Source: a virus
Direction: 5' to 3' (one strand)
IMG/VR virus record: IMGVR_UViG_3300009702_000025
Span: 1,580 to 65,579 of that record
DNA length: 64,000 bases
Positions 1 through 64,000 of the stretch are shown here, piece by piece (within the stretch, counting starts at the first letter, position 1; every line of letters starts with the position of its first letter). Made by a program: the position numbers and the translations under genes. The notes beneath the pieces were generated by a model that was not told where the DNA came from, ran no database searches, and was given only the letters and a program-made list of their open reading frames with translations.

Positions 1-2997
1 ACTCAGTGCTTCTATTCTACGAATGGAACTATCCGCTATCCTGTTAATACGGAAGTCGAACGAACGTCCTCCGTTCAGAACCAACTTCATTACATCAGTC
101 GGTTCTAGTGACATGAGAGAAGGGGGCAAACCTGTAGACATCTTTTCCCGAGACGCATAGGCTTCCCAGAGCATACCATCAGCTACACGCTTTGCGCGCT
201 GCTGATCCATGATGATAGGAAGATTTGCCGTGCTCTTACGTAAGGACTGCACATGTTGTCTACTACTTTCGACGGACCCTGACTGATAATCATTGTCACC
301 ATCAAAGTAAGTTACATTAACACGTTCCGGTAGCTCAGTCTCTTGCGCACGCGACAAAGAGTACAAGTCGGAACCCGCATTGTCTTCTACCAAGTCGTCT
401 TCGTTTAGTTCTATAGTTACACCACGGTATCCACGAGAGCGGAACTTAATCTTCCCTTCGCTCTCATAACTATCGAAAAAGAACGCAAGTTCTAACGGCT
501 GTAATGCCTGACGTGCCGACATGACGCGTTCGATAACGTAACCGTCAATGACACCACTGAGACCATCAATAGTGAATTTTGTGAAATCATAGTCAGTGAG
601 GATTGCAGAGACGACCGTAGCTAGCGGTCCATTGGCTAATCGACCTGTGAGCCAATGACCAAGCTGCCAGTTCGGGCCATCCCCCCATGTGTTCTGGTCA
701 AATGGAAATTGAGGATATGGTCGAGCATCCCATGTATAAACGAAAATGTTTGCAATATCGACCATGTAGCCAGAGTAGACCGATGATGTTAAATTACTTC
801 CAGCTACATAATCCTCATGAGTGGGATCGAAGAAGTTGTACATGGCTTGCACGTAACGACGTTGAATATAGTCATCACGTGTGCCGTTCGAGAAGTAAGG
901 AAATAAGCTCTCAGAACTTTTCGGGTCATAAAAGACGTTAGGTTGGTTTGTGCCTTTATCTACTGCCGGGCAACCTGTTTCAGTAAGCCAGAAAGGCTTA
1001 CTTTCAGGCACCCAAGCAGTAGAGGAACCACCCTCTACTCCTCCCGGTCGGTTGTAGTGCTGGTTTGACCACCAGTTTCTAATGTCTTTGAACCGGAAGA
1101 CCCACGGTTTCCCGGCACCATCCGTAATATTCGTCCGAGTTTGCGTTTCCCGGTCTGAAGTACTCGCATAATACCAGTCGTACCCTTCTCCTCCGAAGAT
1201 GTTTCCTTTGAGGTATTCAATGTCATAGATACCATCCGTTCCTGCCTGAGCATCCAAGTGTTCAAGACCGTCACGCCAGTCAGACAGTGGCCAGTAACAG
1301 TCAATGCCGATCATATCGACATTTGGGTTTGACCACAAAGGGTCAAGGTGAAAGTAAACGTCGTTTGATCCATCGCTCGGTTGGTGCCCAAAGTATTCCG
1401 ACCAGTCAGCGGCATAAGTGACTTTTGTTCCAGCACCGACAACTGATTTAACGTCCGTTGCTAGTTGCACAAGAGCGTCCACGAATGGGTACGTACTTGC
1501 GCTATCACGGAGCCACGAGCACCCTCGCATTTCTGTCCCAATTAGGAACGCATCCACACCGCCTGCTGCCTTACACAGATGTGCGTAGTGCAAGATCATT
1601 CGGCGATAAGAGAACTCAGCAGGTCCGGTGTATATGACAGTTTCTCCGCTTATCGAGAAGTCAGATACCGCAGCCGTGCCTATGAATGCGTCTACCTGAG
1701 TTTGACAAGCAGCCGTCTTATCTACTGTACCCGGTTGGTCAGGAGCAGGGTAGCAAGTTATCCTTCCTCTCCAAGGATATGGCGATTGTGATGTAGCACT
1801 ACTGTACGGATCAGGAAGTGAGTTACCGTGTGGAATGTCCATGAGAATGAAGGGATATAAAGTGCAACGAATACCGCGCGCTACCGTGTCCTGTATAGCA
1901 TGTAAGACCGATATGTCCGCAGGAGTACCGCCATAAGAAGGGCGACCTTCATAGTTAGATATTAAGTGCGCTTGTGAACGACTGAGGCCAGAAACTTCCC
2001 ATTGATAAGGAGAAGTTACCTTGTCTGGATCATCAGTACCGGGCTTAATGTAACAATTACCTATACGAAGATCATTGCCAAACCACGATACAATGATTGA
2101 ACTAGCTTCCAAGTTGTCCAGTGTGTCTTCAAGCTGATCCGTAGAGACAGTCCAGTCAGTACCGTCAAGGTACGAATGGACGTTCTCTGCTACAGTCACA
2201 CCACTGAAACTACCGTTACTGTCGGCAAGTTGTTTCTCAGTTGTAACCTCAGTTGTATCGTAAGCGAACTCACCAGATGCAGGAATAATGTTAACTGCAC
2301 GAACAACTTCTTCGAACTCATCAACTGCGCGAAACACTTCGAACGTCAAGTTAGGTATACGGTTCCCAAAGTCTACCAAATGCATACGTTCAAAAACTAC
2401 GTAGGCCGTATTTCTATAGCTCGGAGTGTTATCTGTTCCTTGCTTGCCAGATATTAAACTATCACGTGACTGATTGCCTTTACCTTTGTAAACACGGAAG
2501 TTATGGTTGGATTGTTTAAGTTCCTTACCATCTGCCCATATACGACCAACGCGAGTTATCTTACCTTCACAAAGTCCTACTGCAAAATTGGCGTAGTAGT
2601 CGTATGTGATTTGCGTAACATCTCCTCCGCCACCTCCGCCCCCGAAGCCTTTACCTCCGCCGCCGCCTCCTCCGCCACCACCACTCGTTTTGCGTGTGAC
2701 GACTTCATCATAGCGGGTAGCCCAAATCATTTGACCACCGATACGTGCACGGCCATAGATGCGAGGAATAGGGGAGCCTTCAGAAGACGACGTAACATTA
2801 AGGTCCGTGAGCCGTGGACCCTCAACCACTTGTGTTTGACCGCTGGAGCTAAAAAGCATGTTATCGATATAGGCACCAACTAGTGAGCCGACGACCCGAC
2901 CTACAGCCGCACCAACAGCAACCCCGGCGAACGCGACACCGGGAAGGACGGCGCTACCAACTGCCGCGCCAACTGCTGCTAGTGCAATAGTAGCCAT
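1..2997 (-). CDS. GTA g15-like tail tip/baseplate hub protein with glycoside-hydrolase TIM-barrel-like region; partial, runs off the left end of the window
   Basis: Manually translated from ATG at 2997: MATIALAAVGAAVGSAVLPG...EGPRLTDLNVTSSSEGSPIPRIYGRARIGGQMIWATR, then YRNTAYVVFE, IVSWFGNDLR, YGGTPAD, PYPWRGR. These motifs are typical of RcGTA g15 homologs. Missing from the ORF track because no stop occurs in the window. Confidence 0.9.
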   Translation of the reverse strand, partial: MATIALAAVGAAVGSAVLPGVAFAGVAVGAAVGRVVGSLVGAYIDNMLFSSSGQTQVVEGPRLTDLNVTSSSEGSPIPRIYGRARIGGQMIWATRYDEVVTRKTSGGGGGGGGGGKGFGGGGGGGDVTQITYDYYANFAVGLCEGKITRVGRIWADGKELKQSNHNFRVYKGKGNQSRDSLISGKQGTDNTPSYRNTAYVVFERMHLVDFGNRIPNLTFEVFRAVDEFEEVVRAVNIIPASGEFAYDTTEVTTEKQLADSNGSFSGVTVAENVHSYLDGTDWTVSTDQLEDTLDNLEASSIIVSWFGNDLRIGNCYIKPGTDDPDKVTSPYQWEVSGLSRSQAHLISNYEGRPSYGGTPADISVLHAIQDTVARGIRCTLYPFILMDIPHGNSLPDPYSSATSQSPYPWRGRITCYPAPDQPGTVDKTAACQTQVDAFIGTAAVSDFSISGETVIYTGPAEFSYRRMILHYAHLCKAAGGVDAFLIGTEMRGCSWLRDSASTYPFVDALVQLATDVKSVVGAGTKVTYAADWSEYFGHQPSDGSNDVYFHLDPLWSNPNVDMIGIDCYWPLSDWRDGLEHLDAQAGTDGIYDIEYLKGNIFGGEGYDWYYASTSDRETQTRTNITDGAGKPWVFRFKDIRNWWSNQHYNRPGGVEGGSSTAWVPESKPFWLTETGCPAVDKGTNQPNVFYDPKSSESLFPYFSNGTRDDYIQRRYVQAMYNFFDPTHEDYVAGSNLTSSVYSGYMVDIANIFVYTWDARPYPQFPFDQNTWGDGPNWQLGHWLTGRLANGPLATVVSAILTDYDFTKFTIDGLSGVIDGYVIERVMSARQALQPLELAFFFDSYESEGKIKFRSRGYRGVTIELNEDDLVEDNAGSDLYSLSRAQETELPERVNVTYFDGDNDYQSGSVESSRQHVQSLRKSTANLPIIMDQQRAKRVADGMLWEAYASREKMSTGLPPSLMSLEPTDVMKLVLNGGRSFDFRINRIADSSIRRIEALS

Positions 2998-3549
2998 TTA
3001 TAATTGTCTCTCCTGCGTGCTCAACTCAACAATGCATGGGTACTCAAACACTGCTGTGATACGTTTCTGCCACCATTCGTTAAGGTCTACTTCGGTACAA
3101 TTTATACCTTCTTGCGAATGTACCATGCACTCGACTTCCATGTCAGTATCACGTTTAGTCAGAATACCAGTGTGTTTAGCGACACCATCACGGTTCATTC
3201 GGAACAATAGGATATCACCGGGAGCGCGAGCCTCAATATCCTCTTTTAACACCATGTGCTTACATGCTAAGTCATACATGATCTCTTTGTTACGGCTTTC
3301 CATCCAATTCTGAGAATATCGGATTGGTACTTCCGGTTCGTTTACGTAAAGATCACGCCAGACACCACGAATAAGGCCGAGACAATCACAGCCCACGCCT
3401 TTTACTGTCTCTTGATGATGATATGGTGTGCCGATCCATTCACGAACGTTTTGGACGATTTGTGCGCGTGTGATCTGGAACTCATTGGGTTTGTATTTTG
3501 GTCCAACGTATTCCGTCTTGACTTGTTTTTGTATTGCAACTTCAACCAT
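2998..3549 (-). CDS. NlpC/P60 family phage cell-wall peptidase (GTA g14-like)
   Basis: WIGTPYHHQ...GCDCLGLIRGVW catalytic Cys motif, AKHTGIL His motif; position between DUF2163 and g15-like genes. Confidence 0.92.
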   Translation of the reverse strand: MVEVAIQKQVKTEYVGPKYKPNEFQITRAQIVQNVREWIGTPYHHQETVKGVGCDCLGLIRGVWRDLYVNEPEVPIRYSQNWMESRNKEIMYDLACKHMVLKEDIEARAPGDILLFRMNRDGVAKHTGILTKRDTDMEVECMVHSQEGINCTEVDLNEWWQKRITAVFEYPCIVELSTQERQL

Positions 3550-4442
3550 CAGAAAATACCTCCGTCATTTTTAGGATCATCACGTATCGGATATTGAGTA
3601 ATAAAGTCATTTCCCGGCATAGAGGGAAAGCCTTGATAGTTTATCGTGTTAGAGAACTTGTCCCTGCAAGTTTGTGGTTGTTTGTCACACCCTGCAATGA
3701 TGTCGAACGTGTGCCCTACTTGAACTTCAAAAGGCATAGACTGCCAAAGTACAACTATAACCTCCCCAAGTTCATTCTTCAGATGTGACTTAACTTCCAT
3801 GTACCTGTTGAGATTTGGACCACTGGTCCACTTCACTAGTCCATGTGTAAACCAAGACTGATTGTAGACATCTAGTCCAGTAGCTTTGAAACTAGAATTA
3901 TTAGACACAACGTCTACTGTACCATTACCTGTGAAGGTAGCTGAGGACAAATCAACTTTACAACGTTCATCTCCTAAATCAGCATCGCACGAATACTGAA
4001 ATAAACGTCCTCTTTCCTGTTGAAGTTCATGGGCAAGACCACGCATCTCTGCAACGAACATCTTTTGTGTCCGTTTGAGTTCGCCCATGTTTCCCGTCTT
4101 CACTAACAAGTACTGCGTAGGATCGATCCAGTTAATTCGGTAGATTTCAACAAACGCATTATCGTACAAGCCAGCAGCAATTTCATCTTCTGATAAACGA
4201 TCTGACTGAATAGCTCCTTCAATATCCAGATTGTCAACATTCAAACCTATGGTGCTCTCGACTTCCGAGGCAGTGATGCCACTCGATGCTTCGAAAGAAG
4301 TACCGAGCAAAGAAATGTCCTCATCATGGTCTGTGAAGCCAAGTTTCACTCCATCTGTTCTAGTCACACGCCAGCACCAAGCTAGCGTTGTGACACCAGT
4401 ATCTAAGTGGTTTTGCAGTGCAGTTTGTATACTTCTGACCAT
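3549..4442 (-). CDS. DUF2163 family baseplate hub protein (GTA g13-like)
   Basis: TTLAWCWRVTRTDGVKLGFTDHD, CDADLGDERC, AGCDKQPQTCRDKFSNTINYQGFP. Start placed at ATG 4442 just after the DUF2460 stop, not at 4562 as in the track. Confidence 0.92.
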   Translation of the reverse strand: MVRSIQTALQNHLDTGVTTLAWCWRVTRTDGVKLGFTDHDEDISLLGTSFEASSGITASEVESTIGLNVDNLDIEGAIQSDRLSEDEIAAGLYDNAFVEIYRINWIDPTQYLLVKTGNMGELKRTQKMFVAEMRGLAHELQQERGRLFQYSCDADLGDERCKVDLSSATFTGNGTVDVVSNNSSFKATGLDVYNQSWFTHGLVKWTSGPNLNRYMEVKSHLKNELGEVIVVLWQSMPFEVQVGHTFDIIAGCDKQPQTCRDKFSNTINYQGFPSMPGNDFITQYPIRDDPKNDGGIF

Positions 4443-4446
4443 TAGT

Positions 4447-5082
4447 CTAAATCCTGATCTCCATGACCTTGATGTTCGGGAACTGGCCGTGTTCACAACT
4501 ATCAAGGCTGTAGACAATACGCTCATCGGCGAACCGGACAGGCACATCAAATTCGTAGCCACACGAAATTACGGCTCCGTTCGCAGGAGCAAAGTTGAAT
4601 GTGACAATACCGGTGTCCAAGTCCACTGTGTAATCGGTTGTGATAGTTTGAAGCAAACCGTTCACACCAACCAGCAAAGTTCCCGACACCAGTTTCTTTA
4701 TTTCTCGAACGTAGGGAGAATAAACGGAACCGTAAGTCTTGTAGACTTGGAAATCAGTTGTAGAACCATCTCCGGCTGCTATGACTTGATCGTCAAGTGA
4801 CAAAGCGTTCTTAGGATTAGTTGAGTTATAATCCATGAAGTCCTTAAAGCGAAACCCATGAAGTTGTCCACGTCTCTCTTCAAAGAACTCCAATATTTCG
4901 AACAGTTCGGACACATTTTTTACGCCGTATCCTACATCATAGGTCCGCTTGGAATGTGCCCATCGCTGATTACGTTCTTCAAAGCCAGACGACATGGCAA
5001 CAATATCCGTTCGCCGCTCTGGTCCTCCCTGAGCGCCGCGTGCAATCTTGTCTGGAAATCTGGTTTCATGAAACACTGACAT
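4447..5082 (-). CDS. DUF2460 family distal tail protein (GTA g12-like)
   Basis: FHETRFPDKIARGAQGGPERRTDIV..SGFEERNQRWA, FFEERRGQLHGFRFKD, GYEFDVPVRF. Confidence 0.93.
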   Translation of the reverse strand: MSVFHETRFPDKIARGAQGGPERRTDIVAMSSGFEERNQRWAHSKRTYDVGYGVKNVSELFEILEFFEERRGQLHGFRFKDFMDYNSTNPKNALSLDDQVIAAGDGSTTDFQVYKTYGSVYSPYVREIKKLVSGTLLVGVNGLLQTITTDYTVDLDTGIVTFNFAPANGAVISCGYEFDVPVRFADERIVYSLDSCEHGQFPNIKVMEIRI

Positions 5083-5099
5083 GTCGTGATACTACACCG

Positions 5100-8000
5100 C
5101 TACATGTTTCGGCGACCACGGCCTACTGCCCTACTCAACATTGCTGATACCTGTCCTTCTGATTTCTGGAAGCTCTGTGCATCCGTAGCTGTAACGTTGA
5201 AGTTTATTTGTACCATACCTCCTTTGTCAGGGCCATCATTGTCAGCAATGCCTAGAACTCCCCCTTTTCGCTTCAGGGGAATAATCGCTTCTGATCCAGC
5301 TTCACCGAATACTCCGGCTTTACCGCCATTGAATGAGAATGGCGTATCTCTGTTCACTACTCCACCTTTAGCAAACGCTTTAACAGGGCCGGGACCAACT
5401 GCATTGCTGAATAAATTACTGAACGCACCTCCTAAAAAGCCGCCCGTACCACTATTAGAAGCACTGGTTTGTCCAAATCCGAACACGCCTTGCATAAGGG
5501 GACGGAGAACATTGAACTTTATAATCATGGCGAGTATGTCTTTGATTATAGATTTTGCCATGCTTTTGAACGCATCCCCAAATGAACCGAATGTTAGATC
5601 ACCTTCTACTGCCAAGCCCGCAATACTATCCGCAAATCCGTCTACTGCTCCAATTATCTTGTCCTTTATTTGCTTATCCAACTTATCTAAATCAGTTTTG
5701 ACTTCTTTAGTAGAAGCGGAAACCTTCTTCGTAGATACACTTAGTGCTTCCAACTTTGTTTTATATTCTTCTGTCTTAGCAGTGATCTCGCTCATAGGCC
5801 GACCAGCATTTTCAAGTTCAACGCGGAACTTTTCTACTTCTCTATTAATTCGCTGTTGTTTATCGAACACAGCTAATTGTCCTTGTGAGAATGCTTCATA
5901 TCGTGCACGTAAGGTTTCCAGAGCAGTATTTGCGCTATTAGCAGCCTTCTCTTGGAACAAAGCTCTCTGTGCTGCTTCTAATTCAGCTATCTTTACTGAT
6001 ACCACTTCAGCAGTAAGACCTACTTTTCGCAGCTTTAGTGATAATGCTTGCCCTTCTTCACCTAATTTCCTGAAGTATATTTCAGCACTAGAAGTTGAAT
6101 TACGCACATCGAAGAGTTCTTGATTAACCCGTTCAATTTTGTCAAGCAAATTAACGTAGACTTTAGCACCTTCTCCTCCTCGGCCACTACGAAGTAGCGC
6201 GCGGTCAGCATCGCCAATCTTTCGCAGCAATGTATTATACAAACCAGCAGCACGAGACAAATCTATTGCCAACTCGGAATTTTTAGACTTCAATGTATCA
6301 AGTGCTTTTACTGCATCCTGAACATTTCTGATATTGAACAAATTACCTACATTCTTACGAATTTGAGTTAGTATAGGTTCGTACATGTTAGTAGCGTTTT
6401 GTTTGACAGCCGCTTTGTATCTAACAATTTGAGTAACTAGGTCATCAATCAACCGCTTGTTAGCGTCACGTTGTGCTTTAATATCCTCAATAATCCGTGA
6501 AGTAGATTGTAGTGACACTTGTCCTGACTGTTCGAACGCTTTGAAGAACGCGTCGATACGAGCAGTCAGATCATCCGTATCCTTGATCGCTGCCTTGGCC
6601 TCAGAAGAGAAGAATGCAAGTGCGGCAGCTACACCTGTTAACGCCAAGCCGACCAGACCGAGCGCTTTCTTGAAGCGCCCCATCTTGCCTATGAGGCCAG
6701 TCATGGTCTGCCCCCATCTCGTAAAGCCAAGCACGACCGTGCTGATTTGTAGTGCGGCAATACCTGCTACGACTGTCGACAAGATATTGACCAGCGTATC
6801 AGCGTTACCGATAAGGAACTGTACCACACTACCCCAGAACGTCATAGCTTGTGCAGTGGCTTTTGTCTTCTCATCCAGCTTGGCCATCTGATCGGAGACC
6901 TTGAGTATGCGTTCTCTCCATGCATCGTATGGAGCATTCGTGCGCTCTACTTGATCTAGGTGCTTCTTCAACCCTGTCTTCAAACGATTAACTTCTCTTG
7001 TCCACTTATCTACTGACGCAGGGCGTGAACTCTGAGACAGGAAGCGTTGTGCACTCTTTAGCGCTTTGTTAAAGGCGGATGTGATCTTGTCTTGTGGCCC
7101 GGTGATCTGTGACGTGACGCTATCAATTAGAGCATCAGGATCAACGGACGGACGGATAACAATTCCACTTTCAAGATCCTTCTTGAACACCGTGACCATA
7201 CGGTCCAGTTCTTTACGGATTGAAGCTTCATTACCAAATAGTGCACCACTTAGATCGAACTCTTTGGTAGAACCACGGATCGATTGAGTAATATGGTCAA
7301 CTGCTTTCTGTGCACGCTTGGCTGCGTCTGCGCTCTCGCTGCCTGTACCAAAAATGCGGTCAATCAGGCCCTTACCACCGACAATAGCAACTGCTGACCC
7401 GATCACGCCAACAAGTGCTCTCCACGCAATACCCAACTTGCCGATAGCTTCGCCAGCAGCACGTGCCTTTGAAGCTGACACAGCCAACCACGATACAAGT
7501 TTAAGTCCTCCGAGTAGCGAAAGAACGGAGAACAACAACTTCATTGCTTTAGCAAAACCTTCAGTATTCCCACGTAGAACACGGAGAGCCGCACTAGTAT
7601 CATTGAACAGGTTCTTAAGTTCTTCAGTGAAACCAAGTGACTTGTCCAGATCACGAACGAACAGGTCGAAGTTGGTTGAAAGACGGGAATATGCTGCTGA
7701 CAGTGTGTTGACTGCTCTGCCTGTTTCGACACCAAACATATCTCGTAGTTCGCGCGTGAACGCTGGAACGAACTTGGTAGCATCGATTAAACCCTTCTGC
7801 ATGTCCTTGACGAATTGGCCCATGGAGATGTTCATATCGCCAAGCATCTTGCGGTAGGTACGCAGTGCGGCTAGTGCAGCACCGGGAAGTCTGTCACCCA
7901 ATTGCTGACGAAGCTCTTCAGCGAATACACGACCTTTTGAGAGCATCTGTTCAAGTGCTTTGACAATACCGGCGACTTCATCAGTCGGTAGACCAAATGC

Positions 8001-9623
8001 ACCTGATACAGCGGATATATCCTCCACCATGCGTTGAAATCTACGTCCCTCTATACCGGCAGCACGCGTAGCGAACGCGAACTTGGCAAACGGTCGTGCG
8101 ATCTTACTCAATGCTAGACCATACAAGTCAGCTTGCTTGGCAAGAAACTTAAAGGTCTCTCCTTGTTCACGTCCTCCCTTATCAACAAACCCGAGGAGAC
8201 GTTCTACTTGATCGAGTTCTTTAGCCACACGGATTGCTTCTTTTGCCAGTTTGGCAAGGATCGCAACACCACCTGAAATAGTAGCAAACAGGAGAGCCAT
8301 TTTTAGGTCAGCGCGACCGGCAATAGCAGTCAGAGCAGTAAGTCGTGCGCCAATACCGGATAGAGGACCAACTGCCAAAACGGTCGCGCTGGACAGGTTG
8401 CGTATGGATGCAGTCAAATCTGTAGCTGACGTAGCTGCATCCTTGATACCCTTGGAACTAAGGGCTTTCTGCGCACGTTCTGCTTCTTTTGCCAACTTGG
8501 TTTGCAACTTCTCAAGTCGGGAGACCTCCGTTTGTACCTTCTTGTAAGCAGCTTGTTGCTGTTGAAGACCAAGGTTGATCTTCTGTTGCATCTCAGCTTC
8601 GCGAGCTAGCTTTCTGGTAGTACCTGTCTCTAACTTAGCTTTCTTCAAGCGTAACTCAGCATCAGCTTCAGCTTCAGTAAGCCGGGTCTTTCTAATCTTG
8701 GCCTTAATCTCTTCATTAGCTGCAAGAGCCGCTTGTTGTGCAGCAGTACGCTTCACTCTCCCCATCTTCTGGATCAACGCGAGTTCATTATCGAACTCCT
8801 CATTAATGGCCGTTTCTTGTGCCTTGCTAGACAATTTGGTAGCTGCAATTTTACGTGCAGCTTCTTCTTCGATAGCTGCAGCACGAGCACGAGCTAACTC
8901 CGTAATGGCCTGTATCTCTTTGCGTCCAGTGTCTTGTATCGCCTGTATTTTGCGTGACTGTGCATTCTTCGTGGCTACAACCTGTCGCTCAGCCGCATCC
9001 TGATTAACTTTAGTGATGCGTTGTTGCGTCTCGACGGCCACACGTTCAGACTGCAAGGCTTCGTTCGCCTTAACCTTTCGTATGATAGCAAGCTGCCGCT
9101 CTATCTCCTGTGGAGAGATATCACCCTCCACGTTAGTTACCGACTGCATATTTAGCCGAAGCTGTTCCATCTCCTTTGCTAAGTTCTTTACAGCTTTTTT
9201 CTTGGACACTACGCCTTCTACATTGAAGGCGGCTTTACTCATGCCCATCTGTCTAGCAAGTTCCTCGGAATGCTTCTTATCCAGAGGCAGCAATTGCGAA
9301 ACTGTTTTACGATAGGCTTCCGCTAATTGGCGAAGCTCTCGTTGTGGACGACCGGCAGCAACAAGTTCCCTCTGAAGTGCGCCAACTTCAGAAGTAACTC
9401 GCTGTATAGCTTGGAAAGTATTCTCAAACTCTTGAACTTTCAAGCGATCTCCTCTGTTACCAAGAAGGTTGCTTGAACTATCGTTCATGCGCTTGACTGC
9501 CTCCTCCATCTTTTTGGAGAAGGCGTCAATACGAAACTCGGCTTCTTTAATACCACGAGCGCTATCTTCCATGCCGACATTAAGTACGGCCTTCAAATTA
9601 GCTATGATGGTTTCTGACGCCAT
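5100..9623 (-). CDS. Tail tape measure protein (1507 aa)
   Basis: Long helical Ala/Lys/Glu-rich protein; ALEQMLSKGRVFAEELRQQLGDRLPGA tape-measure motif; C-terminal FAKGGVV..GEAGSEAIIPL and FQKSEGQVSAMLSRAVGRGRRN as in GTA-like TMPs. Confidence 0.93.
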   Translation of the reverse strand: MASETIIANLKAVLNVGMEDSARGIKEAEFRIDAFSKKMEEAVKRMNDSSSNLLGNRGDRLKVQEFENTFQAIQRVTSEVGALQRELVAAGRPQRELRQLAEAYRKTVSQLLPLDKKHSEELARQMGMSKAAFNVEGVVSKKKAVKNLAKEMEQLRLNMQSVTNVEGDISPQEIERQLAIIRKVKANEALQSERVAVETQQRITKVNQDAAERQVVATKNAQSRKIQAIQDTGRKEIQAITELARARAAAIEEEAARKIAATKLSSKAQETAINEEFDNELALIQKMGRVKRTAAQQAALAANEEIKAKIRKTRLTEAEADAELRLKKAKLETGTTRKLAREAEMQQKINLGLQQQQAAYKKVQTEVSRLEKLQTKLAKEAERAQKALSSKGIKDAATSATDLTASIRNLSSATVLAVGPLSGIGARLTALTAIAGRADLKMALLFATISGGVAILAKLAKEAIRVAKELDQVERLLGFVDKGGREQGETFKFLAKQADLYGLALSKIARPFAKFAFATRAAGIEGRRFQRMVEDISAVSGAFGLPTDEVAGIVKALEQMLSKGRVFAEELRQQLGDRLPGAALAALRTYRKMLGDMNISMGQFVKDMQKGLIDATKFVPAFTRELRDMFGVETGRAVNTLSAAYSRLSTNFDLFVRDLDKSLGFTEELKNLFNDTSAALRVLRGNTEGFAKAMKLLFSVLSLLGGLKLVSWLAVSASKARAAGEAIGKLGIAWRALVGVIGSAVAIVGGKGLIDRIFGTGSESADAAKRAQKAVDHITQSIRGSTKEFDLSGALFGNEASIRKELDRMVTVFKKDLESGIVIRPSVDPDALIDSVTSQITGPQDKITSAFNKALKSAQRFLSQSSRPASVDKWTREVNRLKTGLKKHLDQVERTNAPYDAWRERILKVSDQMAKLDEKTKATAQAMTFWGSVVQFLIGNADTLVNILSTVVAGIAALQISTVVLGFTRWGQTMTGLIGKMGRFKKALGLVGLALTGVAAALAFFSSEAKAAIKDTDDLTARIDAFFKAFEQSGQVSLQSTSRIIEDIKAQRDANKRLIDDLVTQIVRYKAAVKQNATNMYEPILTQIRKNVGNLFNIRNVQDAVKALDTLKSKNSELAIDLSRAAGLYNTLLRKIGDADRALLRSGRGGEGAKVYVNLLDKIERVNQELFDVRNSTSSAEIYFRKLGEEGQALSLKLRKVGLTAEVVSVKIAELEAAQRALFQEKAANSANTALETLRARYEAFSQGQLAVFDKQQRINREVEKFRVELENAGRPMSEITAKTEEYKTKLEALSVSTKKVSASTKEVKTDLDKLDKQIKDKIIGAVDGFADSIAGLAVEGDLTFGSFGDAFKSMAKSIIKDILAMIIKFNVLRPLMQGVFGFGQTSASNSGTGGFLGGAFSNLFSNAVGPGPVKAFAKGGVVNRDTPFSFNGGKAGVFGEAGSEAIIPLKRKGGVLGIADNDGPDKGGMVQINFNVTATDAQSFQKSEGQVSAMLSRAVGRGRRNM

Positions 9624-9665
9624 GTCCCCCGGTCCCGTAGTAGTGGTATTAGTAAATTACACCAG

Positions 9666-9824
9666 TTACTTCTGTTTATGTGCTTCGTTCTTTATCCTGA
9701 TGTAGGCTAAGTACCTAGCAAACTCTTCGGGTCCAACCGTATCCATTACCTCCCACTCGAATTTGCCTAATAACTCACAGACCGCTAGAACGTTTATGCG
9801 GCCTGGGTTGTGCCGGAGTTTTTT
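9666..9824 (-). CDS. -1 frameshift extension of the tail assembly chaperone (gpGT-like)
   Basis: The -1 frame after the heptamer at 9818-9824 reads KLRHNPGRINVLAVCELLGKFEWEVMDTVGPEEFARYLAYIRIKNEAHKQK* and ends at TAA 9666-9668, just before the TMP. Confidence 0.8.
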   Translation of the reverse strand, partial: KKLRHNPGRINVLAVCELLGKFEWEVMDTVGPEEFARYLAYIRIKNEAHKQK

Positions 9825-10429
9825 TCCTGATCCTTAACAGACACTTTCGTAAGGTCACGTATGGTATCAGAAAGTCGGTCAAAATCATCACCAAACGGAA
9901 GAGACATAAGTTCCTCGGTATGTTCAATACCGAAAACTTTCTCATTCGTGCCCGGAACATAGGCGTAGCGAATGATAGTCTTAACCAATGATAACTGCTT
10001 GTCACCGTCGTCTTCTTCTGCTGCCAATTCGGAAATAGCGCCAAGTGTCTGCTGACGAATTTCGATGTCCTGACCAAAGAAGCGAATGACCTTCTTCTTC
10101 AGTTGCTTGTTGGCACCTGAGAAGATCGCAGCGCGCATATTCGCGGCGATATTACCACCACCATTAGCGTGGGGAGGAACAGACGCTTGTGCAACAGGCA
10201 CGACGTTACCCGGCTGTCCCTGCCTTGCTACGAGCGCCGCAGCGCTTACTTGACTGTCCCCACTGACATTTGAAGGATCGAATTGTGCAGTACCACCATT
10301 CTGTTCGGCCATAAGGTCAGCCGCCGTTAGCGCCCTTCCCTTACCTGCACCGCTGCTATTTCGTTTCTGCGTCGGTGACTGGACCACTGGGCCTGTAGTT
10401 CCGGCTTCGTCCTGTTCTTTCTCTGACAT
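9794..10429 (-). CDS. Tail assembly chaperone (lambda gpG-like)
   Basis: Position between tail tube and TMP; ends just after a slippery A-AAA-AAC site; start codon uncertain because the N-terminus is low complexity. Confidence 0.75.
   Translation of the reverse strand: MSEKEQDEAGTTGPVVQSPTQKRNSSGAGKGRALTAADLMAEQNGGTAQFDPSNVSGDSQVSAAALVARQGQPGNVVPVAQASVPPHANGGGNIAANMRAAIFSGANKQLKKKVIRFFGQDIEIRQQTLGAISELAAEEDDGDKQLSLVKTIIRYAYVPGTNEKVFGIEHTEELMSLPFGDDFDRLSDTIRDLTKVSVKDQEKNSGTTQAA
9818..9824 (-). promoter_or_regulatory. Programmed -1 ribosomal frameshift heptamer A AAA AAC
   Basis: mRNA CAG GAA AAA AAC TCC; fits X XXY YYZ in the chaperone reading frame. Confidence 0.8.
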
Positions 10430-10652
10430 ACTCTTTGTACTCCTCGGCTACTTTGTACCATTCATCTCCGTACTTGTCCCAGAGTTCAAAACATTGTGCT
10501 AGCGTGAGAACACAATCTGGTGGGACAGGGACAAAAACTCCATCGATCTCTTTAAGTATTGGTTTTTTACTAGCTTCCCCCTTATCGAAGATCGCTTGTG
10601 CTATTTTCCTACCTCTACTACTGGGAGGATCAACACTACTCTTGTAAGTCAT
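10356..10652 (-). CDS. Hypothetical protein (98 aa) between tail tube and chaperone
   Basis: SD-like GAGG upstream of the ATG; overlaps the chaperone ORF 5' end by 74 nt. Confidence 0.55.
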   Translation of the reverse strand: MTYKSSVDPPSSRGRKIAQAIFDKGEASKKPILKEIDGVFVPVPPDCVLTLAQCFELWDKYGDEWYKVAEEYKEYVRERTGRSRNYRPSGPVTDAETK

Positions 10653-10666
10653 TTTCCTCTTTCGGA

Positions 10667-11701
10667 TTAAATTACGGTTATGCCACCGCTCCCTTGGAGG
10701 TTGACGGTAAATTGTGATAGTGAACCAAGACCACCACTCAACGAAAGGTCAGTTGGAATAGCTGATCCTTGTTTGCCTGTTACGCCGTCTTCAAGATAAC
10801 GAACCTCAATACCATCGCCTTGCTGCCAAGCAGTCAGCAAGGTCTGTACGGCAGTGTTGAGCGTCGTGTCGATGACGTGATCCCAAGAGAATGGATAAGA
10901 GAGACGGTCATCTTTATCAGGCACGTTGAGCGTATAGGTAATGCTCTCCTCTTCGGTCGCTCCGACGTTCCCGCTCTGCGAGTTCGCCGTAGGTTTGAAG
11001 AAGCCACGACCTTTGGACTTATCGTTACCATCCGGGTTTAACTCAATGATAACCAGTTCACGCGCCTTGAGCGTGTTGAGGAAATCATTGGACAACTTGT
11101 AGAAGCCTGAGAGTTCCAGCGACACGGAACGGAGACCTGTTTCGTATTGTCGGAAGCCGCCATTAGATTGCGCAACACACAAATCGGTTACGTCATTTGT
11201 CTCCGCTTGTTGGGACAGAGTGAACGTGTTCATCGAGCAGATTTGTGTTGACGGTAGAGACGAGCCTGTAACTGTGACAGGGCCAGTAACTGTGTAGGTG
11301 TTCTTGAAAGTGACCCGACCGTAAAGATAGTCGATACTTTCTACTTCAGCAGTTTGGTCAACCGCATTGTCGAATACCGTAATAGCTGCGGTCACATCCC
11401 AAATTTCTTTAGTAGCATCGTCAATACGGTAGATTTGCCCAGCCTCTTGTGACATAGCCTCAGTTGTAAAGGCTTGTGCCGAGCCGGTCTTCTTGATAAC
11501 GGCTTGGTAGCCACCAAAGCCTTTGTAAATCGCGTTCGTGGAAATCGTCCACGTAAGAATGTCGGGTTGTTCCGACTTGTACTCTTGACCAAAGATGGTA
11601 TCGTCCAGAGTTTCGGCAGTAATGCCAAAGTCACCGGAACTGCCCGGAAGGGTGGCCCATGTCGTAGTCCCTTCGGGCGCAATTCTGATCTTCTTCGCCA
11701 T
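10667..11701 (-). CDS. Major tail tube protein
   Basis: Thr/Ser/Gly-rich beta protein after the neck genes; AETNDVTD...GLRSVSLELSGFY tube motif; strong AGGGGG RBS. Confidence 0.85.
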   Translation of the reverse strand: MAKKIRIAPEGTTTWATLPGSSGDFGITAETLDDTIFGQEYKSEQPDILTWTISTNAIYKGFGGYQAVIKKTGSAQAFTTEAMSQEAGQIYRIDDATKEIWDVTAAITVFDNAVDQTAEVESIDYLYGRVTFKNTYTVTGPVTVTGSSLPSTQICSMNTFTLSQQAETNDVTDLCVAQSNGGFRQYETGLRSVSLELSGFYKLSNDFLNTLKARELVIIELNPDGNDKSKGRGFFKPTANSQSGNVGATEEESITYTLNVPDKDDRLSYPFSWDHVIDTTLNTAVQTLLTAWQQGDGIEVRYLEDGVTGKQGSAIPTDLSLSGGLGSLSQFTVNLQGSGGITVI

Positions 11702-11818
11702 GAGGTATCCCCCTGTTCACAAATTGGCGTCCACGTTTACTCGAAAGTAACTAAGAGACCCTAAGTCTCTACAACGTCACTCTCTTGCTACTCTACCGAG
11801 GAACTAGCTAGTAATTAA

Positions 11819-12250
11819 TTAGCAACTCTCTCGGTGTGAATTTGACAAATCTCCTTGGTGAATAATAAGTTGGAAGTTCAACGAAAATTCTGGCCTATCC
11901 TTCTCATCATATCCAAGGAAGATTATATCAGAAGTCATTACAACGGAAGCCCAAAGATCGCCGTTGATCGTTTGAGATGGCAATCCGAGAAGTAAGTCTC
12001 TGATCTCTTCACACTTCGCATACGTGGCTTTATAGCCGTTCTGATCGCCTCTTACCAGTAATTGTATGCCGGGACGGTTTATGTCCAAACCGGGCTCAGG
12101 AACCAGTCCCGCCGTATCGTAGATAGTCACTAGACTATCCGGCTTGTCCTTCTGGCGAGATATACGGATTGCCCAGCCGGTTTCGGAGCCAAAACTTCCT
12201 ACCCCTCCAGTAACCATCAGATCTTTAATACCTTCACTAGGTGACGCCAT
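11819..12250 (-). CDS. Tail terminator-like protein
   Basis: Size and position; PGIQLLVRG..GY, IIFLGYDEKDRPEFSLNF motif typical of this family. Confidence 0.75.
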   Translation of the reverse strand: MASPSEGIKDLMVTGGVGSFGSETGWAIRISRQKDKPDSLVTIYDTAGLVPEPGLDINRPGIQLLVRGDQNGYKATYAKCEEIRDLLLGLPSQTINGDLWASVVMTSDIIFLGYDEKDRPEFSLNFQLIIHQGDLSNSHRESC

Positions 12251-12870
12251 CAGACCGATCTACTTTTACCTGCGTTCTCAACGCCCATTGCCATTTTGGC
12301 TCCCTTTATAACCCGTTCTTTAATATTCTCCATGTCCTGTCGAACAGCAGCTTCGAGAAACTTGGCTCTGGTAGGAGCTATATGAGAATATTCCGAAATC
12401 TCGTGTACGAAGTTTGCGTAGAACGGACGACCGTTTTTAGCGTAAGTAATTTCGGCTACTGTAATACCGAACCGTTCTACCATAGATAAATTACCACTCT
12501 TTTTCAGAGCACCGGTTTCTACAGGAACGTAAAGTTGTGAAATTTGGAAAGTAGGTCGTAGAGCTTCGTAAGCTATACGTCCACCTTGGTTACCTAAGTG
12601 AGATACGAAGCGATTAAGTTCACGAACAAAGTCTTTGCCTTGTCCCTTACTTATATCGTAAAATCGGCCAACTGAGTTGAACCGAAACGCTTCAGGTACA
12701 AGCGGTTCTTCTTGAGAAGCATCGAACGATCCGTTCTTAGGAACCTGACGGAACTGGCCCGTTCGACGGTTACGAACTCTCGTTAAAGTGCTTCTGGAAA
12801 ATGGTCCAATTCTAGCGCCTACGCGCTTTCTATTAACACCGTCTGGACCGCTCCTTTTTCGACTTGCCAC
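12250..12870 (-). CDS. HK97 gp10-like tail completion/neck protein
   Basis: YVPVETGALKKSG, YANFVHE, AKFLEAA; basic N-terminal extension. Confidence 0.75.
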   Translation of the reverse strand: MASRKRSGPDGVNRKRVGARIGPFSRSTLTRVRNRRTGQFRQVPKNGSFDASQEEPLVPEAFRFNSVGRFYDISKGQGKDFVRELNRFVSHLGNQGGRIAYEALRPTFQISQLYVPVETGALKKSGNLSMVERFGITVAEITYAKNGRPFYANFVHEISEYSHIAPTRAKFLEAAVRQDMENIKERVIKGAKMAMGVENAGKSRSV

Positions 12871-12881
12871 TTAACTGCCCT

Positions 12882-13229
12882 CTATAGGAACGAAACATTC
12901 TCAAATTCATTTGCATCAAGCGAGGGTATGGAACGAATGCGGCGAATTGGGTATGCGACTTCTTTCCCATTAACGTCCACGACCTTCGTAGGATCGGTTT
13001 CGGTAGTTTCTCCAAGGAACAAATAGCCTCCTTCAAGTAACCTGTTCTGCGACCATACTACTGCATGAGAACGTACTAGTTCTCCGCCACCACTTACTAC
13101 TTCTTCTTCACGCTCTTCCCACCTTACATCTATAATTTCAGGTGTACCGTAACTATACCCTCCATAAGCGTCATCTACAGAACGTTCCCAGTAAGTAGCT
13201 TTTTGTGGATAATCCAGTCCGAATGTCAC
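12882..13229 (-). CDS. Head closure (stopper) protein
   Basis: Size, position and beta-rich DAYGGYSYGTPEIIDVRWEE motif. Confidence 0.7.
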   Translation of the reverse strand: MTFGLDYPQKATYWERSVDDAYGGYSYGTPEIIDVRWEEREEEVVSGGGELVRSHAVVWSQNRLLEGGYLFLGETTETDPTKVVDVNGKEVAYPIRRIRSIPSLDANEFENVSFL

Positions 13230-13232
13230 GAC

Positions 13233-13640
13233 TTAGTATCCATTCGTACTTGAGCGCTCGGATGAGTTGAGTACTACAAATTCAGCACGACCAGAAGTTG
13301 ACATAGAGGCTGTAATCAAGGTGCCTGTAGCGTCCAATGCGCAAGCTTGTTGACCAAATCGGGTACTCTGAAACCCAACCTTATCCGATGCAGGAACACG
13401 GTAGCGTTCTTCACTCTCACCTGTCTTCTTGTAAGACTTGCCACCTGTTTCCATAGAGACGACGTAGAAGTGACCAGCCAAATAGAGTGCGATCCGATCT
13501 TGCGTTGCTTGCGAAATCTCACCGAACTCAACAGCGTACCCATCTACTGTAGCTTGGCCTTCAGTCGCAAACAATTGCAAGTCGGTCTCAGCACCTTTGT
13601 ACTGAGTGAGAGTTTTGAGTTGAGAAAGGTCTACAGCCAT
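13233..13640 (-). CDS. Head-tail adaptor protein
   Basis: IALYLAGHF and FQSTRFGQQACALDATG, resembling DUF4054/DnaT-like adaptors; position downstream of MCP. Confidence 0.7.
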   Translation of the reverse strand: MAVDLSQLKTLTQYKGAETDLQLFATEGQATVDGYAVEFGEISQATQDRIALYLAGHFYVVSMETGGKSYKKTGESEERYRVPASDKVGFQSTRFGQQACALDATGTLITASMSTSGRAEFVVLNSSERSSTNGY

Positions 13641-13676
13641 TTCATTCTCCGTATCTAAGTCACAAACTGGCCGTTG

Positions 13677-14006
13677 TTACTTTTTAGGAGCGCGATCACC
13701 TTTCTGTTTGGCCGCTTCCTTCTCAACTTCTTTCACAACCTTCTCTTCGACCTCTACCGTCTTCGCAGCAGCTTGTTCTTGCACCTTCTCTACTTCAGCC
13801 ATGGCTTGTTCCATCTGCTTCTGCGCATCAGCCTGAGCCTTAGCAACATTGGTAGGAACAAGGATGCTTTTGAAGGCAACTAATTGACTAGGAGTTACCC
13901 TAACGTTCGGGTTCTCCGAATTTGGGCGAACACAGCGTCGAGAGCCATCAGATTGGGCCTCATGGAACTTACCGCGAACTACTGTGGCCTCGACTGTCTC
14001 AACCAT
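13677..14006 (-). CDS. Hypothetical protein (109 aa, coiled C-terminus)
   Basis: AGGAG RBS; lies directly downstream of MCP. Confidence 0.65.
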   Translation of the reverse strand: MVETVEATVVRGKFHEAQSDGSRRCVRPNSENPNVRVTPSQLVAFKSILVPTNVAKAQADAQKQMEQAMAEVEKVQEQAAAKTVEVEEKVVKEVEKEAAKQKGDRAPKK

Positions 14007-14059
14007 TCTTCATTCTCCTTACTCAACAATAATGAATAGGTAGCCGTTACGACCCTGCT

Positions 14060-15067
14060 TTACGCAGAGCCATGAACGATACCGTTGTGATCTTCGCCGT
14101 CACGCTTAATACGGATCGGCATGATAGCCATGACAACGTACTCGTAAACGAAGCCGCCGTGTGACTTCCACTCAACCAGACGTGGCTGAATACCGTCGAT
14201 GACCTGAATTACATCAGAAGTCATTTGGACCAAAATCACAGTGTTAGCGGGCAGGTAGTAGTTCGTCTTAATAGCTGACAAACCTTCAATCTTCATCAGA
14301 CGTTCCCGAATGGTCCGTCCAGTTGCAGTTGTCGTATCGTAGTCGTCATCCATACGCTGTTGGTAGTTATCAGGGATGTACAGATAGTACGGCCCATACT
14401 GGAAGTCGTCACGAGCGGCCTGCATCATACCAAGAACATCGTCCTTGATTTGCACAGCAGTCCGACCGGTCCATGCACCACAGAGAGTGAAAGCATTCCG
14501 GTGTGGATAGTTCGTGAGACCGTAAAGAGAGCCAGCCCCGCCAGTACCAGTGTTGAACGATCCCTTAACAGCCAAGTCCTCAATGGTCTCAACCACGATA
14601 CGTGTAGCAACATTGGCGTGCTCTGTATCAAGTGGAAGTCCCTGACGACGTGAGGCTTCCAAGTGACGAAGGTTGAGGCGGAAACCCTTATGAACAATCG
14701 GGATCGGGATACTGTCTTGTTCGTAAGTCAGACGATCCCTAATGTCTGCTGCTTCCGCCGTCATGTCCACTTGCGCGGGGTCCATGTCGGAAATACGGTC
14801 CCATGTCAATTGCATAGTGCCCATAGCGTTGCCAAGAGAGTACTTAAGGCCAGCGCCCATCAAATCCGAGATGATAGAGAACCGTTCTTGAGCAACTTGT
14901 ACTACGGCCCTATCATATTCCTCCCACTCATCACGGCGAAGTACCGAAAGAGTGCGAAGTGCTCCCGTGTCCATGCCGGAAGCAAGGAAGCGTTGTGCAA
15001 GGTCTCAATGTGCCGCGAAATTAAGTCCGTTGCCATCGCCTTGTGCTGTGATTAAATCGACGGGCAT
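14060..15067 (-). CDS. Major capsid protein (HK97 fold, encapsulin/linocin-like family); in-frame TGA at codon 21 if started at ATG 15067, otherwise 304 aa from ATG 14974
   Basis: LRRDEWEEYDRAVVQVAQER, PIPIVHKGFRLNLRHLEASRRQG.PLDT, GLTNYPHRN, YGPYYLYIP; AGGGGG RBS only at the upstream ATG. Confidence 0.88.
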
Positions 15068-15120
15068 TAAATGTCCCCCTGTCCTTTCAAACTGTACTAG
15101 TGTGTGATGTGGTCTAGTTA

Positions 15121-15576
15121 TTAAGTAATAGCTACTCGGATGTGAACTTTCGATCCACCACCAGAGTTGTCCACTGCTTCAGCGGCTCGTGCGATCACAC
15201 CAGCAGCCGTTTCAGCAGAAGCCTTCCGTAAAGTACCATCGCCAGCACTTTCCAGAGGGTCATTAATGACAATGGCAGCGGCAGAAGCAGCCAATGTGCC
15301 ATAGACTTCGTTTCCGGGATGCATGACTTCCGTTAAGACACGATCACCAACCGCGTAGGACTGAAGTACACCGTCATTGTAAACGCCGTTACCGAAGATT
15401 TCGTTTTCAATAGCGAACTGAGGCGTAGCTTTGGCACTAGCAGTTGCATGACGGACGGCCTTACCAGTCGTATCGAGACTGACTAGATCGCCCGGTGTTA
15501 TTACTCCGGCAGCTTCGGCTTCACGACGGACGCCAGTGCTTACAGCAATAATAGTACGTGGAGTTGACATATTCAA
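15121..15576 (-). CDS. Head decoration/cement protein
   Basis: Ala/Gly-rich, AAGVITPGDLV..., NDPLESAGDGTLRK; position between protease and MCP. Confidence 0.7.
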   Translation of the reverse strand: MNMSTPRTIIAVSTGVRREAEAAGVITPGDLVSLDTTGKAVRHATASAKATPQFAIENEIFGNGVYNDGVLQSYAVGDRVLTEVMHPGNEVYGTLAASAAAIVINDPLESAGDGTLRKASAETAAGVIARAAEAVDNSGGGSKVHIRVAIT

Positions 15577-15644
15577 AATTCCTTTATTCCTTTATCGCTC
15601 CGTACTCGACACCAGCCCCGTCAAGTGGAGGTTAAACCGTCGAG

Positions 15645-17210
15645 TTACGCGGCTTTACTGTCTCCAAATACGTTCGGCGGTGCAGGAGCCATGTTCCCAT
15701 CTCCACTCAATTTCTTTCCACCGGGACGTGCACCGTAATTCTTAGGTTCGGGCTGTCCAGATAGGTCACGACTTTCAGCGTCGTCCTCATCGTCATTAGC
15801 TTCAGTGGTGTCACCCAAAAGTGCTGTCATGTTGTCAAGAACTTCGATGTCCATACCTTGCAATTGTTCTTCAGTGAACTTGTTGCCCGGCGCTGACATA
15901 ATTTTGGCGACTGCATCAGTCTTAGCTTTATCGGCAAGCGCAAGGGCAGAAGCGAGTTGCTTCCCAATTTCGCTATTAACACCAACACGCTCCAGAAGTT
16001 CTTCGGTCGAAGATACTTCCAAAGCGTCACCGTCAGTGCCGCCGGTGTCTGTTTTTTTGCTCATATTCTTGTCCTTATTTTCTCCACCATCAGTGGATTT
16101 GGATTTCTTGCTGAGTGGAACAAGCTCGGTTCGGAAGGCAACTTCTTCAGGATCGCCAGACAACAAGACTGCGTTGTCGCCATCAGCTACATATTCTTCA
16201 CGATAGAGTTTGTAGCCCTTACCCGGAACCCAAGTGTCATAGACGACGTAAGTGTCATTGTACGCAAGAAGATAAGCTTCGGAATTATCTTCTCGAATAG
16301 CGTATGAAAGTAGACTGTGAATGTCAGTATTGTAGAGACCATCGGAAAAGCAGAAACGGGCTGCGAACTCTCTGTGACGTGAAAGTTCCGCTTCCGTTTC
16401 TGCTTCCGCAGCCAGCACAGTTGCCGGTTCGTCCTGTTCCGCCGAACAAGAACAAGCCCCATCGCACTGACATCCCCCGTCTGATGACTTTACAGTTTTC
16501 GGGTCGCCCTGCAATCCCCTGTTGCTTCTACCTTTTCTCTTCAGTCTACGTTGATTAGACATATAAACTCTCGCTGCTTTCATTTGGCCACGACTTAGAG
16601 CAATCGGCTCTGCTTCGAATACCGTAAGTCCCGAACTTTCAGTACGGAAAGTACCGCAACCGTCCGCAACAGAGCAAGCGCCGGTCTCGGTAGCTAGAAT
16701 AGCAAGGTGGTCTGGGATCACAATATCCCAAACTCCCTTGTATTGCTTACCTTCGTACTTGCCTTCCTTGCTAGGGTCAGTGTACACAATAGCACCAACA
16801 GAAACTTCTATAGTCTCCCCAGCGTCCAATCTCTCCCACATGTTAGTGATATCATCGCTTTCACTACTGGAAACATGGCCCAAATCGATCCATGCCTCTA
16901 CAATTAGCTTGCCATCTTGTACTTGGCTGTTCATAATGTAGCCAAGCTGGTAGTTCTCAAGTACTTCAGGATCGGACGCCGACAAGAACGAACCGTCTGC
17001 TGCTTGAGGATGGTCAACTACTACAGGCCGACCGTCCCAAGTTTGTGGCCACTTGCCAAATGCTTCAGCAAGTACCAACTCAGGATGCTCGGAGCTACCG
17101 GAGTGACGAACGCCTTCAACAAGTGCAACAACCGGAACTACCAAATAGTTACGGCCATTTAGCACTCGTGTGTCAACGGTTTCACTAGCTGTGCCTTTGA
17201 GTATTCTCAT
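15645..17210 (-). CDS. DUF2213 family prohead protease with C-terminal scaffold region
   Basis: VPVVALVEGV, WDGRPVVVDHP, EVSVG, IPDHLAIL..GACSVADGCG; acidic helical C-terminus. Confidence 0.8.
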   Translation of the reverse strand: MRILKGTASETVDTRVLNGRNYLVVPVVALVEGVRHSGSSEHPELVLAEAFGKWPQTWDGRPVVVDHPQAADGSFLSASDPEVLENYQLGYIMNSQVQDGKLIVEAWIDLGHVSSSESDDITNMWERLDAGETIEVSVGAIVYTDPSKEGKYEGKQYKGVWDIVIPDHLAILATETGACSVADGCGTFRTESSGLTVFEAEPIALSRGQMKAARVYMSNQRRLKRKGRSNRGLQGDPKTVKSSDGGCQCDGACSCSAEQDEPATVLAAEAETEAELSRHREFAARFCFSDGLYNTDIHSLLSYAIREDNSEAYLLAYNDTYVVYDTWVPGKGYKLYREEYVADGDNAVLLSGDPEEVAFRTELVPLSKKSKSTDGGENKDKNMSKKTDTGGTDGDALEVSSTEELLERVGVNSEIGKQLASALALADKAKTDAVAKIMSAPGNKFTEEQLQGMDIEVLDNMTALLGDTTEANDDEDDAESRDLSGQPEPKNYGARPGGKKLSGDGNMAPAPPNVFGDSKAA

Positions 17211-17221
17211 GTAGTGGAAAA

Positions 17222-18733
17222 CTACTCACTTTTGGCTTTATCGTCAACTTTATTCTTCCCCTTCTTCTTGTCTTTCCCGTCTTCTTTAGGAGGAAGTGCT
17301 TCGGCTTGAGGAGGGGGATCACTCGGAACTTCTACTTCAGTGTTCTTCTCACGCTCTTGTGTGGACAATCGAGGCTTCAATCCGCCGCGTGCAAATATTA
17401 TATCTCGTGCCTCATGTCCATCTAGCAAGTCAGGAATTTCCTTCATAGTACGTGCGATGTTAACTGCCGACCGAGCTTGTTGCGCTGATGTCTGTCCGCG
17501 CTCCAATGGAGATAGATTGAATGGATCAGGCCAATCAATCTCAAAAGCACCATTTGGCACTGCGCCTGCAAATTGCAACTTACTAATAAGAGGACGTAGT
17601 ACACGGGGCTCAGAATGTAGTTCCCGTCTTTCTCTCACTCGTGAAGCAAGGTTGGAACGATCTTGTTCTGAAGCTAGCTTACCTTGCTCAGAGCCAATGA
17701 AGACCCTTTGGGGAATACCAGTGGCCGTGGATATAAGAGATACCACGACATTGAATGCACCAGTAGGATCAATATTGTCTGCGCCAAGTTCATTGATGTT
17801 AATACCGCGTGTGCGAATGTGACGTTGCAGACCATGGGAGTACTTCTCGATCTCATCCACCATTTTCTCACGGTCATCTTCCGTGAACTGCATATCCTTA
17901 TCAAGATCGAATTGAAGTCCTTTATAGAAAGCCTGCCAAGCCGCTTCTGCTCCCCCACCAGCAACCTTTATAATGTCATCCAATTCGTTGTAGACACGCT
18001 CAATGATTGGGTAGCCTTCAACTTCGTCGTCAAGCAAGCCTTCTGCTATGTGCAGTATTCTAGTGTGATGAACATCGATGCCTTTAGCATTCCTAGGACC
18101 ACCAGAAGTCTTGACCTGTACTGTATATATCTCAGGGAGACCAAAGTTCTCATCGGACGGGTCTTCTGTAAATTTCGTGATCTTACAACTGGAATAACCA
18201 TAGACTTGAACATAGATAAGATTGGTCTTGTTTCCTCCCTTTGGTTTAGGTCCGGGTTTACCTCCTACCGGACGTGCCATAGACCGAGTGTCCTTGACAT
18301 CATCAAATCCAAGCACCATTACTGAATACTTACCTAATCCAGCAAGTCGTTCTGCTCGGTTAATGTAGTGGTAAATACCAACCGTTTGAGCAAGACCGTC
18401 CTTAATCTTCTTCTTTTTATTGTCTTTGCCGCCCAGCTCGAACAGCCCATTCAATGCTTCGTCCAGCTTCTCATTGCCTATATAGATAGGAGGTTGAGAC
18501 CAAACGGCATCTGGATAAGTATTGACGATACGCGATACGATACCTTGCCGTTTGTACTTCTGCATAGCAGCTTCAAACGACACTTCATTTGCGTAACCCA
18601 ACTCCCTATAAAAGTCGCGCTTTCCACCAAACATAGAGCCGAACCTTTGAGCAAGGTCGAACCGTTTGGCTATTACACCCATCATACGCTGGAAAGGGAT
18701 TACTTTTCCGGTACTCTCGTCACTATCAGCCAC
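17222..18733 (-). CDS. Portal protein (DUF1073 family)
   Basis: HHTRILHIAEGLLDDEVEGYP, ATGIPQRVFIGSEQGKLASEQD, LRPLISKL; position after TerL. Confidence 0.85.
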   Translation of the reverse strand: MADSDESTGKVIPFQRMMGVIAKRFDLAQRFGSMFGGKRDFYRELGYANEVSFEAAMQKYKRQGIVSRIVNTYPDAVWSQPPIYIGNEKLDEALNGLFELGGKDNKKKKIKDGLAQTVGIYHYINRAERLAGLGKYSVMVLGFDDVKDTRSMARPVGGKPGPKPKGGNKTNLIYVQVYGYSSCKITKFTEDPSDENFGLPEIYTVQVKTSGGPRNAKGIDVHHTRILHIAEGLLDDEVEGYPIIERVYNELDDIIKVAGGGAEAAWQAFYKGLQFDLDKDMQFTEDDREKMVDEIEKYSHGLQRHIRTRGININELGADNIDPTGAFNVVVSLISTATGIPQRVFIGSEQGKLASEQDRSNLASRVRERRELHSEPRVLRPLISKLQFAGAVPNGAFEIDWPDPFNLSPLERGQTSAQQARSAVNIARTMKEIPDLLDGHEARDIIFARGGLKPRLSTQEREKNTEVEVPSDPPPQAEALPPKEDGKDKKKGKNKVDDKAKSE

Positions 18734-18748
18734 TATAGAATAACCTCT

Positions 18749-20290
18749 TTACCAGACACATCCGCTTACTAGCGCTTCTTTATTCTTGTTAACTTTATTA
18801 GCTATGAAAGACTCTTCTTCATTGTAGTAGCCGCCAGTACCGTTAGTAGCAGTCCACCACACAGGAGAAGTTACCAAGTTGGCGTATAAGTGGTTGTAAG
18901 CAATACCAACGGCGACAACTTGGTCATCATGTCCACTCGTGGCTGGCGGGTACTCATCAAATTCCTGTCTAAAAGGTTCTACCCAAGGACCTTCCTGTGC
19001 AACAATACGCTGATACTCTACAGCAGCAATGACAGGTTGTACACGGGCAACTTGCTTCTTGCCACCTACCGGAACAGGGATAACGTTAAATTCAGGCAAG
19101 ACATTGCGCATATAGTGTTCGATCAATGCTTTACCTTGCGAGCCCGGTTCTTGCTCTATCAAGATATCCACCGTGGTCCCATCGAACTCAGCAGTGCGAC
19201 GTATCTCTTCTTCGATCTTCAGGGGAGAAATCTGTTTACGCCTGACATCAAGTATGTAGCCACGTGAGCTATCTACTTCCTTTCCAAGCAGGGCACCAAC
19301 GGTAAAGTCGCCGCCACCTTCAGTCGCAGCCATATCCCATGCACGAGCTTTTTTAAGAGAAGTAAAGTGGTTGTGTCCAAGTGGCTCTACCACTCTCAGC
19401 CACTCACCATTCGTCAGTGCTGAGATATCATCAATCGGACGTTGCTGATACAGACTTTCCCAAAGGAACGTGCCGGTACGAGCCTGCTTAATTTCATTCA
19501 AGCGTTCCAGTGGATAACGCTCAGGGAATAGAGCGTCACCTTTCTTACGTCCAAGAATATCGTCTTCTAACGCTATAGCGGGAAATTCAATGTACTCCCA
19601 CTTTTCACGGAACGATGAAGAAAGGATTCTACCAATGATGTCACGAGTTGCCCAGCGTGTCGCAACAATGATGACTGTAGCGCCCGGTTCCAAACGAGTA
19701 TCAAGGTTAGCAAGGAAGTTAAGCCACAACTTCTCAAGGTGTGCAGGAGACATAGCCTCCTCAATGCCCTTGATGTAGTCATCCACAATTAACAAGTGTG
19801 CGCCCTTACCAGTCGCACCGGAGTTGATACCAAGGAAGTAGACTTCTGACCCTGCAACGGTCATGAAGTGATCTACTCGTTTAACATCCTTACGTACTTT
19901 TACGCTAAACAAGTCTTCACGGTTGAGCATAGTATCACGGGCTGCTCTACCAAACTTCTCTGCTTGATCCGAGTTGTAAGAGGTTAGGATAACGTCTGAT
20001 CCGGGGAACTTCTCTAAGAACCATGGAATAGTAGTTTCCGAGATCAACCGGGATTTACCCGTACGGGGAGGCATACTTAAAATAAGGCGACCATTACCTT
20101 TAAGAATAGCGTGTGCAATACGATGTGATGCATACACAAGGTGCTTACCGGGTATCCACCTGTTAGTGCCTGTTGGCCACAGGTTCATAGCTAGAGTAGC
20201 AGGTGTCAGGAATGGATCACCTATGAGAGATTGTAATTCGTTGGCTTGCATCTTAACAAAACTATTGTTGACACTTAACTTCAACGACAC
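18749..20290 (-). CDS. terL: Terminase large subunit
   Basis: Walker A MPPRTGKS, Walker B LLIVDD, YQQRP, RAWDMAATEGGGDFTVG nuclease motif, HDDQV; true start may be ATG 20251. Confidence 0.95.
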   Translation of the reverse strand: MSLKLSVNNSFVKMQANELQSLIGDPFLTPATLAMNLWPTGTNRWIPGKHLVYASHRIAHAILKGNGRLILSMPPRTGKSRLISETTIPWFLEKFPGSDVILTSYNSDQAEKFGRAARDTMLNREDLFSVKVRKDVKRVDHFMTVAGSEVYFLGINSGATGKGAHLLIVDDYIKGIEEAMSPAHLEKLWLNFLANLDTRLEPGATVIIVATRWATRDIIGRILSSSFREKWEYIEFPAIALEDDILGRKKGDALFPERYPLERLNEIKQARTGTFLWESLYQQRPIDDISALTNGEWLRVVEPLGHNHFTSLKKARAWDMAATEGGGDFTVGALLGKEVDSSRGYILDVRRKQISPLKIEEEIRRTAEFDGTTVDILIEQEPGSQGKALIEHYMRNVLPEFNVIPVPVGGKKQVARVQPVIAAVEYQRIVAQEGPWVEPFRQEFDEYPPATSGHDDQVVAVGIAYNHLYANLVTSPVWWTATNGTGGYYNEEESFIANKVNKNKEALVSGCVW

Positions 20291-20299
20291 TATATACAG

Positions 20300-20730
20300 A
20301 CTGAACGTGGAAGCAACAACTTACCACCACAAAAGCCGCCTTTGCTCTACGGCCTGCTACCCGCAACGGCCTAGATCGCAAAGCAGATGTTGCCTCACGA
20401 ACCAGCCGTCAGACGCCCTCTGATACGGCACATTGAGAGACCCGGTAGGAAGCCGCAGCCCACCGGGTCTTTCTTTTGGCTGGACATATTCCCCATTCCC
20501 CGCTATAGGCCACATCACCACACCCGATGCATACGCGAGCCTCCAAGGCAAACGCGTGTGGACGTTAACCTTCAACCCCAAGCGCACATACAGAGCGTTT
20601 GGCTACCGTGCCCGGTTAAAATGGCCCTGCTCTTCGAAAAATAGCCTTTTTCGGAGCGTATAAGTACGTCTACCCCACACCCGATGCACCACGTCCTCCA
20701 AGGCCGAGTAGGGCGGTAGCGAACCCAATA
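20300..20730 (-). ncRNA. Candidate structured ncRNA or long leader upstream of terL
   Basis: At least six stem-loops; G-U pairs favour the minus strand; two hairpins share GCCUUGGAGG and UGCAUCGGGUGUGG with different stems; no convincing CDS. Confidence 0.5.
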
Positions 20731-20741
20731 CTATGTGAGCC

Positions 20742-20954
20742 ATGTCGGAATTACATTGGGGAGAACCAGAACATCCCAGCAAAATAGCCTTCTTAATAGA
20801 CGGTTATCACTACAAGTGTACTGACGATACTGAATATCGGTTCATCCGTTATCCTGAGCCTCAATGGCAAGAACGGAGAATAAGGGCAATGTACGGTTTC
20901 TCTATATTTCATCGCTTTTCTGGGTACATGAAACTAGGTAAAGTTGAAAAGTAA
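20742..20954 (+). CDS. Hypothetical protein (70 aa)
   Basis: ORF track; plausible composition, weak RBS. Confidence 0.4.
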   Translation: MSELHWGEPEHPSKIAFLIDGYHYKCTDDTEYRFIRYPEPQWQERRIRAMYGFSIFHRFSGYMKLGKVEK

Positions 20955-20981
20955 TTCGTCATTTTGAATTATGACTAAATG

Positions 20982-21010
20982 TTGACACTCTGGTTTAACT
21001 CTGCCACTAT
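20982..21010 (+). promoter_or_regulatory. Sigma70-like promoter for nrdJ
   Basis: TTGACA-17 nt-CACTAT(ATAT). Confidence 0.45.
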
Positions 21011-21102
21011 ATATGCTTCTGCGGACTGCGGCAAAGTCCATAAGAAAAATGACAGAAACTGAACATCCTGCTCACTAGTAATGGGCGGGAACAACTATTC
21101 CT

Positions 21103-24100
21103 ATGGGTGTAGGCATGAAAGTAGACCGTCTATTCACGATGAACTTAGATGGATCAAAAGGACAAAGCCACGATCCGTTCTCCTTATTCAGATGGAAAGA
21201 AGTAGCCGTCCTAATCAAGGATGCACAAGGGAACATACTCTGTGATATACCAAATCTCGAAGTACCAGAACATTGGTCGCAACAAGCGGCAGAAATACTT
21301 GGACACAAATATCTCCGCAAGTCAGGCGTTCACTCTGGTTACGAGAAAAAAGATGAGCCCCATGTTCCAAAGTGGCTCCAACGGGTAAAACCCGGTACTG
21401 CTACTGAAGAATTACCGGGTAGCGAAACATCCTTCCGACAAGTTGCTCACCGCATTGCAAGCCATTGGACTTACGCAGGCTGGAACCGTGGATACTTCGG
21501 TCCAACAACTACTCTTCAAGATGGTGTAGCCGGACAGGAACCTGAAGATTTCGAAACGAGGACAATTATTACTCCTGCTTCGGAAGAAAATGCGAGAGCT
21601 TTCTATGACGAGATCGTCTATATGCTCTGCGCACAAATGGTAGCTCCGAACTCTCCACAGTTCTTCAATACTGGCTTGTGGTGGGCATACGGTACTCGTG
21701 GCGAAACGATCAACTGGATCGCAAACCTCAACCAAGACGTAGACAAGTCTGATTTGCGTGTTCCGTCCGAACAGCTTGGTATAGACAATGCCTACGAATA
21801 CCCACAAACGTCAGCCTGTTTTATCTCCTCCATCGAAGATACTCTGATCGGCAAGAACGGCATTATGGATGCCTTAACTCGCGAAGCTACGATCTTCAAG
21901 TACGGCAGTGGTAGCGGGATCAACTACTCCACGCTACGCGCCAAGGGTGCAAGCCTCTCTAGTGGGGGTAAGTCTTCTGGCATGATGTCCTTCCTCAAAG
22001 TGTTCGATGCGAACGCTGGTGCAATAAAGAGTGGTGGTACTACTAGACGTGCTGCCCGTATGGTAACTGTAAATGCGGATCATCCAGAAGCACTAGACTT
22101 CGTGAAGTGGAAACACCGAGAAGAACTCAAAGTCGCTGCTATGGAGATAGGTGCTTCCTTTATGGAAGAAGGAGCTGTTGACGCAGGAGAACATGATGAT
22201 GCTGACTTACTTTCTACATTGAATGGTGACTATGAAAGCGAAGCCTACGAAACGGTAAGTGGTCAGAACTCCAACAACTCCCTCCGTGTGACTGACGAGT
22301 ATATGGAAACTCTTTCCGAAGACTTAGAAGACGACAAGTTTCATATGTCTTCTACTCCTAGTGGAGTACCAATGGAGCCTTCTGAAGATATCATTAGTGA
22401 GCACAATCTTGTAGAAAGGAACCAAGAACTCTGGGATGCACTTACTAAGTGTGCTTGGAGTTGTGGTGATCCGGGTATTCAGTTCCACGATACTGCCAAT
22501 AAGTGGCATACGGTCCCAAAAGTAGATGCTATAAATGCTTCTAATCCATGTTCAGAGTTCATGTTTTTGGATAATTCGGCGTGTAATTTAGCGTCTATTA
22601 ACCTAATTGCCTTCTACAAAGAGGGTAGTTCGCAGTTCGATGCCATGGGTTTCATGCATGTTGTGGACCTATTCATACGAGTTCTGGACATAACAGTAGG
22701 TATGTCGAGCTATCCAGACCGAGTTGTAGCCGAGAACTCTGTTAAATACCGTCCATTGGGCCTTGGTTACGCCAATCTAGGCGGACTTCTCATGGCAATG
22801 GGCGTTCCGTATGGTTCAAAAGAGGGATTACGGGTCGCAGCAGCGGTCACAAGCCTTATGCAAGCCCAATCCTTCCATACTTCGGCTGAGATGGCTCGTA
22901 AGATCGGACCTTTCCACGACTATTCCACTCATCACGATGATGTAAAGCGAGTTATAGCACTACATAGAGACGGATGCGATCATCTTGAGTACGCCGATAT
23001 TGTTGACCCTGTGGATAATGACCCTATTGGTCGTGTGCTTGAAGAACAAGAAGTATTGTGGAACACACTTGATATATCGGATGGTATACGTAATGCCCAA
23101 CTTACCTTGTTAGCCCCGACTGGTACTATCTCATTTATTATGGACTGTGCTACCACCGGGATTGAACCTGAGTTCTCTCTTATCAAAATGAAGAAACTGG
23201 CTGGTGGTGGGACCATGAAGATGGTCAACCCAATGATAGCTCGCGGTCTTGATGCTTTGGGCTACGATCAATCAGAGATCAATAGCATTCTTGAGTTCAT
23301 CGAAGAACACGGTGTAGTTCCTGTTGAAGACTTAGAGCACCCGTCTCATGCCGAAGTATTCGATTGTGCCAATGACATTCCATGGCAACAGCACATAGCC
23401 ATGATGGCATATGTTCAACCGTTCCTCTCTGGTGCTATCTCCAAGACAGTGAATATGCCTGCTAATGCGACCAGAAAGGATGTCGCACAGTCTTACGTCA
23501 TGGCATGGAAGCTCGGTCTGAAGGCACTGGCGATCTATCGAGATGGCTGCAAAGACTCTCAGCCCCTCACGGCCTTGAAGAAAGACAAGGACACGACCGG
23601 GAGCGGTACAGGCGGTAATGGCTCAGATGAGAACCGCGAGAATACGGGCACGCCACACGATCAGGAGCGTATCCCCGAGCCTGTTATGGAAGCTCCGGCT
23701 CCACAGCCCATGCCTAATCCGGAACCGGAACGTCAGCCTGAGCCGGAACCTGTTGCGGTTCCAGCGGTTGATCCAGCGGTGTCTGAACACATCGATCCAG
23801 TGACCGGAAAGTTCGAACCTCCAAAGGATGAGAACGGGAAGAGGAGTGGACTTCGAAAAACTGGCTACATCCGGTGTGATGCAGAAGGTAATCCTTTGAA
23901 AGCAGGAAGCCGTTACAAGCTACCTGCTAGACGTGCTGGCTTCACTCAGAAGGTCAGGGTCGGCGGCTACAACATGTACTTGCGGACTGGCGAGTACGAA
24001 GACGGTTCCGTCGGGGAAGTCTTCATCACCATTGGTAAAGAAGGTTCCATGATGAAGCACGTCGTTGACGCCCTCGCTATCGCGATGTCTCTCGGCTTGC

Positions 24101-24624
24101 AATACGGTGTTCCATTGGATGAGTACGTTGAAGCCTTCGTAGATAGCAGATCGGAACCCAGTGGCTTTGTGTCGGGAAGTGAGAATGTACGTATGTGCTC
24201 CTCGCTTCTTGACTACATCGTCAAGGAACTCGACGCGACTTATGGACATGGACAATTCCTTTCTAAGAAGGACGGGGTTGAACCAACTGTTTATGTCGAT
24301 CACGCTGGTCCCGGTGGAGATACTACTGTCTATCATACCGTGAGCCCAAGTGCACGCCTTGAGCTTCCTAAGAAGGCCAATGAAAGTAAGTTGCCCGTAC
24401 TTAACCCATCCAAGACGAATAATGCAAATGGTTCTGATGGTACGCACATAACAAGTACTGGACTTGTTGCTAATGTACGACACATGACTGCTAATGGGAA
24501 AGGGCATGTTACGAAAATTGCTTATAGCGGAAGTCCGTGTCCGTCGTGCTTTGATTTCACACTACGGCGCAACGGAAGTTGTTTCGTATGTGATAACTGC
24601 GGATCAACAACTGGATGTAGTTGA
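21103..24624 (+). CDS. nrdJ: Class II (adenosylcobalamin-dependent) ribonucleotide reductase with TSCPD domain and C-terminal Zn ribbon
   Basis: APNSPQFFNTG, SACFI, GGTTRRAARM, NPCSEF catalytic loop, IAPTGT-like LAPTGTIS, SGAISKTVN, CPSC..CDNCGSTTGCS C-terminus. Confidence 0.95.
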   Translation: MGVGMKVDRLFTMNLDGSKGQSHDPFSLFRWKEVAVLIKDAQGNILCDIPNLEVPEHWSQQAAEILGHKYLRKSGVHSGYEKKDEPHVPKWLQRVKPGTATEELPGSETSFRQVAHRIASHWTYAGWNRGYFGPTTTLQDGVAGQEPEDFETRTIITPASEENARAFYDEIVYMLCAQMVAPNSPQFFNTGLWWAYGTRGETINWIANLNQDVDKSDLRVPSEQLGIDNAYEYPQTSACFISSIEDTLIGKNGIMDALTREATIFKYGSGSGINYSTLRAKGASLSSGGKSSGMMSFLKVFDANAGAIKSGGTTRRAARMVTVNADHPEALDFVKWKHREELKVAAMEIGASFMEEGAVDAGEHDDADLLSTLNGDYESEAYETVSGQNSNNSLRVTDEYMETLSEDLEDDKFHMSSTPSGVPMEPSEDIISEHNLVERNQELWDALTKCAWSCGDPGIQFHDTANKWHTVPKVDAINASNPCSEFMFLDNSACNLASINLIAFYKEGSSQFDAMGFMHVVDLFIRVLDITVGMSSYPDRVVAENSVKYRPLGLGYANLGGLLMAMGVPYGSKEGLRVAAAVTSLMQAQSFHTSAEMARKIGPFHDYSTHHDDVKRVIALHRDGCDHLEYADIVDPVDNDPIGRVLEEQEVLWNTLDISDGIRNAQLTLLAPTGTISFIMDCATTGIEPEFSLIKMKKLAGGGTMKMVNPMIARGLDALGYDQSEINSILEFIEEHGVVPVEDLEHPSHAEVFDCANDIPWQQHIAMMAYVQPFLSGAISKTVNMPANATRKDVAQSYVMAWKLGLKALAIYRDGCKDSQPLTALKKDKDTTGSGTGGNGSDENRENTGTPHDQERIPEPVMEAPAPQPMPNPEPERQPEPEPVAVPAVDPAVSEHIDPVTGKFEPPKDENGKRSGLRKTGYIRCDAEGNPLKAGSRYKLPARRAGFTQKVRVGGYNMYLRTGEYEDGSVGEVFITIGKEGSMMKHVVDALAIAMSLGLQYGVPLDEYVEAFVDSRSEPSGFVSGSENVRMCSSLLDYIVKELDATYGHGQFLSKKDGVEPTVYVDHAGPGGDTTVYHTVSPSARLELPKKANESKLPVLNPSKTNNANGSDGTHITSTGLVANVRHMTANGKGHVTKIAYSGSPCPSCFDFTLRRNGSCFVCDNCGSTTGCS

Positions 24625-24662
24625 GAGGATTACTAAACTTCTTTAGTGAAGGTGGTAAACTG

Positions 24663-24703
24663 GGACCTGATACACTTAGGTGTTGATGGTCCTTTTTTTT
24701 TTT
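24663..24703 (+). terminator. Rho-independent terminator after nrdJ
   Basis: GGACC..ACAC-TTAG-GTGT..GGTCC hairpin followed by T11. Confidence 0.8.
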
Positions 24704-24716
24704 CTAGCTATCACGC

Positions 24717-25070
24717 TCATAGCTGTGCTGAACTTTCGACGAATAATTGGTAAACAAGACAGTCCGTAATAGACATAAAATCTTCATTCATACGTCGCAA
24801 TTCCTCAACCTTACCCACATTACGTATTACGGTAGCACGCCACCGTTTGAACGTATCGGCCACACGATCCCACGTCCAATTCATCTTCTCCCGTGCGATC
24901 CACATAGCAACGTGGCGTGGCATAGAGCGATGATTGGTTCTGAGCTCATTGATGAAATAATCCTCTCCGACGCGGTAGTAATCGCCTACAACCTCAAGGA
25001 GATCGGTTAAGTCTGGCAGAGTACTCTCTGACATTGTTGTTATCTCTGCGCTAGTAGCCATGTGTGTCAT
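24717..25070 (-). CDS. Stand-alone DnaA C-terminal (domain IV) helix-turn-helix-like protein
   Basis: RSMPRHVAMWIAREKMNWTWDRVADTFKRWRATVIRNVGKVEELR matches the Bac_DnaA_C pattern (R..PRQ.AMY..R......I...F.RDH.TV..A..K.E). Confidence 0.7.
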   Translation of the reverse strand: MTHMATSAEITTMSESTLPDLTDLLEVVGDYYRVGEDYFINELRTNHRSMPRHVAMWIAREKMNWTWDRVADTFKRWRATVIRNVGKVEELRRMNEDFMSITDCLVYQLFVESSAQL

Positions 25071-25157
25071 ATCTTGGTTTTACCTTTTCTCCCCCTCCTC
25101 CATCCTTACTCATTTTTGTTTTTGATTGCCTGATTACGTCTTAACATCTTCAGGTAA

Positions 25158-25391
25158 TCACATAGTGATTGGTACTGCGATAGTTGGGATGTGCGGGAAT
25201 GTTCTATTCTGCATTTTATCAGCGTCGTCTTTAGAAGCGAAGCTAATGAATAGGCTTGTGTTCTGTTCTTCCGCCCAAGAAGATAACAAGTCTGCTTGCC
25301 CACCAATGTAGTAGAGCGGATTAGGATGATCCATACGTTTTAAGTAGAAACCTATTACAACGTAGTCTGCTGTTTTTGCAATGTCAGTCAT
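25158..25391 (-). CDS. Hypothetical protein (77 aa)
   Basis: ORF track; AAGGG upstream. Confidence 0.55.
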   Translation of the reverse strand: MTDIAKTADYVVIGFYLKRMDHPNPLYYIGGQADLLSSWAEEQNTSLFISFASKDDADKMQNRTFPHIPTIAVPITM

Positions 25392-25474
25392 GGTGTGAGC
25401 CCTTTTGTACGAATTAGTAGTGGGTTTCGGGTTGTAAGTTGTGGGTTGCGTGTGTGAGTTTCTGTAGTCAGTCG

Positions 25475-26419
25475 CTAGTCGTCGTGATTAGCATGATTAG
25501 CTGCTTGAGCTTTCTCATTGACAGTCATTAATACAGCCAATGCGGCTTCTTGAAGTTCGGCGGCCTTTTCGGGATCACTCGCTATAGCGGCTTCTACCTT
25601 CTTACGCATCTCTCCTGCTTTAGAAGTTTCTCCTTCAGAACCATCGTGCATCTTGACCGCTTCCTGCATGGAACGGTTGATAGAGGCGTGTTCTGGGATG
25701 GCTAGCTCATCTCCGAAGGTGCGTGGTCCCTTGGCTGGCAAACGCAGTGCGATACGCTGCATTTCAACCATGTCTGCGACTGCTTCGATAAGGTGTTTGG
25801 CTGTCATGCCCTCAAAGGGACGGTTATTCTGATTTTCGGTTGTGCGAGTTGTAAGTTCCGCGCCCAACAGGTTTAAGACCTTAGTTGAGAACTGGAAGTG
25901 AGTGTCCTCTGCCATCAAGACCCGTTGGTCACGTAGCTTCGCGGCTGCTACTGGGCGCAATAGATCATAGGCACGAGCACGTTCATCCCAATAGTAGAGG
26001 ATATAGGCTTCATGCATAGTAGTGGACGACATAGCGGGTAGTTGATTGCCAAGTTCATACGGACTGCGAATAGGCATATTGAGGTAAGCCGAGAAAGCGC
26101 TATAGAAGCTCTCAGGCTCATGAGGTAAGCGTTCCCATACTGGTACGTTGAAATTGAAGCTCAAGTAACCCTCAAGTAGTGATAGGGGTATCTTAGCTAC
26201 TTCAATTAGTTCTAGCTGTTTGGTTTCTGGCCTCTTGAGGATATCAGTCGGTAAGTGACTGTGATCCAGCAAGTAGGTCGGGAACCCGTTTCTGTCGCGT
26301 GGTATGCGCGCCGATAGGCTCTCGAACGTTTTCAAGAGTTCTTCTTGGGACGCGCTTAGTGCTGGAAGAGTCCCAGTTGGCTCTTTTGGCTCTTGGTCAT
26401 ATGCCGTGTGTTCATCCAT
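25475..26419 (-). CDS. Putative terminase small subunit-like protein
   Basis: WERLPHEPESFYSAFSAY...RS...WDERARAYD resembles a motif in phage TerS-like proteins; helical C-terminus. Confidence 0.5.
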   Translation of the reverse strand: MDEHTAYDQEPKEPTGTLPALSASQEELLKTFESLSARIPRDRNGFPTYLLDHSHLPTDILKRPETKQLELIEVAKIPLSLLEGYLSFNFNVPVWERLPHEPESFYSAFSAYLNMPIRSPYELGNQLPAMSSTTMHEAYILYYWDERARAYDLLRPVAAAKLRDQRVLMAEDTHFQFSTKVLNLLGAELTTRTTENQNNRPFEGMTAKHLIEAVADMVEMQRIALRLPAKGPRTFGDELAIPEHASINRSMQEAVKMHDGSEGETSKAGEMRKKVEAAIASDPEKAAELQEAALAVLMTVNEKAQAANHANHDD

Positions 26420-26705
26420 GTATGTAGATATACACGTCTTTGTGGCAACTTTCTATATAACACAAAAGTCTAACCATTAGTCTTCTAAATCTCGAAATTT
26501 CTGGGAACAACTAGTAACACAAAAGTCTGATTATTAAGTAGTTTCATTTCAGAATTTCTGTGAGTTCCTGAGTACTAGTCCGCAACCGCAGGTTGATCTG
26601 CCGCCGAAAATTACTACTTTTTGGAGCATTTTCAAAGCCATTTTTGTAGGTATGAAGAACGCGAGCGCGCGACTAGCACATAGAGGCAGGCAAGTCTAGC
26701 ACTCA

Positions 26706-26727
26706 AACATTACAAATTTGTAATGTT
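26706..26727. promoter_or_regulatory. Perfect 22-bp palindrome (operator candidate)
   Basis: AACATTACAAA|TTTGTAATGTT, 17 bp upstream of an early promoter. Confidence 0.55.
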
Positions 26728-26744
26728 AAAGATGTCGATTTATG

Positions 26745-26773
26745 TTGCAACACGCATCTAACTATGGCATTGT
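26745..26773 (+). promoter_or_regulatory. Early promoter
   Basis: TTGCAA-17-CATTGT followed by CTACTCATCGGAA. Confidence 0.5.
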
Positions 26774-26839
26774 CTACTCATCGGAAGGGCGAACGCAACC
26801 TGCTAAACAGAAGCAAACAACTTTAAGGGAAGCAAGATC

Positions 26840-27115
26840 ATGACCGACGTATTTAAGACTATCACGGCAACAGTTATAATCCTAGTTATGGGGGCACTTT
26901 CCGCAAGTGCAGCCAATTACAAATTCGAAGCCATTGGACAAGATGGTAAGCCCGTTGCTACCACGCAAAACTGTTCGAGCAATTGGGCTCGCACTAACGG
27001 CGCGGCACGGCGCTTCGAGAAAGCTAACCCTGGCGCGTTCACCAAGCTTGTAAAGCTCAAAGTCAATGCTACTTGTGACACTGCTAAGACTATTGCCAAG
27101 AAAGCCAAGCAGTAA
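26840..27115 (+). CDS. Small secreted hypothetical protein
   Basis: Signal peptide ending ASAA; two Cys; AGGGAAG RBS. Confidence 0.7.
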   Translation: MTDVFKTITATVIILVMGALSASAANYKFEAIGQDGKPVATTQNCSSNWARTNGAARRFEKANPGAFTKLVKLKVNATCDTAKTIAKKAKQ

Positions 27116-27125
27116 GTTTAGAGTA

Positions 27126-27166
27126 AGGGCTGGCAAGTGAAAAGTATAAGTGACTTGCCAGTTCCT
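27126..27166 (+). terminator. Hairpin/terminator candidate
   Basis: AGGGCTGGCAAGT...ACTTGCCAGTTCCT. Confidence 0.5.
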
Positions 27167-27388
27167 TCTAACCTTCACTCGCGCGCGTGCTAGTGCGAGC
27201 CTATCAGAAAGTAGGCTGTTGCAGTAGCTACTAAGTTAAGCCGCACACAGACTTAGCATTAAGGCAAGCTCGCTCTGCGCTGCCGACTAGTCGATTTGCA
27301 CTAGCTTAGTAGCTTCTACAATAACTTACTACTACTACTAGCATAGCTCTACTGTAGGGGTAGGGTGCAGAACAAAGGGGAAGTAGAA

Positions 27389-27652
27389 ATGTATATAGTA
27401 ACAGGCATTAGCATTGAGACTGGCAAACGTGAAGTACTCAGCGAGCACCAAACTAGCGCATCAACTGACAATTGGTTTAATAAGGTAGCACGCTATTGCA
27501 ATAGCCATTACTTGTTCACTGTTGTGAATACCGAATTTAAGTCTGAGAATGTCCGCCCAGTAGCTAGGGCTGGTGCGATTAATCGGATATTCAACCACGA
27601 AAGCCCTATAGCTCTAACTGCTATCGACAAAGCGCCAGAACACTTGTTCTGA
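27389..27652 (+). CDS. Hypothetical protein
   Basis: AGGGGAAG RBS before ATG 27389. Confidence 0.65.
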   Translation: MYIVTGISIETGKREVLSEHQTSASTDNWFNKVARYCNSHYLFTVVNTEFKSENVRPVARAGAINRIFNHESPIALTAIDKAPEHLF

Positions 27653-27697
27653 GGCAGCACTTGCACGCGCCCGCGCGCACTCTAAAGGGGAAGCGAT

Positions 27698-27982
27698 ATG
27701 CATACTTACAACGTGGAATACACTAATACATTTGCAGGCGAAGCTAACTGCACATGGGTAAAACTGGAAACCGTCACCATGCCAGAACTAACCCATTACG
27801 GCTATGACGGCGGCACAAGTTACTGCAAAGCTAACAAGGTATTCGAACGGGAGCTCATGAAAAGGGCAAAGGCGGCCATAGGACTAACTAACGTTCGAGG
27901 CGTTAAATCAAACTACGGCGACACTATAGAGTTTAGGCCGTACAATTCCACAACAGTCATGTTCATAACTTACCGCAACTAA
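27698..27982 (+). CDS. Hypothetical protein (94 aa)
   Basis: AGGGGAAG RBS; ORF track. Confidence 0.7.
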   Translation: MHTYNVEYTNTFAGEANCTWVKLETVTMPELTHYGYDGGTSYCKANKVFERELMKRAKAAIGLTNVRGVKSNYGDTIEFRPYNSTTVMFITYRN

Positions 27983-28002
27983 TAAGAATTAGGGGAAGCA
28001 AT

Positions 28003-28257
28003 ATGCATATCACTGGCGGAATGACTATAAACACGCGAACTATTGCAGGCATACGGGTTTCACTATGCCAAGAATACGAAAGCGGCGACTATCGCTTTCA
28101 AGCGACTTTACTTGCAACTGGCGAAATAGAACAATCCGGCATGGTCTCACTACGCGACAAACGCGCGTGCCAATACGCGAACAATGATGAATTTTTCGAT
28201 ATAGCAGCCGATGCCTTCGACATTATCTCATTAGGAGATTTGTTCCAATGTGGCTAA
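28003..28257 (+). CDS. Hypothetical protein (84 aa)
   Basis: AGGGGAAG RBS; ORF track. Confidence 0.65.
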   Translation: MHITGGMTINTRTIAGIRVSLCQEYESGDYRFQATLLATGEIEQSGMVSLRDKRACQYANNDEFFDIAADAFDIISLGDLFQCG

Positions 28258-28940
28258 CCAAGCTAGGGCTATTCGCTTCTGTTAGCGGCCTTGCCATAGC
28301 GAGCGGATTGAATAACTGGAACTATGCCAGCAGCGCAGGCAACATAGGGGGCTTGATTGCGATTAGCGCCGATGCGTTCAAGTTCTTTGCACCACAACAG
28401 ATTGCAAACCTAATCAACCAAGATCGGTGGATTAGCGCCTTTGCAACCATAGCGGTTTGGGCTTGTGCTGTATCATTCTCACTAGTCGCCGCAATCAGCG
28501 CCAGCAGCCATCAAAGGGCAAAACTTGAGGCTAAGCAACCGATCATACAGCTAGGCCAAACGGCTAACGCCCAAAGGCGTGCAATACGGCTCGCCATGGC
28601 CAAGATCGAAGCTATAAAGGGCATACGATCAAACAACAGTGTTTGCGGCTTTGACGGCCAATCGATAAACCCCAACGGCAAAACAACGCGCAAGTTTTGC
28701 CCAAAATGGCTAACGCTACGCCAAGAATTGAAAGCCATACCTGAGGACAAGCCAAAAACGGCTAAGCTATCAGGGAAAACCGTTGAGGCTAACGCTATAG
28801 CTGACTTCGCAAAATTGGTAGGCATCAAAAACCTAACGCCACAAATAGCAACCTTGCTTATGGTCTATCTTTGGGTAGCCATGGTTGAATTCGGGTCAAG
28901 TCTAGGCGGCTTGGCCATCCAAACTAGAAAGGATAAGTAA
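28248..28940 (+). CDS. Multi-pass membrane protein (230 aa)
   Basis: Three N-terminal hydrophobic segments, a Cys-containing coiled loop and a C-terminal hydrophobic segment. Confidence 0.7.
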   Translation: MWLTKLGLFASVSGLAIASGLNNWNYASSAGNIGGLIAISADAFKFFAPQQIANLINQDRWISAFATIAVWACAVSFSLVAAISASSHQRAKLEAKQPIIQLGQTANAQRRAIRLAMAKIEAIKGIRSNNSVCGFDGQSINPNGKTTRKFCPKWLTLRQELKAIPEDKPKTAKLSGKTVEANAIADFAKLVGIKNLTPQIATLLMVYLWVAMVEFGSSLGGLAIQTRKDK

Positions 28941-28942
28941 TT

Positions 28943-29185
28943 ATGAAAATCAAGGTATCGGCATTCGACCGACATGGTTGTGAACTTTGGTCTAATGATT
29001 ATGGGCAAGGCGACTATGGCGATTGGAAAAGCGTTCAAGAATTTAGGTGTTCGGGCGAGTATCATTCACTAACCGCTGGAACACAAGCCAAAGGGCGGGT
29101 AACAATCTATCGAGTATATAAACACGTACCTAACAAGATATTTCCCGAAATTGTAGAAGATATCTATGTGGGGAACAACGCATGA
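28943..29185 (+). CDS. Hypothetical protein (80 aa)
   Basis: Coupled to the previous gene; ORF track. Confidence 0.65.
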   Translation: MKIKVSAFDRHGCELWSNDYGQGDYGDWKSVQEFRCSGEYHSLTAGTQAKGRVTIYRVYKHVPNKIFPEIVEDIYVGNNA

Positions 29186-29415
29186 ACAAACTTTATGCCA
29201 AAATGGCAGTGGATGGGCAATGGCAGTACGCTATAACTCGCCGTTCACACAATCGAGCGGTTAGCCAACTTGCTAGCTGGCATGGTGCAATCGAGACGGA
29301 AATTAAAGCCAACCCAAACGGCTCTATCACTTACCAAGTTCGCGAAATACCTTGGCAGGGTATAGGGCAACCAAAACAAGTCGCTAACGGCACTTTGAAA
29401 GGTGCAGACCAATGA
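29182..29415 (+). CDS. Hypothetical protein (77 aa)
   Basis: ATGA overlap; ORF track. Confidence 0.65.
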   Translation: MNKLYAKMAVDGQWQYAITRRSHNRAVSQLASWHGAIETEIKANPNGSITYQVREIPWQGIGQPKQVANGTLKGADQ

Positions 29416-29771
29416 AACACATTAAAACACTACTTCCGGGCATCCTAGCAGGACTTACGGTCATGACGATCAACGGTCCGGTGTCTGCCGAACAAATGGT
29501 GATGGTGTGCAAGCAATATCCGGCTTCACAAGTCCAGGTTACTGGAAAACCAACACCAAGCGCTAATACGGTACAATTCCGCAATCCGGTAGTTACGGCA
29601 AGCGACCGAGCACAAGCCAGTAACACCAAGACGTGGCGAGACGATCCAGCGACGACTAAGCAACTGGCATATTTGCGACGATTGCTAAAAGGCCAAGTAC
29701 CAAGCCGCATTCGCACTAAGGGCGAAGCTTCTAATATGATAAAGATACTGCTAGCTGCCAAAAAAGGCTAG
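29412..29771 (+). CDS. Signal-peptide-bearing hypothetical protein with C-terminal ATTKQLAYL..TKGEAS..I motif
   Basis: N-terminal signal ending VSA; small helical C-terminal domain. Confidence 0.65.
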   Translation: MKHIKTLLPGILAGLTVMTINGPVSAEQMVMVCKQYPASQVQVTGKPTPSANTVQFRNPVVTASDRAQASNTKTWRDDPATTKQLAYLRRLLKGQVPSRIRTKGEASNMIKILLAAKKG

Positions 29772-29848
29772 TGTCGCGTTCCTAGCTAGTCGGCGCTTCC
29801 CCGCTTTCCGACTTAGCTAGCCGGGGCGTTCCTAGCGCCCTGCAACTG

Positions 29849-29885
29849 CCCTGCAAGCCCTTAACCGGGTTTGCGGGGTTTTTTT
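29849..29885 (+). terminator. Rho-independent terminator
   Basis: CCCTGCAAGCCC-TTAACC-GGGTTTGCGGGG followed by T7. Confidence 0.8.
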
Positions 29886-30230
29886 GCGTTCTTAGTCCAT
29901 AAGCGGGCAGGGAACAAATCGTGAACGAGGCTAAAGGGGAACAAAACTAGAACAAAGAGGGATATTCGGTCTGATGGTGACAACGCTACAAACACAACCA
30001 GCGCACTGCAAGTCATACTTGGGGCCCCCCTTCCCTTCGGTAAGGTCATTACATTGCGGCCTACCCCTTTTTGTACCATAAAAGTTCGTAAGTGGCAATG
30101 CATAAGTCAACTAGTGTGTCGCCTGTTAGTCTGACAATGTTTTGGTGAGAAGTCCAAAACTTTCTGAAACTAGGTCATAAACCGAAAGCACTATTAACTA
30201 AGATCGTTTGACTCCCATACCCCTATCTAA

Positions 30231-30580
30231 CCCATTGATATCATTGAACAAATGATTTATACTCAACCTGACAACATGGTTTCTTAGGGTTTCTTTAGGG
30301 TTTCTCACCACTAAATTGTCCAGAAATATCAATGGCTTAAGGGGTTTTTAGGGTTTTTAGGGTTTTTTTGAAAAGAGTGTTTAGCGGTTCTCTATTATTG
30401 CCACTATATAACTTTTGTGTTATACTTAACATTAGTAACACAAGTATTAGATTGGGTCTCTTTTCTTCTTACTCCAAACCTTTTGAAGAAAAAAACCCTA
30501 GAAACCCTATAAACCCTAAACAGCATTGAAATCATTGACAAATCTACTGAGGGTTTCCCCTAACACAAACCCTAAAATTT
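30231..30580. repeat. Converging arrays of (T)AGGGTTT / AAACCCTA repeats in a 1.2 kb non-coding region; replication origin candidate
   Basis: About five forward copies at 30285-30365 and four inverted copies at 30493-30575; flanking CATTGAWATCATTGA copies. Confidence 0.6.
30398..30426 (+). promoter_or_regulatory. Promoter with ACTTTTGTGT element
   Basis: TTGCCA-17-TATACT. Confidence 0.6.
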
Positions 30581-30938
30581 GACAGAAACCCCATATAATC
30601 CCGTAAGTGCTGCGTGTGTTAGCGCACAACCGGCACAACACAACACCACTAACACCCACAACACCAGTGTTGAAACACAAAGGTTAGAACACCGCGCTAA
30701 CACATGTGTTAATGCCATGTAACTACGCCCTATTGCCATGCAAACCCCGTGAACATTAAGGGAACACGACCATATACCCCAAAGGCGGGTACATTGCCAA
30801 CCTACCACGAAATGAAATAAGTGGCACCCCACTAGTCCAGAAACAAATTAAAATTAGTAACGTCCCTACCCTCTCACGCTACACTATCCCACTACTAAAG
30901 TCAATAGCAAAGTACCCAAAGAAATGTGCAAACTAGTG

Positions 30939-30967
30939 TTGACATACCTATGCTCATTTGCTATTCT
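30939..30967 (+). promoter_or_regulatory. Early promoter
   Basis: TTGACA-17-TATTCT followed by CTAATCATCGGAA. Confidence 0.7.
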
Positions 30968-31019
30968 CTAATCATCGGAACAACGAAACCGCGAAACACA
31001 AAGTAGATAGGGTATAACT

Positions 31020-31322
31020 ATGAGTAAGATTTACCGCTCAGGTAAAGTCATACATAGATCAAAGAACCTGCGGGGAATACGTACTCATGCCGCTGAGTAC
31101 AAAGTAACTAGTGCCTACTTGAAACAAACCGCCCCGTTGCACGACGCACAACCTTACACATTGAGGGTATTTTTTAGCAACGGAGACGAAGGTATATCAT
31201 TATTCAGTGACCCTATAGTTGCCGCTAGGTTCTTGAACACTTGCCGGTCATGGGGTCGTAACTTACCCGTAAGTGGGGAAAACAAGTTCTTAAAAGAATA
31301 CGCCAAAGGAACAACTTTGTGA
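31020..31322 (+). CDS. Hypothetical protein (100 aa)
   Basis: First ORF after the promoter. Confidence 0.7.
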   Translation: MSKIYRSGKVIHRSKNLRGIRTHAAEYKVTSAYLKQTAPLHDAQPYTLRVFFSNGDEGISLFSDPIVAARFLNTCRSWGRNLPVSGENKFLKEYAKGTTL

Positions 31323-31415
31323 GCCCAAGGTCACGGGTACGCCAAGACTAGTGCTAGGACTAGTGCTAGTGAATAAGAGTAGGTAATAAGACATAACCAA
31401 AAGGATAGTGTCATA

Positions 31416-31628
31416 ATGAATATTGCAAGCAAGCGCTTCTCTATTAAAACAATGTCACCAACTACTGTAGTTATTCGTGACCGTAACGCACCATATCACT
31501 GTCACGTAATAGGTGCGTACAAAGTACCAACTTTGAATGAACTAACATACATGACTGAAGCACAATTCGACAAGTTCATGTCAGAACTAGTTTACTCGCC
31601 TGAAACATACAAAGGAGTAATATCATGA
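31416..31628 (+). CDS. Hypothetical protein (70 aa)
   Basis: AAGGA RBS. Confidence 0.65.
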   Translation: MNIASKRFSIKTMSPTTVVIRDRNAPYHCHVIGAYKVPTLNELTYMTEAQFDKFMSELVYSPETYKGVIS

Positions 31629-31930
31629 TTAACAGTCTCACGTTTGAAGGTAACGACTGGTTTCTATCTAAGGATGAAATTGACCCGACCTTACTACAAG
31701 ATTTGATTGATTGCGGTGCATCGGGGCCGGCAGATGAGGCTGTTGCCTATGTCATGAATACATGGGAAGTAACTGGCGATCCAATTGATTGCAAGGCCCT
31801 ACTCAAGGGCCAAGGCGCATGGAAGGATAATGAGCTAGATGACCACGACGAAAACTTGAAGCGCCTAGTATGGCTCACGGGTTGTGCTTTGCGTGAACTT
31901 GAAGGTAAGGCTTACTTCTCAATCTACTAA
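31625..31930 (+). CDS. Hypothetical acidic protein (101 aa)
   Basis: AGGAG RBS, ATGA overlap. Confidence 0.7.
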   Translation: MINSLTFEGNDWFLSKDEIDPTLLQDLIDCGASGPADEAVAYVMNTWEVTGDPIDCKALLKGQGAWKDNELDDHDENLKRLVWLTGCALRELEGKAYFSIY

Positions 31931-32012
31931 TCAACGTAACCGCTGACGACATAGGAGAATGTCATGCGAGACCATACGCCCGAATTTGATAGTGAAGTAG
32001 GGGAGTAATATC

Positions 32013-32222
32013 ATGAGAATAAATGTGCACCATGGCCCTAGGCGAGACGCTAACGGAGATATTCAGCAGCCTAAACAATGGATCGTTGAATTTGAAAACG
32101 CCGAAACTCACAGTATAGTTGCAGGCTACTCATTCGATGATGAGAACACTGCGCGTATATTCGCTAATGGTGCAGGGCAAATGGCGACTGAGATTATCGC
32201 TAACTTCGGAAATGCAGTGTAA
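32013..32222 (+). CDS. Hypothetical protein (69 aa)
   Basis: GGGAG RBS. Confidence 0.65.
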   Translation: MRINVHHGPRRDANGDIQQPKQWIVEFENAETHSIVAGYSFDDENTARIFANGAGQMATEIIANFGNAV

Positions 32223-32264
32223 GACGCTGCCCTGATCGCGAACGATAGAACGGGGAAAACTACA

Positions 32265-32525
32265 ATGAAGTCGGAAATGAAAGTCTACAAAGTGCCATTC
32301 ACATGTCGCACTGGCGATGATGGTATGAACTACTCGCAAGCAACCAACAAGGGCTATGTAATGATTGAGGCTAGTAATGAAGCCAAGGCGAAAGAAGCTG
32401 CAATTACCAAAGTCTACACAAAACAACGGGACGCTTCACACGTCAAACCGGGCACGCCAAACGAACTCACGGGCAAAATTGGAAGTCGAGACTTCCACAT
32501 CTACAAGCTCACCGACGTACCCTAA
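32265..32525 (+). CDS. Hypothetical protein (86 aa)
   Basis: GGGG RBS; ORF track. Confidence 0.6.
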   Translation: MKSEMKVYKVPFTCRTGDDGMNYSQATNKGYVMIEASNEAKAKEAAITKVYTKQRDASHVKPGTPNELTGKIGSRDFHIYKLTDVP

Positions 32526-32541
32526 AGACTGGAACGGCTTC

Positions 32542-32691
32542 ATGAGAATATGTGATAAGTGCGCAAAGCGCAAAGGAGGGAACTGGCCAAAGGGCCAATT
32601 TGCAGGACCGAACTGGAATGAGTGCGATCATTGCGGACGAACCGCTGCACTTTCAATGGCAATGGATTGGCTTTGGTGGGAAAAACAATGA
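32542..32691 (+). CDS. Small Zn-finger-like protein (CDKC...CDHC)
   Basis: ATG 32542 within a track ORF; two CxxC pairs. Confidence 0.55.
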   Translation: MRICDKCAKRKGGNWPKGQFAGPNWNECDHCGRTAALSMAMDWLWWEKQ

Positions 32692-33050
32692 CTTATTCAA
32701 GAACAGACACAGACACGGGCACGCACACATACACACGTCAAGACTATCTCGACGAGAAATGCACACACAGTGAATACTACTCGCAGTTCGTAAGTACTTG
32801 GTGCAAGCAATACGTTGCTGAGCAGATCGGAAAGGATAAGTTAGTTTCTAATATTGATCCTCATATGAATGACATCCCAGCGTGCAAGTGGGATGCTCTA
32901 CATTGGGAAATCGCACTTGATCCTCACGTATCCGAAACACTTCGTAGGGTACAAGATACTGACGGACTTACAATGAGTAATACAGTTTGTATTGCCAAAG
33001 AAGCTGCACGACATTGGCTTTACGAAAGACAACTCTGTGAAAACGACTAA
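32688..33050 (+). CDS. Hypothetical protein
   Basis: ATGA overlap start at 32688; TRQDYL..KCTHSEYYSQFV. Confidence 0.65.
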   Translation: MTYSRTDTDTGTHTYTRQDYLDEKCTHSEYYSQFVSTWCKQYVAEQIGKDKLVSNIDPHMNDIPACKWDALHWEIALDPHVSETLRRVQDTDGLTMSNTVCIAKEAARHWLYERQLCEND

Positions 33051-33087
33051 CGAGTAAGCTATAAAATTAAGCCAAAGGAGGCCACCC

Positions 33088-33480
33088 ATGACCGACAAAC
33101 AAGGAGAGACCTTTATGGAACATCTCACTATTGCAGCACTTTACAGCGACACCCCATACAAAGCGGCATCCACCATTGCCGATCTGGCTGAACTTCTACC
33201 AGACGCTCATGCTCGCGAATTAGCTACCGACGTAATCGCGCTAGCCGATGAATGGCTCATACTTTCGGAAGTCCGCAGGAGCGACCTGCGCCCAGGCGCA
33301 ACCTTCGATTCACTGATAACAATTGGTATTCGTAGCTACATTCACGACATCGCGGTAAAGGGTCAGCGTTGCAATCAACAGCACGTAGCCGAGCGGGGCC
33401 GCTCTGGCCTATACGCCGCCCTATCGGATATTCACAGAGCGCTCGATGAGATTAAGGCCCAAGACAAAACCATCAACTAA
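33088..33480 (+). CDS. Hypothetical protein (130 aa)
   Basis: AGGAGG RBS. Confidence 0.7.
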   Translation: MTDKQGETFMEHLTIAALYSDTPYKAASTIADLAELLPDAHARELATDVIALADEWLILSEVRRSDLRPGATFDSLITIGIRSYIHDIAVKGQRCNQQHVAERGRSGLYAALSDIHRALDEIKAQDKTIN

Positions 33481-33494
33481 GGGACATTGGTTGA

Positions 33495-33689
33495 ATGCCG
33501 TGGCGAAAAAGAGAAACCATTGCCCGCGTTGGCCCGATCGAAGTGACCGGCGTCAAGCGGACCAAAAACCCGCTAGACCCGGATGGTTCCGCGAAACGGG
33601 CAATTCGTCGTTTTCAGATCATAATGATCCGGGCACTCCGATTGCGTGAACTGCATGGTGCGCTCGCTCGCATCTTGAAACGGCGCTAA
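33495..33689 (+). CDS. Hypothetical basic protein (64 aa)
   Basis: AGGGA RBS; followed by hairpin CACCGC..GCGGTG and T-run. Confidence 0.45.
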   Translation: MPWRKRETIARVGPIEVTGVKRTKNPLDPDGSAKRAIRRFQIIMIRALRLRELHGALARILKRR

Positions 33690-33751
33690 ACTTGTGAACA
33701 AGGACACCGCATTACGCGGTGCCCTTTTCTGTATCAACTAAGGGACCGATC

Positions 33752-33937
33752 ATGAGCAACGCCGAGCGTATGCGCGATTTTCGAAACATCTTTGGCCTCA
33801 ACACTAAGGCGGCTGGGCGCGTCCTCGGGCTGTCCTCTCGTACAATCGAGGACATCGAGCAAGGGCGGCGGTGCGTTGGCGACCGAGTGCTAGAGCTGGC
33901 TCTAAAAAACATAAAAAAAAGTGATGTTGAGGGTTGA
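33752..33937 (+). CDS. XRE-family helix-turn-helix protein
   Basis: MRDFRNIFGLNTKAAGRVLGLSSRTIEDIEQGRR, a classic XRE HTH pattern. Confidence 0.8.
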   Translation: MSNAERMRDFRNIFGLNTKAAGRVLGLSSRTIEDIEQGRRCVGDRVLELALKNIKKSDVEG

Positions 33938-33962
33938 CGTGATACGGCATTTGCCGTATATA
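33934..33962 (+). promoter_or_regulatory. Promoter with palindromic operator in the spacer
   Basis: TTGACG-17-TATATA; ATACGGC-ATTT-GCCGTAT at 33942-33959. Confidence 0.7.
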
Positions 33963-33990
33963 TAAACTATCAGCAACACGGAGACAGCCA

Positions 33991-34161
33991 ATGACCGCCC
34001 ATGACAAAATGCGCATTAAGATTGCCGGAATCAGCACAGCGCAACTTAAGGAAATTGCGGCCCATCAAAGCACACCAATAGAAGCATTTCACTTGGTGCT
34101 GCAAGAATTAGAAAATCGCATGTCGTCAAAAGAATACATCCAATTTTGCGATGCCATCTAA
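33991..34161 (+). CDS. Hypothetical protein (56 aa, not in the track)
   Basis: GGAG RBS; MTAHDKMRIKIAGISTAQLKEIAAHQSTPIEAFHLVLQELENRMSSKEYIQFCDAI*. Confidence 0.65.
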   Translation: MTAHDKMRIKIAGISTAQLKEIAAHQSTPIEAFHLVLQELENRMSSKEYIQFCDAI

Positions 34162-34333
34162 GACTCAACAGCAAACTCTGGCGGCGATGGAGGCCGCCGG
34201 AGCCCGCAGTGATCGGAAGGCGTTTTTTCGGCTATACGTCGAGAATCGTGTCTGCCGCCAAGCATCTGATGAGGCTTGGCGTCGCGGTCAGAGGCTAAAG
34301 AGATTTATAGATGATCGCGACAACATCAAATAG
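34151..34333 (+). CDS. Hypothetical protein (60 aa)
   Basis: Overlaps the previous stop; ORF track. Confidence 0.55.
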   Translation: MPSKTQQQTLAAMEAAGARSDRKAFFRLYVENRVCRQASDEAWRRGQRLKRFIDDRDNIK

Positions 34334-34449
34334 GGACGATTAAGAACGTCACCCATTTTGCGTCAGTGACTTAGCTGCTGATAATCAAGCCAAAGGAAAC
34401 TAGAGCCTTGGCAACTTGTGGAAGACTTACACAAACGGATGTAAACAAC

Positions 34450-34665
34450 ATGTACCAGTATAATAAGTTCTATATTGATATGCCAGACCATATCAATTAC
34501 ACAGAAGTTTGGAGCGTAAACAGCGAACCTTTGTGTATTGCTATACACTACAAGGGCAATAAGGAAAACGTTACTTACGACGGTAGTACTTGTATGTCTT
34601 ACGTGAACGAATTGGAACGTGAACTTTATAAGAAGCTAGCAAGAGAATTTGGACTTAGCAGTTGA
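34450..34665 (+). CDS. Hypothetical protein
   Basis: ATG 34450 within a track ORF. Confidence 0.55.
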   Translation: MYQYNKFYIDMPDHINYTEVWSVNSEPLCIAIHYKGNKENVTYDGSTCMSYVNELERELYKKLAREFGLSS

Positions 34666-34690
34666 CGAAGTACTAACGAGCTGATATAGT
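34662..34690 (+). promoter_or_regulatory. Sigma70-like promoter
   Basis: TTGACG-17-TATAGT. Confidence 0.65.
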
Positions 34691-34723
34691 ACTTACACAG
34701 TCAAGAGACGCGAAGGTGTAGAT

Positions 34724-35563
34724 ATGACAACGAAACAGGAAAACAGGGATAAGATCACGGCCCGTATTCGTGCACTTCTCTCTAAGACACAAGACAATGG
34801 TGCAACTGAAGCTGAGGCTATGGCTGCTGCAGAAGCCGCCAACAAACTGATGGTCCAGTACGGTATTGAGACTATTGAGACTGAGGAGGATTTAGATGAA
34901 GAACGGTACGGCACGCGAAAGCGCCCGTTCGCTAAGGGAAGCGCGCGCCGCCGCACACGCCATCCTGTCCAGTTCACACACAATGCGATCATGCTCTACA
35001 CAAGTACCAAGTGTTGGTACGAACATGACGGTATGCTCAGCTTTTTTGGAACCAAAAGCGATACTGAGTTCGCACACTACTTGTCGGAAAGTATTGCGAA
35101 CGCGATGGATGCCGAATGGAACACGCAAAAGGACGAACTGATAAGTCAAGCTAATACTTATGGCCAGAAAGTCCACGGAAACACACTCCGAGCATCCTTC
35201 ATGCGTGGCATGGCCTCACGAGTTTCAGATCGCCTTTATAAAATGAGCCATAAGCGTAATAAAGAAATGCACAACGCACGTGAGAAGCAAATTAGAGAGC
35301 AAAAGGTGGCTATTGCAGATGCACATGCACGTGATGAACCTACCCCGAACTTGCCTGCACTTATCAGCGGAACTGCACTTGTTCATGCTAAACGTAAGAG
35401 AACTGAAGCCGAATTTAATGAGACGGGTGTTAGGTTGAGTTATAGCGGAAGAAGCCGATACTCATCTCATAAAGGTGCCTACAAGTCAGGTCAGCGTAGC
35501 GGCAATAACGTGTCGCTCAACCGACCAATCAATGGAAACTCAACCGCAGGACTTTTGAACTAA
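34724..35563 (+). CDS. DUF2786-domain protein
   Basis: KITARIRALLSKTQDNGATEAEAMAAAEAANKLMVQYGI N-terminus; SFMRG and AYKSGQRSGNNVSLNRPI C-terminus. Confidence 0.85.
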   Translation: MTTKQENRDKITARIRALLSKTQDNGATEAEAMAAAEAANKLMVQYGIETIETEEDLDEERYGTRKRPFAKGSARRRTRHPVQFTHNAIMLYTSTKCWYEHDGMLSFFGTKSDTEFAHYLSESIANAMDAEWNTQKDELISQANTYGQKVHGNTLRASFMRGMASRVSDRLYKMSHKRNKEMHNAREKQIREQKVAIADAHARDEPTPNLPALISGTALVHAKRKRTEAEFNETGVRLSYSGRSRYSSHKGAYKSGQRSGNNVSLNRPINGNSTAGLLN

Positions 35564-35982
35564 GGAAAGGAAAGAAAAATGTTATCAGTAAAGTACGCTC
35601 GGATGGTTAGTCAGCACTTGAAGCCGTAGAGCAAGCGATAGATGCGATAAATGATGCGCTTTCGCAACTGTCCGACGCAATGGAGTGAACAGTTAAGGCT
35701 TAGCTAGCGTGTTGCAATGTAGCAACATTTTGCAAGGAAATGCTCAGGTCTATTCTAAATCGTTGATATACAACGTAAATTACATGTGGATTTATGTAAT
35801 GTTACTTCTCGTAATGCTTGACAGAGAGTTAAGGGTTGTATACGGTACTTTCACAGTGGAGGCGGCTGGTGCGGGACTATCCCTTACAATAACGCATTTC
35901 GAATTAGACCTTACGCAAGTGAGTTCTTGTTCAAGAGCGACTAGCTATGCCTTCCTTAGCGATCTACTTGAGGAGGTACAAG

Positions 35983-36435
35983 ATGATCGAGTACTTGCTA
36001 GGTATTAGCCCAGCACTACAATTGACAATTGCTAAACTGGCTATTGTTGCGGTTTGTGCAATGATGTTTCATGCGTATATCGCACGCGGACGACCGTTCA
36101 TTAGTGTGTTCTTCGGGTGTGTGGCCATACAAGAGGGCTGGTGGTTCACTTTCTGGATGCTCTACTACAATAAGAGCATGGCACACGCTAAACAGTTGGA
36201 AACATGGGCACCAAGCATACTGCCTACAGTGCTGTTTATTGGCATCATTTGCTTGCTAACAGACTTCTTCCAGCAGCGTTCCAGTACTGACAAGGTTGCA
36301 TCTCTGTTCAACGGCATTATATCGGCTTGCTTGGTCTGGACTATAGCTATTGGCGCTACGGTTCTATTCAGAAACCATGGTTCACAATTCGCTAATTTGC
36401 TCAATTTAGCCAAAGCAAGCATAACGCCAAACTGA
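35983..36435 (+). CDS. Multi-pass membrane protein
   Basis: GAGGAGG RBS before ATG 35983; four hydrophobic segments. Confidence 0.7.
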   Translation: MIEYLLGISPALQLTIAKLAIVAVCAMMFHAYIARGRPFISVFFGCVAIQEGWWFTFWMLYYNKSMAHAKQLETWAPSILPTVLFIGIICLLTDFFQQRSSTDKVASLFNGIISACLVWTIAIGATVLFRNHGSQFANLLNLAKASITPN

Positions 36436-36534
36436 TTGGGTCTACTAACTTACCCCGCTAACTAACCAACTGATTGAAGTAAGTACCGTCAAACATCACT
36501 AAGCCGGGGAGACGCAGAAAAAGGAGTAAAAAGT

Positions 36535-37428
36535 ATGTTCTACTATTCGAAGGAGCCAATCACTATCGATCAAGCAATCGAAATGGCACCTTGTCTTACC
36601 GCAACACCACACACAACACGATCTGATAGATATCAACATGTTCCAACAACTGACGTATTAAGTGCACTCATGAGAGAGGGCTTCAAGATACACGGTCTTA
36701 CGGCGGCCAACCCTCGCCAAAAGGATCGCGTCGGTTTCCAGAAGCACTTGTTGCGGCTGAGACGACCAAGTGATAACTGGGACAAGAAACGTGCGCCAGA
36801 GTTACTTCTGATTAACTCACATGACGGCTCATGCTCATATCAGTTGATGGGAGGCATTATTGAGTTTGTATGTTCTAATGGTCTCATCCTTGGCGACAAC
36901 TGGACTTCCGTTCGCATTCGCCACAAGGGACTACACCCTATCGACCAAGTGATTGATGCGTCCTATAAGGTTGTCAAGGAATTTGACTACGTGCAAGATG
37001 CGGTGGCGCACATGCAAGAAACGAAATTGGATACCGACGCGCAACTGAAATTTGCAGAAGCCGCGCTCATCACGCGGTATGGAACTGACAAAGACAAAAT
37101 CCCGGTTGAACCGGATGCGATCAACCACGCACGTCGTAATGAAGACCGCAACAACTCTCTTTGGGCTACATACAATCGCGTACAAGAGAACATGATCCGT
37201 GGCGGCCTATCTGGTGAGATCACAGCAACGAATGGTAAACGGAGAAAAACAAAGCTCCGTGAAGTGAAAGGGATTGACCAGAGTATTCGGCTCAACCAAT
37301 CCCTTTTCACCCTAGCTGAGAAGTACGCTGATTTAGCTAGCGCGAACGACGACCGTATTGCGAAGCCATCCGTTCTTGCTAACCTTATTAACCCCAATAT
37401 GGGCCAGCAAGTCGCCGTCGCGGCCTGA
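36535..37428 (+). CDS. DUF932/DUF945 family protein
   Basis: RSDRYQHVPT, FQKHLLRLRR, ELLLINSHDGSCSYQLMGG..FVCSNGL, LWATYNRVQENMIRGG. Confidence 0.85.
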   Translation: MFYYSKEPITIDQAIEMAPCLTATPHTTRSDRYQHVPTTDVLSALMREGFKIHGLTAANPRQKDRVGFQKHLLRLRRPSDNWDKKRAPELLLINSHDGSCSYQLMGGIIEFVCSNGLILGDNWTSVRIRHKGLHPIDQVIDASYKVVKEFDYVQDAVAHMQETKLDTDAQLKFAEAALITRYGTDKDKIPVEPDAINHARRNEDRNNSLWATYNRVQENMIRGGLSGEITATNGKRRKTKLREVKGIDQSIRLNQSLFTLAEKYADLASANDDRIAKPSVLANLINPNMGQQVAVAA

Positions 37429-37456
37429 CACTCAATTAGCCCTACTACGCAGCTAG

Positions 37457-37499
37457 GGCGGGGACCGGGTTAGTTTATACTCAATTACCGGTCCCCGCC
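37457..37499 (+). terminator. GC-rich hairpin after the DUF932 gene
   Basis: GGCGGGGACCGG...CCGGTCCCCGCC 12-bp stem. Confidence 0.6.
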
Positions 37500-37668
37500 G
37501 ACTTAGGGTGGCACACTATGCCTGACAGAGAGACATGCGTATGCTATGCTATGCTATCACACCAACATGGATTACAAAATGGCAAAGTTAAAAACGTTTT
37601 ATCTGCTATCTAGCGTCTGGCTTTTAGTAGGTTTTATCACCTTGATACTATTGGGCGTCATTAAGTAG

Positions 37669-37697
37669 TAGACATTTTCAGACCTTTGTGTTAGGTT
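37669..37697 (+). promoter_or_regulatory. Promoter with GACCTTTGTGT element
   Basis: TAGACA-17-TAGGTT. Confidence 0.55.
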
Positions 37698-37772
37698 ATG
37701 AACATAGACTTCACAGAGTTATACAACGAAAGCGGAGTAGAAAAATTGTCTATGACCTACCAGTTTTAGGAA

Positions 37773-38060
37773 TTGAAAGTACCCGAAGGACTAGGCTTCC
37801 TGATAGATGGCGAGACTCTGTATAACGGGGAAGCCGACGTTGAGATAGAGGTTCCAGCTACAGTTGACTATGAAGCATATGGATCAACTTACGTTCCACG
37901 TCGTGGTGGAGCGGAATGGTACATTACAGAAATCCGCGTCCAAGATGAAAACGGCACATGTCATACTCTAGCATTAACGGCTAAAGATAGAGCGCTCCGT
38001 GCTTTGTACGATGGACACGGTGACAACATAGATTATGAGGTTATACACCTTGAGCATTGA
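37773..38060 (+). CDS. Hypothetical protein (95 aa)
   Basis: AGGA RBS with TTG start. Confidence 0.55.
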   Translation: MKVPEGLGFLIDGETLYNGEADVEIEVPATVDYEAYGSTYVPRRGGAEWYITEIRVQDENGTCHTLALTAKDRALRALYDGHGDNIDYEVIHLEH

Positions 38061-38301
38061 ACCTGAAACACAAGCCGATTTAGACAAGATGAATAAGGGG
38101 TTAACTCTATTCATTAAACAGGGAGCATACAGTTGCGTGATTGCTGCTGTTTTACTTTCCTACATCATGGTCCTATCGTTAGTGTTCCAATTCGATGTGA
38201 ACTGGTTAGGAGGGTACTTGGCATTTCTAGTTGCTATGTCGAATATTCTCGTGACCATACTTCAATTCCGCTCTACTGAAGAGGATAAAGACGAAGAGTA
38301 A
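38035..38301 (+). CDS. Small two-TM membrane protein
   Basis: Two hydrophobic segments and an acidic C-terminus; start uncertain. Confidence 0.55.
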   Translation: MRLYTLSIEPETQADLDKMNKGLTLFIKQGAYSCVIAAVLLSYIMVLSLVFQFDVNWLGGYLAFLVAMSNILVTILQFRSTEEDKDEE

Positions 38302-38379
38302 CGACTTCCGCGAAACTGGTCTTTATGATACACCAGTTTGATATTGACGAGGGCCTTTGCGTTCTAGGGGGAAAACAGT

Positions 38380-39381
38380 ATGAACATTATCGCAATCGGG
38401 TTTCTTCTCCTGTTCGCGTATATTTTCGGTATGCTGCATCACTCGATTATTGCGCGCCGTAGGTTAGGAGAGACTTGGGTTCAAATCATGTTATCCGATA
38501 GCCAGCACAGACGGGAGAAAAAACAACTCCGTGCCGCTTTGCGTGCCCAAGTCAACACAGACACAGGCACAGTCGGAGAAGCTGAAGTTGAGACGAAAGT
38601 TGAGCCTGCACCTGCACCTGTATCTGAACCTGATGAAGCAACTGTCCAGATTACATCTCGTATATATAAGCCGGGTACTCCTCATGTACCAACTCAAATT
38701 GTTGAAGTTGACACTAACTCTGAAGTACCCATAGAACCTACTTCAATACCAGAAGTGCAATCACAAGTTCCAGCCGTACCCGTACCAGTACTAGTAGAGC
38801 CTGCCACGATTATTGCTCCCTCTGCACCTACTGCGCGCTCAACACAACGCCAACTCATCGAACAGGCTGTCAAGTCATCTGTTGTGGAAACACTACCACA
38901 TGAGACTGAAGAACCACCTACCGCAACAATTACGTTGGACGTAGAGGCATCTCTACGTACTGAAGTACCAGAAGGTATCGACCGTAATGTCATGCTCAAG
39001 CAACGTGATGGCGTATTGCGTACACTTGATGCACACATGGTCATGGCACGTAACAGCGGGAACCAAGATCGTATCTTGCGGCTATCGGCTGCTATGGACG
39101 AAATCCGTCATTCCGAAATCGAAGTTCTTTTAGGTAGAGGACTTAGTTTAACGAAAGGTACTTCCATGCACGCATGTAAAAAATGTCAGGAGACACTTGT
39201 CAAAGGGGCAATTGCAGTACTGAAGGACCATCTTCAAGTAGCTGAAGCGAACCAGAATGAAGGCGGTATCAAATCTCTAAAAGCCGGTATTAACGATCTT
39301 ACAGTACTAAATACGGATAGTATCTACTCACGAGGGCAACTTGCCCAACGTGCGGAAGCTAAATCCGAAGTAGCAGCCTAA
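38380..39381 (+). CDS. Membrane-anchored protein with Pro/Thr/Glu-rich linker (333 aa)
   Basis: N-terminal TM, low-complexity middle, helical C-terminus. Confidence 0.75.
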   Translation: MNIIAIGFLLLFAYIFGMLHHSIIARRRLGETWVQIMLSDSQHRREKKQLRAALRAQVNTDTGTVGEAEVETKVEPAPAPVSEPDEATVQITSRIYKPGTPHVPTQIVEVDTNSEVPIEPTSIPEVQSQVPAVPVPVLVEPATIIAPSAPTARSTQRQLIEQAVKSSVVETLPHETEEPPTATITLDVEASLRTEVPEGIDRNVMLKQRDGVLRTLDAHMVMARNSGNQDRILRLSAAMDEIRHSEIEVLLGRGLSLTKGTSMHACKKCQETLVKGAIAVLKDHLQVAEANQNEGGIKSLKAGINDLTVLNTDSIYSRGQLAQRAEAKSEVAA

Positions 39382-39944
39382 TGGCAGATATAGCAGTAAA
39401 TACCGGTGCAAGCATCACGCGAGTGATAGAGCAAGAATTGTTAATGTCACTCGACCATCTACCAAATTGCCCAACACTTCACATGCCAGTAGAGGAAGTT
39501 AGCGAAAAGCATTGCACTTGTGGTGCAGTACTTGCAGAAAAGAACAAATACATTGCGTTGCTAGGAACACGATTACTCCAGCAGCGTGATGCACGCGACA
39601 AACTGTTACGCAACATTGTGGAAGCTATCGATCAATCAGTTACCCGCTTGGAAAACCCTCAACGTCCACATACTAGCGTTCGAGATGCTAAAGTAAGTGT
39701 GGAGACACTTCGTTTTGCTACTGGTTTGATTGTGAAAGCGTTCACTGGCTCTCTCAACAAAAATGTCTCAGAACATGCTGACCAGTTAGCAGGACGTTTG
39801 ACTGATATGATGGAGAATGGGTTAACTGACCAGTTAATAGAGTTCTGCATTACTGGCTTGGAAGGGGACGTTCGAGAAGCTACCAAAGCTAGAATTGAGA
39901 AATCACTTCAATTTGTAGTACATGGTGCAGCCAGCCCAATATAG
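39381..39944 (+). CDS. Hypothetical helical protein (187 aa)
   Basis: TAATG coupling; H..NC..HCTC motif. Confidence 0.7.
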   Translation: MADIAVNTGASITRVIEQELLMSLDHLPNCPTLHMPVEEVSEKHCTCGAVLAEKNKYIALLGTRLLQQRDARDKLLRNIVEAIDQSVTRLENPQRPHTSVRDAKVSVETLRFATGLIVKAFTGSLNKNVSEHADQLAGRLTDMMENGLTDQLIEFCITGLEGDVREATKARIEKSLQFVVHGAASPI

Positions 39945-40036
39945 ACACAAACTAAGCTATCTGATAAAAAAGATACTGCCTGACACTTGACACCTAACAA
40001 TACCTGTGGATAGCTCGAAAAGAGGAATGACAACTC

Positions 40037-40210
40037 GTGAATGATATAGTAAGGTTAGCTAGTCAACTTCACAACGCAGTGGATGCAATCGCCGTAGTTT
40101 TAGCCTTCATTGTACTCGCAATGACGATCTGGAAGAACCGGAACTTGCAACCACAAGACGCTTCATGGGTAGCTATTGCACTCTGCGCTATCGCTTACGT
40201 CACGAAGTGA
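40037..40210 (+). CDS. 57-aa two-TM protein, holin/pinholin candidate (not in the track)
   Basis: GTG start after GAGGA; MNDIVRLASQLHNAVDAIAVVLAFIVLAMTIWKNRNLQPQDASWVAIALCAIAYVTK*; upstream of the amidase. Confidence 0.45.
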   Translation: MNDIVRLASQLHNAVDAIAVVLAFIVLAMTIWKNRNLQPQDASWVAIALCAIAYVTK

Positions 40211-40233
40211 CCTAGACCTAGACCTAGACCTAG
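40208..40233. repeat. Tandem hexamer (GACCTA)x4
   Basis: TGACCTAGACCTAGACCTAGACCTAGATC. Confidence 0.85.
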
Positions 40234-40413
40234 ATCGAGATCGCATTCTCGCGTTCTCGCGTTACAGAACACGCCAAGGCGCTACCCCGCTGTCTTGCGT
40301 GCTTGAGAGGGAGATGCGGACACGGTATTGCTTCCCGTGTCTCCCTTTCATTCTCTGAAACTGACCGAACCTCAACACAAAATGGCGACCACTTAGTAAG
40401 TGGTAAGGATTTA

Positions 40414-41130
40414 ATGTCTCGTGCGTCTGCAATTATAGTGGCAGTCATAGCAGCACTAATACCGTTACTCATAATAGCTGAAAAAACCCAATTTGGCAAA
40501 TGGAATAAATGTACAGGGCTTGAAGGATTAGAAACTGTAATAAGCAAGGAAGGTATATTGGTTCACTCAGCTTACTTAGGAGTTAAAGACCGATCTAGTA
40601 AAACTGCAAAGTACGGAGTAAAAGCTACCAAGCGTAGAAAAGATTTCTCCGCGATAGTAATTCATTCAACTATAAATCCCGAAATATCAAAACTAATTAA
40701 ATACGGTCACAGCTACGACTATAAACGTAAAGGTTCTTTCGGGTATCATTTCTATATCGACCAAAAAGGCAATATTCAACAAGCTGCCCCACTCACTAAA
40801 CGTACCAACCACGTTTTGCCTCCTAAGAATAAGAACCGAAAAAAAAACAAGTGGGGATGGATTGCAAACTGGAACTCAATCAGTATCGGAGTAGTAGGCG
40901 CGCTCAGCGTAAAAACTACTGAGGAAAATGGACAAAAACTCCACATTGCTACGGAGAAAATGACATTTGCTCAGTTGGATGCTCTACTCGCTTTAGTAAC
41001 TATGCTTCGTGATTACTACGAAATAGAAAGCGATAATATAGTGGGTCATGGGGAACTTCAAACTAATAGGTTAAGAGTGGAAGGAAATAAAGCCAGAAGT
41101 ATCAGAGAGAACCCTAAAATCTGTTATTAA
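40414..41130 (+). CDS. N-acetylmuramoyl-L-alanine amidase (Amidase_2-type endolysin) with N-terminal hydrophobic segment
   Basis: IVIHST, FGYHFYIDQKG, NWNSISIGVVG, IVGHGEL; start ATG 40414 preferred. Confidence 0.85.
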   Translation: MSRASAIIVAVIAALIPLLIIAEKTQFGKWNKCTGLEGLETVISKEGILVHSAYLGVKDRSSKTAKYGVKATKRRKDFSAIVIHSTINPEISKLIKYGHSYDYKRKGSFGYHFYIDQKGNIQQAAPLTKRTNHVLPPKNKNRKKNKWGWIANWNSISIGVVGALSVKTTEENGQKLHIATEKMTFAQLDALLALVTMLRDYYEIESDNIVGHGELQTNRLRVEGNKARSIRENPKICY

Positions 41131-41168
41131 AATTCCATTACTATTTTTGATAAAGAGGAATTATTTCC

Positions 41169-41197
41169 TTGACGCATTCCGACCTTTGTGTTAGTTT
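41169..41197 (+). promoter_or_regulatory. Promoter with GACCTTTGTGT element
   Basis: TTGACG-17-TAGTTT. Confidence 0.6.
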
Positions 41198-41219
41198 ACA
41201 CACAAGATAACTAAGGGAT

Positions 41220-41882
41220 GTGAAGATACTAATGGATGTGAACGAAGTAAGGGTTTGTTGTCTAGCTGGAACTGGTGGTACAGGCAAAACTACGGTTGTC
41301 GAAAACCTACTTGAGGCATACCCTCGTAAATTCCGTTTCAAACCTTCTATAGTACGAGCATTTTACAAAAAGGCCGGTATTAAAAGAGAAGAAGATTTTT
41401 TCAACGGACTTTCAAAATATGAACAGTCCGACTTTCAAGTTTCCTTGATGAAGTACTACATGTGCACTTTGAACGAAGAAATACAAGATGTCGTCTCGAT
41501 TGCTCCTGAGCATCGCCCGCACTTGCTACTAGATCGTTCAATCTACGATCACGTTGCCTATTGGTTCGTTTACTGCATGACGAGCCTTAGTGAGGCTGAC
41601 ATAGCCACTGTGCAGGTTGAGATCGATACGTTCAAGATGTGGCCAACTCGGATCGTTTATTTTCCCTTTCCGGTTGGCTGGGACTACGCGAATGGTGCTG
41701 ACGGTTTCCGTTTTCGCTCATGGGGTAAGGACTTCGTGCACGATAGTGTTCTACGTCGCCTGTTGCGTGACAACTATCTGTCGCGTGGTACTGAACCCTT
41801 GAAGCTATTCACTCTTACAAATAATAGTGACGTGCCGTTTAGATCAAACTTGGTCTACAAGCACGCCACTGGAAATTGGTGA
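41220..41882 (+). CDS. P-loop NTPase of the nucleotide-kinase/AAA_28 type
   Basis: GTGGTGKTT Walker A; LLLDRSIYDHVAY (DRS motif of dNMP/dN kinases). Confidence 0.75.
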   Translation: MKILMDVNEVRVCCLAGTGGTGKTTVVENLLEAYPRKFRFKPSIVRAFYKKAGIKREEDFFNGLSKYEQSDFQVSLMKYYMCTLNEEIQDVVSIAPEHRPHLLLDRSIYDHVAYWFVYCMTSLSEADIATVQVEIDTFKMWPTRIVYFPFPVGWDYANGADGFRFRSWGKDFVHDSVLRRLLRDNYLSRGTEPLKLFTLTNNSDVPFRSNLVYKHATGNW

Positions 41883-41890
41883 GACGATAT

Positions 41891-42301
41891 CTAGACGTCA
41901 TTACTAACAGGAGATTTTTCTTCGCCGTGCTTTCTCTCATACCGAAAACAACCGGGAGGCCACGTTTCACCGGCCTTGGGCTTACAACGGTAAGTCTTAG
42001 TATCACCAAAAGGTGGAAGGATCGGGTTTTTCTCCTCTGTCTTTACCTTGCGCTTTGCTTCACGTTCGCGGTGCTTGTCGTCGAAACCCTTACTCTTAGT
42101 ACCCTTTTTATCATTGGCTTTCTTTTCGTTTGGTTCGACGACTTGTATCTGCGGTTTGTCGCCTTTTGCAGTACAGCCCGCAAGTCCTACGAGAATAGAA
42201 AGTGTGAATAGCAACAGGATACTAGAGAGCGACACTTGAACACACATGGATAGCTTGTCAAGTTTTGCCTCTTTAATACGGAAGTTAGGATTTAGCCGCA
42301 T
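41891..42301 (-). CDS. Putative lipoprotein on the opposite strand
   Basis: GGAG RBS before ATG 42301; hydrophobic stretch then lipobox LAGC; Lys/Glu-rich body. Confidence 0.55.
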   Translation of the reverse strand: MRLNPNFRIKEAKLDKLSMCVQVSLSSILLLFTLSILVGLAGCTAKGDKPQIQVVEPNEKKANDKKGTKSKGFDDKHREREAKRKVKTEEKNPILPPFGDTKTYRCKPKAGETWPPGCFRYERKHGEEKSPVSNDV

Positions 42302-42319
42302 GGAATTTCTCCCCATCTC

Positions 42320-42883
42320 ATGACGAAATATCCTAACGGAAAATGGCAAAATAGTGAATGGATAAGTATGATGTCACATAAAGTACAATTGATGGTCGGT
42401 AAGTGGCAATTAAGGTTCCTCTTTCTGGCAGGTACGATTTCGAGTTTTTCAAAAGACCCGAGTACAAAGGTCGGAGCAATCATAGCCAGACCAGACAATA
42501 CAGTCGCTAGCATGGGCTTCAACGGTTTCCCACGCGGTATCAAAGACAACCCTGCAATTCTGAGGGACCGGGAGGAGAAATATCTTCGGATCGTTCATGC
42601 TGAAGCTAATGCTATCGTAACAGCACACGAACCACTTCATGGCTACAACTTTTTCTGCACACACCCACCATGTGGGCAGTGCTGTGGCTTAATTATTCAA
42701 TCTGGCATTTCACGAGTATATTGGGTTAATCCAATAGACCACTATTCCGAGAGATGGCAGAAAAACACTCAAGTAACGTCAATGCTACTTGAAGAGGCCG
42801 GTATACCCTATATTAGGGTTGAAATTGAAAAAGTGATGCGAGAGGCAAGAGACTTAAATCCAATTGAGGACGGAAATGGCTAA
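42320..42883 (+). CDS. dCMP deaminase
   Basis: SKDPSTKVGAII, GFNGFPRG, HAEANA, HPPCGQC; true start may be ATG 42392. Confidence 0.92.
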   Translation: MTKYPNGKWQNSEWISMMSHKVQLMVGKWQLRFLFLAGTISSFSKDPSTKVGAIIARPDNTVASMGFNGFPRGIKDNPAILRDREEKYLRIVHAEANAIVTAHEPLHGYNFFCTHPPCGQCCGLIIQSGISRVYWVNPIDHYSERWQKNTQVTSMLLEEAGIPYIRVEIEKVMREARDLNPIEDGNG

Positions 42884-43064
42884 GAAGAAGTATGATAAGG
42901 ACTAAATGCTCATACTAATACGATAAAAAAAATGAGCGCCGAGTTAAGTATGGGGGAGGAGGAGGGGGTAGGCCCCTACCTGCTTGGCTTCACAGCAGAA
43001 GAAAAACCCCGGTTCCAAGACCGGATAAAAAGAAGAACTCAGACGATACAGGAGAACATGAGGT

Positions 43065-43430
43065 ATGTCAACTGTAGACACACAAAAGTCTAACCCTTTG
43101 AAATCGAAAGGGGAAAAATTTTCGAAAACGAAACTGGCTCCAAATGAGGTTGTCGTCAAAGTACAGAAACCAATCGCTACGAACGATCCGAGAATGCGTA
43201 GGAGCTATCTGATCTATGACGAAGGCAGGGTCCGTGTCACACAGCAACGCCTCACTAAGCCAGACAAGCAGGCTATCGGCAGTGACTTAAAATGTTACTT
43301 CGTTGCTTGCTGGCGCAACACGGCTACACAACAGCATAGCGTGAAGCTGATAAATTCACCCGACCAGAAGTTCGGTCAATGGTCTCTCCAATACAAAATC
43401 GAGGACGAAAGCTATGAACCAGACTGGTGA
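43065..43430 (+). CDS. Hypothetical protein (121 aa)
   Basis: GAGG RBS; VVVKVQKPI...YLIYDE. Confidence 0.7.
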   Translation: MSTVDTQKSNPLKSKGEKFSKTKLAPNEVVVKVQKPIATNDPRMRRSYLIYDEGRVRVTQQRLTKPDKQAIGSDLKCYFVACWRNTATQQHSVKLINSPDQKFGQWSLQYKIEDESYEPDW

Positions 43431-43653
43431 TGAGAATAAAGGCTCCTTAGAATATAGAAAAAAAGTCAAATCCAAGGAGGTACTTAGCATAGCCCAAGCA
43501 CTAATTGATACGGTTATGAAGGAGACCGATGATCCAATGGTAGCAATGGCCGCGCTAAAGACTGCTGCTACTGCTATCGAGAACATGGTTGCGGCAGAAG
43601 GACTAAGGACTGCCCTTCATAATGCACTCAACTCTAGTGGAGATAAATTCTAA
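43414..43653 (+). CDS. Hypothetical protein (79 aa)
   Basis: ORF track, coupled. Confidence 0.65.
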   Translation: MNQTGDENKGSLEYRKKVKSKEVLSIAQALIDTVMKETDDPMVAMAALKTAATAIENMVAAEGLRTALHNALNSSGDKF

Positions 43654-44174
43654 TGGCGTACAGTGACTATGGAGGTTACGCCTTCTTGAATGGTGAGCGT
43701 GTAATAGAACGCTCTGATGCAACTATCTATCCCGGAGGTAAACTGGACAGTACACCGGGTCAGTATCCGGGTTGGTTCAAGACACTAGAACAGCGTGGAC
43801 AGGGAGAAGACTTTCACGTCGTACTTGGGGACGAAAACTTCTTCGTTGGTATGCACAAGCAAAGCTATGTCGTTGCGCTCCACAATGGTAAGCGCACCGT
43901 CCTTGAAGTACCTGAAGATATAGGAGAGATTATCGAGAAGCGCATCGCAAGTGGTGAGCACGTCGGTTATGAATATAAGATCGACGACTATACCATAAGT
44001 GTCTTTTGGGTAGAGACAGACAACCACTACGTCTTCGTTGAATTAGTAATGACAAATGACGATGTGTGGACTGGTTTCTCAGGGTACGGTGTAGGTGCCG
44101 GCCTTGATGACGGATGCTGCGGATATAGCACTGAAGCTCAAGTCTCGCTGATGTGGGAGTTATTCAATGTCTGA
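43653..44174 (+). CDS. Hypothetical protein (173 aa)
   Basis: TAATG coupling; MAYSDYGGYAF..., W.GFSGYGVGAG. Confidence 0.75.
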   Translation: MAYSDYGGYAFLNGERVIERSDATIYPGGKLDSTPGQYPGWFKTLEQRGQGEDFHVVLGDENFFVGMHKQSYVVALHNGKRTVLEVPEDIGEIIEKRIASGEHVGYEYKIDDYTISVFWVETDNHYVFVELVMTNDDVWTGFSGYGVGAGLDDGCCGYSTEAQVSLMWELFNV

Positions 44175-44415
44175 CATGAGACGTGGTGGGAGACGCCGTG
44201 GTGGCGACGGGCCAACTACTGAAGAGATCGTTAATCTCGCGTCATTCATCGCGTGGCACGAGAACAACGATGTGCACGCATGTGTTGTTCCTCTCGATGC
44301 GTTCGAGACGTTGGCAAAGTTGGTTGATATCCCGACTGAAAAATTGTTCGATATAGTAAGAGGGTCAGAAGATTGGACGGACTGGGCTGGGTCTTCGGAT
44401 GGGTCACAACAGTAG
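44167..44415 (+). CDS. Hypothetical protein (82 aa)
   Basis: ORF track, coupled. Confidence 0.6.
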   Translation: MSDMRRGGRRRGGDGPTTEEIVNLASFIAWHENNDVHACVVPLDAFETLAKLVDIPTEKLFDIVRGSEDWTDWAGSSDGSQQ

Positions 44416-44627
44416 TACTGCTGTTCTTCATCTGGTACAACGCACTTAACTGGTACATAAACGGCGGAGTTAAATCGAATGTAAGAATGGCAAAAAAGAT
44501 ATCAAACCCTACTAACTTCACCGAGAAGTTGGTTTTTGCTTATCTTCTTGGTACTCTGCTTGTTTGTTGGTTACTTAATCGCAACAGGGAAGTGGACACT
44601 ACATCTCAACATACGTTGGACGACTAG
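44373..44627 (+). CDS. Small membrane protein (84 aa)
   Basis: Two hydrophobic segments. Confidence 0.55.
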   Translation: MDGLGWVFGWVTTVVLLFFIWYNALNWYINGGVKSNVRMAKKISNPTNFTEKLVFAYLLGTLLVCWLLNRNREVDTTSQHTLDD

Positions 44628-44677
44628 TACAGTAAACATTCGAGAAGTACCACTTGCAGGTGTTACGTATGAGCCAG

Positions 44678-44706
44678 TTGACACAGCGGTAACACAATAG
44701 TACGAT
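44678..44706 (+). promoter_or_regulatory. Sigma70-like promoter
   Basis: TTGACA-17-TACGAT with TAACACAA in the spacer. Confidence 0.65.
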
Positions 44707-44732
44707 AACAACACACGCGGGAGAGATAACGC

Positions 44733-45275
44733 ATGGTTACGAAAACAGATCAACCGGAGAAACCATTCTCCCACATACGAGATGGCAACAAAGCGTACTG
44801 GTCAGTGCCATATGATATGGAGTTCCGCGAAGCCGAACCTCCCAATGTGGAGAACAAAGACCTTCTCGCGCTGTCATGTATCGGGCACCACGTAGTTACA
44901 TCACAGTTCAAGTACTGTCCCTCTTATCACGTCGTTTTTTCTCGCAACGTTAAGACACCGGCTGACCAGAAGGGAATGCCTGATCCAGAAGATTACACCA
45001 TCGTCATTAACAAGGTGACTGGACGTATCGTCTATCTCTCCCGTGCTTACTCAGAGATGGAAGCCGTGGTCTCATGGTACGCACGTGAGCATGGGCATGA
45101 CGGATCGGTTCTGTGTTTGGATCGAACGACTGATGAGTTCTATATCGAGGCACCACGTACTGATCTTATCGTTGCGTTGAACGATGAGGGTCAAGAAGTC
45201 CCATTGGATGAAGCAACAAAGCGTGAGTACAGGATCGATCTACACTCAAATGCGGTGATGCTTCATGGAGAATAA
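44733..45275 (+). CDS. Hypothetical protein (180 aa)
   Basis: GGGAG RBS. Confidence 0.75.
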   Translation: MVTKTDQPEKPFSHIRDGNKAYWSVPYDMEFREAEPPNVENKDLLALSCIGHHVVTSQFKYCPSYHVVFSRNVKTPADQKGMPDPEDYTIVINKVTGRIVYLSRAYSEMEAVVSWYAREHGHDGSVLCLDRTTDEFYIEAPRTDLIVALNDEGQEVPLDEATKREYRIDLHSNAVMLHGE

Positions 45276-45334
45276 AGGGTATCTACAGTATACCCTCTCG
45301 CTACTACTTAGAAACGAGAAACGGAGGTAACTAC

Positions 45335-45799
45335 GTGAGCAGTTTTGGAAATGGAAGTACAAATGGTACAGCTAGAAGGCTGACCTTTTCAATCAATACT
45401 CCGGAGAACCTAGTAACGGGGCGGCTTTACAAACTGGCGAAGCGTTTGGATGTCCCGATTGTCAGCCTGTATCGCCACAACCTTGATGTCTATGAACTCC
45501 TGCTAAAGCAGGCTGAAGACGCGCTTGGGTCCGGCGCAAGTAAGATGATGAATGAAGCTGTATCCATGGTCTCTATGTCCACCGTGATCCGCGAGGAAGG
45601 TATCGATAATAAGAAGGGGAGCCAAATACAAGAACTCCTCAAGCGTAGTGGACGGCCTGACCTGTCAGAATTTGTTAACGGCCTCATGACTGTTGAACTA
45701 GCGCTACTGATCGACCGCGCACGTTACAGGGTAGCGTACCCTGACATTGAAGACGACGATGACAATGAGGATGAAGATACGGAGGCTAATGCTGTCTGA
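45335..45799 (+). CDS. Hypothetical protein with possible ribbon-helix-helix N-terminus
   Basis: GGAGG RBS; RRLTFSIN..LYKLAKRLDVPIVSLYR pattern. Confidence 0.65.
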   Translation: MSSFGNGSTNGTARRLTFSINTPENLVTGRLYKLAKRLDVPIVSLYRHNLDVYELLLKQAEDALGSGASKMMNEAVSMVSMSTVIREEGIDNKKGSQIQELLKRSGRPDLSEFVNGLMTVELALLIDRARYRVAYPDIEDDDDNEDEDTEANAV

Positions 45800-46185
45800 T
45801 GCCTCAACCGCTACGTGTCAGCGTGCGGATGTCATTTGCTGAAAAGTCCGAACTGTATTGGATATTCACTCGCCGTAAGCGAGAGGGCGAGCGGGACGCG
45901 GACGTTCTTCGTAGGATGGTCATTCGCTACAATCAGATGCTACAGAACTCCTCCATGCCTGATCCAAATGGTGTGATGGTTCTCTCTCAACTGTTGTCCC
46001 AGAACTCTATCGATCTGATGTTCCAATCGGAATATCCGAAACGTAGTGACGTGTCCAAAGTCATAGAAGCCGCTGCTATACCAGAAGAAGACAGACGCAA
46101 ACTGACTATCTGGATAGAAGAGATGACTTATGGAGATTATTGCAAACTCATTGAGGCAGTGGAGAATTATTACAATGGCAGATAA
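45799..46185 (+). CDS. Hypothetical protein with possible ribbon-helix-helix N-terminus
   Basis: LRVSVRMSFAEKSEL...DADVLRRMV. Confidence 0.65.
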   Translation: MPQPLRVSVRMSFAEKSELYWIFTRRKREGERDADVLRRMVIRYNQMLQNSSMPDPNGVMVLSQLLSQNSIDLMFQSEYPKRSDVSKVIEAAAIPEEDRRKLTIWIEEMTYGDYCKLIEAVENYYNGR

Positions 46186-46254
46186 GTTCTTCTGTCCCTG
46201 CGGTTCCAACGACACACGGATACAATATGTGTAAGAGAGCGGAGTTAAAAAGAG

Positions 46255-46506
46255 ATGGCGACAAGTGAAGAAGAAATACGTTGGAAAATCAATCAGGCTC
46301 TCCGTCTGACGAATGGTCAACTGACAGAAGGGATGTTAGAACGACATCTCACAAGTAGAGTAACAGCTTCAACAAGAAAGGCGGTGCTGACCAAGATGAA
46401 ACAGGAGGGACTACTAAATATAGTAGAGCGTCCAGAGAACTCCTACAAGGGATACGCAACTACGGTACGTCTCATCAAGAAAGTCGAGACTGATCCTAAT
46501 GCCTAG
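46255..46506 (+). CDS. Small winged-helix-like protein (83 aa)
   Basis: Helix-rich N-terminus then VLTKMKQEGLLNIVE beta wing. Confidence 0.55.
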   Translation: MATSEEEIRWKINQALRLTNGQLTEGMLERHLTSRVTASTRKAVLTKMKQEGLLNIVERPENSYKGYATTVRLIKKVETDPNA

Positions 46507-46708
46507 AACACGTAAAGCTAGTCGATGCTATCGGTGTGGTAAAGCAGTTAAGGCAGGGGATGGTAACTTCGAATTGGTAACTCATTCTCACAAAAAGAAG
46601 TGGCCGAAAATCAGGGTAGGAGTTTGTATTTCGCAACATGCTGATTGTGCCATTACTTATCAAGGCACACCAGTTCACTACAAATACAAACCAGCAAAGG
46701 AAGTATGA
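46499..46708 (+). CDS. Small Cys/His protein (69 aa)
   Basis: CYRCG...HADC. Confidence 0.6.
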   Translation: MPRTRKASRCYRCGKAVKAGDGNFELVTHSHKKKWPKIRVGVCISQHADCAITYQGTPVHYKYKPAKEV

Positions 46709-46924
46709 ATGACAGAGTTCTCATCAAATATAGACAATGAAGACGATGAAGCTAAGATCGTCGAACTCATCAAGAAGAAATTCCCCAGCGCGGTGCGCGT
46801 TGTGGTCTCGGTTACGCACAAGGAACATGATGTACAAGCTCAATACAAAGACGTGAGCGGACCAGATCATGGTGCGTCGTATACTTGTCTCGATGGACAT
46901 AGTGCTCATAGGCGTAGTGCTTAA
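46709..46924 (+). CDS. Hypothetical protein (71 aa)
   Basis: ORF track, coupled. Confidence 0.55.
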   Translation: MTEFSSNIDNEDDEAKIVELIKKKFPSAVRVVVSVTHKEHDVQAQYKDVSGPDHGASYTCLDGHSAHRRSA

Positions 46925-46948
46925 GATCAGAGACAGGAACAACAGAGC

Positions 46949-49231
46949 GTGTCAGCGTCAAAGTCAGCCATTGCAAGTGATTTACGTCCTTTCCGTTTGA
47001 CGGCAGAGGATATTGATGCTCGCACGCTCTCCGTTTCTGACCACGAAATACTGAAATTCAACAGGCCAATCAACGGATATAAAATTCCGTACTACGATAT
47101 TAATGGCCTGCCAGTTAAGCACTCTCGCATTCGTCACATTTCCGATAATGATAACGGAGATGGGTTGGAAGGAATAAACGGTTTCATTCGCACAAGCCAA
47201 GAGACCGCACGAGTTTATTTCCCGATTGGTTTCCAAGAGACATTGGAAATCGGACCTCACTACGAGGCATCGGATGGACGTAATCAGCGCGTTCTATTCA
47301 TTACAGACGACGAGAGAGCTGCAACTTCCATTGTTAAAAAACACCAACACTCCGCAGTCGCTATTGAAGGGCCTGCCGGTTGGCAACTATTCAATGAAGT
47401 AGCTGGTGGGTTTATCGATCTAGTTGAGACTTGCATTGAAGACGATCTGTGCATCATGCTATGGATCGGGGATGGCAAAGATAAAAACATTCAGCGTGAG
47501 GTTGCTAACCTCGCCATGGAATTGAAGTTTCGTGGCCTACCGTTCAAGTCTATACGTCAGTACAGAGAAGAGAAATTTGATGCGGACTTCATACGTCGTG
47601 ACTTTGAGCCACGATCCTACTTTCCAAGGCACCCCAATATTCGTTCATACCTTCAAGAAAAGATTGGGGACAACGCAAGACTTAGCAGACGGGATCACAT
47701 TGAGATCGGTTTGGCAATGCTATCCGATATGGAAGCCCTAGGAATACGCATTCAATCAGAAACAGACGGCAACTATTACTACTTCAACCATGACACTAAT
47801 GAGTTGATGCGTGCGACGATCAATGTGTCATCACGTGACATTCTCACAAACAGTGAGTTCATGAAGTGGATAAATAATCGGTATGGTATCTACATGGGAG
47901 ACAGTGCGATCTTGAAGACGTTCGCAACCCAGTTCATGTCAGAAGAACCGATCTATCAGACACGCTCACACAAGGTGATAAAAGGAACACCACGAGGTGA
48001 AAACACGTTCCATCTCCAACTCACGGCATCAGACTTCGTATTCATCCCTGAGAAGATAAACAGGAAGGATGACTATGAGCTTGCACGTGTGACCACAAAT
48101 GGTACAGGCGGGGTACTGTTTGAACGTGACGCAATTGAGCCTGTAGACCTTGAGTTGTTTCAGCATCACCTTGAGGAACAGCGATCCAAGAAACAACTCG
48201 ACTTCTGGTGGGGAAACGTGGTGGATGAAGTACGCATGGATGCTATTGATGAGCAGCGTACCATCCTTGCACTGCTGTTTTATATCTCCCCTTGGTTGTT
48301 AGGATGGAAACGTATTCAACTTCCTATAGAGGTAGTTGTTGGAGAGGCTGGTAGTGGTAAGAGTAGTTTGTTCGTGTTGCGTCTCTCTATCATGACCGGG
48401 CGGCCAGACTTGAAGAACCTGACAGGCTCACTCAAGGACTGGCAGGCTAGCGTCGTCAACAACCATGGTCTTATGGTGATGGATAATGTGCATTTAACAT
48501 CAAAGTCTTTACGTCAGGGTCTTTCCGATGAGATGTGTCGTTTGGTGACTGAACCACAGCCAACTATCGAAGCGCGGCAACTCTACACGACCGCTGATGT
48601 GGCACGCTTTCCTATCGCGTGCACGTTCGGGATCACGAGTATTGAGAACGTTTTCACTAATGTTGACTTCATTCAACGGGCCGTTGTTACTCAACTTGAT
48701 AAATCAGTAGGTCCAGCTAACGCTAACTTCGATTGGGCGAACTTGAAGCTCAACGAGTTTGGTGGACGTGAAGCGTGGATGGCTCATCATGTCGTTGCGG
48801 TAGAGCGCTTCTTCAGAGCAGCAGACAAGTACTGGGATGATAGCTATAGATCACGGTCTCGCTTGATTAACTTTGAACAATCCATCATCACCATGGCACG
48901 TGTCTTTGGTCTGGATGTTTCATGGATGCCGAAGGTGCTTCAAGGCATCTCAGATCGGAACATCGTAGAGTTGGATTGGGTACTTGAAGGTCTTCGTGCT
49001 TTTGCGTTAGAAAGACTTGAAAATGGACGTATGACCTTCAAGGCCGCGGAGATTTGCGATTGGGCATCTGGACATGACGATTTTATGGACAACTACGTAC
49101 TCACAAATCCACGTCGAGTTGGTCGCTACATAACTTCTCACAAGACCGCTGTTCTTTCCACTACTGGTATAGAACGTCGTCAGACTGGCAAAACAACAGT
49201 GTATAGGATAAATTACACGTACTTGGAATAG
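46949..49231 (+). CDS. Primase-helicase (Toprim-like N-terminus, P-loop helicase C-terminus)
   Basis: YKIPYYDING, Walker A GEAGSGKS, LMVMDN Walker B, RQLYT, IQRAV. Confidence 0.8.
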   Translation: MSASKSAIASDLRPFRLTAEDIDARTLSVSDHEILKFNRPINGYKIPYYDINGLPVKHSRIRHISDNDNGDGLEGINGFIRTSQETARVYFPIGFQETLEIGPHYEASDGRNQRVLFITDDERAATSIVKKHQHSAVAIEGPAGWQLFNEVAGGFIDLVETCIEDDLCIMLWIGDGKDKNIQREVANLAMELKFRGLPFKSIRQYREEKFDADFIRRDFEPRSYFPRHPNIRSYLQEKIGDNARLSRRDHIEIGLAMLSDMEALGIRIQSETDGNYYYFNHDTNELMRATINVSSRDILTNSEFMKWINNRYGIYMGDSAILKTFATQFMSEEPIYQTRSHKVIKGTPRGENTFHLQLTASDFVFIPEKINRKDDYELARVTTNGTGGVLFERDAIEPVDLELFQHHLEEQRSKKQLDFWWGNVVDEVRMDAIDEQRTILALLFYISPWLLGWKRIQLPIEVVVGEAGSGKSSLFVLRLSIMTGRPDLKNLTGSLKDWQASVVNNHGLMVMDNVHLTSKSLRQGLSDEMCRLVTEPQPTIEARQLYTTADVARFPIACTFGITSIENVFTNVDFIQRAVVTQLDKSVGPANANFDWANLKLNEFGGREAWMAHHVVAVERFFRAADKYWDDSYRSRSRLINFEQSIITMARVFGLDVSWMPKVLQGISDRNIVELDWVLEGLRAFALERLENGRMTFKAAEICDWASGHDDFMDNYVLTNPRRVGRYITSHKTAVLSTTGIERRQTGKTTVYRINYTYLE

Positions 49232-49243
49232 AGAAGTAGCACC

Positions 49244-49750
49244 ATGGTAGAACTGTCTCGCTTGATTAACAAAGAGTATCGTAACAAGTGGATAGTAGCG
49301 TTCGATCCGGGCGAAACGACCGGAGCATGTGTTTTCCATGGTGCCAAATTAATTCATTCTTCACAGTTGCGTACTCTACCATTGACTGAGGGCATCGACC
49401 TTGTTGACTTTTACGTCAGCACCTTGGGCGAACAGTACAGCTATGGCCATAGGTATCCCGACTTAGTTGTATATGAAGATTACCGTGTGTATGGTTGGAA
49501 AGCCGACACTCATAAGTGGGCTGACTTACACACACCTAAACTCATTGGAGTGATCGAAGCTGTATGTCACTACTATAACGTTCCTACTAAATGCAGGTTG
49601 GCACAGCAAGCTAAGCAATTCGTTACGGACGGACGATTAAAGGAATGGGACCTCTGGCAGACGGGGCAACAGCACGCACGAGATGCCATTCGACATGGGG
49701 TCTACCAACTAGTTCACGGTAAGACAAAAAAGTTAAAGAAAAGCGCATAA
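49244..49750 (+). CDS. RuvC-like Holliday junction resolvase
   Basis: IVAFDPGETTGAC, VVYEDY, HARDAIRH. Confidence 0.8.
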   Translation: MVELSRLINKEYRNKWIVAFDPGETTGACVFHGAKLIHSSQLRTLPLTEGIDLVDFYVSTLGEQYSYGHRYPDLVVYEDYRVYGWKADTHKWADLHTPKLIGVIEAVCHYYNVPTKCRLAQQAKQFVTDGRLKEWDLWQTGQQHARDAIRHGVYQLVHGKTKKLKKSA

Positions 49751-49766
49751 GTTTACACTTTTCCTA

Positions 49767-49795
49767 TTGACAACATGTGTCAACAGTAGTACATT
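49767..49795 (+). promoter_or_regulatory. Promoter with an inverted repeat over the -35 box
   Basis: TTGACA-17-TACATT; TTGACA-ACATG-TGTCAA palindrome. Confidence 0.65.
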
Positions 49796-49848
49796 CCTTT
49801 TATAGACACGATACATATACGCAAACACTCCAACCACTGAGGAATAAG

Positions 49849-51003
49849 ATGACGACAATTATCTCCACGTCTTTTCGTTCACGCTTGAAGGATGCCAACC
49901 GCGAAGTTGCAGCTATTGAAGATGATGCTTCGTTTGAAGATCAGGATGCATTCGCGGAACACTGGTTCGAAAAGATCGATGCTATCGAAGAAAGTGACTA
50001 CGTTGATGGTGCCGGTGAACACGGCATCTTCTCGTCTGGTATGCTCACACAAGCTGCGCAGTTTGCTGACGACACCAAGTTCTGGGGCATCTCGATTGGT
50101 CTCGGCATGATCGACTACAACGGCAAGTACCCGCAGTACGACCTTGGCAAGTTTGAAACGAGTATGGGCGAACTTATTGCAGACGGTTCACGGTTCATAT
50201 CCAAGATTTGGTGGAACGCGCTGACAGAACATCGAGGACCGAAACTCTCCGACGTGATCTTGGAAGCTGTCAACGAACAGGATCGCGTAGTCATTGCTAT
50301 CCCAGCAGTCATTTACCCGATGATCCGCGACGACATTGAAGCTCTGATCCCTATGGAAGCTGACCATGCGGACAAGGATCAAGAGATGGATAACTTTGCT
50401 GAAGTCAAGAAGTACCTGCGCTTCGTCGGTCCTGATCTTGAGGAGACCGTTCATCCTGAGTTCCTTGACTGCGTAATGCCATGGGACAAGAACTTGCTAT
50501 CTAAGGTGGTTCCCGGCGCGCGCACCAATGGTGCACGTCGCATGGCGTTCCTACTTGAGAAGGTCTGTGATGTCATAGGTACTGATCCGGCAGACGATTT
50601 CGACTCACTTTGGGATGCTCTGTCCAGTAATGAGCCTGCCGTTTACAGTTACGACGTGTCGGCACCGACTAGCGGTGAAGCTACGAAGTACGCTCGCCTT
50701 GAAGATGAGGAAGCGATTGAGATCATCAAACGTGAATACTACACACGTTGCCACGGCTCGCCGGTTCGTATCGCTCGCCTAATGCGGAACGATGGCTACC
50801 ACATGACCAAGGATCGTGTGGAGGAACTGATGGCCGCTCCCACTCCGAAGAAGAAAAGTAAACCGAAGGGTACAAATGGTTCCAATGGCACGGGTCGGAA
50901 GAAAAAGGCACCGGCTAAGAAGAAAACCGCAGGTGGTCGTCGCAAGCGGGCAACTGCCGCTGCATCGACTGACGAAACGGATGGTGCGGAAGCTGCTGCA
51001 TGA
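49849..51003 (+). CDS. Hypothetical acidic protein with basic histone-like C-terminal tail
   Basis: GAGGA RBS before ATG 49849; host-like codon usage suggests high expression. Confidence 0.8.
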   Translation: MTTIISTSFRSRLKDANREVAAIEDDASFEDQDAFAEHWFEKIDAIEESDYVDGAGEHGIFSSGMLTQAAQFADDTKFWGISIGLGMIDYNGKYPQYDLGKFETSMGELIADGSRFISKIWWNALTEHRGPKLSDVILEAVNEQDRVVIAIPAVIYPMIRDDIEALIPMEADHADKDQEMDNFAEVKKYLRFVGPDLEETVHPEFLDCVMPWDKNLLSKVVPGARTNGARRMAFLLEKVCDVIGTDPADDFDSLWDALSSNEPAVYSYDVSAPTSGEATKYARLEDEEAIEIIKREYYTRCHGSPVRIARLMRNDGYHMTKDRVEELMAAPTPKKKSKPKGTNGSNGTGRKKKAPAKKKTAGGRRKRATAAASTDETDGAEAAA

Positions 51004-51030
51004 GCAGGGCTAAGATCACGTCCGATGGCA

Positions 51031-51068
51031 CTCCGTCTGGAACCCGTCTCACCGGGCCAGATGGGGAG
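51031..51068 (+). terminator. Hairpin after the 49849 gene
   Basis: CTCCGTCTGG...CCAGATGGGGAG. Confidence 0.4.
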
Positions 51069-51178
51069 CCTATCCCGGAGAACTGAAATACGTTCTCACA
51101 CATCCTATAACCGGGGAGAAACTAGTAGGCGTCAAAGAGGTTAGTCTTGAAAATGGCAGTACCTACTATCTGTAACCG

Positions 51179-52561
51179 ATGCTCAATGTTGATCCCCGTC
51201 AATACCAAGAGAAAGCAATTAACTTCCTTGTTAAACAAGGCAAGGGATTGGTTCGCGCCCGTACTGGCGCTGGCAAGACTATCATGGGACTCGGCGTTGC
51301 TGAGCAAGTTGAATATCGTCGCTGCTTGATTGTCTGTCCGCGTAGTGCACAATGGAAGTGGGCTAATGAGATCGCGGATAGAGGTATCTCCTCTCCTGAA
51401 ACTGTTCACGTCATGGATAAGGAGAGTGCACAGGAACGCGCTGAAGTATACGAAAGCTCTACAGTACTAACTAAGTATGTCATCATACGGTACGGTCAAC
51501 TACTACGTGACGTTGATCTACTAGTGAAAGACAAAACTCAATTCGACTTTGTAATATTCGACGAAGCGCACAAGCTGCGCAACCACCAGACTAAGACGTT
51601 CAAAGCTGCACGGAAACTGGCGCGGAAGATAAGACGTAAGTACTTCTTTACTGCGACGGATCAGTCCAAAGGGCCACAAAACCTATGGACAGTGCTTCAC
51701 CTATTGAACCCTTCTGCTTACTCCTCCTATTGGAAATTCGTGAACCGTTATTGTGTTACGGATGAAGGTGGTTATGGAGTTGATATACTAGGTGTCAGAA
51801 AAAGTACTGTTAGCGAACTTCGAACTAGGTTGAGAGGATACGTTCATTACATAAAAGATGATGTAGTAAAGGAGTATGTACCGGAAGTCATACGTCAGAA
51901 GCTACCTTGTGTGCCTGACCGTAAGACTATGAAGGTCTACCGTAAACTTGAAAAGGAGATGATCGCTGAACTACCTGATGGTGATATGCTAGTTTCTTCT
52001 ACCTCAGTCACAACTCAAATTCGTTTACGTCAACTACTTGTATGTCCCAAACTCATACATGAGGGTCTGCCTTATGGCAGTGGGATAGATATGATTGGCG
52101 AGCACGCATGGGATAATGAGGACGCACACATTGTAGTGTTCTGTCCATTTACTCAAGCATTCCCGTTTCTTGAAGATAGATTACGTGCCAAGTGGAAATT
52201 CAAACATTTCTATACGATCAAGGGCGGTATGAATGCTAAGGACATAGTGCTACAAGCTGACCAATGGTCACGACATGCTAACCAACGCGAAGAAGTAGGT
52301 AGTGTATTGCTATGTTCTATCAAGGCAGCAGAAAGTTTTGATCTATTCACAGCACTAAATGGTTACTTCTTACACTATGAATGGAACTTTGAATGGAATG
52401 AGCAAGCCGAAGGTAGAATGGCAAGAGGAGATAAACCGTTCGCTAATGCTCACTATATTACGCACAATAATACTGTTGACACACAGATGTTAGATGTGTT
52501 AAACCTTAACAAGAGGATCACGGGAGCCACGTTCAAGGACTTCGATAATCTAGCAGCCTAG
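51179..52561 (+). CDS. SF2 (SNF2-like) helicase
   Basis: RTGAGKT, DEAH, TAT motif III, EQAEGRM motif VI. Confidence 0.88.
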   Translation: MLNVDPRQYQEKAINFLVKQGKGLVRARTGAGKTIMGLGVAEQVEYRRCLIVCPRSAQWKWANEIADRGISSPETVHVMDKESAQERAEVYESSTVLTKYVIIRYGQLLRDVDLLVKDKTQFDFVIFDEAHKLRNHQTKTFKAARKLARKIRRKYFFTATDQSKGPQNLWTVLHLLNPSAYSSYWKFVNRYCVTDEGGYGVDILGVRKSTVSELRTRLRGYVHYIKDDVVKEYVPEVIRQKLPCVPDRKTMKVYRKLEKEMIAELPDGDMLVSSTSVTTQIRLRQLLVCPKLIHEGLPYGSGIDMIGEHAWDNEDAHIVVFCPFTQAFPFLEDRLRAKWKFKHFYTIKGGMNAKDIVLQADQWSRHANQREEVGSVLLCSIKAAESFDLFTALNGYFLHYEWNFEWNEQAEGRMARGDKPFANAHYITHNNTVDTQMLDVLNLNKRITGATFKDFDNLAA

Positions 52562-52656
52562 TTCGTATTTCTCGTGTTCATCACTACATAACCATATAAT
52601 CCAGCCCCAAGCCCACTAAAAAGCTACGGCATGAGGCGACGGTCAGAGGAGAAGAA

Positions 52657-53091
52657 ATGGCCCGTATCTATGTAGCGTCCTCGTGGCGCAACGCTTTCCA
52701 ACCGCGTGTTGTAGAACTGCTCCGTTATAACGGACATGAAGTCTACGACTTTCGCAATCCCGGCAATGGACTTACCGGCTTCTCTTGGAATGAACTAGAT
52801 CCCCAATGGAAAGACTGGAAAGCTATGGACTACCGAGATAAACTCCTTACTTTACCTCGTGCTGCGCAAGGCTTCACTGCTGACTTTAGAGCAATGGAGT
52901 GGGCTGATACTTGCGTAATGGTTTTGCCTTGCGGTAACTCTGCTCACATTGAAGCAGGCTTCATGGCAGGACGCGGCAAGCGCACTATCATCTACATTCC
53001 CGAAAGTGCCGACTTCCAACCTGATCTGATGTACTTGTGTGCTCAACATATTCTTGTGAGCGAAGATGAACTTGTTGCCGAAATAGGATAG
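52657..53091 (+). CDS. Nucleoside 2-deoxyribosyltransferase-like (TIR-like fold) protein
   Basis: IYVASSWRN, EVYDFR, ADTCVMVLPCGNSAHIEAGFMAG. Confidence 0.7.
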   Translation: MARIYVASSWRNAFQPRVVELLRYNGHEVYDFRNPGNGLTGFSWNELDPQWKDWKAMDYRDKLLTLPRAAQGFTADFRAMEWADTCVMVLPCGNSAHIEAGFMAGRGKRTIIYIPESADFQPDLMYLCAQHILVSEDELVAEIG

Positions 53092-53171
53092 TTCGTTAAC
53101 GTCACACATGATACAATACCTGTCAAAGTAGTAATGACGGGAAGATGGTCAGGAAAGGAGCCTAACAAACA

Positions 53172-53552
53172 ATGAGACGAGACCTACAAGAACAAGTTAC
53201 TGAGTGGCAGGATCAGAACGGCGCACATGATGGTGACCTGTCCGACCATGCGTGCAAGGTGCTTGAGGAAGCGATTGAGTTATGCTTCGCAGCAGGTGCC
53301 AGTGCCAGTGATGTGCAGAAGATTATGCGCACCGAGATCATCAAGGCTGCATTCAAACAGGAGATCACGGAACAGTTCTCAAGTGATGACGTGGCTGAGG
53401 AGTTGGCTGATGTATTAATCTGCCTATTAGCACTTGCTCATCACGCCAATGTGGATATCGATCACGCAGTTGAGCACAAACTGACCGTACTGCGAGAGCG
53501 TGAATGGGCCGTGAGCCCTAGTGGTGTGCTCCGTCGTCGTGATCGTATTTAA
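53172..53552 (+). CDS. MazG-like nucleotide pyrophosphohydrolase
   Basis: KVLEEAIEL, EELADVLICL, HKLTVLRER. Confidence 0.8.
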   Translation: MRRDLQEQVTEWQDQNGAHDGDLSDHACKVLEEAIELCFAAGASASDVQKIMRTEIIKAAFKQEITEQFSSDDVAEELADVLICLLALAHHANVDIDHAVEHKLTVLREREWAVSPSGVLRRRDRI

Positions 53553-53590
53553 TAAGAAAAACGCACTACTTAGTAAAGAAAGGTGGTAAT

Positions 53591-53899
53591 ATGTTTGCAA
53601 AGTATTACGAAATACCATTCACTAGGTACACTTTGCCGAATGGAAAGACTTCTAATTATATGTTTCAAACTACGCGGTCAGACGTTTACGATAAAGCTAA
53701 GAGTATTTTAAGTACTGGAACTTATAAATTCGAAATAGAAATATTGACCACAGGAGAGGTTTCTGCTACTATACATAATAAGGAAACTGAAGTAGACGTT
53801 GCTATAGCAGTTGAGCTTAACGTACCTGAGTTAGCGGAAGCTATAGAACAAATGATAATTAACTTTGATGTTGACAAAGACGATAGTAAAGAGGAATAG
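53591..53899 (+). CDS. Hypothetical protein (102 aa)
   Basis: AGGTGG RBS. Confidence 0.7.
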   Translation: MFAKYYEIPFTRYTLPNGKTSNYMFQTTRSDVYDKAKSILSTGTYKFEIEILTTGEVSATIHNKETEVDVAIAVELNVPELAEAIEQMIINFDVDKDDSKEE

Positions 53900-53912
53900 G
53901 AAGAATAGTAAA

Positions 53913-55169
53913 ATGTCTAAACCTGAAAGAGTTGCAATCATATCCACTTCGGATCGTAACACCTTCCGGCAATGCCGACGCAAGTGGAATTGGTCGTCAC
54001 ATCTCCGTCAAGGTATGGCACCACATGAACAGGCTGTCCCATTGTGGTTCGGTTCCGGTTTCCACCACTGCATGGAAGACATTCATGGTCTCGGTGCCTA
54101 CGAAAGCAATCGTGCTGCATGGAATGATTACCAACAAGCGATGGTTAAGTTCTACACCGAGGAGCGTCTGCCTTATGACGCTGAAGAACTCGGTGAAATG
54201 GCAGTGTCGATGCTGGATTACTACGAACAGATTTGGTTGAAGGCACGTAGTCGCGATCCACTCAAAACGTATGAGGTTAATGGGCAACCCCAAGTCGAAG
54301 TACCGTTCGAATTTGAAATCCCGGTCTCTCCTGAAGTACTGGAAGCTAGCGGTTATGATCGTGTGGTCTACAAAGGTGTTATCGACCGCGTTGTCATTGA
54401 TCGCAACGGTTACTTGTATCTTGTGGATTACAAATCTGTTGCCAAATTCTCTAATAGACAAACGCTTGAACTCGATCCACAAATTGGTGTCTACTTGTGG
54501 GCTGCAACTTATCTGTTCAAACGACCAGTTATGGGTTTCTATTACATGCAGTTCAAAAAAGCCGTATGTAAGCCACCGAATATTAAGAAAGACGATACTA
54601 TGTCCTTGGATAAGAGACAAGGCACATCTTACTGGATGATCCGTGAGTACTTGAAGGAGAAGTACGGTTCAGTTGATAAGGCACCGATCAAAGAACAGGA
54701 CTTCATGCACTACTACATGGAGTTCGAGGATGATGAAAAGGACAACTTTATCTCACGGACGTTAGTAACACGTCATCCGAATACGATGGAGCAAGAGAGC
54801 CAGATCGTCATCTCTGAAGTCGAGGATATGCTTCAGCCGAAGATGCGTATCTATCCCAACCCAACGTGGTTGTGTGGTGCAACTTGTTCGTTCATAGAGC
54901 CATGCTTGGAAATGAACCAAGGCCTCAACTGGAATGCGACATTAGAGACTGACTTTTATCCCCGCGACTACAAGGAGCGGTCGCTCTGGTCCAAGCACCT
55001 AAAGGTAAATCCACATGGTGGTAAAGAGGATCGTAAAGCATCAGGCCATGATCCCTTGCCAACTGCGAAGAAAAAGTCGAAGTCAAAATCAAAATCGAAA
55101 GCAGCCACGAAATCGAAACCACGTCGAGCAGTTAAGAGGACGACTAGGAAGAAGGCAGTTAAGGCATAA
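53913..55169 (+). CDS. PD-(D/E)XK Cas4/RecB-like exonuclease
   Basis: FRQCRRKW, GVIDRVV...LVDYKS, QIGVYLWA, C..TCSFIEPC cluster ligands; start ATG 53913. Confidence 0.85.
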   Translation: MSKPERVAIISTSDRNTFRQCRRKWNWSSHLRQGMAPHEQAVPLWFGSGFHHCMEDIHGLGAYESNRAAWNDYQQAMVKFYTEERLPYDAEELGEMAVSMLDYYEQIWLKARSRDPLKTYEVNGQPQVEVPFEFEIPVSPEVLEASGYDRVVYKGVIDRVVIDRNGYLYLVDYKSVAKFSNRQTLELDPQIGVYLWAATYLFKRPVMGFYYMQFKKAVCKPPNIKKDDTMSLDKRQGTSYWMIREYLKEKYGSVDKAPIKEQDFMHYYMEFEDDEKDNFISRTLVTRHPNTMEQESQIVISEVEDMLQPKMRIYPNPTWLCGATCSFIEPCLEMNQGLNWNATLETDFYPRDYKERSLWSKHLKVNPHGGKEDRKASGHDPLPTAKKKSKSKSKSKAATKSKPRRAVKRTTRKKAVKA

Positions 55170-55432
55170 TGAGCATGGCAGCAGAACCACTTCCCGATCT
55201 TGGGAAGTTACAATCTGATGTGCAGCAAGCGCAAGAGGATTATGAAGCGGCAACTACGAAAAAGAAAGAGGCAAGCTGTGAACAAACGAGTTGTCTTAAT
55301 CGCCTCAACAGCGCACAAAAAGCACTAGACGAAGGCGTCAAAGCACTGAAGGATCAATCACCAAGGGATACTGACTGGAAGCGTCCGGAACGCGAACGTG
55401 AAATGGTCCCTCACATAGTAGAGGATACTTAA
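55169..55432 (+). CDS. Hypothetical coiled-coil protein (87 aa)
   Basis: TAATG coupling. Confidence 0.7.
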   Translation: MSMAAEPLPDLGKLQSDVQQAQEDYEAATTKKKEASCEQTSCLNRLNSAQKALDEGVKALKDQSPRDTDWKRPEREREMVPHIVEDT

Positions 55433-55436
55433 ATAA

Positions 55437-55670
55437 ATGAAAAAGTATCACAAGGACGGAATAGAATTTTCGGTAGAAACTAGTAATGATGGAGACAAAA
55501 ACTTAATTGACACTTTATTTATAAAGGGGTCTTCTGGAGGTTTTATACATAAATCAGTACGATATGCTAAAGGTAGTACTCCTAATCCAAAGCACGTTGA
55601 AGTGGCGTGCGCGTCAATAATAGAGGTTAGAGACGCTAGAAAACGACGAAATAATAAGAAAGGTAAATGA
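55437..55670 (+). CDS. Hypothetical protein (77 aa)
   Basis: ORF track; AT-rich. Confidence 0.6.
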   Translation: MKKYHKDGIEFSVETSNDGDKNLIDTLFIKGSSGGFIHKSVRYAKGSTPNPKHVEVACASIIEVRDARKRRNNKKGK

Positions 55671-55674
55671 TAAC

Positions 55675-56715
55675 ATGGCCACGGCTACCACACGCACTAC
55701 TAAACGAGGAGTTCGCACAGCTAAACGAAACGTTCGTACTAGTAACGCACGCGCAAAGACTTCAGCACGTCGCAGTCGAGTTGAGAATACGAACGACGAT
55801 GATGCGGATGAAAACGAGGAGCGTAAGGGTATGTTCTCCATCACACGGGGAACGCGCAAGACCGATCCGTACCTGAAGATTTTGATCTATGGTGAGTACG
55901 GCGCTGGCAAGACTACACTGGCCGCATCTGCCGTGGATGTTCCATCCATGCGCGACGTGCTGTTCGTAAATTCTGAGCGTGGTACGGTGTCTATCGACAA
56001 GGCCGTGAATGAAGACGGTCATGCTATCATTGAACACACCGACGATATTGACTTCATGACAATTGCGTCATACCCGGAGTTCGCCAAGGTCCACAAATTC
56101 CTCCTCTCTCATTGTCGCGCGCGTGACGATGGAGATGATGAACTAACGGATGATATCAATGAGCGCATGTTTGGTTCGAGCGCAAAGGGCCGTCGCTACA
56201 AGACTGTGATCGTTGATAGCTTGTCGGACATCGACAACTCTAACTTTAACCGCCTGCTTGGCGTCAATACGGCTGACTTGATGCGTGATCCGCAGAAGGC
56301 AGAGTGGAATGACTACCAACGCAACGCGACGGCAATGACTTCTATCCTGTCTGAGTTCCGTAAACTGCCCATGAACGTAATCATGGTAGCGCCATCGGAA
56401 GTCAGGGAGGAAAAACAGAAACGTGTTTCCAGTACTTACCCGGTACTGGTTGGTAGCTCCCGCGAAAAAGTTAAAGGATACTTTGACATCGTTGGGTACT
56501 TGGAAGAAATTGATCCAACAGTGGAGGATAATGATGATGATGACGTAGGACGCAGAAAGAAGCGGAAGTCAAAAAAACTTGAGTTCCACAAGATAGAAAG
56601 GCGCTTGTGGCTAAGGAAGCGGGATGGCGTTTACGCAAAGTCACGTATCACTCCCGACAACTTGCCTTTCTTGGACAATGTAACTCTTTCAGACCTTTAC
56701 AAGTATGCCGTATAG
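55675..56715 (+). CDS. AAA_24/Sak4-like ATPase (single-strand annealing recombinase)
   Basis: ILIYGEYGAGKTTLA, TVIVDSLSD, YFDIVGYL; flanked by exonuclease and SSB genes. Confidence 0.85.
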   Translation: MATATTRTTKRGVRTAKRNVRTSNARAKTSARRSRVENTNDDDADENEERKGMFSITRGTRKTDPYLKILIYGEYGAGKTTLAASAVDVPSMRDVLFVNSERGTVSIDKAVNEDGHAIIEHTDDIDFMTIASYPEFAKVHKFLLSHCRARDDGDDELTDDINERMFGSSAKGRRYKTVIVDSLSDIDNSNFNRLLGVNTADLMRDPQKAEWNDYQRNATAMTSILSEFRKLPMNVIMVAPSEVREEKQKRVSSTYPVLVGSSREKVKGYFDIVGYLEEIDPTVEDNDDDDVGRRKKRKSKKLEFHKIERRLWLRKRDGVYAKSRITPDNLPFLDNVTLSDLYKYAV

Positions 56716-56882
56716 TATACTGGGTGGCTGGGACGAGATATGTGCGTTACCAGTACAGCCTTAAATGGAGAGTCGCACACTCCGGCCCATATATAATACG
56801 AGCACGCTCCACGAGTAAGAGTAAGAGTGAGTTACGAAAATCAGCCAAATCAACAAACTAGTAACAGTAACGGAGAATAAAA

Positions 56883-57455
56883 ATGGCCAAAGGTGGCGTT
56901 TCATTTGATCTGACAGATGTCTATGAAAGCGATGGCGGATTGGAGGCTTTGCCTCGCGGTAACTATGCTGCTGAAATCGACGAAACCGAGTACTCCGAAA
57001 GTTCGAACGGCAATCCAATGATTACGTGCCGATACAACGTGATCGACGGTGAGTTCGAAGATCGCAAACTATGGGACCGCATGGTGCTGACTGAAAAGGC
57101 ACTGCCGGTCCTGAAGAAGAAGCTCCGCGTCACTATGGAGGCACAAGGTCTCAACAGCCAGTTCAAGAAGCTGATGAAAAAGCTCGACGAAGACAAGTTC
57201 GCTGACCTCGCTGAGAGTGGTGATCTGATCGGAGCACAAGTCCTTTTGACCGTTGGTGTACGTACCTACGAGGGCGAAAAGCGGAACGACATCAAACGTG
57301 TCGCTGCCCTTGAAGACATGGAGGAAGGTGACGACGACTTCATGGACGACTATGAGCCGGATGATGACGTGGAAGACGATGAGGGCGAAGAAGAGAACGA
57401 AACCACGTCTAAGAAGGCCCCGGCAAAAAAGACTGCACGCGGCAAGCGTCGATAA
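56883..57455 (+). CDS. DUF669-family single-stranded DNA-binding protein
   Basis: LPRGNYAAEI, S.NGNPMI, GEFEDRKLWD, acidic C-terminus. Confidence 0.8.
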   Translation: MAKGGVSFDLTDVYESDGGLEALPRGNYAAEIDETEYSESSNGNPMITCRYNVIDGEFEDRKLWDRMVLTEKALPVLKKKLRVTMEAQGLNSQFKKLMKKLDEDKFADLAESGDLIGAQVLLTVGVRTYEGEKRNDIKRVAALEDMEEGDDDFMDDYEPDDDVEDDEGEEENETTSKKAPAKKTARGKRR

Positions 57456-57485
57456 CGTAGTAACGCAGTCTAAGTAGTCGCAACA

Positions 57486-57657
57486 AGCTGCTCTGCTGGC
57501 TTCCCCCCTCCCTCTAAGCTGGCAGACAGGGCGAGAGGAGCACCAACCACGCGTCACAGGTGTTTCCTCTCGACATTATCTCTCACCCATTGTAAAGTCA
57601 CGATGCGAAATTCATGCGTCAGAATATAATTCGACAACTCTTTACTTGCAATGGGTA
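57486..57657 (+). ncRNA. Candidate sRNA: three hairpins, the first with a C-rich anti-SD loop
   Basis: CUGCUGGCU-UCCCCCCUCCCUCUA-AGCUGGCAG; CGAGAGGAGCACC/GGUGUUUCCUCUCG; ACCCAUUGUAAAG/CUUUACUUGCAAUGGGU; G-U pairs on the plus strand. Confidence 0.45.
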
Positions 57658-57768
57658 ATGCGGTGCATATGAGAAGATGGATGTAGTAGAGGGGAATGAA
57701 AGTAATTTACTGCCTCAAGATTGGATATCTATGACGGCAGAGAATGGAAAAGTGGAAGCGAGGGTACT

Positions 57769-57999
57769 ATGTCATTTTACAGAGATAAAGACTATGAGAA
57801 GGATGAGTATCAAGTCTTCGTAATCGCACTTAGTGATAGTGGTAAAGCTATACAGTGTTGCACGGAAGATGACGAAGAAATGGCTAATACTTTCTGGCTT
57901 CCCATGTCGCAAATCGAAGTCGTAGATGTCGGTGAAGAGGGCACCGTCTGGACAGTCGAAGTCCCTCAGTGGCTTGCCGAGGATAAAGGCATGTGTTGA
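57769..57999 (+). CDS. Hypothetical acidic protein
   Basis: GAGGG RBS before ATG 57769; FWLPMSQI..VEVPQWLAEDKGM. Confidence 0.7.
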   Translation: MSFYRDKDYEKDEYQVFVIALSDSGKAIQCCTEDDEEMANTFWLPMSQIEVVDVGEEGTVWTVEVPQWLAEDKGMC

Positions 58000-58014
58000 C
58001 AGGAGAGAGTAGTA

Positions 58015-58248
58015 ATGGACCCGAAGACTTGGCTGATGATTATCCTTCTGCTTCCGGCTGAAGCTGGTACAGAAGTACCGAACATGAAGACTATCGAGAC
58101 AACCGAACGGCAGTGTCGTGCTTATGTAGACAACACTGGTGGCCCAATCCAGCGCGGTTCTCCTATACTGGTATCCTGTGTATCACCAGAAGGTGAAGTT
58201 TATAAGAATTGGGAAATAAAGTTTGTCCAAGCAAAGCAAAAAGAATGA
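58015..58248 (+). CDS. Hypothetical protein (77 aa)
   Basis: AGGAG RBS. Confidence 0.6.
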   Translation: MDPKTWLMIILLLPAEAGTEVPNMKTIETTERQCRAYVDNTGGPIQRGSPILVSCVSPEGEVYKNWEIKFVQAKQKE

Positions 58249-58522
58249 GGCGGACAACTCTGAGTTGGGAGTAACCGACTTTTGCAATAACTGTTTGTTC
58301 TTCGGTGAGTACGATCCGAATGCACCGACCGGGCATTGCAGATTTCGGTTCCCTCAAACTATACCGCACCCGCATAGACGCGAGAATGGTGGGCAGTCGT
58401 GGCAGACAGGTTGGCCGAGCGTAGAGCGGACGGACTGGTGCGGAGATCATGAGCCGTCGCACAAGGTAGTGAAGTCAGCGCGACGTGTGTCAAGGAGATT
58501 AAATAGTGAGCGTGAGAACTAA
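58223..58522 (+). CDS. Small Cys-rich protein
   Basis: CNNCLFF...GHCRFRFP...WPSVERTDWCGDHE. Confidence 0.6.
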   Translation: MSKQSKKNEADNSELGVTDFCNNCLFFGEYDPNAPTGHCRFRFPQTIPHPHRRENGGQSWQTGWPSVERTDWCGDHEPSHKVVKSARRVSRRLNSEREN

Positions 58523-61157
58523 GGGACGTGTACGTAGAGGGAAACAGTCGAAGGTCATAGTTAAAAACAACTGTGACAACTGCCCCTTCAACTCACGTAC
58601 TGTTGGTACTCGCGGGAACCCTAAAAGTAGATTAGTCGTTGTAGGTGAGAGCCCAGGTTCTACGGAAGTCAGAGTAGGCGCACCTTTTGTAGGCCCTAGC
58701 GGCCAATTCCTTGATACTCTTCTTGAAAAAGTCGGCATTCACGAAGAGCCCTTTTATACGAATGCATTCTCCTGTCTCCCTCCACGGTCGAACAAGGAGA
58801 AAAAAGATCAGCTTATCAACGAAGCCTGCAAAGCGTGCTCCACTCGATTGATCGAAGAGATCACATCCCATCCACGCAAACTGATCGTGGCTATGGGGAA
58901 CGCTGCTCTACGGACGCTGACCGGCAACTACAACAGCTACATCACACAAGAGCGCGGTGTTCTACATGCTTCCAATCTGGCCACGGTTGGATTAATCCCG
59001 TGCTTCCATCCAGCCCACATTCTGCGTAACGAAGGTCTGTATCCGCAAGCCCTGTCGGACATGCAGAAGATCGCGAAGATCCTTCAAGAAGAGAACATAC
59101 CGAGCGACCCGCGATACACATACAAAGTACTTTCCAAGGGCAGTGACCTCAAAGCACTAGCCCAAAAGTGCAACAAAGCAGGGGAAGTATCAGCCGACAT
59201 TGAAACTACTGGTCTGAGACGTTTCGATGATGAGTTCATGTGCATTGGGTTAACTCCTATGCCCATACCTCCTCATACATCTAAACAACGGATAGTAGTC
59301 TACATAATTGAAGGTCTTAGCGACTTTAAGAAGTTCCTAAAGTACATAAAAAGTAGTGTGGAGTGGGTTTGGCATAACGGCAAATTCGATTGCACATTCA
59401 TGTGGGCACAGGACAGTTGGATCACAAAGGAGCGCGTACGTATCGATGGAGATACGATGCTGCTCTCCTACTGTCTGGATGAGAACAAAGGCCGTCACGG
59501 CCTCGAACGCTGCATCATGGATTGGTTGGGCGTGCCTGGTTACAAGGACATGCTTGGGGACTACACGAAGATTGGTTCCGACATACACAAGAAAGTCAAT
59601 GTTTCAATGAAGAAGAAAGAGTTTCCTACACATGAAGGGGCGCTCGAATATTGGACACATGAAGTTACGAAGGACAAGGAAGGTATCACGGATGCTATGC
59701 GCGCCCAATATGCACGGGTAGGCTATCCAAAGAAGGCATTTGCCCTTGTGCCAAAGGCAATCCTGAATGACTATCTTGCTAAGGATGTTGTTTATACTGG
59801 TTGGCTGAAGATCAAGCTGCAACCTATGATTTACAATGATCCGCACCTCAAGTCTTTATACTGGGACATGCTGGTCCCTGCTTCTAACGCACTAGGGAGG
59901 GTGGAACTTAATGGTATCCCAATTGACCAAGATCAAGTTCGAAGGAGTGAAAGCGACCTCCTTGCAGGGATCGGACCTTACCTTAATAATTTACGACGAC
60001 TTACAGGAAAGTCCGACTTTAACCCCAACTCTCAGCCTCAAGTTATGGCTGCGCTCACAACTGGAGATGAAAAGAAAGGGATTAAGGGCAGAGGACTTAA
60101 ACTCAAGAAGTCGGATGCAGATACACTTGAGCCACTTAAAGACGACGACGAGTTTGTCAAAGCGCTCATGGAATATCGAGGAAGGCAGAAACTCCTTGGT
60201 ACATACATCAAACCTTACAAGCCCGGACATGGAAAGTCTATCCCCGGACTGCTTGAACGAGGCCGTATTAACACTTCGTACCTTATCCACGGAACTGTTA
60301 CCGGCAGACTTAGCTCTAGCGGACCAAATGTTCAGAACGTTCCCAAGGTCAAGATCATTCGAAGGATCGTCAAAGCACCAAAGGGAAGAATATTCGTCTC
60401 CCTCGACTACAGTCAAGCAGAACTCAGATCACTTGGCGTACTATCAGGAGATGAAGGACTTCTTAGCATTTTTAGATCAGGTCAGGACTTGCATACCGCC
60501 GTGGCAGCACAAGTATTTGGAGAAGATTTTACAGGACTTGACAAGTCCGACGAGAAGCAAGCCTTCAAATGGAAAGAAATCAGAAGATACGCTAAGACTA
60601 TCAACTTTGGCGTTGTTTATGGCGTCACAGCACCAACGCTTGCTGAGAGATTGGGAATTACCGTTGAAATTGCACAATCGCTCATTGATGACTGGTTCAA
60701 AAGCTTCCCAGTCGCGAAAGAGTTCATGGAGGACACGCGGGATGTACGTGAACAGACGCTCATAACCGTCTTTGGACGTAAGCGCCGGTTCCATATTCTG
60801 ACTGGTCAGAACCAGTACGGTCTAGCCAATGAAAGCGGGAACTTCCTGCACCAGTCCATGTGCTCTGACTTCACATTGGAGAGTGCAATCATCCTGTCTG
60901 ATGTCGTGCCGACACTCCCCGGCAACCCAATGCAGATCAACATCATTCACGATGACAACATGTTCGAGATCGACCGTAACAAGAAAGCGGTCATCAAACT
61001 AATTAAAACGGTTAGCAAGACTATGCAGAATGTCCCGCCTTCAATGGGTATTGATGCTATCCCATTCACTGTTGATGCTTCTATCGGTGAGAACTGGGCA
61101 GACCTCAAAGACATCCGCATGGACTTACTGGACCAAGGAAAACTGGTGATACAATAA
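58506..61157 (+). CDS. polA: Family A DNA polymerase with N-terminal family-4 uracil-DNA glycosylase-like domain and 3'-5' exonuclease
   Basis: UDG: VVGESPG, PFVGPSG, HPAHILR; exonuclease: DIETTGL, HNGKFD, DVVYT; polymerase: TGRLSSSGPNVQN, DYSQAELR, RRYAKTINFGVVYG, IHDD. Confidence 0.95.
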   Translation: MSVRTKGRVRRGKQSKVIVKNNCDNCPFNSRTVGTRGNPKSRLVVVGESPGSTEVRVGAPFVGPSGQFLDTLLEKVGIHEEPFYTNAFSCLPPRSNKEKKDQLINEACKACSTRLIEEITSHPRKLIVAMGNAALRTLTGNYNSYITQERGVLHASNLATVGLIPCFHPAHILRNEGLYPQALSDMQKIAKILQEENIPSDPRYTYKVLSKGSDLKALAQKCNKAGEVSADIETTGLRRFDDEFMCIGLTPMPIPPHTSKQRIVVYIIEGLSDFKKFLKYIKSSVEWVWHNGKFDCTFMWAQDSWITKERVRIDGDTMLLSYCLDENKGRHGLERCIMDWLGVPGYKDMLGDYTKIGSDIHKKVNVSMKKKEFPTHEGALEYWTHEVTKDKEGITDAMRAQYARVGYPKKAFALVPKAILNDYLAKDVVYTGWLKIKLQPMIYNDPHLKSLYWDMLVPASNALGRVELNGIPIDQDQVRRSESDLLAGIGPYLNNLRRLTGKSDFNPNSQPQVMAALTTGDEKKGIKGRGLKLKKSDADTLEPLKDDDEFVKALMEYRGRQKLLGTYIKPYKPGHGKSIPGLLERGRINTSYLIHGTVTGRLSSSGPNVQNVPKVKIIRRIVKAPKGRIFVSLDYSQAELRSLGVLSGDEGLLSIFRSGQDLHTAVAAQVFGEDFTGLDKSDEKQAFKWKEIRRYAKTINFGVVYGVTAPTLAERLGITVEIAQSLIDDWFKSFPVAKEFMEDTRDVREQTLITVFGRKRRFHILTGQNQYGLANESGNFLHQSMCSDFTLESAIILSDVVPTLPGNPMQINIIHDDNMFEIDRNKKAVIKLIKTVSKTMQNVPPSMGIDAIPFTVDASIGENWADLKDIRMDLLDQGKLVIQ

Positions 61158-61158
61158 G

Positions 61159-61422
61159 ATGACTAAAGAGAAAACAAAAACAGTTCGTTGCTTTACTTTC
61201 GGACAAGACCACATGTCGAGTTACGCTTTACCTCGCGGCGGGCGACTTGCTGACTATTGGGTAGCGGTGGAAGCTAGCGAAGGTCATCGTGAGCATTTTA
61301 TTGAACACTTTATGTCCTGTTACTGTCCTAGACTGACACAGTTCGCTATGGAATATGATGAAGGTGACTTAATTACTGAGTACTTTCCCGGTGGAGAGTT
61401 ATGTAGGATCACAGCAACATGA
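61159..61422 (+). CDS. Hypothetical protein (87 aa)
   Basis: Directly follows polA; FTFGQDH. Confidence 0.7.
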   Translation: MTKEKTKTVRCFTFGQDHMSSYALPRGGRLADYWVAVEASEGHREHFIEHFMSCYCPRLTQFAMEYDEGDLITEYFPGGELCRITAT

Positions 61423-61570
61423 CTAAGATTATAAGAATAGTAGAGCCAGAAGATGGTTTTCAAGAAATAATAGATGGTAAAGTAGTAATACTTTGTGATT
61501 GCGCATATACAGATAAATGTCCTCAAGGGAAAAAGAAAGAATTAAAACTAGTTCTATCTAGTAAGAGGTA

Positions 61571-61918
61571 GTGAAAATGACAAATTGGGTAGATATAGTA
61601 GACAAGGATGGGAAGCTACTAGGAGAAGTTGCGTATAACATACGTTGTAGAACTCGCTGGCCAATACATGGTGAAGTCCTTGAATTTGATGCTTCTCCTA
61701 GAAATGAAGAAGTGTCCTTTGACCCTTCAGTACCAGGAAATCCTACAACGCTATGCCTTAAAAGAGCTAGTTTTAGGTGGTTCCACCAACGTGTAGTTAA
61801 GTATGGACGGGAACATGGGTACTGGGTACTTATGGCTCAGCACGTTCCCGATAGTTTCTGGTCAAGTAGTAATGAAACCGTAAAGTACTCTTGGAGCTGG
61901 AGTTACAGAGAAGGATAA
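61571..61918 (+). CDS. Hypothetical protein (115 aa)
   Basis: GAGG RBS. Confidence 0.6.
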   Translation: MKMTNWVDIVDKDGKLLGEVAYNIRCRTRWPIHGEVLEFDASPRNEEVSFDPSVPGNPTTLCLKRASFRWFHQRVVKYGREHGYWVLMAQHVPDSFWSSSNETVKYSWSWSYREG

Positions 61919-61986
61919 AATTGAAGAGAGACAAGAAAGAGAAGGGTTGTTAAAAACATACGAAGAGACTGGTAAGGTTTATAAAC

Positions 61987-62709
61987 ATGTCCGATGATAT
62001 AGAACCACTTGAAATTAAAGCAGAGCACACGTATCTGCCGGTACTTCAGGATGTCGAAGTGACTGAACGTGATCGACCTCTCATTTGGGTAAAGAGACGG
62101 GTACGTGTTGACTTGCGTCCTGAAGTTAGATCGAGTGCTTCAGGCTTCAGTGCAACGTCAGGCTCTATTGAGCATTCTCTTCATACTACATGGGAGGGCA
62201 TGATATCACGTTGCTACAACCCATCAGACAGTTCGTATAAGAACTATGGTGCTATTGGTGTGTTCGTAGATGCACGTTGGAGAAGCGTGGAGATGTTTGT
62301 ACAAGACGTAATGAAAATACCGAACTGGCAAAACAAAGAAATGGATGTGGGTAAGTACCAGATTGATAAGGATTATTACGGATCGAATTGCTATTCACAT
62401 GATACTTGTGTATGGTTGCACATCTCAGAAAACGCTATCTACAGAACTGGAGTTTACCCCATAGCCCTAGTTAGCCCGAATGATGAAGTTACTTACCACC
62501 TTAATGCACAAGGTGCTGCGGACCACATGAAGGTTTCAGAAAAGCAGGTACGTAACATGCTCGCTCGCAGAAATACGAAAATGGGTAGGGATGGATGGCG
62601 TGCTCTATACATTGATGCTAAAGAGTATGTGCTTCGCCGTGCGTTCGTGAGTACGTTTCCTCAACCACTACTTGTCACTGACATAGATGACAGAGTTTCA
62701 CATGTTTGA
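61987..62709 (+). CDS. HNH-type homing-endonuclease-like protein
   Basis: WEGMISRCYNP...YKNYGAIGV.V..RW...F, IDKD....Y....CVW....EN; possible C-terminal DNA-binding HTH. Confidence 0.75.
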   Translation: MSDDIEPLEIKAEHTYLPVLQDVEVTERDRPLIWVKRRVRVDLRPEVRSSASGFSATSGSIEHSLHTTWEGMISRCYNPSDSSYKNYGAIGVFVDARWRSVEMFVQDVMKIPNWQNKEMDVGKYQIDKDYYGSNCYSHDTCVWLHISENAIYRTGVYPIALVSPNDEVTYHLNAQGAADHMKVSEKQVRNMLARRNTKMGRDGWRALYIDAKEYVLRRAFVSTFPQPLLVTDIDDRVSHV

Positions 62710-63169
62710 TTTCATTGACCGCAACAGATACGTATTTATTATCTGTGGATTAGTAGGGGTACTGTTTGGCATGTGGATCACTAACTACTTGTGGGGATGG
62801 AACAAACAATACGAGTTTAACTATGATAGAATTGATTTCGAAAAGATGTTCCATACTACTATTGACGTAGTTGATGGAGACACCATACGAGTATTTGGAA
62901 AACCGGCTCGTATAGTAGGTATAGATACTCCTGAGATATGGAGTGCAAAGTGTAACACGGAGCGGCGGGAAGGCTACGCTGCCAGCAGTAAGTTGTTGGC
63001 ACTAATAAGGAGCGGTCCTGTCAGATTGAAGTGGGAAAAGGGTAGCGACAAGTATGGCAGACTGTTAGTAAGGATATACGTAAATGGCAGAGACATCTCT
63101 GAAACAGCAGTTGAGAAAGGCTGGGCGAGAAAATATGACGAAAAATCAAGACGTAAAGGCTGGTGCTGA
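62702..63169 (+). CDS. Thermonuclease (SNase-like) with N-terminal TM anchor
   Basis: VVDGDTIRV, RIVGIDTPE, DKYGRLL, VEKGWAR. Confidence 0.88.
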   Translation: MFDFIDRNRYVFIICGLVGVLFGMWITNYLWGWNKQYEFNYDRIDFEKMFHTTIDVVDGDTIRVFGKPARIVGIDTPEIWSAKCNTERREGYAASSKLLALIRSGPVRLKWEKGSDKYGRLLVRIYVNGRDISETAVEKGWARKYDEKSRRKGWC

Positions 63170-63500
63170 GCCGCAAGTGCAACAGCAGCAACCTAGCTCA
63201 ACAATGTACCAACAGCAACAGGTCCAACGTCGTGTGGACACGCGCTATGGTGAGCCGATCAGCTCACGCTTCACTCGCAGTGGCGGTGTAATCGTACTGG
63301 TCTATCAAGAAGATGGTCGCGCTGAAGAAGAAGCCTTCTCCAACGTGGCTGACTATACAGCTTGGCTCCACCAGCAGTACGGTGCGCCGAGATCATTTGG
63401 TGGGGGAGAGTGTGAAAGATCTCCTACACCCAAAGCAGCAGGTGCCAATGATTACGGTGGTATACTGAATTTTGGCAGCTTCGTTAAAGGCAGGAGTTAA
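63135..63500 (+). CDS. Hypothetical Gln-rich protein
   Basis: ATG 63135 within a track ORF. Confidence 0.6.
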   Translation: MTKNQDVKAGAEPQVQQQQPSSTMYQQQQVQRRVDTRYGEPISSRFTRSGGVIVLVYQEDGRAEEEAFSNVADYTAWLHQQYGAPRSFGGGECERSPTPKAAGANDYGGILNFGSFVKGRS

Positions 63501-63504
63501 AAGC

Positions 63505-64000
63505 ATGGTTACAGAGACTTACACGGAGACGTACATAGAAGATCGATATACGCACCAGAAAGTGCAATTGGTCTCTGTGACCAAGCCCGTTATCAGTTTG
63601 TCAGCAAGCGATATTCCTATGGAAGGCCGCACGACAACGCGGCTTACGGCTGAAGACCTGATTGCCTATTGTGCAAGGGTCTCTAACCCGGCTAACCAAC
63701 ACAACTTGCAGAGCGGTCCCAAACTAGTAGACTACCTTGTTCGTAATAACCACTGGTCTCCACTTGAAATGGTCCATGCTACTGTGGAAATTGTTACTAC
63801 TCGTGATATAGCTAGGCAAATACTTCGTCACCGAAGTTTCTCATTCCAAGAGTTCTCGCAACGCTATGCGGAAGTCGTGGACATAGTAGATACTCGTGAG
63901 GCCCGGCTCCAAGATCATCAGAACCGTCAGAGCTCGGTCGATATGGATACGGATAGTGAAGCCGCTCGCTGGTGGCATAACGCCCAGACACAAATTAAGA
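63505..64000 (+). CDS. thyX: FAD-dependent thymidylate synthase, partial (runs off the right end)
   Basis: IAYCARVSNP, HWSPLEM, RDIARQILRHRSFSFQEFSQRYA signature; AGGAG RBS; not in the track. Confidence 0.95.
   Translation, partial: MVTETYTETYIEDRYTHQKVQLVSVTKPVISLSASDIPMEGRTTTRLTAEDLIAYCARVSNPANQHNLQSGPKLVDYLVRNNHWSPLEMVHATVEIVTTRDIARQILRHRSFSFQEFSQRYAEVVDIVDTREARLQDHQNRQSSVDMDTDSEAARWWHNAQTQIK

Follow-up and report, generated by a model that had tools for sequence, protein, structure and literature searches.

The window analysed here is a stretch of 64,000 nucleotides, bases 1580-65579 of a viral record of 70,142 bp. On the minus strand, a Shine-Dalgarno run GGGGG at 15079-15075 lies 7 nt ahead of an ATG at 15067-15065. 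Translation from this ATG gives 20 sense codons, MPVDLITAQGDGNGLNFAAH, followed by a TGA at 15007-15005 as codon 21. Beyond the TGA, ten sense codons (DLAQRFLASG) lead to a second ATG at 14974-14972 (Met32), and the frame then runs through an ORF of 304 aa to a TAA at 14062-14060 (Table 1). Reading of the minus strand revealed no further in-frame ATG, GTG or TTG between the TGA and ATG 14974, and no purine-rich Shine-Dalgarno sequence in the 20 nt ahead of that ATG (CGCTTCCTTGCTTCCGGC). An earlier note on this DNA had described a strong ribosome-binding site before ATG 15067, a UGA at codon 21 in frame with the body of a 304-aa major capsid protein, and an internal ATG that lacks a Shine-Dalgarno sequence; the minus-strand reading and the translation bear out each of these points.

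Table 1. Features of the interrupted capsid gene, with two further private changes of the record (window positions)
Feature	Position	Strand	Remarks
Full MCP gene	14060..15067	-	335 codons plus TAA; broken at codon 21 in the record
In-frame TGA, codon 21	15005..15007	-	Private base 15007: T on the coding strand, A on the plus strand; relatives GGA (Gly)
Shine-Dalgarno GGGGG	15075..15079	-	7 nt ahead of the gene's true start, ATG 15067-15065
Internal ATG, Met32	14972..14974	-	Without Shine-Dalgarno; gene callers' start for the truncated 304-aa product
Private codon-196 change, same MCP gene	14480..14482	-	Relatives GGT (Gly), record TGT (Cys)
Second private premature stop	37767..37769	+	Codon 24 of a 120-aa ORF; relatives GAG (Glu), record TAG

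The 304-aa ORF matched the Pfam family DUF6260 (PF19774) with an E value of 6.7e-27 over profile positions 6-301 of 301, and gave weaker matches to Major_capside and to Linocin_M18 (encapsulin). An AF2 model of the major capsid protein (MCP) of an intact relative (pLDDT 88.1) has the HK97/encapsulin fold, and the best Foldseek matches to this model were the Sf11 capsid, encapsulins and the TW1 MCP, at E values of about 1e-20. The gene is found in the order terminase, portal (PF06381), 521-aa ORF, 149/151-aa ORF, MCP and tail genes. Profile, fold and head-module position all fit, and the interrupted ORF is an HK97-fold major capsid protein of the encapsulin-like DUF6260 family. Both ORFs between the portal and MCP genes gave sub-threshold matches, the 151-aa ORF (15121-15576, minus strand) to Phage_cement_2 and the 521-aa ORF (15645-17210, minus strand) to DUF2213; scaffold, protease or decoration protein are candidate roles for the two.

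The nearest cultured relatives are the Brevundimonas phages vB_BpoS-MaInes and StAshley, whose MCP is 38% identical over 94% of the protein, and the host is probably an alphaproteobacterium, as theirs is. The phage resembles these alphaproteobacterial siphoviruses in its DUF6260 or encapsulin-like HK97-fold capsid, in a genome of 69-70 kb, and in the order portal, large ORF, small ORF and MCP. It differs from them in being only distantly related at the DNA level, and blastn with the capsid region found nothing similar in the phage collection. For MaInes the annotated MCP has 331 aa; its start lies about 23 codons before the equivalent of Gly21, and the annotated protein includes the N-terminal arm (N-arm).

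Homologs retrieved with the read-through protein were 320-370 aa long, not 304, and 65 sequences were aligned. In all 65, at least 26 residues precede the conserved Arg38, where the 304-aa product would have six. Asp4, Val/Leu23, Ala24, Arg26, Leu27 and Leu28 are the strongly conserved residues of this arm. The column of the TGA holds Gly in 53 of the 65 sequences and Ser in 6; it is a sense residue in 64 and a gap in one, and never a stop. Phe occupies the column of Met32 in 39 of the 65, Met in 11 and Gly in 9, so that a Met start is not conserved there, and the column of codon 196 contains Cys in none of the 65. The closest distinct homolog (P0003, 74% identity, encoded on contig L002) has GGC at codon 21, and the equivalent site in L002 carries a Shine-Dalgarno sequence, GAGG, and an ATG matching the position of ATG 15067. 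In the MCP model residues 5-20 form a beta-hairpin and residues 22-29 a helix, with Gly21 at the junction. To judge from the alignment, the 31 codons upstream of ATG 14974 are real capsid coding sequence, in agreement with the earlier view that genuine N-arm flanks the stop on both sides. Homologs starting at the internal Met, which the earlier note had named as a refuting case, number 0 among the 65 aligned.

Clustering at 90% identity groups the 304-aa product with a single further protein, P0122, of 335 aa. The read-through translation and P0122 agree at 333 of 335 residues; P0122 has Gly at 21 and, where the record has Cys, Gly at 196. The gene for P0122 sits on the near-identical contigs L003 and L004, one from ENA (ERZ27249683, 33 kb) and the other from Logan (SRR6056608, 7.5 kb). 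The full comparison set from these two assemblies comprised L003-L006 and L010-L013, the additional contigs being obtained through exact-protein look-ups. The contigs span 50,758 of the 70,142 bases at 99.97% identity and without indels, and at 13 positions, some 2.6 per 10 kb, the record has a base found in none of the contigs that cover the site. Base 15007 is G on the coding strand of both contigs that span it, which gives GGA and an intact 335-aa MCP; the two assemblies with GGA may stem from the same reads and may count as one independent sample. The single substitution to GGA that had been proposed to restore the frame is therefore what these near-identical contigs carry. Where the record has TAG 37767, both L010 (Logan) and L011 (ENA) read GAG.

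Two further mismatches, at genome positions 4221 (L012) and 9190 (L013), were left uncounted; each lies less than 20 nt from a contig end in the relatives, disagrees with the other assembly and looks like a contig-end error of the relatives. No other contig in the gene calls of the protein collection bears the 304-aa product. A related-locus search in viral contigs found no relative, and exact-pattern scans around codon 21 in viral and metagenome contigs gave 0 matches, near-identical records possibly lying outside those sets. Exact look-up of three window proteins gave no match; the DnaA-like and DUF932 proteins among them carry private missense changes in the window. A literature search on the two samples likewise turned up nothing.

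The 13 private changes (Table 2) comprise two nonsense, eight missense and two synonymous substitutions and one intergenic one. When mutations of the observed spectrum were simulated on this genome, the neutral expectation was 6% nonsense, 72% missense and 22% synonymous, or about 0.7 : 8.7 : 2.6 of 12. The probability of at least 10 non-synonymous changes among 12 is 0.5 under neutrality, 0.004 at dN/dS=0.2 and 7e-5 at dN/dS=0.1. G:C pairs were hit by 11 of the 13 changes (P=0.006 at 46.7% GC), with G:C>T:A accounting for 6/13 and G:C>A:T for 4/13. Polarisation with P0003 (MCP, 74% identity) and P0124 (polymerase, 68%) as outgroups placed the derived state in the record at all six polarisable sites, every one of them non-synonymous (0.5^6=0.016). 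The polymerase gene holds four of the changes and the capsid gene, 1 kb long, another two. The private changes look unselected. The record is thus shared sequence with scattered changes unfiltered by selection, and the TGA is one of them, an unselected GGA>TGA change that is private to one metagenome-assembled record.

Table 2. The 13 private substitutions (state in relatives > state in record; window positions)
Position	Change	Effect	Gene
15007	GGA>TGA	Gly21>stop	MCP
14482	GGT>TGT	Gly196Cys	MCP
37767	GAG>TAG, G>T at the codon's first base	Glu24>stop	120-aa ORF 37698-38060 (+)
24404	ACC>AAC	Thr1101Asn	Ribonucleotide reductase
24841	TCG>TGG	Ser77Trp	DnaA-domain-IV-like protein
36976	GAG>AAG	Glu148Lys	DUF932 protein
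59256	ACT>CCT	Thr251Pro	DNA polymerase
59596	GCC>GTC	Ala364Val	DNA polymerase
59602	GCT>GTT	Ala366Val	DNA polymerase
59832	GAC>TAC	Asp443Tyr	DNA polymerase
6846	GCC>GCT	Synonymous	Tape measure protein
47044	CAT>CAC	Synonymous	760-aa ORF
57573	C>A (+ strand)	Intergenic	

The private TAG leaves only a 95-aa ORF of the 120-aa ORF at 37698-38060 (plus strand). In the DnaA-domain-IV-like protein (24717-25070, minus strand) the record has RWRATV, where near-identical contig L003 has RSRATV; because the Trp is the private substitution at 24841, taking it for a re-specified DNA-recognition signature would be a mistake. Within the DNA polymerase gene (58506-61157, plus strand) the changes Ala364Val and Ala366Val are both C>T and lie 6 nt apart, and the 68%-identical outgroup sides with the relatives at all four private sites. 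This PolA-type polymerase combines an N-terminal family-4 uracil-DNA glycosylase domain (PF03167) with a 3'-5' exonuclease domain, an architecture common to the homologs found. Its gene call is 769 aa in the record and 883 aa in the relatives; since no stop interrupts the 883-codon frame in the record either, the difference is one of start-codon choice.

Since the changes show no sign of selection and are biased towards G:C pairs, a technical origin is the most likely, and we infer that the TGA is quite probably a consensus or sequencing error, in-vitro damage included. Its source would be a miscalled base, a wrong consensus or DNA damaged in vitro, in an assembly with shallow read coverage. 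Oxidative (8-oxoG type, G>T) and deamination (C>T) artefacts yield an excess of G:C>T:A and G:C>A:T changes. The private changes resemble the artefacts of low-coverage metagenome assemblies in being isolated substitutions with no indels, with a G:C bias and with G:C>T:A as the largest class. They also resemble them in being genome-wide, blind to codon position and missing in other assemblies, a likeness seen in the consensus sequences. It is the TGA that gives rise to the 304-aa gene call.

The earlier note had offered a sequencing error or a defective genome as one explanation, and this part of it is sustained by GGA in the near-identical contigs, by the 13 private unselected changes and by the second premature stop. 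The second member of that pair, a real TGA in a defective phage genome or subpopulation with an opal capsid null, briefly complemented by co-infecting wild type or persisting as dead DNA, is the less likely. The TGA base is present in the deposited record, the private changes are GC>AT biased, like natural mutation, and dN/dS near 1 is frequent among very recent variants; moreover, the clustering of changes in the MCP (2) and polymerase (4) genes is mildly unexpected for random errors. A real null allele would, however, need about 13 unselected mutations per 50 kb, two of them nonsense, in one apparently virulent lineage. The sister contigs have none of the six polarisable derived states, and the absence of the 304-aa product from all other contigs in the protein collection's gene calls likewise counts against it.

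The lifestyle of the phage bears on the same point. Its gene set appears to be of the virulent type, with its own PolA, RNR, ThyX, SNF2 helicase and endolysin, and no integrase was found among the ORFs scanned, which were part of all ORFs. The phage looks virulent, and a capsid-null genome would therefore not be carried passively as a prophage; prophage decay was rejected, there being no integrase among the scanned ORFs. The RNR is of class II type with a TSCPD domain, and a dCMP deaminase and a MazG-like protein are also encoded.

As a genetic lesion the TGA resembles the opal nonsense mutants of phage structural genes, in that one base turns an early sense codon of an essential late gene into UGA. 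Unlike the classical opal mutants, which belong to the laboratory and to suppressor hosts, it comes with no sign of a suppressor host or of allele persistence. Were the allele real, the strong Shine-Dalgarno sequence would bring in ribosomes that stop after 20 codons. Some might restart at AUG 14974, giving a product that lacks the conserved hairpin and helix of the N-arm, and near-cognate decoding of the UGA would yield little full-length protein. Neither restart nor near-cognate decoding is likely to supply the hundreds of copies needed per capsid.

It is very improbable that the stop is functional, whether by low-level UGA readthrough or by termination and re-initiation at AUG 14974, tuning the capsid level or truncating the N terminus. 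The strong Shine-Dalgarno sequence loads the 20-codon frame, and an in-frame AUG follows 10 codons past the stop (30 nt downstream), a distance that fits the range for bacterial termination-reinitiation. Against this, the stop is absent from all 65 homologs and from the 99.97%-identical genomes, and because it is absent from the latter it cannot be a conserved regulatory device. Met32 is not conserved, and a functional stop would cost the gene conserved residues that are modelled as structured (beta-hairpin 5-20, helix 22-29). The fold of the 151 nt around the TGA does not stand out clearly (z=-1.5, with 14 of 200 shuffles folding as well), and no Rfam family, SECIS families included, was found near the TGA at E<=1. 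The same record also carries an unrelated private stop; as this one is a TAG in an unrelated early-region gene, the two share no common codon or module logic.

Programmed readthrough, which the earlier note had put forward, finds no support, as the stop is not conserved: it is missing even in the 99.97%-identical genomes, codon 21 being GGA in the near-identical contigs and GGC in L002, and no homolog has a stop. Its other proposal, a 20-codon leader that forces re-initiation, is likewise unsupported, the 'leader' being the N-arm that is fused to the body in 65/65 homologs, and the column of the restart Met being unconserved, with Phe in 39/65. In the Qbeta coat/A1 system a conserved UGA ends the complete coat protein, and readthrough produces a minor C-terminal extension. 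The present gene shares with coat/A1 a UGA that interrupts a capsid-related frame and is flanked by coding sequence on either side. It departs from coat/A1 in that the stop is unconserved and comes as early as codon 21, where it would do away with the major product.

Hardly any weight can be given to a TGA that is a circulating allele, kept viable by re-initiation at AUG32 or by leaky UGA decoding, with a capsid that lacks its first 31 residues or is made at a lower dose. Were this true, escape from a host defence sensing the capsid N-arm would be a conceivable benefit, and the gene would have acquired Gly196Cys as a further change, adaptive or compensatory.

Decoding of the TGA as a sense codon, through code 25 (Gly), code 4 (Trp), selenocysteine or late-gene stop-codon recoding, is barely credible: Gly, the aligned homolog residue, is what code 25 would insert, but TGA terminates 39 of the 103 ORFs (TAA 41, TAG 23; coding density 91.5% with table 11), including conserved full-length genes such as the 1173-aa ribonucleotide reductase and ATGA overlaps inside the structural module, and ARAGORN found no suppressor or other tRNA in the window or in the remainder of the 70-kb genome. 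In addition, this is the sole in-frame TGA seen relative to the near-identical contigs, and Brevundimonas, which the nearest cultured relatives infect, is an alphaproteobacterium with the standard code. Code 4/25 and late-gene recoding were thus rejected because TGA is an ordinary terminator and there is no tRNA, and a selenoprotein was rejected because the homolog column is Gly or Ser with no Cys and no Rfam SECIS match was obtained at E<=1. A literature search on in-frame stops in phage capsid genes gave only papers on crAss-like recoding, which are not applicable since TGA is an ordinary stop in this genome. As far as sequence comparison can tell, the TGA is not a biological device: neither programmed readthrough, nor recoding, nor a regulatory leader.

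The corrected MCP model has 335 codons, at 15067-14060, and the 304-aa call of the public record is wrong. Other single-base or single-residue findings on this window need checking against the near-identical contigs. Where a metagenome-assembled phage shows an in-frame stop in an essential gene, a 90%-cluster mate of read-through length can provide the resolution.

Follow-up and report, generated by a model that had tools for sequence, protein, structure and literature searches.

A stretch of about 430 nucleotides (positions 20300-20730) directly upstream of the large terminase gene (terL) of an uncultured phage is dense in potential stems, which raises the question of whether it encodes one functional RNA, on which strand it would be read and which of the neighbouring genes it would serve. 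The original prediction, made from the DNA alone, had described it as a single structured RNA of the terL strand, organised around two hairpins with conserved loops and variable stems. All the stems named there are present, as are two exact and collinear repeats of 14 nt (20518-20531 and 20675-20688) and 10 nt (20540-20549 and 20695-20704), and the G+C content of the stretch is 56-57% against ~46% around it. We analysed a window of 64 kb out of the 70,142-bp IMG/VR virus record (the whole stretch, whose numbering is used throughout) together with the corresponding loci of related phages. Our verdict is that the stretch contains a real, new RNA-like family as part of a composite region, and that the first reading of this module was mis-assembled and probably mis-oriented.

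Genomic setting of the region upstream of terL

The flagged stretch lies in a divergent intergenic region (20252-21102), since terL runs from 20251 to 18749 on the minus strand and the 1173-aa ribonucleotide reductase (RNR) gene on the other side starts at 21103 on the plus strand. The genes that frame it in the window are the following:

18749-20251, minus strand: terL, large terminase gene, ATG at 20251 (homologues with Terminase_6N/6C domains)
21103-24624, plus strand: class II (B12-type) RNR gene, 1173 aa (homologues with Ribonuc_red_2_N, Ribonuc_red_lgC and TSCPD)
24663-24702, plus strand: terminator of the RNR gene, called from sequence
24717-25070, minus strand: gene for a helix-turn-helix (HTH) protein resembling DnaA domain IV (PF08299, E 2e-10)
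25475-26419, minus strand: TerS-like gene (phrog_6299, terminase small subunit, E 1.6e-6), whose homologue adjoins terL in farther relatives

Judged by its genes this is a tailed phage of ~70 kb, whose capsid, portal and tail-terminator genes, of HK97 type, are accompanied by the TerS-like gene. GenBank phages searched by DNA gave no match, and their TerL proteins reach at most 35% identity, the nearest from cultured phages being those of Brevundimonas phages. TerL searches of the IMG/VR, JGI and Logan assemblies led instead to a clade of ~65-80-kb phage contigs with TerL proteins 49-61% identical, and in most of its members an RNR gene is divergent from terL, with 400-860 nt separating the two. 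The nearest cultured TerL, taken with the style of the promoters described below, suggests that the clade infects alphaproteobacteria. A tRNA/tmRNA search of the window and 11 loci found none.

In farther relatives (TerL 41-47% identical) a ~350-aa gene adjoins terL directly, and the homologue of this gene in the window is the TerS-like gene at 25475-26419. The remark that no small terminase gene sits here is therefore accurate for the immediate surroundings only, as a TerS-like gene lies 5 kb away. The HTH and TerS-like genes are conserved nearby in relatives, and in the window the plus-strand RNR block separates them from terL. Because the terS-like gene adjoins terL in the farther relatives, we conclude that this block is an insertion between the terS-like/HTH genes and terL.

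A promoter-terminator unit beside terL directed away from it

The terL-proximal part of the flagged stretch is occupied by three features on the strand opposite to terL:

20268-20296, plus strand: P1, sigma70-type promoter directed away from terL (TTGACA at 20268-73, 17-nt spacer, TATATA at 20291-96)
20303-20478, plus strand: predicted P1-T1 transcript, ~175 nt and hairpin-rich, including the stems GCCGU..CGGC and GCUUUGC..GCAAAGGC
20435-20478, plus strand: T1, intrinsic terminator (stem GACCCGGU/ACCGGGUC, then a T tract)

We defined a promoter-to-terminator unit by -35 and -10 hexamers with a spacer of 16-18 nt and by a GC-rich hairpin with T tract on the promoter's strand, and P1-T1 has all of these elements on one strand, with its 17-nt spacer. 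The T1 stem (20435-20473) is the AGACCCGGU/ACCGGGUCU stem of the original prediction, the sequence after the stem reads TTTCTTTT and the T tract covers 20470-20477; altogether, three of the previously named stems lie inside the P1-T1 region. Folding of this region gave z-scores of -4.5 on the plus strand and -3.3 on the minus strand.

The same layout, in which 80-175 nt separate a consensus promoter from a strong plus-strand terminator, is found beside terL in about 10 relatives, where the intervening sequence is unrelated and the equivalents of the unit measure 82-120 nt. An equivalent promoter (TTGACA-16/17-TATATT) stands beside the terL start in L075, L076, L078, L080, L081, L085, L087 and L017, with a weaker version in L001, and a hairpin with T tract occurs at the T1 position, on the plus strand only, in 10 relatives. 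Loops of the relatives' units carry CCUCCC-type motifs resembling anti-Shine-Dalgarno sequences; the CCUCC motif is absent from the window's own P1-T1 RNA. These comparisons of predicted signals show P1-T1 to be a conserved promoter-terminator unit in the phage clade.

A covarying structured module bounded by direct repeats

Directly behind T1 begins a second set of features, which we also place on the plus strand:

20481-20509, plus strand: P3, promoter (TGGACA at 20481-86, 17-nt spacer, TATAGG at 20504-09; predicted start ~20516-20517)
20518-20549, plus strand: repeat R2 (box 2 at 20518-31, box 1 at 20540-49)
20550-20602, plus strand: variable hairpin region between R2 and the core, unalignable between genomes
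20596-20706, plus strand as best guess: conserved core (reduced Pc remnant, Pb, Pa and R1; covariance model score 77.6 bits)
20671-20706, plus strand: repeat R1 (box 2 at 20675-88, box 1 at 20695-704)

The proposed single ~430-nt RNA is thus divided by T1 and P3, and its 3' 180 nt, in the terL-strand reading, are a separate promoter-terminator unit of the opposite strand. The part beyond P3 (20518-20706) forms a module of two ~32-nt direct repeats around a variable hairpin and three further hairpins (Pa, Pb and Pc), which we found in nine phages (that of the window, L001, L017, L076, L077, L078, L080, L085 and L086). Read on the plus strand its order is R2, variable hairpin, Pc, Pb, Pa, R1; in terL orientation it is R1, Pa, Pb, Pc, variable hairpin, R2. 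In the window, Pa pairs 20661-64 with 20674-77, the Pb arms (20632-40 and 20648-56) are the CGAAAAA/UUUUUCG stem named previously, and Pc is a reduced remnant.

In all nine instances the three hairpins occur in fixed order with compensatory changes. A covariance model seeded with seven sequences recovered the two instances outside the seed, L017 with 90 bits and L001 with 27 bits, and the nine instances score between 27 and 115 bits; as the model was built in terL orientation, its match in the window is reported on the minus strand. In the alignment of nine sequences 89.1% of cells are paired, compared with 77.5% in shuffles and 35-44% in slid controls, and 11 of 21 base pairs show two-sided changes, a number reached by none of 500 shuffles, figures that are somewhat inflated by counting on a model-fitted alignment. 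The Pb loop ranges from 5 to 9 nt across genomes while its arms covary, and such variable loop lengths with covarying arms favour single-strand folding over palindromic protein-binding sites.

The claim of a conserved, structured element free of ORFs is in this way borne out, and it is the proposed architecture that finds no support. The two hairpins said to have conserved loops are, at z -0.44 and -0.47, not distinguished from shuffles by their stability, and the stems that close the repeats, CUACC/GGUAG and CCACAC/GUGUGG, are specific to the window and not retained in relatives; what is conserved as structure is the three other hairpins between the repeats. Of the functional RNA module put forward originally there survives a covarying element outside Rfam, but neither the one-RNA model nor that of conserved loops on variable stems.

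The module appears to be confined to these phages. L087 has a reduced core, and L075 and L081 are without the module. Core-motif patterns run over viral and genome contigs retrieved nothing new except the contig of L017, and a first scan of viral contigs with the repeat pattern gave 31 matches, about the number estimated for chance, among which the only true relative was the contig of L001. Four loci with a vague likeness to the repeat pattern (L044, L056, L066 and L070) were ruled out for want of a model match. Upstream of the RNR genes of 77 other viral contigs the module is absent, the scan recovering only the L017 and L001 contigs, with weak matches in L131, L132 and L140 that we judged spurious. 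By this measure the module is shown, from the contigs compared, to be a new RNA family restricted to this phage clade; its absence before RNR genes elsewhere also makes a tie to RNR inseparable from a tie to terL.

The repeats themselves are present in all nine genomes, 134-164 nt apart. The 14-mer and the 10-mer have no further copy in the window, where the next-best sites differ by 3 mismatches and 1 mismatch, respectively. The versions of box 1 and box 2 are particular to each genome: R1 and R2 of one genome share 0.79 identity (boxes 0.84), compared with 0.64 (boxes 0.54) for repeats of different genomes. This joint change suggests that both copies are recognised by a single partner evolving with them. 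A search for a partner sequence complementary to the boxes gave none that was consistent across genomes. The reading of box 1 and box 2 as a -35/-10 pair on the terL strand was dropped because their spacing, counted from the sequences, would range over ~13-20 nt, and G-quadruplex tracts after R2 were set aside as they occur in some genomes only and overlap the P3 spacer.

P3 and the strand of the module

In every one of the nine module phages the best promoter match falls at the P3 position; eight have a 17-nt spacer and one an 18-nt spacer, and 6-8 nt separate the end of the -10 box from the first base of R2. The spacer sequence varies between genomes, unlike the two conserved hexamers, and P3 follows T1 in all nine. 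L017 has P3 intact beside R2 even though a gene has been inserted behind it, L087, with its reduced core, has a strong P3, and L075 and L081 have only a weak one. Several of the -10 boxes end in C instead of T (TACAAC), a point against P3; such boxes (GCTACAAC) fit what we take to be the alphaproteobacterial consensus, GCTANAWC. A conserved 'stop-like' UAG/UAA beyond R2, accompanied by 'GTCAAG', proved to be P3 itself, the UAG/UAA being its -10 box when read on the plus strand.

The original prediction had assigned the element to the terL strand on the ground that its G-U pairs make sense only there. Among the cells of the covarying helices, however, 8 form G-U pairs solely on the terL strand, and a further 10, which are A-C there, would form them solely on the other strand, so the base-pair evidence on strand is neutral. 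Folding does not point one way either: the RNAalifold consensus is -22.5 kcal/mol on the terL strand versus -16.9 on the plus strand, and the z-scores are -2.5 on the plus strand versus +0.1 on the terL strand for the module in the window, -2.34 versus -1.74 as means over the nine phages, and -3.8 versus -1.8 for the whole flagged region. Two G-U pairs of the window's Pa on the terL strand are A-C mismatches on the plus strand. In L017, moreover, a DUF6527 gene on the terL strand begins right after R2, and hence some transcription in the terL direction must cross or exit the module there.

The conserved geometry of P3, together with T1 directly upstream, makes the plus strand the better reading of the module, and we lean towards transcription away from terL and towards RNR, the starts, ends and strand of all the transcripts proposed here being predictions. 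With a positionally conserved promoter on the opposite strand and neutral pair evidence, the earlier assignment to the terL strand is left unsupported.

Coding potential and known RNA families

Three ORFs of 76, 59 and 45 aa overlap the region, and both repeats have an SD-like GGAGG 5-7 nt before a GUG or AUG, features that would suit a small protein or a leader peptide. The longest of them is

20357-20587, minus strand: 76-aa ORF, judged spurious (no Pfam or PHROGs match, no tblastx conservation)

A conserved protein in this ORF had been named as an outcome that would undo the RNA reading; the ORF is unconserved and the element non-coding. Matches of tblastx between relatives are spread over all six frames, with frame changes, and the leader peptide considered after the SD-like GGAG in R2 was rejected since the mini-ORFs are inconsistent between genomes; those of L078 and L080, read by eye from the sequences, agree neither in frame nor in length. 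Chance similarity, the other way of dispensing with an RNA, is excluded by the covariation and by model scores of 78-115 bits. We consider it very improbable that a small protein or chance similarity accounts for the element.

The expectation that no Rfam family would be recognised held. Scans with Rfam 15 at the gathering score gave no match in the window or 10 related loci; at E values up to 10 the element matched opuB alone, with 21.4 bits where the cut-off is 75, which we judged to be chance. Scans of L017, L080, L085 and L086 found nothing on the module. The scans of the window gave no match to a phi29-type pRNA either, the pRNA model being, we presume, among those included. A YrlA-like match (39.6 bits, cut-off 69) and a TROVE gene occur only in L086, where the module stands upstream of the YrlA-like RNA and the Ro60 gene, all on one strand. 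A Y RNA/YrlA reading with Ro60 was rejected for the window, whose genome has no TROVE gene and whose module has no YrlA match.

The control region of the RNR gene

Between the module and the RNR gene lie two further features:

20742-20954, plus strand: 70-aa ORF in an AT-rich, genome-specific insert, unconserved (relatives have ~85-105 nt here)
20972-21019, plus strand: P2, proximal RNR promoter, with TTGACA at 20982-87 and a pair of NrdR-type boxes lying across it (20972-87 and 21004-19)

Like the 76-aa ORF, the 70-aa ORF is without relatives and matches nothing in Pfam or PHROGs. On the plus strand, no intrinsic terminator was found between the module and RNR.

The NrdR operator consists of two 16-bp boxes with C4, A6, A8, T9, T11 and G13, joined by a linker of 15-16 bp (PMC13584703). 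At P2 the box at 20972-87 matches 6 of the 6 conserved positions and that at 21004-19 matches 5 of 6; their starts are 32 bp apart, which leaves a linker of 16 bp, and they overlap the -35 and -10 of P2. As a predicted site, the P2 box pair is a canonical NrdR architecture. P1 and P2 share a 10-mer and a 9-mer, and a second operator at P1 was considered and rejected: one box there (20287-20302) matches 5 of 6 positions, its correctly spaced partner matches 4 of 6 only, and the copy of the upstream P2 box at P1 is only 13 bp away, so that the two-box spacing is lost.

P1, T1, P3, P2 with its NrdR boxes, RNR and the RNR terminator are all on the plus strand, from which we infer a single island on the strand opposite to the late genes. 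Its upstream non-coding part of ~850 nt holds three tandem promoters, an internal terminator and the structured module.

A proposed RNR island and its alternatives

The explanation that we put forward, as an account about evenly poised between right and wrong, is that the flagged 430 nt are the non-coding head of a plus-strand RNR island and comprise two tandem units. The island would span ~20260-24705, inserted between the terS-like/HTH genes and terL, with the class II RNR as its cargo. In the first unit, P1 would make the ~175-nt hairpin-rich RNA stopped at T1, either a small RNA or an attenuated leader. In the second, transcription from P3 would start at the first base of the ~190-nt structured module and, having no terminator of its own, would continue towards P2 and the RNR gene. 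Our best guess for the module is a cis-acting leader or a non-coding RNA of the RNR island: it may act in cis, forming the 5' domain of an extended RNR leader, or be processed to a stable non-coding RNA. The repeats could then be two sites for one co-evolving factor that would set P3 read-through to RNR. A more specific version, which we think unlikely, would make the module a ligand- or protein-sensing RNA that feeds NrdR-independent transcription from P3 into the B12-dependent RNR gene, so that, when the demand for nucleotides or the supply of cofactor requires it, repression at P2 by the host's NrdR would be bypassed; if true, RNR genes would have a cis-regulatory RNA of a new class, in which a core of three hairpins lies between two identical recognition boxes.

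The module might alternatively belong to the terL strand and to the late packaging/virion transcript, as a 5' leader made from an unrecognised late promoter just upstream of R1 or as an inner part of a transcript begun at the terS-like gene, much as the original prediction's second option of a regulatory leader of the virion operon; there the module would control elongation, stability or processing of late mRNA, with the P1-T1 RNA and P3 as antisense regulators. To this reading, a minority one in our estimate that nevertheless carries appreciable weight, belong the better RNAalifold consensus (including GGCUU/GGAGCC pairing), the G-U pairs of Pa and Pc on the terL strand and the L017 DUF6527 gene, which has a Shine-Dalgarno sequence and follows R2 directly. 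In several genomes there are also pairs of repeats, direct or inverted, at 20-70 nt upstream of R1 that could be activator sites. T1 and the RNR terminator are one-directional, which leaves transcription in the terL direction unblocked. However, no terL-strand promoter was found upstream of R1 in any genome, the promoter-associated motif upstream of the terS-like gene is absent at the module, the terL-strand fold in the window is no better than shuffles, and the conserved geometry of P3 would have no explanation except as an antisense promoter. The late operon contains no more terminator-like sites than chance would give, so there is no need for antitermination, and processive antitermination of this operon was rejected.

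Two other readings dispense with a cis-acting leader. R1 and R2 might be DNA sites, either a TerS pac region or operators of the HTH protein, with the hairpins incidental or palindromic sites; in phage SPP1, pacL and pacR are such terminase small-subunit sites of the pac region. The joint change of the repeats is what sites co-evolving with a protein would show, R2 overlaps the predicted P3 start in a position typical of operators, and both the place beside terL, suited to a packaging site, and the conserved HTH and TerS-like genes close by fit as well. We hold it to be improbable nonetheless, since in any one genome the two boxes of R1 stand 2-4 nt nearer or farther apart than those of R2, the R1-R2 distance of 134-164 bp shows no helical phasing, covarying arms around loops of 5-9 nt fit single-strand folding rather than dimer half-sites, and the boxes occur nowhere else in the window. 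Both units could, lastly, be free-standing small RNAs that act in trans through exposed C-rich stretches on host or phage mRNAs, which we also rate as quite improbable. P1-T1 has the classic layout of a small-RNA gene, the CCUCCC-type loops of the relatives would suit such pairing, the repeats are C-rich on the plus strand with one at the extreme 5' end of the RNA, and the arrangement in L086 indicates that this slot yields stable RNAs; yet a plus-strand terminator after the module is found in no genome, and the P1-T1 RNA of the window lacks the CCUCC motif.

Relation to known systems

By analogy, the RNR island with its structured head is closest in kind to morons, nrd leaders and promoter-proximal cis-acting RNAs, with no family match. 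Morons of HK97- and lambda-like phages are islands of promoter, gene and terminator inserted between core genes. The RNR island likewise appears self-contained and opposite to the late genes, with its own sigma70-type promoters and one-directional terminators, and it stands between terS-like and terL genes that are adjacent in farther relatives. It departs from morons in its non-coding head of ~850 nt, with three tandem promoters, an internal terminator and the structured module. Known nrd leaders include a cobalamin riboswitch before nrdABS in Streptomyces and a 2'-deoxyguanosine riboswitch before RNR genes in Mesoplasma florum. Like these, the module would be a conserved multi-hairpin RNA between a promoter and RNR, here with an NrdR operator at P2; unlike them, it matches no Rfam riboswitch model even at E up to 10, is followed by neither a terminator nor a helix sequestering the RBS, and has a second promoter between itself and the gene, and nothing in the results points to a ligand.

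Among small phage transcripts, lambda 6S RNA, made between PR' and tR', and the antisense RNAs OOP and sar share with P1-T1 a consensus promoter, a strong terminator 80-175 nt on and a conserved position. P1-T1 differs in that its sequence is unconserved between relatives and in that it is directed away from the late genes, so it cannot be a Q-type late gate for terL. The link to packaging suggested originally, by comparison with phi29 pRNA, an RNA of intermolecular loop-loop pairing that is bound to proheads, retains that the module is structured, ORF-free and near packaging genes, but this is a tailed ~70-kb phage with HK97-type genes and a TerS-like gene, and the module is likely tied to the RNR side, so that the packaging link is unsupported.

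If functional, the module would represent an uncatalogued RNA family with clear covariation at the junction of nucleotide metabolism and packaging in ~70-kb uncultured phages. The locus also offers a test case for how an auxiliary phage RNR is wired to host control, through an NrdR operator and an upstream NrdR-independent promoter, for the role of two co-evolving recognition boxes on one RNA and for the coexistence of opposite-strand islands with late transcription. It carries a caution as well, as the dense stems beside terL are two units, most likely on the other strand.

Cis-acting antitermination RNAs are known from HK022 putL/putR (PMC9378689) and from conAn2 of pLS20, which measures 260-600 bp (PMC8191782). 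The module resembles them in its hairpins, its duplicated sequence, its lack of an ORF and its place at or just after a promoter start, a functional analogy only. It differs in that no downstream intrinsic terminators to read through were found, and for the module no ConAn1-like partner was identified. In size it is nearer conAn2 than put, and the predicted P3 start coincides with its first base.

A Ro60 and Y-RNA cassette in the slot of the module

The module is the predicted structured RNA element beside terL. Two relatives, L086 and L005, have a Ro60 (TROVE) gene beside terL, preceded in L086 by a YrlA-like RNA.

L086:391-2160, Ro60 (TROVE) gene adjoining terL
L005:1187-2821, Ro60 (TROVE) gene adjoining terL
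L086:1826-1932, minus strand, YrlA-like RNA ahead of the Ro60 gene (39.6 bits, under the Rfam cut-off of 69)

The YrlA-like RNA is followed by two more tRNA-like partial copies, with no ARAGORN call for any of them. This arrangement forms a Ro60 and Y-RNA cassette of the phage, located in the slot that also holds the module.

A further relative, L017, has a gene inserted between repeat R2 with the adjoining predicted promoter P3 and the intrinsic terminator T1; the -35 box of P3 and the start codon of this gene overlap.

L017:2466-2819, terL strand, DUF6527 gene (PF20137, phrog_3362)

On the other side of the module, between it and the promoter P2, short direct or palindromic repeat pairs, each specific to its genome, lie 20-70 nt ahead of repeat R1 in L017, L085, L001, L077 and L080. 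Examples are GGCGTACG, GTCTACAGAAT and CCCCTTGCAAC, each present twice, and a palindromic pair with GTACAT facing ATGTAC; these pairs could be operators or another hairpin.

Promoters and boundaries of the RNR island

P2, the proximal promoter of the class II ribonucleotide reductase (RNR) gene, bears a canonical pair of NrdR boxes (window 20972-21019) with 6/6 and 5/6 conserved positions and a 16 bp linker, so that the phage gene looks to be under the control of the host's NrdR repressor. Single good NrdR boxes are found in relatives at the same -35 position as in P2. The predicted promoter P1 (window 20266-20296) shares TGTTGACACT and CACTATATA with P2 (20980-21013), separated by 12 nt at P1 versus 15 nt at P2, so that P1, with its gap 3 nt shorter, looks like a duplicate of P2 in which the NrdR two-box spacing has been lost.

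The predicted short RNAs running from P1 to T1 carry CCUCCC-type C/U-rich motifs in their hairpin loops in L076, L078, L080 and L085, which resemble anti-Shine-Dalgarno sequences; the window RNA has ACCACCAC in place of this motif.

At the far end of the island lie:

24663-24702, strong one-directional terminator 3' of the RNR gene, formed by a stem with 11 consecutive T behind it
24717-25070, stand-alone DnaA-domain-IV HTH gene next to the island
25475-26419, TerS-like gene

The HTH gene is convergent, its stop codon lying 15 nt from the terminator, and is kept beside the island in L076, L078 and L080. Because the island intervenes, the TerS-like gene lies about 5 kb from terL.

TerL homologues and possible host

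The TerL homologues P0021 and P0025 (852-866 aa) contain homing-endonuclease or intein-type domains (PF05204, PF14528), which suggests inteins in TerL of certain relatives. The promoter style of the clade (TTGACG/GCTACAAC), together with the closest TerL proteins of cultured phages, those of Brevundimonas, Acetobacter and Bradyrhizobium phages, hints at an alphaproteobacterial host for the whole clade. The sole run containing window DNA is labelled as a subsurface metagenome.
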